Virus record (IMG/VR): IMGVR_UViG_3300043774_001557
From: an uncultured virus (IMG/VR IMGVR_UViG_3300043774_001557)
Lineage: Duplodnaviria; Heunggongvirae; Uroviricota; Caudoviricetes
Strand: one strand, 5' to 3'
Length of the DNA stretch: 20,000 nucleotides
Below, one piece after another: positions 1 through 20,000 of the stretch. A program made the translations under genes and the position numbers. The notes beneath the pieces are model-generated. The model saw only the letters and a program-made list of their open reading frames with translations. It was not told the origin of the DNA and ran no database searches. Positions within the stretch are counted from its first letter, which is position 1; every line of letters begins with the position of its first letter.

Positions 1-2
1 AA

Positions 3-566
3 CTCGCTGGCACCGCGGCAACCGGCCCCACCTTGGGAACACCTGCAAGCAACGTCGGCTCCGGCATTGAAGTCACGGGCAACAATACTACGGTGCAACT
101 GACTGGCGTGCACTCATACGGCAACTCGTTGGATGGATTCTATCTGGCCGCAACATCCAACGGTATCGGAAATTGTCGCTCTATGAACAACGGCGCGGCA
201 GCAACGGCAGGGCGAGCCAACGGCATTAATGTGGTCAGCGGGCGCGCCGTGATCAATGGCGGCACGTTCGGAAATACGGGCGCTGGCACTTCTCAAAAAT
301 ACGGAGTCTTCGTCGCTGATGGCAACAACTTGAGCGTGATGGGTGCGGACCTTTCCAACAACGCCACTGGAGCGTGGGGCGCAACGTCGAACCTGAGCTA
401 TGTGAGCAGCGTCGGCAATCTGCCAAATACCTTGAATGTCGGCTTGTCGCCACAAGGGACGGTGCTGGTCGGGGGTGGTGCTACTGGCGGGTTTGGCGCG
501 GGTGCGGGCACCATCAACGTTTCAGGCGGCCTGCTGAAGAACAATACGGCGTATACGAATCCGTAA
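3..566 (+). CDS. C-terminal part of a right-handed beta-helix (pectin lyase-like) tailspike/tail protein; 5'-truncated by the window
   Basis: Frame open from position 3 to TAA at 566; G/N/T-rich beta-helix-like repeats (GIEVTGNN, GNSLDGFYL, QKYGVFV); C-terminal GGATGGFGAGAGTINV resembles tail-fibre ends. Confidence 0.7.
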   Translation, partial: LAGTAATGPTLGTPASNVGSGIEVTGNNTTVQLTGVHSYGNSLDGFYLAATSNGIGNCRSMNNGAAATAGRANGINVVSGRAVINGGTFGNTGAGTSQKYGVFVADGNNLSVMGADLSNNATGAWGATSNLSYVSSVGNLPNTLNVGLSPQGTVLVGGGATGGFGAGAGTINVSGGLLKNNTAYTNP

Positions 567-664
567 CTTATTGGCGCCACAATGACCATCCATCGTCCGG
601 TACGCAGTTCGCGCTGACCGGCACTACTACGGATACTGTGGCTTTCATGTGCGCGGGGAACTGA
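567..664 (+). pseudogene. Stranded C-terminal remnant of another tail-associated gene
   Basis: Reads ...SSGTQFALTGTTTDTVAFMCAGN-stop with no start of its own, directly before a terminator; resembles C-termini I recall from Burkholderia phage structural proteins. Confidence 0.4.
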
Positions 665-685
665 CCCGCCGCCACACCCCACACA

Positions 686-711
686 GCCGCCTCCGGGCGG
701 CATTTCTTTTT
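686..711 (+). terminator. Rho-independent terminator
   Basis: GCCGCC-TCCG-GGCGGC followed by ATTTCTTTTT. Confidence 0.75.
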
Positions 712-714
712 GAG

Positions 715-735
715 CCTGCTGAGTGCGGGTTTTTT
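715..735 (+). terminator. Second, tandem Rho-independent terminator
   Basis: CCTGC-TGAGT-GCGGG followed by T6. Confidence 0.55.
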
Positions 736-761
736 AACATGGCCCTCACTAAAGGCACACG

Positions 762-1559
762 ATGATAACGAGTGTTGTCTATGTGGCAAGCGGATATTGG
801 GTGGATGGGTACGCCATCGCCATTCAGGTGCCCCCGGTTCCAGCACCGTCGACGCTACAGCAGATCATCCCATCGTATGCGTATGAGCAGTACAACGATG
901 ATCAGGACATTCAGGCTTTTATCACCGCGCTCAACACGCTTGCGCAGCAGTACGTGAACTGGTTCAATCAGATCGGCCTTCCGGTCTACACCGGGACACT
1001 TATCGTTGGCGCTTTGCTTGACTGGGTCGCCCAAGGGTTGTATGGGATCACACGACCATCTCTTCCCGGGGCGGGGCAAACCCGCACATTCGGGCCTTTG
1101 AACACGGTGAAATTCAACACACTGGTGTTCAACGGACGGAGATCCCTATCATCCTCGATTTATTACCAGACCAATGACGACATTTTCAAGCGTGTCATCA
1201 CCTGGAATTTTTATAAGGGCGATGGGCGGGTGTTCAACATCCGTTGGTTGAAGCGAAGAATCATGCGCTTCTTGCTGGGCGCAAATGGTGTCGATTACAA
1301 TGTCGATAACACCTCGCAGATTGGCGTGACGTTCGGTCTTAACAATCAAGTCAACATCAATATCCGGAGCCGGGTGTCAACGCTGAAAAGCGGAGCGCTG
1401 CTCAATACGGTGGCGTTCAACAAATCGACGTTCAATGCCTACAAGGTTCAGGTCAACAACCTTCCACCTTTGCCTAACTCCCATATTATCGCGTCAGCAA
1501 TTCAGTCCGGCGCACTTCAATTGCCGTTCCAGTTTCAGTACACCGTAAACATCACCTGA
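762..1559 (+). CDS. Phage baseplate protein (DUF2612-like wedge/tail protein)
   Basis: 265 aa; YxQYNDD..IQAF, LLDWVAQGLYGITRP and DDIFKRVITWNFYKGDG motifs; directly upstream of the tail fibre. Confidence 0.7.
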   Translation: MITSVVYVASGYWVDGYAIAIQVPPVPAPSTLQQIIPSYAYEQYNDDQDIQAFITALNTLAQQYVNWFNQIGLPVYTGTLIVGALLDWVAQGLYGITRPSLPGAGQTRTFGPLNTVKFNTLVFNGRRSLSSSIYYQTNDDIFKRVITWNFYKGDGRVFNIRWLKRRIMRFLLGANGVDYNVDNTSQIGVTFGLNNQVNINIRSRVSTLKSGALLNTVAFNKSTFNAYKVQVNNLPPLPNSHIIASAIQSGALQLPFQFQYTVNIT

Positions 1560-1581
1560 CGTAACCACCATTCGCCATTCA

Positions 1582-1603
1582 GCCGCCTCCGGGTGGCTTT
1601 TTT
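1582..1603 (+). terminator. Rho-independent terminator
   Basis: GCCGCC-TCCG-GGTGGC followed by T6. Confidence 0.8.
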
Positions 1604-1617
1604 ATTGCCTGAACGAA

Positions 1618-3030
1618 ATGACCATCTTCATTGCAACGAATAATGCGTCTACCACGCTGGCGGGCGCAATTACTGCTGGTGCAACGACGTGCGCACTAGC
1701 CCCCGGAACCGGCGCCAACTTCCCGAACCCAACAGGGGGACAGCAATTCGCACTGACGTTCATCGACGCGGCCACTGGCCTGAATACCGAAATCGTTTAT
1801 GTGACGGCGCGTTCGGGCGACACGATCACGACGATGGTTCGCGCGCAGGAAGGCACGACGGCGAAGGCATGGCTGGCCGGCGATCTGGCAAGCAACTTCT
1901 ACACCCAGGGCCAAGATGCAGCAAAAGCGCAGATCCCAGGCGTGCAGAACAACACATACACGTACGCAGCAGATACGGGCGCAGCGAACGCCTACGCTGT
2001 TGCGCTTTCTCCCGCGCCCACGCTGTCCCAAGGCGCAATCATCGGATTCACCGCGGCTCACGCCAACACGGCGGCATCAACGCTCGCAGTCAATGGCGGT
2101 ACGGCCTATCCGATCTGGGGTGCCGCACATCAACCATTGCAGGGCACTGAAATTGCGCTCAATGGCTATGTCGAGGTTGAATACAACCCCACGCTGAACA
2201 GCGGCAATCCGGTCTATCTGCTCCTTGAGTGCACCGGCGGTGCCCTCCAGGTCGCCACCGCCACGCAGAGCCAGCATGCGGTGCAATTTGGGCAGTTGAC
2301 CGGTCTCATCGGCTCGATGCGCAACGCCAAGATGTCGGTTGCCGCCGCTTCTGCGACGGCCACATTCACGGCGGATCAGATCGTTGTCGGCACTGCGCTG
2401 AACGGTCTGGAATACCTGCTCCCGAGCTATAGCCAGTCGATCAATCTGGCTGCGACCGGCGCGGGCGGGATGGACACCGGTTCTGCCCCAGTGTCGGGTT
2501 ATGTCGCGCTGTATGCTATTTACAAGCCAAGCACGAACACGACGAACATCCTCGCGACGAACTCTACCAGCGCCGTTCCCTCGACGATTTATAGCGGTGC
2601 AAACATGCCAGTGGGTTATACCGCATCGGCGCTGATTGGCATCTGGGGAACCGATGGTACTGGAAAGTTCCGTATCGGCATTCAGCGCGAGCGGCGGGTG
2701 TCTTGCCCGTTTGTTTCTGTTTTGTCGGGCGGAACTGCCACGACTTACACGAGCACATCTCTCGTGGCCGCAATACCTCAAGGTGCAAAATCATGGACCG
2801 GCAATGCCTCCGTTGCATTGACTGCCGCCGCTGCATCCAATGGCATTTTCGTTGCTGGCGACGCGAATGATACCGGATTGCAAACGGCAATCAACCCTGT
2901 TGGTTCATCGTCAAATCAATCTGGCGGCGGCCTTAGCAATGTTCCAATCATCACGGAACAGGTCATGTTTTACAAAAACACTGTCGCAAACGCGACCTCC
3001 ACCGTTACCGTATCTTCCTACGAGTTCTGA
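1618..3030 (+). CDS. Tail fibre protein
   Basis: 470 aa A/T/G-rich; N-terminal NNASTTLA...EIVYVTARSGD...RAQEGT attachment region; YAADTGAANAY and GAGGMDTGSAP motifs typical of proteobacterial phage fibres. Confidence 0.85.
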   Translation: MTIFIATNNASTTLAGAITAGATTCALAPGTGANFPNPTGGQQFALTFIDAATGLNTEIVYVTARSGDTITTMVRAQEGTTAKAWLAGDLASNFYTQGQDAAKAQIPGVQNNTYTYAADTGAANAYAVALSPAPTLSQGAIIGFTAAHANTAASTLAVNGGTAYPIWGAAHQPLQGTEIALNGYVEVEYNPTLNSGNPVYLLLECTGGALQVATATQSQHAVQFGQLTGLIGSMRNAKMSVAAASATATFTADQIVVGTALNGLEYLLPSYSQSINLAATGAGGMDTGSAPVSGYVALYAIYKPSTNTTNILATNSTSAVPSTIYSGANMPVGYTASALIGIWGTDGTGKFRIGIQRERRVSCPFVSVLSGGTATTYTSTSLVAAIPQGAKSWTGNASVALTAAAASNGIFVAGDANDTGLQTAINPVGSSSNQSGGGLSNVPIITEQVMFYKNTVANATSTVTVSSYEF

Positions 3031-3032
3031 AA

Positions 3033-3200
3033 ATGAACGCATTCATCGACAAAAACGGTGTTCTAGTTTGCCTTAGCCAAGATGCGGAGAATGGTGGGGC
3101 GACAGCAATTCCAGTTCTTGACGGGACTGTGATGGAGGCCGGAAAATGGAAGTGGGATGGGAGCAAGTGGGTCGCCTACGTCGCCCCGAAACAACCCTAA
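3033..3200 (+). CDS. Small tail-fibre-associated/assembly protein (55 aa; not in ORF track)
   Basis: ATG 2 nt after the fibre stop; MNAFIDKNGVLVC...GKWKWDGSKWVAYVAPKQP; WxWDGxxW motif; stop overlaps the convergent SGNH stop (CTAA 3197-3200). Confidence 0.7.
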   Translation: MNAFIDKNGVLVCLSQDAENGGATAIPVLDGTVMEAGKWKWDGSKWVAYVAPKQP

Positions 3201-4408
3201 ATCCCCAACATCGTTTTCAACAGGATTTGGGCGAATACCACGTACATAAAATCATTTGGATGCGCTGCGCCGCTGCCGGTGATGTCTGCATAAGTCTTCT
3301 TTTGTAGTATCTGCAGCGACGTGGTGCTGAAGTCTGCGACGAACACGTCTGACAGCGTATTGGCGATTGAGTATTCGACGGCCCGATATTCACCCAACTG
3401 GGAATTGTTGCTGACGATCCAATCTGGATTGGATGGCCACGACGCGACAAGTATGATTTCGCACGCGGGATTCGCAGCTCGCTGGGCCATGATCAGGGCC
3501 ATGATGTTGGCTCGGAATTGCTCGGTCGTGACGCCGCCTGGTGGGTCGTTCATACCCAAGCCAATCACGAGCACATTCGTATTCGGATTGGAGAAAGCCG
3601 CAAGATGCTTCGTGAAGTAGGCTGACCCCTCTCCAGGGGCCGACACATTGTTCATCGTCACTTGGCCAGGGTAGAGCTTGGCGAGGTATGCCGTTGCGAG
3701 TGCAGCATATCCAGGCTGGTTCGGCGCTTGTTTGTCGATGGCAGTTGAGTCATCGCCCTCGGTGATACTGTCACCGGCAAATAGGATGTTCACTGGCTTC
3801 CGCGCGTTCAGCTTGGCTAGCATCAGCTTTGTCACCTGACTTGCCGTCGGCGACGTGCCGACATCTGCCGAGGTGTAGGTCACCGCGATTTGCCGAGATT
3901 GGTATCCACCCGCATCAATTCGCAAGGCCTTCCCGTCTTTGCGCACCGGCTGCCAGAGAGGCGGATTTGTAGGGTCAGCCGTGATCAGCCACGACAATTT
4001 GGTTCGTGGGATAGTGGAGCCGGGGGGGATGACGATTTTCCCTGCCACCAGTCGGTAATCTAGGTTTGGTTTGTAGAGCTGCCCTGTTTGCCGATTCCTA
4101 ACCTGTTCGATAGAGATGGCCGGACGCCAGAGCGAATAGGTTGATTTACCGGTGAGAGGAAAGATCGTTTCGTCGCGGACTGTTTTTGAACTCCAGAACC
4201 ACTGATCAACGTGGAAAGCTTCGACCAGATCGCTGCTGCAGGATGGAACCGAGCACGTTCCGGTGAATGTCGGGCTCACCGGAACGGGGGTGGCAATTGC
4301 AGTGGTAGCGCTTGGCTTGGATGAGCTAGGATGGCCGCTGTCGCCGCCGCATCCGCCGCAAACCATCAAAAGCAGTCCGAGAAGAAATGCGATAACTCCG
4401 CGCGCCAT
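3197..4408 (-). CDS. SGNH/GDSL hydrolase-family lipoprotein (paralog 1)
   Basis: Signal peptide with Cys (LLMVCGGCGG); blocks GDSITEG, NVSAPG, GLGMND, GAAHPND. Confidence 0.85.
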   Translation of the reverse strand: MARGVIAFLLGLLLMVCGGCGGDSGHPSSSKPSATTAIATPVPVSPTFTGTCSVPSCSSDLVEAFHVDQWFWSSKTVRDETIFPLTGKSTYSLWRPAISIEQVRNRQTGQLYKPNLDYRLVAGKIVIPPGSTIPRTKLSWLITADPTNPPLWQPVRKDGKALRIDAGGYQSRQIAVTYTSADVGTSPTASQVTKLMLAKLNARKPVNILFAGDSITEGDDSTAIDKQAPNQPGYAALATAYLAKLYPGQVTMNNVSAPGEGSAYFTKHLAAFSNPNTNVLVIGLGMNDPPGGVTTEQFRANIMALIMAQRAANPACEIILVASWPSNPDWIVSNNSQLGEYRAVEYSIANTLSDVFVADFSTTSLQILQKKTYADITGSGAAHPNDFMYVVFAQILLKTMLGI

Positions 4409-4513
4409 GCTTCTTCGCCTTGTTTTCCTTGAAAGGGGCGATGATACCTATCTTTCAGAAAGGCTCTGCCGATGAGTTCGCAGAAGTGTGGCGCGATGGT
4501 GATGCGCCCCTAG

Positions 4514-6037
4514 TCACATGCCCAAGATTGACTTCAGCACCGTCTGCGCATAGAGCGTGTACATCCAATCATTGGGGTGATTCACCCCGTTGCCTGTGAC
4601 GTCGTAGAAGCTCTTCGTGTTGAGCATTTCCGAGTTCCAAACTGCGCTCGTCACGTCAGCCACGGACACGCCCTGCGTCGACCCGGCAAGTTGGTACATC
4701 GCCGCGTTGTAATCGACGAAGGCTTGGTTGTTGGTCAGTGTCCAGTCGGGATTGCTCGGCCAGCTCGACACCAGCAGAACTTCGGTGGCGCTATTGCACC
4801 AACGCGCTGCGGCGATGATTTGTTGCAGATTGCTCTGGAACTGGGCGCCGGTGATGCTGCCGGCCATGTCATTCATACCGACGGCTACGATCACGAGGTC
4901 GCTGGCAACATCGGCGAGGTTGGCTGATGCATTAGAAAGCACGCTACCCGACGTGTATCCGCCCACGGCATGATTTCGCACGTACACCTGTCCCGGATAG
5001 TGCTGCGACAGATAGGCTATGACAAGATCGACGTAGCCTGGTTGCGCCGGCGCCATGCTCATCGACTTCGTGGAATTCAGTCCAGCCGTGATGCTGTCCC
5101 CCTCGATGGTGATTGCGACCTTCTGGCCGGCGGCCAGCTTGGCGAGGAACTTGGCCGGGTAGGACGACACCAGCGGCGGCGCAGGCTGATACAGCGGCGT
5201 GCTGTAGGTCGCGGCGATCTGTTTCGATTGGTAGTCATTTGAGATGCGCAGCGGAGTGCCTGCCTTGGTGGTTGGCTGCCACATGGCTGGTGTCGTCGGG
5301 TCTGCGCTGTTGATCCATGCTGGATCGGTCAAAGGGATCGCTGACCCCGCCGGAATCACGAGTTGGTTGCCCTGCAGCGTGTAATCGGTGCCTGGCACGT
5401 AGATCTGGCCGGTCTGCCGATTGCGCACCGACTCGATGTTCGCGACGGGGCGCCATAGCACATAGGAAGCGCGGCCAGACGTGGGCATGATCGATTCATC
5501 CCAGACTTTCAGCGATGTCCAGAACCACTGATCGACGTGGAACTGAGCAACGAGATCGCCAGCGCATGCTGATGATGCGCACACCGTGAATCGGGTGAAA
5601 TCGTAGGTTGGCGGGTTGGTTGCGGCGGTCTTGCTGGGCGGCGCGACTGCGGTGGCGGTCGAGTCGGTTGTGTTTTCGCCTCCGCCGCAGGCCGCCAGCG
5701 CGAAAGCTACGGCTGCGAGGGCGAATCCAAGTCGATGATGGCGCCGACCTCGCGCATGCGATTCATGATGCGCTCGATCGTCTCGGCGTCCAGTTCCAGA
5801 CGGGCCATGGCGAAAAACAGCATGTACGCGCTGATCTCGCGTCGATTCCGATCGATCGGCGACCTCGACGTGTACCGGCGAAACGCTCGCCTGTCCGCCA
5901 CCCCGAACAGATCGGCTATCTGGCTGCCATCCATTCCGAGGCTTTTCTTCAGCGACTCGATTTGTTCCGCGCTCGGCGGTTCGTAATGCATGCAGGTATC
6001 CATATGCGCGAGTAAGCGCACGAAAACTGAGTTTCAT
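4514..6037 (-). CDS. SGNH/GDSL hydrolase-family lipoprotein (paralog 2) with ~100-aa N-terminal extension overlapping the HTH gene
   Basis: GDSITAG, NHAVGG, GMND, GVNHPND; lipobox LAAC at Cys117 (5689-5687); only in-frame ATG/GTG/TTG upstream of the lipobox is ATG 6037, preceded by AAAGGA. Start position less certain than the domain call. Confidence 0.8.
   Translation of the reverse strand: MKLSFRALTRAYGYLHALRTAERGTNRVAEEKPRNGWQPDSRSVRGGGQASVSPVHVEVADRSESTRDQRVHAVFRHGPSGTGRRDDRAHHESHARGRRHHRLGFALAAVAFALAACGGGENTTDSTATAVAPPSKTAATNPPTYDFTRFTVCASSACAGDLVAQFHVDQWFWTSLKVWDESIMPTSGRASYVLWRPVANIESVRNRQTGQIYVPGTDYTLQGNQLVIPAGSAIPLTDPAWINSADPTTPAMWQPTTKAGTPLRISNDYQSKQIAATYSTPLYQPAPPLVSSYPAKFLAKLAAGQKVAITIEGDSITAGLNSTKSMSMAPAQPGYVDLVIAYLSQHYPGQVYVRNHAVGGYTSGSVLSNASANLADVASDLVIVAVGMNDMAGSITGAQFQSNLQQIIAAARWCNSATEVLLVSSWPSNPDWTLTNNQAFVDYNAAMYQLAGSTQGVSVADVTSAVWNSEMLNTKSFYDVTGNGVNHPNDWMYTLYAQTVLKSILGM
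5707..5991 (-). CDS. XRE-type HTH transcriptional regulator (KorC/Aca-like architecture), nested in the SGNH ORF
   Basis: MHYEPPSAEQIESLKKSLGMDGSQIADLFGVADRRAFRRYT = HTH pattern; alternative start ATG 6003; palindromic operator in the upstream promoter. Confidence 0.8.
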   Translation of the reverse strand: MHYEPPSAEQIESLKKSLGMDGSQIADLFGVADRRAFRRYTSRSPIDRNRREISAYMLFFAMARLELDAETIERIMNRMREVGAIIDLDSPSQP

Positions 6038-6090
6038 GATCGTCCTTTCGGGATGTCGGACCGCGCGATATGCGAGGTGCCAGTGCGATC

Positions 6091-6119
6091 AATATAGGTC
6101 CGTCGGACCCATCAGTCAA
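6091..6119 (-). promoter_or_regulatory. Sigma70 promoter with palindromic operator in the spacer
   Basis: Minus strand TTGACT (6119-6114)-17 nt-TATATT (6096-6091); spacer contains GGTCC-N3-GGACC (6097-6109); partial second copy at 6050-6062. Confidence 0.8.
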
Positions 6120-6132
6120 GCAATACCAACAC

Positions 6133-6158
6133 ACCGCCTCCGGGCGGTTTTTCTTTTT
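6133..6158 (+). terminator. Rho-independent terminator
   Basis: ACCGCC-TCCG-GGCGGT followed by TTTTCTTTTT. Confidence 0.75.
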
Positions 6159-6170
6159 CCGGGGCATCTC

Positions 6171-6494
6171 ATGGATTTCACGACGGGCGCCTTTGGCGCT
6201 GTTGCGGCTGGCGTTTTTGCTGTCTTCGGATGGGTGCTCAAGCGCTCAGTCGCGCAGATGGACCAGAAGCTGAGGGATCACAGCGACGCACTGCAAGAGC
6301 AAATCGCGGCGCTGGCTGCGTACAAGCTTCACGTCGCAGAGCACTACGTCACACAGAGCGAATTGACCAAGGCCATCGAGAGCTTGGACAAGACCATGCA
6401 GCGCCTGTTGGACGCCGTTGCTGCGGGCGCTAAAGAAACGCGAGAGGGCTTTGCCGAAATCCATCGGCGCATTGATACCAAGGCCGACAAATGA
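6171..6494 (+). CDS. Holin/antiholin-like membrane protein (one TM plus coiled coil)
   Basis: MDFTTGAFGAVAAGVFAVFGWVLKR...RIDTKADK; ATGA overlap with the endolysin; start placed at ATG 6171 after the terminator. Confidence 0.65.
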   Translation: MDFTTGAFGAVAAGVFAVFGWVLKRSVAQMDQKLRDHSDALQEQIAALAAYKLHVAEHYVTQSELTKAIESLDKTMQRLLDAVAAGAKETREGFAEIHRRIDTKADK

Positions 6495-6952
6495 CCCCCC
6501 AGGACTTCATTAAAGCCATCGGGCCGGCAGCGCGCGCATCAGCAGTTAAGTCCAAGATTCCCGCCAGCTTCACCGTCGCAGAGGCCGCGCTGGAATCAGC
6601 CTGGGGCGCCTCGCAGCTCGCGCGTGATGCGTTCAACTTGTTCGGCGTGAAAGCAGACCGGGCATGGGGCGGCGCGGTTCTGACGATGCCAACGCGTGAG
6701 TACCTGGGCGGCGGCAAATGGGCGATGGTTCAGGCGCGCTGGCGCAAGTACAGCGACTGGCTCGGCTCGGTTACCGATCACGCGCAATTCCTGCTGACGA
6801 ATCCGCGCTACAGGCCCGCATTCCAGCATGCGGACGGAGAGGGCTTTACACGCGCCGTTGCCGCCGCCGGCTACGCGACCGATCCGCAGTACGCGGACAA
6901 GATCATCTCGATTATCCGCCAGCACAACCTAGCCGACTTGGACAAGGCATGA
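6491..6952 (+). CDS. Endolysin, glycoside hydrolase family 73 (FlgJ/glucosaminidase type)
   Basis: AALESAWG, NLFGVKA and GYATDPQYADK motifs. Confidence 0.92.
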   Translation: MTPQDFIKAIGPAARASAVKSKIPASFTVAEAALESAWGASQLARDAFNLFGVKADRAWGGAVLTMPTREYLGGGKWAMVQARWRKYSDWLGSVTDHAQFLLTNPRYRPAFQHADGEGFTRAVAAAGYATDPQYADKIISIIRQHNLADLDKA

Positions 6953-7470
6953 GCAACGTAGAGCAAACGCACGAACAAGCGCACTCGTTTCGTGAGGTCG
7001 TGGAATTCCCCGGCCACGAGGCTCGCACCGAGTCGAGCGAGTTCCGCAAGAACAAGCGCGTACTGGTGAAGCAACTGGACCTGCCGTGCTGGATCTGCGG
7101 ATCGCGCGACAGCCGAGAGGTTCATCACCTCCACGAATGGAGTTTGTGGCCGGCGCTGGACCCGGAAAAGGTTCTGGACACGCTGCACGTATTCGACCCG
7201 TATGGATTCACGCACAAGATGGGCGAGCAGCCCATCGAATCGCCCGACGACATCCGCAACCTTTTGGTTTTGTGCGGCCACCACGAAGTCGGCGGCGTTC
7301 CGGTGCCAGGTGGCCATCATCGCGGCGTCGATCTCGGCGTCCATGACCTGACCATGCCGACGTGGCTGGCGCTCAAGTCCGTCAAGCCTGGAATCGAAAT
7401 CACAAAGGCCATCGGCCACGCGCAGGACGAAGACCACAAGCTGCGCGGCACCAAATCAACCAAGGAGTAA
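6949..7470 (+). CDS. HNH-like zinc-binding protein
   Basis: ATGA-coupled to the endolysin; CWIC, EVHH, DDIRNLLVLC..HH, HHRG...GVH. Confidence 0.7.
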   Translation: MSNVEQTHEQAHSFREVVEFPGHEARTESSEFRKNKRVLVKQLDLPCWICGSRDSREVHHLHEWSLWPALDPEKVLDTLHVFDPYGFTHKMGEQPIESPDDIRNLLVLCGHHEVGGVPVPGGHHRGVDLGVHDLTMPTWLALKSVKPGIEITKAIGHAQDEDHKLRGTKSTKE

Positions 7471-7472
7471 GT

Positions 7473-7694
7473 ATGAACAAGGCAATCATCAGCGGCGGCC
7501 TGACCGTCAGCGCCGCCGAACTCGTTCCGGCAGTCGAATGGGCGCTCGGCGGCTTCCATGGCGCAGTGCCGACCAATCTGGCGGCTCTCATTGCAGGCGC
7601 CATCGTCATGGCGCTGCATGCTGGCTACAACGTGATCGCGGCTCGCGCTGAAGCGAAAGCGGCTTCGACCGCTCCTGCTACTCCGGCGCAATGA
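7473..7694 (+). CDS. Small membrane protein, putative holin
   Basis: AAGGAG RBS; 73 aa with two hydrophobic segments; lysis-region context. Confidence 0.6.
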   Translation: MNKAIISGGLTVSAAELVPAVEWALGGFHGAVPTNLAALIAGAIVMALHAGYNVIAARAEAKAASTAPATPAQ

Positions 7695-8008
7695 AAGCCG
7701 CCGCTCTAGCGCTGCTCCTGCCTCTGGCTGGGTGCGCTGGCCAGGCCGCGTACTCGGTGCGCCCGTTCTACGAAGAGCATCTACAGCGCATGGTGTGCTG
7801 TGAAGCGATGGCTAGCAATTCCAAGGACATCGCCTCGCTGTCGTTTGATCTGGTAACGCAGTCTGATGGTGTCGTCACAGTTCACTTTTCCGAGGCCGGA
7901 GTCGGCGCGACCGCGCCAATCAAGGCCGATACCACTGCCGTCTCTGCCGTCGCCAGCGCAGTGACCGCCACGGCAAACGCCGCCTCCAAGTTCTCCCTCA
8001 AGCCGTAA
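7691..8008 (+). CDS. Lipoprotein (lysis-associated?)
   Basis: Lipobox LAGC; ATGA overlap with the upstream gene; Ala-rich C-terminus. Confidence 0.75.
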   Translation: MKAAALALLLPLAGCAGQAAYSVRPFYEEHLQRMVCCEAMASNSKDIASLSFDLVTQSDGVVTVHFSEAGVGATAPIKADTTAVSAVASAVTATANAASKFSLKP

Positions 8009-8017
8009 AGGATTCCC

Positions 8018-8434
8018 ATGCGTAAATTTATGCTGCTCGCGGCAGGTCTTGTCGCGTCCGTTCTCGTTGGCTGCGCTTCGGCGCCGCAATTGACCTTTGG
8101 CCAGCAGGTCAGCATCGCCTGCGGCGCTGCCCAAGGCGAGTTGGCAATTCTCCGTAGCGACAACGTCTTCACTGGTGGCGCGGCCAACACGCTGACCAAC
8201 GACATCGAGCCGGCCATCGGCAAGGTCTGCGCAGCCGGCGCGACGGTAACGAGCCCCGATCTGCAAGCGGTCGTCAATTCGACTCTGCCGCTCATCAAGT
8301 CGGTTGTGGATGCGTCCTCGCTGCCGCAGGACAAGAAGAACGCAGCGAACGCGGCGATCGACACCGGCATTCTGGCATTCAACATTGCGGTCAATCTGGC
8401 GCCGGTTGCCACTTCTGGTGCTGCTGCGAAGTGA
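8018..8434 (+). CDS. Lipoprotein (lysis-associated?)
   Basis: AAGGA RBS; lipobox LVGC; two further Cys; moderately hydrophobic C-terminus. Confidence 0.75.
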   Translation: MRKFMLLAAGLVASVLVGCASAPQLTFGQQVSIACGAAQGELAILRSDNVFTGGAANTLTNDIEPAIGKVCAAGATVTSPDLQAVVNSTLPLIKSVVDASSLPQDKKNAANAAIDTGILAFNIAVNLAPVATSGAAAK

Positions 8435-8463
8435 GCGAATGTATTCGCGCGGCGTGCTAAAAT
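8435..8463 (+). promoter_or_regulatory. Extended -10 promoter overlapped by a 17-bp operator
   Basis: TGc-TAAAAT (8455-8463); TTCGCGCGGCGTGCTAA (8444-8460) matches the PL operator at 14/17; no good -35. Confidence 0.55.
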
Positions 8464-8533
8464 AGCGGAAGCCCGCAGGTGAAGCAACACCGTGCGGGCC
8501 TCCTAACCACCATTCATGATACTGGCATGAACA

Positions 8534-8611
8534 ATGGCTGCGAATGATTTTACCCCAATTGGCGCAAGATTCGGGATGCTTGAGGTAGTTGGCCGCCTGA
8601 ATTGGCTTTGA
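8534..8611 (+). pseudogene. 25-aa ORF, probable truncated N-terminus of an HNH/AP2-type phage endonuclease
   Basis: MAANDFTPIGARFGMLEVVGRLNWL-stop; GxRFGxLxV is the usual N-terminal motif of such proteins. Confidence 0.5.
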
Positions 8612-8649
8612 AGCCCCTAACGCGCAGCTAACGAAACTTCCTTTTCTAT

Positions 8650-8681
8650 AGCCCGTCCGGAGAAATCCCGACGGGCTTTTT
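8650..8681 (+). terminator. Rho-independent terminator
   Basis: AGCCCGTC-cGGA-GAAA-TCCc-GACGGGCT followed by TTTT. Confidence 0.8.
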
Positions 8682-8693
8682 GTCGTCTGGAAT

Positions 8694-9500
8694 ATGCCAA
8701 TCCCCATCAGAATCGCCCTGAGCGGCAGCGGATTTAGACTGCCAGCTCATGTCGGAGCGCTCAAAGCCGTGCTCGATGCTGATTATAAGCCCGTCGAAAT
8801 ATCCGCCACAAGCGGGGGCGCCATCGTCGCCAGCTTCTATGCAGCTGGCATTTCGCTGACCGACATGCAAGAGCTAGCGCTGACCATGGACTGGTCACCC
8901 ATGATGCGTTTCTCGCCGTGGACGCTGCTCACCAAGCAGGCCTTGTGCGATGGCGATGCGCTGCTCGATCTGCTGACCAAGCATACCGAGGGCAAGACGT
9001 TTGCGGCACTCGACGTCGATCTGAAGGTGATCGCGTCCGACCTGGCAACGGAAAAGGAGTTTGTCTTCAGTCGGGAGACAACGCCGGATGCGCCGATCGC
9101 TCTGGCGGCCCGGGCGTCGGCATCTATCCCGATCGTGTTCGCGCCGGTCACGTATGGCCAGGTGATTGCCGTAGACGGGGGGTGTGCGAACAACGTCCCC
9201 GCAAGCGTTCTGACGGTCGATAGCGTGCCGCGTCTCGGCATCTACCTGCAATCGGACGATTCCCCGCTCAAGCCCGGCAAGTACGGACTGGCTACGCTGG
9301 CCCCGCGCATCATCGACCTGATGCTGGCATCGAACGAGGCCTCACACGTCGCGCTCGATACGCACAACGGCGCGCACATCGTGCCGGTCTCAACTGGGTT
9401 CGCGGGCAGCTTTGACAAATCAATGCCGACGGCCACACGCCTGCGCCTGTTCAAGGACGGCTATGCCGCAACGCAGGCCGCTCTTGCTACCTGGGGCTGA
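8694..9500 (+). CDS. Patatin-like phospholipase
   Basis: LSGSGFR glycine loop, ATSGG nucleophile elbow, ASASIP and VDGG motifs. Confidence 0.92.
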   Translation: MPIPIRIALSGSGFRLPAHVGALKAVLDADYKPVEISATSGGAIVASFYAAGISLTDMQELALTMDWSPMMRFSPWTLLTKQALCDGDALLDLLTKHTEGKTFAALDVDLKVIASDLATEKEFVFSRETTPDAPIALAARASASIPIVFAPVTYGQVIAVDGGCANNVPASVLTVDSVPRLGIYLQSDDSPLKPGKYGLATLAPRIIDLMLASNEASHVALDTHNGAHIVPVSTGFAGSFDKSMPTATRLRLFKDGYAATQAALATWG

Positions 9501-9697
9501 CTGCGGCCAAGAAGAAGCAACCCGAATACCCGCAATGCGGGGCTTGCGCCTATTTCTTCGCGGAAGACGGCAAGTGCCGGCGCCATCTTCCGGTAATCGT
9601 CGGTATCGACGCCGACTACCAACCTATTCAGGCATTCCCTGTGCGAGAGGCTGCATCAATCGCATGCGGTGAATTCCGCCATCGTCTCAATAGCTAA
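9497..9697 (+). CDS. Small 4-Cys protein (66 aa) with apparent CTG start; not in ORF track
   Basis: TAAKKKQPEYPQCGACAYF...CRRHLP...FP...ACGEF; fills the gap exactly; CTGA overlap with the patatin stop; ends 2 nt before the next ATG. Confidence 0.65.
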   Translation: MTAAKKKQPEYPQCGACAYFFAEDGKCRRHLPVIVGIDADYQPIQAFPVREAASIACGEFRHRLNS

Positions 9698-9699
9698 CC

Positions 9700-10875
9700 A
9701 TGATCGACAGCCGACTGAAGCAATGGGCCACGCCGCGCGAAATCCAGATTCTGGAGGCGATCGAATCGGAGGGCAGTGAGCGGAGGGCGGCCAAGGCGCT
9801 CGGATTGGGCCATGGCACGATTTCCAATACCGTCGGGCGGCTGCGGAAGAGGGCGGCGCGGCAGGGGTATAGCCCGTCTCACGATATGCACCGCACCGTG
9901 CCCGATGGTTTTCTCGTCAAGGGCGTCAGCACGTACTATGACGAGGAAGGCAAACCGCGCGGGCAGTGGGTGAAATCCGCTGTTGATCGGGACCGCATGG
10001 AAGCGATCATGCGCGAGGCGTATGCGGCGATGGCAGAGACGCTGCCGCGCGTGAAGGCTGCGCCGGGGCCGATGAAGACAGATGCCGCCCTGTGCAACCT
10101 GTACACCTTCACCGATATGCACGTTGGCATGCTCGCATGGGGCAAGGAAACGGGCGGCGGCGACTGGGATCTGAAGATTGCCGAGCAGACGGTAACGGCC
10201 GCTTTTGCGCACATGGTCGATGCGGCCCCCAAAGCCGAAGTTGGTTTCATTGCACAACTTGGCGATTGGATGCATTCGGATGGGAGTAATGGGCTCCAGC
10301 CGGTGACGCCCCTGCACCACAACGTCTTGGACCAGGACGGGCGCTATTCAAAGATCGTCGCGGCATCGATCCGCATCCTGCGGCGCATCGTGGATTTCGC
10401 ATTGGAGCGACACAATCGCGTCGTCGTTCTGATGGCAGAAGGAAATCACGATTTGTCGTCAAGTGTCTGGCTTCGCGCCATGTTCCGCGCGCTGTACGAG
10501 AACGAGCCGCGCGTGACAGTGATCGACTCCGAGATGCCATACTACGTGTATCAGCACGGCCAGACAATGCTGGCGTTCCATCACGGACATCTCAAGAAGA
10601 AAGACGACCTGCCGATCCTGTTCGCGTCGCAATTCCCCAAAGTGTGGGGAAACACCACAAAGCGGTATGCTCACACCGGCCACATGCATCATGTGGACGA
10701 GAAAGAGCATAGCGGTATCACGGTGATCCAGCATCCAACGCTGTCGGCCCGCGACGCTTATGCAGCACGCGGAGGGTGGATCTCGGAGCGGGCAGCGACC
10801 GTAATCACGTACCACGAACGATTCGGCCAGGTGGCGCGCAATACGGTCGTGCCGGAGATGTTCGAAGAGGTGTAA
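9700..10875 (+). CDS. N-terminal HTH fused to a calcineurin-like metallophosphoesterase
   Basis: GSERRAAKALGLGHGTIS HTH; TDMHVG, LGDWMH, GNHD, HHGH and HTGHMHH metal-binding motifs. Confidence 0.88.
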   Translation: MIDSRLKQWATPREIQILEAIESEGSERRAAKALGLGHGTISNTVGRLRKRAARQGYSPSHDMHRTVPDGFLVKGVSTYYDEEGKPRGQWVKSAVDRDRMEAIMREAYAAMAETLPRVKAAPGPMKTDAALCNLYTFTDMHVGMLAWGKETGGGDWDLKIAEQTVTAAFAHMVDAAPKAEVGFIAQLGDWMHSDGSNGLQPVTPLHHNVLDQDGRYSKIVAASIRILRRIVDFALERHNRVVVLMAEGNHDLSSSVWLRAMFRALYENEPRVTVIDSEMPYYVYQHGQTMLAFHHGHLKKKDDLPILFASQFPKVWGNTTKRYAHTGHMHHVDEKEHSGITVIQHPTLSARDAYAARGGWISERAATVITYHERFGQVARNTVVPEMFEEV

Positions 10876-10904
10876 TGTCGCCGCGCGGGCTGTACAATGC
10901 CCAG

Positions 10905-11195
10905 ATGGACATCAAAACAATCCGCGCGCGAAATACCCGACTGCTTGCGATAGAAATGGGCGGCCTGCATGCGCTCGCCCGTCGGGCGGGCATGTCGCCG
11001 GCGTATCTCTCCCAGTGCACTAGTTTTCCCCCGATTCGGTCCGTGGGGGAGAGCGCGGCGCGCCGACTTGAGCGGTCAATGGGGAAACTCGATGGCTGGC
11101 TCGATGAGCCTCGCGAGGCGGAAGGCGAGATGCCGCTTGATCCAAGTCTTGATGAAAAATTCAAGAGCATTTGGGAGCGCATCACCAAATTGTGA
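10905..11195 (+). CDS. Short CI-repressor-like XRE HTH protein, no peptidase domain
   Basis: MDIKTIRARN...LARRAGMSPAYLSQ...VGESAARRLE...GWLD; TACAAT 6 nt before the ATG; alternative start 10875. Confidence 0.75.
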   Translation: MDIKTIRARNTRLLAIEMGGLHALARRAGMSPAYLSQCTSFPPIRSVGESAARRLERSMGKLDGWLDEPREAEGEMPLDPSLDEKFKSIWERITKL

Positions 11196-11211
11196 GGCGG
11201 CAATCTGTCGC

Positions 11212-11481
11212 TTAGTCCGCCACCCCAGTCGACCCGTCATGCGTCGGGCCGCGCCATTCGTGATCTGCGGTGCCGATCTTGACTGGCCGGACCGAATACT
11301 TCATTGCCTCTAGTAGTTCTGTTTTCAGGATAGAAACAGCCTTGGTCTGCTCTAGGGCCAGTTGCAGGGCGGCTTGTTCAATCGATATCCCGAGGTTGAC
11401 CATTTGGACTGCGCGATATGCTGCTGGATCGTCGCGCGCCAGCTTGGCGATCTCTTCCCATAGTTCGCCTTAATACATCAT
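11212..11481 (-). pseudogene. Hypothetical early gene with a premature stop near its start
   Basis: AGGAGG-G-ATG ATG TAT TAA (11472-11470), then an open frame GELWEEIAKLARDD... continuing into ORF 11212-11403. Confidence 0.55.
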
Positions 11482-11486
11482 CCCTC

Positions 11487-11699
11487 CTAGCCCGCATTCT
11501 GCGGCGCGTCTTTGCCCACCACATCCGTCCGCATGCCGACTGGCGTGTATTCGTAAGCCAGCGCCTTGACTGCATCAACGAACTCGTTTGGCACGATGAC
11601 GCGCATGTGACAAAAGCCAACGATCTCTTCATACATCCATGGGCAGCCCGATTCCATGACTTTCCGGCCAAAGTCAGTGAGGTGTGTGGTGTTGTTCAT
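11487..11699 (-). CDS. Hypothetical phage protein
   Basis: AGGAGG RBS; 70 aa; packed in the operon. Confidence 0.7.
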   Translation of the reverse strand: MNNTTHLTDFGRKVMESGCPWMYEEIVGFCHMRVIVPNEFVDAVKALAYEYTPVGMRTDVVGKDAPQNAG

Positions 11700-11707
11700 C
11701 CCGCCTC

Positions 11708-12049
11708 CTACCCAGCCGATCCCGGCTGCGTGTCCTCTACCTCATCCCCAAATCGACTCGCGACATAGGCGCGCATGGCTGCAATGAGAATCGTTGGCCC
11801 GTCACCGTAGCAGCCATTTCCCATTGCGTTCCAGCCGTGATTGTCACGCCGAATTTCCAATCGCTCGCGCTCGATGATCGGGCCACCCTGCGTCCAGTCG
11901 GTTGATGGCGAATAGCGGTCGCTGGCTGCGTTTCCGGTATCCGCGCAAACCTCCCAATCGATCGAGGATCGTTCAATCCACCACATGATCCCTGCCGCCC
12001 GCGCCACCCAGTAGTCCAGAAGCGCGCCCTGTAGATCGGCAACTTTCAT
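11708..12049 (-). CDS. DUF2591/NinX-family phage protein
   Basis: LxGALLDYWVARA, YSPSTDWTQGGPIIERE and GPTILIAAMRAYVASRFG motifs. Confidence 0.85.
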   Translation of the reverse strand: MKVADLQGALLDYWVARAAGIMWWIERSSIDWEVCADTGNAASDRYSPSTDWTQGGPIIERERLEIRRDNHGWNAMGNGCYGDGPTILIAAMRAYVASRFGDEVEDTQPGSAG

Positions 12050-12558
12050 CGTTTCCCCGCCTCCATCGCCTCGTCAATCATAGCCCGCAGATCCAGTCCG
12101 CGGCGCTCGCACTTGTACTCTTCGCCGAAATCATTCCGCTCACTGGTCATGATGACGCCAGAATCAAGGCGTCGGATGTCGGCCTCGGCACGCTCCAGTC
12201 TTTCTTCCGCCTCCCGCCGAAACTGATGCGGCGTCTTTCCTTGCTTGCGCTGCAGCGTGACAAGCAATTCTCCGACAGCCGGGTCATTGCTGGCTAGATG
12301 CACCTCAAGATAGTTCGTCGCGCCACTGTCCTTGAACTGTGCGGCGAATGCCTCAGCGAAAATCTGCGCTGCCGCTCCCTTCAGCCCAATATCCATGGAA
12401 TTTTCGTGGATCTGGATGCCGGTCAGTAGGGGATTGGCGATGGCGTCCTCCGCGCACTCCAGGCGCTCGATCAGCGCCAGCACGACGGTGGAATTGATGA
12501 GAGCCGAGAATTCCGCATCGGGCTGGCAGCCACAACTGCCCACAATCCGGCCCACCAA
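12046..12558 (-). CDS. Ead/Ea22-like phage protein, 5' end uncertain or disrupted
   Basis: DAEFSALINSTVVLALIERLE resembles the Ead/Ea22 motif; only TTG/GTG starts without clear RBS; ATGA overlap with the next gene. Confidence 0.55.
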   Translation of the reverse strand: MVGRIVGSCGCQPDAEFSALINSTVVLALIERLECAEDAIANPLLTGIQIHENSMDIGLKGAAAQIFAEAFAAQFKDSGATNYLEVHLASNDPAVGELLVTLQRKQGKTPHQFRREAEERLERAEADIRRLDSGVIMTSERNDFGEEYKCERRGLDLRAMIDEAMEAGKR

Positions 12559-12644
12559 TAACTGCCGGCAGCGAACCGGTTGGCCGTCAAGAGCAGCCCT
12601 GTCGGCAAGCCAATGGCGGCACTGAAGAATAGTTGCTTGCTCAT
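12471..12644 (-). CDS. Small hydrophobic protein, possibly a fused remnant
   Basis: GAGAGA upstream of ATG 12644; MSKQLFFSAAIGLPTGLLL...YWWAGLWAVVAAS; overlaps the next ORF by 88 nt. Confidence 0.4.
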   Translation of the reverse strand: MSKQLFFSAAIGLPTGLLLTANRFAAGSYWWAGLWAVVAASPMRNSRLSSIPPSCWR

Positions 12645-12720
12645 CGTCTCTCGGTGATATCTGCGGTTTATCGGCTGGGGATGATTATTCGTTGCTGGTG
12701 GGCGGGGCATAAACGCGCCA

Positions 12721-13110
12721 TCAATCATCCACAGCCACATCCAGCGGGCAATGCCGGCCACTGCGTTTTGGCTCGCCGTCACGGATCTGAGGGCACAATG
12801 CGTGACAGCATTCGCCGTCTTGTCCGGCTGCGCAGCGCTTCAACGAAATCGGCGTTTCCGGTTTCCCACTCCCCGTCATCGCGGGCGGTTGCGCGAAGCC
12901 GCGCCATGCTGTCATCTTGTCGCGTGCGCTTTCCCACATGTTGAACGGCCCGAGCACGCCCCTGTAGAAGAACCAGTCGTAGTGATCGGTATCCTCCAAC
13001 TTCCTCCAGTGGACAACGATGCGACAGCGCGTTCGTTTCTCGCGGCCCTCATATTCGCCCGGGCGCACTGGGTTCTGGCCCATGCCAAACCATGGCGTCA
13101 TCTCACTCAT
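12721..13110 (-). CDS. Two-module phage protein with Cys-rich C-terminus
   Basis: GAGGTGG RBS; TPWF..PVRPGEYE...WRGFAQPP module plus CAAGQDGECCHALCPQ...HCPLD module. Confidence 0.7.
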   Translation of the reverse strand: MSEMTPWFGMGQNPVRPGEYEGREKRTRCRIVVHWRKLEDTDHYDWFFYRGVLGPFNMWESARDKMTAWRGFAQPPAMTGSGKPETPISLKRCAAGQDGECCHALCPQIRDGEPKRSGRHCPLDVAVDD

Positions 13111-13402
13111 GCCCCACCTCCGGCGTTGCGGGCGGTTGGGTGCACTTGTACGCTTTGTGCCAAGCGTCTGCATTGGCTTTGGCTTCTTCTGCGGTGGCAA
13201 CAAGGCTTTCGGATGTGTTGTGTCCGAGACCGGCCCAATACCAACCCTTTGGTCTTTTCGCGTCAAAGCTCTCGGCCCACGAGACGCGAATGATGACTTT
13301 TCCACCAACGCGCAATTCATAACCACGCCGCTGTAGAACGGCTCTCAATCCAGTGGCTTTCGGAGTTTTTCTCCAGCGTGCCACTTGTTTTTTCTCACTC
13401 AT
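13103..13402 (-). CDS. Hypothetical phage protein
   Basis: GGAGAG RBS; MSEKKQVARW...; overlaps both neighbours. Confidence 0.7.
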   Translation of the reverse strand: MSEKKQVARWRKTPKATGLRAVLQRRGYELRVGGKVIIRVSWAESFDAKRPKGWYWAGLGHNTSESLVATAEEAKANADAWHKAYKCTQPPATPEVGHE

Positions 13403-13640
13403 CGCTCTCTCCAAGGGCTGCGGCTGCGCTAGGATGCCTTTGCGCTCTTTTCACTCGATCCAAGAAATGACGCAGCCGGAAGAGCGTTCCTACTGCCTTC
13501 TTGTAGTCTCCCCACGATCCAGCCATGTATCGAATGCCCCCGCAGCGCGGCCCGAACTTTGCAAGCGCGATTGAAAGATGTTGTTCTGCGCGCTCAAGGT
13601 GCTGCTGAACATCGCTGAGAACTTCGGCATCCGTCTTCAT
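13395..13640 (-). CDS. Hypothetical phage protein
   Basis: 81 aa; ATGA-coupled to the upstream gene. Confidence 0.7.
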   Translation of the reverse strand: MKTDAEVLSDVQQHLERAEQHLSIALAKFGPRCGGIRYMAGSWGDYKKAVGTLFRLRHFLDRVKRAQRHPSAAAALGESDE

Positions 13641-14806
13641 TCTCCCCGCTCCTTCTGCTGCGTGGGCGCGGCGGCGGCCTTCTCGTTCGCGGCTTTCAAT
13701 GCGGCCTCGAACGTCGTCCCGCGACCAGATACAAACAGGTCAATCTTCTCCCGCTCTTCGTCCGACAAGGCGTGCCACCACTTTGAGCTCGCATCACCCC
13801 GTTTGAGCATGACAGTGCCCCAGTTCGCTGGATTGCGAGCATTCATACTGAAATCCGCCGAGTAGAAACACCAACCCTCCGCCACCCCCGCTCGCTGGCC
13901 GGACTGGGCGGCGCGCTGGATGATGTCGGACACTTCGGCCACCCAAGAACTGCTGCGCGGCAATGCGCCCGTCACATCGTTCCAGCGCTCAAACTCCAGC
14001 ACAAATCCATCGCCAAGAAGCGACCCGCTGTCTTCGCGCTCATCCCCCACCGGCTCGGCCTGTTGCTGGGCGTTGAACGCATCCATGGCGACCTTGGCGG
14101 CGCGCTTCATGTCGGCAGTGATGGCAGAGCCAAGCGGCGCAACGAACAAGGATTCGAGTTCTTTGAACCACCACTGGTCGGCGCTGTAGTCGCTCGCCGT
14201 GTATTCGCTCGGCTCGGCCACGGTCGCGGCGTCCTCCAGGTCGTATGCCCCTAGACGTTCAGACGAGGCAACTAGATCGTCAAGGACTTTACGCTGAGCC
14301 GTTTTGCTGTCTGTCGCAGCGCTGCGAGTGAGGATTTCCTGTCTGCATGCATTCCATCCCATGACATAAGCCCAAGCTGGCTCATTGGCCATTCCGATGG
14401 GGGCATCTTCGGCATCAATTTCTTTTGGGATGCTCAACCCCACCTGCGCAGCTTCAGTCTTCCCATCCTCCACGCCTTGGCGATACCCGGTCCAATCGGG
14501 CTTGAACTTGGGCTGCGCTTCTGGGGCGGAGGGGTGGGTGTAGAGCGCATCAGTAAACTCAGAAGCCTGATCTGGCCAGTGTTCGTTCCAATGCTTTTTC
14601 ATGCCATTTGTGATCGGCATGTGCATAGGTTTTTTAGGGTTCATCCAAGCAACCGCCCCCGCTTCAGCCTGCGCGCGCAGGACTTCAGCCTCAACGGCGC
14701 GAGCAAAGCGCAAGTTCAGCGTCTTGTTGAAGGATGGATTCAAGATATCCAAGTCCTTCCACTCAAGCGATTCCCATATCTTCTGAATTTGATCAGCGGT
14801 CAGCAT
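13637..14806 (-). CDS. Mosaic multi-module early phage protein
   Basis: 389 aa; short modules typical of lambdoid early genes (FARAVEAEV, AVAWM, LYTHP, GWNACR, AAAPTQ). Confidence 0.75.
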   Translation of the reverse strand: MLTADQIQKIWESLEWKDLDILNPSFNKTLNLRFARAVEAEVLRAQAEAGAVAWMNPKKPMHMPITNGMKKHWNEHWPDQASEFTDALYTHPSAPEAQPKFKPDWTGYRQGVEDGKTEAAQVGLSIPKEIDAEDAPIGMANEPAWAYVMGWNACRQEILTRSAATDSKTAQRKVLDDLVASSERLGAYDLEDAATVAEPSEYTASDYSADQWWFKELESLFVAPLGSAITADMKRAAKVAMDAFNAQQQAEPVGDEREDSGSLLGDGFVLEFERWNDVTGALPRSSSWVAEVSDIIQRAAQSGQRAGVAEGWCFYSADFSMNARNPANWGTVMLKRGDASSKWWHALSDEEREKIDLFVSGRGTTFEAALKAANEKAAAAPTQQKERGE

Positions 14807-15180
14807 GTCTTCTTCTCCTGTTCGCGGGCGGAGTCGATGGCGCGATCCAACTCATCACCTGTCACAAGACGGACGGCAGGGATCGTGCCGACTGCGTGCG
14901 AGTACAAGGACGCATGCACGTGCGCGCATGGCGGGTTAATGTTCACGCCGTCCTTGCAGCGCAGATCAAAATTGCGAAGCCACAGATACCTCTCGGCGTC
15001 CTCCACCATCGGCGCCAAGTGCTGGTAGCAGGCGATCCACTCTTGCCATGCGTCTTCAATGCGTCCGTTGACGTAGCCACCCCACCCATTGCGCGTCAGG
15101 TACTTCGGGTTGAATCCATCGCGCTTCCCGTATTGCGTCTCGAAACCCTCACGCAGTGCTGCAATTTGCTTCTCGTTCAT
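14800..15180 (-). CDS. Hypothetical phage protein (DAERYxWLR motif)
   Basis: 126 aa; EDAERYLWLR...LDRAIDSA; coupled to neighbours. Confidence 0.75.
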   Translation of the reverse strand: MNEKQIAALREGFETQYGKRDGFNPKYLTRNGWGGYVNGRIEDAWQEWIACYQHLAPMVEDAERYLWLRNFDLRCKDGVNINPPCAHVHASLYSHAVGTIPAVRLVTGDELDRAIDSAREQEKKTC

Positions 15181-15449
15181 GCCTTTCCCTTCGTCGCGCC
15201 ATCAATGAATGCGTCGATCATCGGCTTGCCCTGGTAGAACACAGAGGAGGGAATATCGTTGGAGGTGTCGCACCACCATTGGTAGCGCTGGGCGTCTTGG
15301 AGAAGCGGAGCCAAGAAGTCGGCGCAAGCGCTCCATGCCGCCCGGGCGATCTCGTCTTTGTTGGGGCCGGTCCCGCCATCCAAAGCAACGGTGACTGCGT
15401 GACGAGCGCGCCATTTCTCAAACGCCTCGCGGATTTGATCTCTGGTCAT
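15177..15449 (-). CDS. Hypothetical phage protein, related to the downstream gene
   Basis: GAGGA RBS before ATG 15449; MTRDQIREAFEKW...DAQRYQWW...IDAFID. Confidence 0.7.
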   Translation of the reverse strand: MTRDQIREAFEKWRARHAVTVALDGGTGPNKDEIARAAWSACADFLAPLLQDAQRYQWWCDTSNDIPSSVFYQGKPMIDAFIDGATKGKA

Positions 15450-15456
15450 GTCTTCC

Positions 15457-15612
15457 TCAAATTGGGTGAGAGACGCAGCGCTCCATGCAGATCGGCCCGG
15501 CGGATTGGGCCTGCTGCATCTCCCGTTGATCTTTCGACCTGGCGCGCTTGTCCCGCTGCTCCTCGTAGGCTTGTAGCGTGTCGGCAGCGTCGTCCAGGTC
15601 AATCTTGTCCAT
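15457..15612 (-). CDS. Hypothetical protein (51 aa; not in ORF track)
   Basis: MDKIDLDDAADTLQAYEEQRDK...HPI; fills the gap between neighbours. Confidence 0.6.
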   Translation of the reverse strand: MDKIDLDDAADTLQAYEEQRDKRARSKDQREMQQAQSAGPICMERCVSHPI

Positions 15613-15613
15613 G

Positions 15614-15799
15614 TCAGCCGTGGATCAGCCACAACAAGGAAAGGGCGGCGGCACCGGTCGCAATGCCCGCGAAGAACAGAGCCACGCCGATCAGCAGGTC
15701 GTTGCTCTTCGGCAGGTCGAGCGCCGCGCCGGGGCCGTATGCCTCTTCAAGCGCCCGGCTGACGTTGTATTCGAGAATTTCCTGTGTCTGCGCTCGCAT
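15614..15799 (-). CDS. Small membrane protein
   Basis: TAATG coupling; C-terminal TM LLIGVALFFAGIATGAAALSLLWLI. Confidence 0.65.
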   Translation of the reverse strand: MRAQTQEILEYNVSRALEEAYGPGAALDLPKSNDLLIGVALFFAGIATGAAALSLLWLIHG

Positions 15800-15918
15800 T
15801 ACGCCACCCCCTGCGCCCATTTCAGAACGACCGCCACCACAAGCAACGCAGTCAAGACGCCGTACAAGACACGCCGGTTGCGCGCCTTCTCTTCGTAGGT
15901 GTAGAAACGGTCATGCAT
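15799..15918 (-). CDS. Small membrane peptide (39 aa)
   Basis: AAGGGGG RBS; MHDRFYTYEEKARNRRVLYGVLTALLVVAVVLKW. Confidence 0.6.
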   Translation of the reverse strand: MHDRFYTYEEKARNRRVLYGVLTALLVVAVVLKWAQGVA

Positions 15919-16132
15919 GATTTCCCCCTTGTTTCCAGTTCGGCCAGTTGATCGGAGGAGGTCCGGAAGCGCGATGGACAATCCTCTTTTCTGTGATGCG
16001 CTCAAGAAATTCGTCCGTTTCCTCGATGACATCAATGGCATCTGGAATGCGGCCGAGTAGGTCTTTGTGAGTAACCGTTCCGTCATCATTGACGAATCGA
16101 TTTCTCATCCATGGCAGTTCTTGCGTGTTCAT
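15911..16132 (-). CDS. Hypothetical phage protein
   Basis: GAGGG RBS before ATG 16132; MNTQELPW... Confidence 0.6.
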   Translation of the reverse strand: MNTQELPWMRNRFVNDDGTVTHKDLLGRIPDAIDVIEETDEFLERITEKRIVHRASGPPPINWPNWKQGGNHA

Positions 16133-16139
16133 GGCGCCC

Positions 16140-16562
16140 TCAGTCGGTGTATGCGATGAACTTGAAACGTCCGTCGCCGAAGTAAGCAAATGAACCGCCG
16201 AATGTTCCGTCGACCAACTTGCGCACTTCTTCGATGATCGTTCCTTCCGGATAGACACCTTCCTTGATCATCGAACTGTTGCTGTGCGGCTTGTTGTGCC
16301 AGTCTATCTTTGTGGGATCAAGCGGGCGCGGACGCCATGACTCGTACACGTGACTCTTCGTGTTGATCGTGACCACATAGTCGTTGATGATTTGTTCTTC
16401 CGCTTCCCATCCGCAGCCTGGGCAATGCAACCTCACGGACGTGCACGAATAGCAAGGAGGACTGATATGGCATGAACAGTTCTCACTCTTCTGGAACTCG
16501 ATCACACCATCGCAGCCGTTGCGATGGCAGATGGCGCCTTCTTCGAATCCGATGATGCTCAC
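16140..16562 (-). CDS. Cys-rich, probably zinc-binding phage protein
   Basis: AGGAGG RBS and GTG start; CHRNGC, CSCHISPPCYSC, CPGC, GTFGG motifs. Confidence 0.8.
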   Translation of the reverse strand: MSIIGFEEGAICHRNGCDGVIEFQKSENCSCHISPPCYSCTSVRLHCPGCGWEAEEQIINDYVVTINTKSHVYESWRPRPLDPTKIDWHNKPHSNSSMIKEGVYPEGTIIEEVRKLVDGTFGGSFAYFGDGRFKFIAYTD

Positions 16563-16571
16563 GTCCGCCTC

Positions 16572-16769
16572 CTAAAAGTCATCGCACTGCGATACCAGCC
16601 GATCCCACGCGATCTGCCGATTGTTCAAGTACCAATTGACGCTTGAGCCATCGACCAGAACCGTCACCGAGTCATCTCCGAATTGCTGGACGATGGATGT
16701 GGCGCGCCTCGCGGCAATCGCGCCGCAGTTGGCTCTCTGGAACAGTTGGTTTAGCTGGGCCTGGGTCAT
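16572..16769 (-). CDS. Hypothetical phage protein
   Basis: GGAG RBS; ATG 1 nt after the upstream stop; MTQAQLNQLF... Confidence 0.6.
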   Translation of the reverse strand: MTQAQLNQLFQRANCGAIAARRATSIVQQFGDDSVTVLVDGSSVNWYLNNRQIAWDRLVSQCDDF

Positions 16770-16770
16770 G

Positions 16771-17208
16771 TCAGGCTCCCGTGGCTTTGCGGTGGTCTTC
16801 GCAGTGGCTATAGCCAGAATTGCCGGGGCCAAACTCGCCGCCGCATTGAGAGCAGAAGACGTTCTCGAAGCGCGGCTTGGCAAAACCTTCGGCTTTGGAC
16901 ACGGCCGCGCGAGCTGCGATGATTGCCCTGCCGGTAGGCGTATCGGCGTCAACGTGCGAATCATCAACAAACGCATCATCGATGGCCCGCAGGGCTTTCA
17001 GCAGTTCCGGTGCGGCAGCAATGAGGCGGGCGTTTGCGCGCATCTCGTCTGCACACTCAAGCCACGGGAAGCGCGAGCAAAGAATGTTTGCTTTGCCCGC
17101 ATCCTCCGAAGTTCCGATGCTGAACGAACCAGGTTCGCGCGCCTCAGCGCCCATCGTTGTCGAAAGCGGCAGAACAAACCACGGCCCAGGTGTGTGCTTG
17201 GCATCCAT
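16771..17208 (-). CDS. Phage protein of the KHTPGPW...ANARLIAAAPELL family with C-terminal Zn-ribbon-like tail
   Basis: AGGAG RBS; both motifs present; CSQC...HCEDH tail. Confidence 0.8.
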   Translation of the reverse strand: MDAKHTPGPWFVLPLSTTMGAEAREPGSFSIGTSEDAGKANILCSRFPWLECADEMRANARLIAAAPELLKALRAIDDAFVDDSHVDADTPTGRAIIAARAAVSKAEGFAKPRFENVFCSQCGGEFGPGNSGYSHCEDHRKATGA

Positions 17209-17239
17209 GTTTTAGGCTCCCTGTTGGGTTAGGCGGCGG

Positions 17240-17434
17240 TTATTTCCACGACCGCAGGAAAACAAGCGTGCCGAAGTCGTCCACCACAGCACGCGACTGC
17301 GGATGACACGCATCCAGCAGCAGCGTTCCGTCGTGCTCCATCCCGATCACCAGCGTTACGAGGTAATTCGGCGTGCGATGGTCATACGTACGCTGTACGC
17401 GGCACTCGACCATGGCTGAAAAGGATTGGCACAT
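17240..17434 (-). CDS. Hypothetical phage protein
   Basis: 64 aa; purine-rich leader; flanked by a 13-bp direct repeat. Confidence 0.6.
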   Translation of the reverse strand: MCQSFSAMVECRVQRTYDHRTPNYLVTLVIGMEHDGTLLLDACHPQSRAVVDDFGTLVFLRSWK

Positions 17435-17465
17435 ATCTCGTCTCTCTCGTGTTCAGTGGCGGGGG

Positions 17466-17668
17466 TTAGGCGGCGCGAGCCGCACGCAGTTGCTTGCGCC
17501 GTGCAATTTCAGCCATGAGTTTCTGCATTGCTGCTTCGTGTTTCTCTTCCGGCGGCATGAGAAACAGCTCGATCGCACATGCGAGCGTCGGGCCGTCAAA
17601 GGTGGCCGTCAGCTTTTCGGTATTCACCTTGACCAGGCGTGATTTTCCTTGCGCTTAGCCATGCTCAT
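17466..17668 (-). pseudogene. Frameshifted small gene (or 14-aa leader coupled to a 53-aa GTG ORF)
   Basis: MSMAKRKE then stop at 17626-17624; one extra A in GAAAA (17647-17643) restores ...KSRLVKVNTEKLTATFDG...RAARAA. Confidence 0.55.
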
Positions 17669-17690
17669 CCCCTCTGTTCAGTAGCGCTCG

Positions 17691-18110
17691 TCATGCGCCG
17701 ACGATGATGATTCCGCTGCGCGCGCCGAACGTGACAGCTTTCTTGTCTGCCATGTTTGGCCACTCGACAGGCGTTTCGTCGGCAGCGATTTCCGTATCAC
17801 CGCCATCGGCAGCAGTAGCCGCATCGAACCAGTGACCGCTGTAGGTGCCGTAGACCTTCCCGCCGTCGAATGCATAGGCGTAGTCGGTGGTGGTGCTGTC
17901 ATCCCAGGGCCACGGCCAACCATCAGCCGGTGTGGTTCCATCCTTGCGGCTGGCAATCTCAGCGACCACCGCTTCACGGAATTGCTGCTCGGTTGTGGCA
18001 TTGAATAGGCCGTCCCTATCGAAGCCATCCGGGTAGCCATCCCATGCCACGCTGCCGATCCACTCGGCGCTCTTGCCACGGCCAACATAGAAATCCGCTC
18101 TCGTTCCCAT
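17691..18110 (-). CDS. Conserved hypothetical phage protein (MGTRADFY...WDGYP)
   Basis: AAGGAAAGG RBS; 139 aa; WDGYP, GWPWPW and DYAY motifs. Confidence 0.8.
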   Translation of the reverse strand: MGTRADFYVGRGKSAEWIGSVAWDGYPDGFDRDGLFNATTEQQFREAVVAEIASRKDGTTPADGWPWPWDDSTTTDYAYAFDGGKVYGTYSGHWFDAATAADGGDTEIAADETPVEWPNMADKKAVTFGARSGIIIVGA

Positions 18111-18155
18111 TTCCTTTCCTTGTTCAGTAGCGCTCGCCGTAGCGGGCTGGTGTGG

Positions 18156-18293
18156 TTAGGCGAAGGATCGCGGATAGTCGTTTGCGATAATCCACGATGC
18201 ATACATTCGCGCCATTGCAACGTCATACGGCCAAGCCTGCGACAAACAGGCCAATTGTTGATAGCTGCGGAGTGCCATTGCGAGTTTGCTCAT
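18156..18293 (-). CDS. Hypothetical protein (45 aa; not in ORF track)
   Basis: AAGGGG upstream; MSKLAMALRSYQQ...RSFA; fills the gap. Confidence 0.55.
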   Translation of the reverse strand: MSKLAMALRSYQQLACLSQAWPYDVAMARMYASWIIANDYPRSFA

Positions 18294-18323
18294 TTCGTCA
18301 TCCCCTTGCGTGAGTAGCGCCGA

Positions 18324-18626
18324 TCAAGCCGCGATCAACTCAGGCCGCCATTCGCGCACGATGGCCTCGAACTGCTTGCTGTAGCCAAGCGTGTCGGGGT
18401 AGACGTTGTTGCGAGCTACCCAGGCGAACACCAGCACTACGTCATTGACGATCTCGTCATCCAGACCCCAGGAGGTGGTGAAATCATACCCGCCGCACTC
18501 AGCGGAGTTCCACCAAGCGAGAAGGAAGTCGGCCACACGGCGGCTTTGTCCGCTGTCCCGCTGCGCATGCGCGATCAATCGCTCAAGGGCGGCACGCACT
18601 TCGTCGTTCATTTGAATCATGGTCAT
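18324..18626 (-). CDS. Conserved hypothetical protein (DSGQSRRVADFLLAWWN motif)
   Basis: AAGGGG RBS; motif I recognise from proteobacterial plasmid and phage proteins. Confidence 0.75.
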   Translation of the reverse strand: MTMIQMNDEVRAALERLIAHAQRDSGQSRRVADFLLAWWNSAECGGYDFTTSWGLDDEIVNDVVLVFAWVARNNVYPDTLGYSKQFEAIVREWRPELIAA

Positions 18627-18631
18627 TCCCC

Positions 18632-18784
18632 TTATCCGCGCCGACGCTGCGAGCGCTGGTTGTCTTCGAACTCTTCCATGTCCTGCACCGAATAGCCTTC
18701 CTTCTTGATGCGCCATGCCACGAAGCACATGCACACCAGGGCCATCAGAGCGCAGGTGGCCAGAAGCACATAGAGGCGGCTCAT
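18632..18784 (-). CDS. Small membrane-anchored protein
   Basis: ATGA coupling; N-terminal TM LYVLLATCALMALVCMCFVAW. Confidence 0.65.
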   Translation of the reverse strand: MSRLYVLLATCALMALVCMCFVAWRIKKEGYSVQDMEEFEDNQRSQRRRG

Positions 18785-19098
18785 GCGGCCACCCCATACG
18801 GCGAACGATCCCTGTCGTAGGCAGCTTGGGCGTCGGCTTGCAGCGAATCCCATTTCTTGCTGTCGATGACGCTGGACAGGCTCACAGTCGTCCCGGCGAG
18901 CGTCACGTCATCCAGATCAAGTTCGCCGCGGTCGATCTCGCCCCACAGATCGACGGCAACATCACCGAGATGGCCGTGGCCGATGAGCTGCGTCTTCCGG
19001 CCCTTGGCGAGCTGCGGTTGCCCAGCAAGAGCGCGCTCAATGCGAACGGCCTCATTGCTCATGGCGGCTTGCCGGGTGATGGCTGTGTCGTTGGTCAT
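18781..19098 (-). CDS. First gene of the leftward early operon, hypothetical
   Basis: GAGG RBS before ATG 19098, just downstream of the PL-like promoter. Confidence 0.7.
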   Translation of the reverse strand: MTNDTAITRQAAMSNEAVRIERALAGQPQLAKGRKTQLIGHGHLGDVAVDLWGEIDRGELDLDDVTLAGTTVSLSSVIDSKKWDSLQADAQAAYDRDRSPYGVAA

Positions 19099-19099
19099 C

Positions 19100-19163
19100 T
19101 GGCGCCTCGTGCTAATGTCGTTGCTGTATGCGAATATATTAGCACGATGGGCGAAGGGCGCAA
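19100..19163 (-). promoter_or_regulatory. PL-like early promoter with repressor operators
   Basis: Minus strand TTGCGC (19163-19158)-16 nt-TAATAT (19141-19136) with extended TG; 17-bp imperfect palindrome 19139-19155; 10-bp inverted repeat TCGTGCTAAT (19107-19116)/ATTAGCACGA (19138-19147). Confidence 0.7.
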
Positions 19164-19284
19164 GGGGTTTTTGCAGATTGGTTTGAGCGGGGAAGGGGGG
19201 ATTGCGCAATCCGACATGCCCGGGAGAATTGCGGCCTCATTTTGGCCCCATAAGTGCTGCAGATGGCGTATCTAAGCCAAATTG

Positions 19285-19304
19285 GAGTCCCCTCCCTCGC
19301 ACCA
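19285..19304 (+). other. tRNA 3'-end fragment (probably tRNA-Leu) = putative att core at the prophage boundary
   Basis: GAGT-CCCCT-CCCTCGC-A-CCA = T-loop end, T-stem, acceptor strand, discriminator and CCA; no upstream tRNA body. Confidence 0.75.
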
Positions 19305-19388
19305 AACATCCCCTCTTGACCGGCATTTGCCTGGGCTTGGATTCAACGCACAATGCGCGTCGCATCCATTTTTCCCAAGGCATTTGCC

Positions 19389-19625
19389 ATGAGCGCATCG
19401 CTCGGAACCCTCCTGATCATCGCTGGCTATTCGCTGCTCATCCTCTCGATGATCGGCATTGGGCTGCATGCGTTCACCGGCAACCCGATCCATGGCGTGC
19501 TGTGCTTGATCGTTCCGTTCTACCTGTACGTCTACGCCAAAAGGCATCCGGTTGGCCGGGCGCTGATGCGCGCGTGGTATGCGGGGATCGTGGCCTTGAT
19601 CGCCGGGACGGTATTGCTATCGTAG
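19389..19625 (+). CDS. Small inner-membrane protein (3 hydrophobic segments)
   Basis: 78 aa; outside the putative att. Confidence 0.65.
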   Translation: MSASLGTLLIIAGYSLLILSMIGIGLHAFTGNPIHGVLCLIVPFYLYVYAKRHPVGRALMRAWYAGIVALIAGTVLLS

Positions 19626-19634
19626 GCGGCGCAC

Positions 19635-19823
19635 CTACGTCGGCGCGCTTTCGCGCACCGCCTCATGCAAAACCTCCATAAACCGCGCCGTCATCGGCTC
19701 CGCATCCCCCGCGCGCCGCATCGTCTTGGGCGCCAGCGCCACGCCCATCCCGAACCCGACCATCGTCACCACCGTCTGCCATAGCCGCGCCTCATGGCGG
19801 ATGACGGGGCTGAAGCCGGCACC
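19635..19823 (-). pseudogene. LysR substrate-binding-domain C-terminal fragment
   Basis: AGFSPVIRHEARLWQTVVTMVGFGMGVALAP is a LysR signature; no HTH; tail appears internally shortened. Confidence 0.7.
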
Positions 19824-19894
19824 CAGCTGCCGTGCACGGCTGTGATCATCGTCCAGTCGGCATGGCCCATCTGCTTGGCGGTCCACATTGGGTG
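19817..19894 (-). pseudogene. Tyrosine-integrase C-terminal fragment
   Basis: HPMWTAKQMGHADWTMITAVHGSWVP matches the box II region; His at the catalytic Tyr position. Confidence 0.75.
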
Positions 19895-20000
19895 ATCGAT
19901 CGCGCGATTTGGCGTTGGCCAAGGTATCGACGCGCTGCCGATACCTCGGCGCACACAGCGCAAGGAACTTCAGCGGGCGTGCCTTCTCACGACGACTCAT

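Follow-up and report, generated by a model that had tools for sequence, protein, structure and literature searches.

The window analysed here is a stretch of 20,000 nucleotides from an uncultured virus of the class Caudoviricetes (IMG/VR record IMGVR_UViG_3300043774_001557). On its minus strand lies a long open reading frame of 507 codons (4514..6037, 507 aa), comprising a leader, a signal peptide with a lipobox, an N-terminal domain and an SGNH domain. A predicted XRE-type HTH gene of 94 aa (5707..5991, minus strand) is nested in the +1 frame of the long ORF, so that the long ORF is in the -1 frame relative to the HTH gene. Downstream is a paralogue, an SGNH lipoprotein of 403 aa with an ordinary start and signal peptide (3197..4408, minus strand), which shares 43% identity with the long ORF across 407 columns. 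Divergent phage lysis genes on the plus strand encode a small membrane protein (6171-6494) and a glucosaminidase-type endolysin (6491-6952; PF01832, E 5.5e-35). Isolated phages share this slot between the lysis genes and the tail fibre, and the cassette is best explained as a prophage lysogenic-conversion (moron) unit for surface modification. A DNA search of the region against phage records gave no match.

The earlier note had described a regulator gene wholly nested, out of frame, in the 5' end of the SGNH ORF, and all of the coordinates hold. Its statement that ATG 6037 is the only start before the lipobox was borne out by a scan for in-frame ATG, GTG and TTG codons: in the window this is the sole such codon from the upstream stop to the lipobox, at -46 relative to the HTH start, with none inside the HTH gene. 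As the note had also reported, the frame is open for 116 codons ahead of Cys117, the HTH stop codon (TAG, 5709-5707) falls within the codons for the signal-peptide h-region, and a good ribosome-binding site (AAAGGA, 6048-6043) and a near-consensus promoter (10 of 12 positions matching) are found above ATG 6037. The putative HTH start, ATG 5991, is conserved and SD-poor, and is located 46 nt downstream of ATG 6037. The public gene call of the HTH protein begins 4 codons earlier (98 aa), at an ATG that homologues do not conserve.

Residues 1-102 of the long ORF (5732..6037, minus strand) make up a basic leader without a predicted fold, here called the shadow leader. Its residues 1-99 are hydrophilic and mostly basic, with 18% Arg and a net charge of +9, and structure prediction of the leader gave a pTM of 0.19 and a mean pLDDT of 57.9, with helices only at residues 3-11 and 102-117. 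It is followed by the signal-peptide h-region LGFALAAVAFALAA and the lipobox Cys117 (together 5687..5731, minus strand), the cysteine codon TGC 5689-5687 coming directly after LGFALAAVAFALAA. Read as a motif, RRHHR-LGFALAAVAFA-LAAC-GGG matches the lipobox pattern [LVI][ASTVI][GAS]C with an h-region and a basic n-region, and this region of the long ORF aligns with the signal peptide of the paralogue from paralogue residue 6. No start lies within a few tens of residues before the cysteine, the nearest ATG, GTG or TTG being those 116 codons upstream. A Tat signal was also considered, as RR precedes the h-region in the window, but this motif is not conserved in homologues. The SGNH/GDSL hydrolase domain occupies residues 313-493 (4559..5101, minus strand; PF13472, E 8.1e-22, 79 bits against a cut-off of 32.9), and the GDS block is present as IEGDSITAG. 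The mature product is best explained as a putative periplasmic SGNH carbohydrate-esterase lipoprotein, and the esterase may have a role in surface polysaccharide modification. Comparison of the first 130 residues of the long ORF with a collection of 5.8 billion proteins, at lengths of 278-888, matched no protein, which means only that gene callers had made no similar extended forms at detectable similarity.

For the nested gene, the Pfam model Xre-like-HTH (PF20432) gave an E value of 0.009 and 16.7 bits, under the gathering cut-off of 25.8 bits, so that the assignment of an HTH fold rests on the AlphaFold model and Foldseek. The HTH identity proposed earlier drew little backing from Pfam. The model (pLDDT 87.8) has five helices, and the predicted bundle with its HTH resembles solved XRE members. 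The top Foldseek matches are all XRE-type (Aca1, Aca10, the AcrIF24 HTH, C-proteins, HigA2 and MqsA), with probabilities of 0.8-1.0 for the first seven and 0.66-0.95 for the next three, and with E values of only about 0.1-0.5. Homologues carry public names such as 'XRE family transcriptional regulator' and 'HTH cro/C1-type'. In the homologue alignment, the entropy of the HTH frame at codon positions 1, 2 and 3 is 0.85, 0.56 and 1.39, and pairwise identity is 55% for the HTH versus 30.5% for the shadow peptide. This comparison indicates that the HTH frame is the one under protein-level selection.

The cassette is preceded by a sigma-70-type promoter (TTGACT-17 nt-TATATT; 6091..6119, minus strand), the layout of which is the same in homologous loci. 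It is the only promoter-like site on the minus strand in 3000-6400, although the scan total is no higher than in shuffled sequences. Inspection of its spacer revealed an operator-like palindrome, GGTCC-GAC-GGACC (6097..6109, minus strand); homologues have palindromic half-sites at the same spot, differing in sequence by locus, and the palindrome is a candidate operator to which the HTH may bind. The 5'-UTR contains a hairpin, H1 (6059..6079, minus strand), identified by RNAalifold and pair counts. In 17 sequences, 94% of its cells are paired, with compensatory changes at 5 of the 7 pairs, and the paired fraction is 90.5% in 64 sequences; in the window itself 5 of the 7 pairs form. The Shine-Dalgarno sequence AAAGGA (6043..6048, minus strand) is located 5 nt ahead of ATG 6037, and two further hairpins follow on the same strand: H2 (6036-6021), which pairs with the U and G of this ATG, and the adjoining H3 (6020-6005). 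Across homologues, H2 is 85-88% paired, with one A-U to G-C swap, and H3 is 68-76% paired. The predicted partial pairing of ATG 6037 in H2 counts against its use as a start. An Rfam search of 5600-6300 returned no family. Short pieces of metatranscriptome contigs from three runs correspond to 4400-4634, 4807-5009, 5383-5660 and 6017-6300, all outside 5680-5999, and do not bear on how the junction is transcribed or where translation starts. A leaderless HTH transcript from an internal promoter was also considered, but no conserved -10 element was seen before ATG 5991 in homologues.

Homologous loci were collected from Burkholderiaceae genomes and IMG/VR, giving 91 distinct loci in two sets. The first set comprised 32 distinct HTH genes from Burkholderiaceae genomes, IMG/VR and the window, after leaving out L013 and L035 (no ATG at the expected start) and 4 duplicates; the second comprised 59 from IMG/VR, after leaving out L063, L064, L070 and L104 (no ATG found) and 9 duplicates. 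The -1 frame is free of stops over the whole HTH gene in 81 of the 91 loci. In the first set it is open in 22 of 32 genes, and the +1 frame in 1 of 32. In the second set all 59 analysable non-duplicate loci have it open, a proportion that gives no estimate of family-wide frequency since this set was retrieved by motifs typical of the open subfamily. Among the isolated phages checked, the frame is open in four of seven (PE067, phiE131, vB_E192a and IPK). These loci are not near-identical copies, protein identity to the window HTH being 34-84% among homologues and 39-81% among the 22 open genes of the first set.

The probability that the frame would be open, P(open), was obtained by within-gene permutation of synonymous codons, the sole control used; it is 0.22 for the window gene, 0.008-0.24 for the 22 open homologues of the first set, and 0.11 on average in the second set. 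In open genes of the first set, a third-position T (T3) occurs before 0 of 481 AA, AG or GA codons versus 238 of 1518 other codons (Fisher 5.5e-31, on pooled codons), and in the second set stop-creating T3 is found in 0 of 1350 cases versus 545 of 4178 elsewhere. Both sets together thus contain none in 1831 opportunities, and with the permutation figures this excludes chance as the source of the open frame. In the 10 closed genes, T3 is found in 35 of 205 versus 96 of 693 cases (p 0.26). The counts of stop-creating T3 by thirds of the HTH gene are 0 of 184, 0 of 131 and 0 of 166; as the constraint is thus uniform along the gene and already present at its first codon, the reading must begin upstream. 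Comparison of the loci thus shows selection, as read from codon usage, to keep the -1 frame open, for openness only and not for sequence. Selection is therefore seen in both frames, in the entropy profile of the HTH frame on the one hand and in stop avoidance and a frame-locked upstream start in the -1 frame on the other. As related phages retain the double reading, the arrangement looks functional.

The check proposed in the earlier note was whether the overlapping frame of homologues is consistently free of stops and runs into a lipobox; in the 81 loci it is free of stops and leads into cargo. The real dual coding that it had proposed is supported by the comparison, with selection against -1 stops throughout the gene. 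Stops in the overlapping frame of homologues, or a normal ATG just before the signal peptide, which the note had named as speaking against its idea, are not the rule, and most homologues have no such ATG.

An SD-ATG upstream of the HTH gene is found at 12 distances (10, 16, 25, 28, 31, 34, 37, 43, 46, 49, 52 and 55 nt), always in the -1 frame; none was found in any other frame in the 59 loci. In five loci of another layout, the module of promoter, H1 and SD-ATG starts a conserved protein of 52-65 aa, which indicates that the module functions as a start site. In every open locus the cargo follows on in the -1 frame; it is of several kinds and mostly startless. Of 44 signal-peptide cargoes, 40 have no ATG, GTG or TTG 12-40 codons before the Cys, and small non-secreted cargoes likewise have no starts before their conserved parts, so that unrelated cargo types share the startless junction. 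The Pfam domains found in cargoes are SGNH, SASA and GH43-like, and cargo annotations in PE067, phiE131, vB_E192a and BZS1 are SGNH/GDSL hydrolase, acyltransferase or peptidoglycan/LPS O-acetylase. In such cassettes standard gene callers get the cargo wrong; its start is annotated inside the h-region in PE067 and ~140 nt past the HTH stop in vB_E192a. The 10 closed loci provide a natural control, with 1-7 stops in the -1 frame and no abutting -1 cargo. Two of them, L032 and L033, keep the SD-ATG, yet have 4 stops and no cargo. In four loci (L018, L021, L030 and phage phiE131) a start codon (ATG, GTG or TTG) overlaps the HTH stop, and several loci have an ATG just past it (MALGC...). In both kinds of locus the cargo could be translated by ordinary coupled initiation, and it is less clear why the frame stays open.

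The reading favoured here, to which we assign a probability of about 70%, is that ribosomes starting at ATG 6037 read through the HTH gene to give a lipoprotein precursor with a leader of ~100 aa, with an internal ATG serving for the HTH. One mRNA would thus carry two overlapping reading frames, each initiated separately. The near-consensus promoter with its candidate palindromic operator would drive a structured leader carrying the SD and ATG 6037, and the first ~100 codons from this ATG, being the -1 frame of the HTH gene, would encode a basic, unstructured leader of unconserved sequence. The ribosomes would arrive already in frame, and therefore the cargo would require no start codon of its own and could be exchanged at the conserved signal-peptide joint. 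The precursor would insert N-in, be lipidated at Cys117 and be cut by signal peptidase II. The XRE/Aca-like HTH would be made from ATG 5991 and would probably repress the promoter via the palindrome. We infer from sequence that ribosomes do initiate at ATG 6037, that the long precursor is exported and processed, and that the HTH represses its own promoter. No described lipoprotein precursor with some 100 residues ahead of its signal peptide is known to us, nor was one found in the material returned by a literature search, so that export of the long precursor is an assumption. On small cytoplasmic cargoes, a junk extension of ~100 aa is also awkward.

Among the three mechanisms offered in the earlier note, this long basic leader is favoured by the -1-frame SD-ATG and by the constraint from the first codon. 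The second was a -1 frameshift fusion, which would arise by programmed frameshifting, or transcriptional slippage, near the HTH 3' end and give an HTH-transmembrane-SGNH protein, the HTH alone being the unshifted product. As in IS3-type orfA/orfB, the cargo indeed lies in the -1 frame of the HTH gene; it has no start of its own, and proteins joining an HTH, a transmembrane segment and a periplasmic domain exist elsewhere. However, an X_XXY_YYZ heptamer in the HTH frame occurs in only 3 of 81 loci, at three different positions and thus without conservation, and A/T runs of at least 6 in 2 of 81. Frameshifting would also leave unexplained the open -1 frame in the first and second thirds of the gene and the upstream SD-ATG locked to that frame at its many distances, and we consider it very unlikely.

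The remaining mechanism, a non-canonical start, belongs to a broader alternative in which translation of the cargo begins close to or at its signal peptide, either through termination-reinitiation at the HTH stop or from an unusual codon. The ORF from ATG 6037 would then be only a long uORF opening the leader, protecting the mRNA or delivering ribosomes, and the functional precursor would be a different product. The starts overlapping the HTH stop (xTGA) in four loci, one cargo group with an ATG 2 nt past the stop, and the conserved hairpins around both ATGs would fit such a scheme, as would the SD-ATG and hairpins retained without cargo in L032 and L033, which suggest that the leader ORF may serve some separate purpose. 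On the other hand, the -1 ORF runs into the cargo without a stop, so that any ribosome translating it would necessarily make the fused product. The window has no in-frame ATG, GTG, TTG, CTG, ATT, ATC or ATA in the 20 codons before the h-region, no near-cognate codon thus being visible there, and the h-region begins ahead of the HTH stop. Translation of the leader alone would not need an open 3' end, whereas the last third of the gene is as free of stop-creating T3 as the rest. This alternative is judged unlikely. Finally, the open frame could have no function, being a product of G+C-rich composition, in which alternative frames are often open, with the SGNH copy a 5'-damaged duplicate of its neighbour that has lost its start. 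The intact paralogue with a normal start directly downstream and the P(open) of 0.22 for the window gene agree with this, but the comparison of loci already contradicts it: most homologues have the frame open despite their divergence, stop-creating T3 is absent, the +1 frame is closed in 31 of 32 genes, loci without joined cargo gather stops, and the startless junction is common to unrelated cargo types. We regard it as scarcely credible.

The read-through from ATG 6037 may be part of a wider scheme, which is put forward tentatively, as possible rather than probable: the cassette could be a general platform for startless cargo. One SD-ATG and read-through of the -1 frame of the autorepressor would allow any cargo recombined at the joint (...RWR-AAVA...) to be expressed without its own start, while the repressor would be made from an internal SD-less ATG. 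The three conserved leader hairpins would set the use of the HTH ATG relative to the first ATG, and the choice of start site would tie the doses of regulator and cargo. The hairpins might be bound by the HTH itself; RNA binding by the repressor has been described for Aca2. The arrangement could have originated by loss of a small upstream gene, still present in 'closed' relatives, so that its start came to read into the HTH gene out of frame.

Only a few long same-strand gene overlaps are known from bacteria and their phages, and many of them are contested, since as a rule one genome supplies all the evidence. The case described here involves ~95 codons of dual coding in 81 diverged loci, with a selection signature at the codon level, and the closed loci serve as its natural control. 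Should the long precursor prove real, the Sec/Lgt/LspA pathway would accept a lipoprotein signal behind ~100 unstructured basic residues, and the phage would couple repressor and payload via competing start codons. The system is small and easily tested with reporter fusions.

In the part of the literature that the searches returned, no published description of this arrangement was found. Lambda Rz/Rz1, phiX174 E in D, and MS2 L are likewise same-strand, out-of-frame genes lying wholly or largely inside another phage gene. Rz/Rz1 is similar also in that one partner is a lipoprotein and, like the cassette, it adjoins lysis functions. In Rz/Rz1, however, the small lipoprotein gene is the nested one and has a start codon for itself, and the overlap encodes functional protein in both frames, whereas here the regulator is nested and the outer frame is only stop-free, as the low identity of the shadow peptide indicates, forming a run-up to swappable cargo. 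In IS3-family orfA/orfB, too, a small HTH ORF precedes an ORF in the -1 frame that lacks a start codon; unlike IS3, the cassette has no conserved slippery heptamer, its -1 frame is free of stops along the full HTH gene, with a separate SD-ATG upstream, and its cargo is not a transposase.

Aca repressors and the C proteins of restriction-modification systems are also small XRE-type HTH proteins encoded in the operon that they would control, and the strong promoter with its palindrome adds to this likeness. The best fold matches of the HTH are Aca1 on palindromic DNA, Aca10, the AcrIF24 HTH domain and C.Esp1396I (Foldseek E 0.1), and its profile matches to these Aca, AcrIF24 and C proteins are weak (E 0.014-1). 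Unlike in those systems, the payload here consists of envelope enzymes and not Acr or R-M genes, and we know of no Aca or C gene that lies within its payload in a different frame. The extended signal peptide regions (ESPR) of autotransporters likewise place extra residues N-terminal to a Sec signal peptide; these are about 25 conserved residues, unlike the ~100 non-conserved residues encoded here by the shadow of another gene. The nested-regulator layout is unmentioned in the matching passages of the phage paper PMC7266877. In position and content, the cassette resembles the prophage morons for acetylation of O-antigen or envelope (SGNH esterases and OafA/AT3 acyltransferases), which occupy the same slot between lysis genes and tail fibre and have similar cargo annotations.

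On the minus strand, the long ORF of 507 codons (6037..4514) carries an SGNH/GDSL domain at residues 313-493 (Pfam, E 8.1e-22). Nested within it in a different frame is the HTH gene, an ORF of 94 amino acids (6021/5991..5707, minus strand) whose Pfam match to Xre-like-HTH is weak and below threshold (E 0.009). The HTH frame ends in ...AIIDLDSPSQP and a TAG stop; the long ORF, read one base earlier at this 3' end, gives ...HARGRRHHR-LGFALAAVAFALAA-C117-GGGENTT, of which the part up to C117 is recognisable from its sequence as a basic n-region, h-region and lipobox, the h-region codons containing the HTH stop codon. ATG 6037 is the sole ATG, GTG or TTG in this frame between the upstream stop and the lipobox, and within the 20 codons leading up to the h-region no CTG, ATT, ATC or ATA was seen by eye. 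AAAGGA is located 5 nt 5' of ATG 6037, below a promoter (TTGACT-17-TATATT, 6119..6091, minus strand). The nested HTH gene, lone ATG, ribosome binding site, promoter and Cys117 described in the earlier note were thus correct in every particular, as determined from the ORF listing and the DNA itself. Directly downstream lies an SGNH lipoprotein paralogue with an ordinary start (4408..3197, 43% identical), whose residue 6 is the first to align, opposite residue 103 of the long ORF; about 100 N-terminal residues of the long ORF are therefore extra.

The divergent neighbours, genes for a small membrane protein and a glucosaminidase-type endolysin, indicate that the region is prophage. A terminator-like hairpin, ACCGCCTCCGGGCGGT then TTTTTCTTTTT (6133-6148, plus strand, with a T-run to about 6158), sits between the -35 box of the cassette and the divergent lysis-gene start at 6171, and it is preceded by no plus-strand gene that it could terminate. 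The endolysin ORF (6491-6952, plus strand) overlaps a 250-codon ORF (6718-7470, plus strand) with a weak HNH_2 match (E 0.0023); in the same neighbourhood of phage vB_E192a an annotated HNH endonuclease adjoins the endolysin. The window also encodes a patatin-like phospholipase (8694-9500, plus strand; PF01734, E 1.9e-29) and a DUF7673 protein (18324-18797, minus strand; E 2.3e-30), and the majority of its remaining ORFs have no Pfam match.

Comparison with homologues, proposed in the earlier note as a check on whether the overlapping frame is consistently stop-free, gave strong comparative support to dual coding. The first set was drawn from Burkholderiaceae genomes, IMG/VR and the window; the HTH gene was located in every fetched locus, and exclusion of L013 and L035 (no ATG found) and four duplicates left 32 distinct genes, the window's included. 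Over the entire gene, the frame of the long ORF (the -1 frame relative to the HTH gene) is stop-free in 22 of the 32 and the +1 frame in one, and in all 22 of these open loci the -1 frame runs on for 164-1193 nt past the HTH stop into a further gene, the cargo. A profile-based IMG/VR scan yielded a second set of 72 loci, of which 59 were analysable after removal of 4 without ATG and 9 duplicates; the -1 frame is open in 59/59, which is not an estimate of whole-family frequency, since the motifs used for retrieval favour the open subfamily. The ten closed loci of the first set have 1-7 stops each in the -1 frame, none has cargo abutting in that frame, and their downstream genes use their own start codons, at a distance and in any frame. 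Loci L032 and L033, which keep the upstream start and leader, show four stops in the -1 frame and lack a joined cargo. An open -1 frame is therefore associated with a cargo joined to it in frame.

This openness is poorly explained by chance. When synonymous codons were permuted gene by gene, a conservative test since the permuted codons are already the selected ones, the -1 frame stayed open in 0.8-24% of trials across the 22 open first-set genes and in 11% on average in the second set; even at a per-gene probability of 0.24, finding at least 22 open of 32 has a probability of 1e-7. A -1 stop requires T at the third position of an HTH codon (T3) before a codon beginning AA, AG or GA, a dangerous context. 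In the open first-set genes T3 occurs in 0/481 dangerous versus 238/1518 safe contexts (Fisher 5.5e-31, contexts treated as independent), and in the second set in 0/1350 versus 545/4178, zeros that are partly circular because the open class is defined by the absence of stops. The size of the open class, the permutation odds and the contrast with the closed genes, which show no avoidance (35/205 dangerous, 96/693 safe), are free of this circularity. Avoidance is equally complete in each third of the HTH gene (0/184, 0/131 and 0/166 from first to last). Protein identity among the open first-set genes is 39-81% (median 55%), so third positions have turned over many times.

The two frames differ in what is conserved. 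Column entropy in the HTH frame (0.85, 0.56 and 1.39 bits at codon positions 1, 2 and 3) follows the usual coding pattern, and mean pairwise identity over the same columns is 55% for the HTH protein and 30.5% for the -1 peptide. AlphaFold predicted five helices for the HTH protein at pLDDT 87.8, with residues 90-94 below 50. The best Foldseek matches are of XRE type, namely Aca1 on palindromic DNA, Aca10, the AcrIF24 HTH domain, C.Esp1396I, HigA2 and MqsA, with probabilities of 0.8-1.0 in the top seven rows and 0.66-0.95 in the three that follow (E about 0.1-0.5); weak profile matches were to the same proteins. The coding pattern, identity and confident fold establish the HTH as a real protein. 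The model of the -1 leader (51-row alignment) has a pTM of 0.19 and two helices only, one being the h-region; across loci the leader is hydrophilic, with 8-21% arginine and a net charge of -2 to +20, and the sole constraint on it is freedom from stops. Towards the HTH 3' end the roles of the two frames reverse, a variable, low-confidence HTH tail (...GEQQP*, ...DSPSQP*) overlying the conserved n/h-region of the cargo (...RWRAAAVA...).

Every open first-set locus has an ATG upstream of the HTH ATG, preceded at 5-9 nt by GAAAGGA or a similar Shine-Dalgarno sequence (SD); by eye, no more than a weak GGA precedes the HTH ATG. The distance between this SD-ATG and the HTH ATG is 10, 16, 25, 31, 34, 43, 46, 49 or 52 nt in the first set, with 28, 37 and 55 nt new in the second, and all 12 distances place the SD-ATG in the -1 frame. 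A three-frame scan of the 59 second-set loci found an SD-ATG in 55, in the -1 frame in 55/55. Indels between the two ATGs are thus limited to multiples of three, as would be demanded only if a frame links the upstream ATG to what follows. The earlier note had also considered a -1 frameshift producing an HTH-TM-SGNH fusion. Such a late shift out of the HTH frame is unlikely: a canonical slippery heptamer occurs in the HTH frame of 3/81 open loci, each time at another position, A/T runs of at least 6 occur in 2/81, the constraint spans the whole gene, and the SD-ATG is locked in frame. Initiation at the SD-ATG, giving a precursor with a long leader, is the probable mechanism, to which we assign a probability of roughly 0.7 on sequence grounds. 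At -1-frame position +107 (Q-W of the HTH motif RQWRKY), 19 of the 22 open first-set loci, excluding the window, L001 and L010, have GTG, ATG or TTG, arising from CAG, CAA or CAT followed by TGG; it is ATG in 7 loci, which needs the rarer Gln codon CAA. Internal initiation at this codon might produce a shorter leader.

A palindrome (GGTCC-GAC-GGACC in the window) lies in the spacer between the -35 and -10 boxes of all open loci, and its half-sites vary among loci yet remain complementary; it looks like an operator to which the HTH protein could bind as a dimer. Three leader hairpins were examined in 17 sequences: H1, in the 5' UTR, is 94% paired with compensatory changes at 5 of 7 pairs; H2, in which the U and G of the first ATG take part, is 85% paired and shows swaps of A-U to G-C; and H3, between both ATGs, is 68% paired. 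In 64 model-aligned sequences pairing is 90.5, 87.8 and 75.5%, respectively, with 62 double-change cells versus 21.7 in shuffles, in an alignment that leans towards the model. The apparent conservation of the leader peptide (MK..F/L-R-A) is due to H2. An Rfam search of 5600-6300 found no matching family. Speculatively, the hairpins may control how initiation is divided between the two ATGs. The SD is embedded in YCC-GAAA/GAGA/GCAA-GGR in the window (6052-6043) and homologues (UACG in one locus), which would form a mini-hairpin of 2-3 bp with a stable tetraloop; in closed-type loci the equivalent position ahead of the HTH ATG reads CCCGCC-GAAA-GGCGGG.

The leader covariance model gave matches in four closed loci as well, some 130-270 nt 5' of the HTH genes. 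Five closed loci (L024, L028, L031, L034 and L037) share a module of promoter, palindrome, hairpin, CCCGAAAGGAC and ATG about 190-235 nt upstream, and a conserved protein of 52-65 aa (MEKTLDILKTEAEIGKLMAET..., hydrophobic at its C-terminal tail) starts at this ATG, which marks it as a real start site there. A terminator-like GC hairpin, its loop of GAAA type, marks the end of the small gene, and the HTH ATG follows about 12 nt on, without an SD. The module is common to open and closed loci, and the difference lies in what comes after its ATG; the open layout resembles the closed one minus the small gene, as if the start of that gene now read into the HTH gene out of frame.

By Pfam and sequence, the cargo comprises lipoproteins bearing an SGNH, SASA or GH43-like domain, secreted proteins that have a signal of the signal-peptidase-I type but match no Pfam family, and two families of small, apparently cytoplasmic proteins. 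In a pattern search, 40 of the 44 loci with a signal-peptide-like Cys context, some of these Cys lying in signal-peptidase-I-type signals rather than lipoboxes, have no ATG, GTG or TTG 12-40 codons before the Cys. The exceptions are L071, L095, and L021 and L030, where the start overlaps the HTH stop (xTGA), an overlap also found in L018 and phage phiE131. Loci with their own cargo start still retain the open -1 frame and the SD-ATG. In the small cytoplasmic cargoes, conserved residues extend upstream of any start codon. A further group (L047, L048, L088, L099 and L109) has ~25 non-signal codons past the HTH stop, then ...MAKGLC...; this cargo has its own ATG, yet is in the -1 frame with the long ORF, with no stop between.

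HTH homologues were found on IMG/VR contigs, in the Burkholderiaceae genomes of Caballeronia catudaia and Paraburkholderia bannensis, in 45 of 396 scored genomes of a Burkholderiaceae sample (5 further genomes were unscored), in 18 phage records (15 Burkholderia and one each Paraburkholderia, Bordetella and Serratia) and in 50 database clusters, whose names are hypothetical, XRE-family or HTH cro/C1-type. Annotated phages carry the gene between the lysis cassette and the tail-fibre gene, and after it come genes annotated as SGNH/GDSL hydrolase, acyltransferase, O-acetylase or 'pilin'; this slot and gene content are those of a lysogenic-conversion moron. The open layout is present in 4 of 7 isolated phages (PE067, phiE131, vB_E192a and IPK) and absent in IFTN8, vB_SBP33 and BZS1. 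The cargo is annotated to start within the h-region in PE067 (MALGC...) and about 140 nt past the HTH stop in vB_E192a, which suggests that annotators did not recognise the layout. Phages carrying the cassette are described in PMC7266877; a term search of that paper, and a search of the literature at title and abstract level, found no description of a regulator nested in the run-up to its cargo, or of start-less cargo so served.

The sequence layout and its comparative signatures are established, and from them we infer translation, export, processing, repression and an esterase target as follows. A single mRNA would be made from the strong, repressible promoter. Ribosomes loaded at ATG 6037 would read the -1 frame through the HTH gene, producing a basic, unstructured leader of ~100 aa and then the signal peptide; the precursor would insert N-in, be lipidated and be cut before Cys117, releasing the SGNH lipoprotein, while other ribosomes would initiate at ATG 5991 and make the repressor. 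Cargo families and phage slot suggest that the esterase probably acts on acetyl groups of O-antigen or another envelope polysaccharide. Phages are known to carry out-of-frame nested genes, as in Rz/Rz1, phiX174 E and MS2 L, and HTH autorepressors of strong promoters are likewise known among Aca and C proteins.
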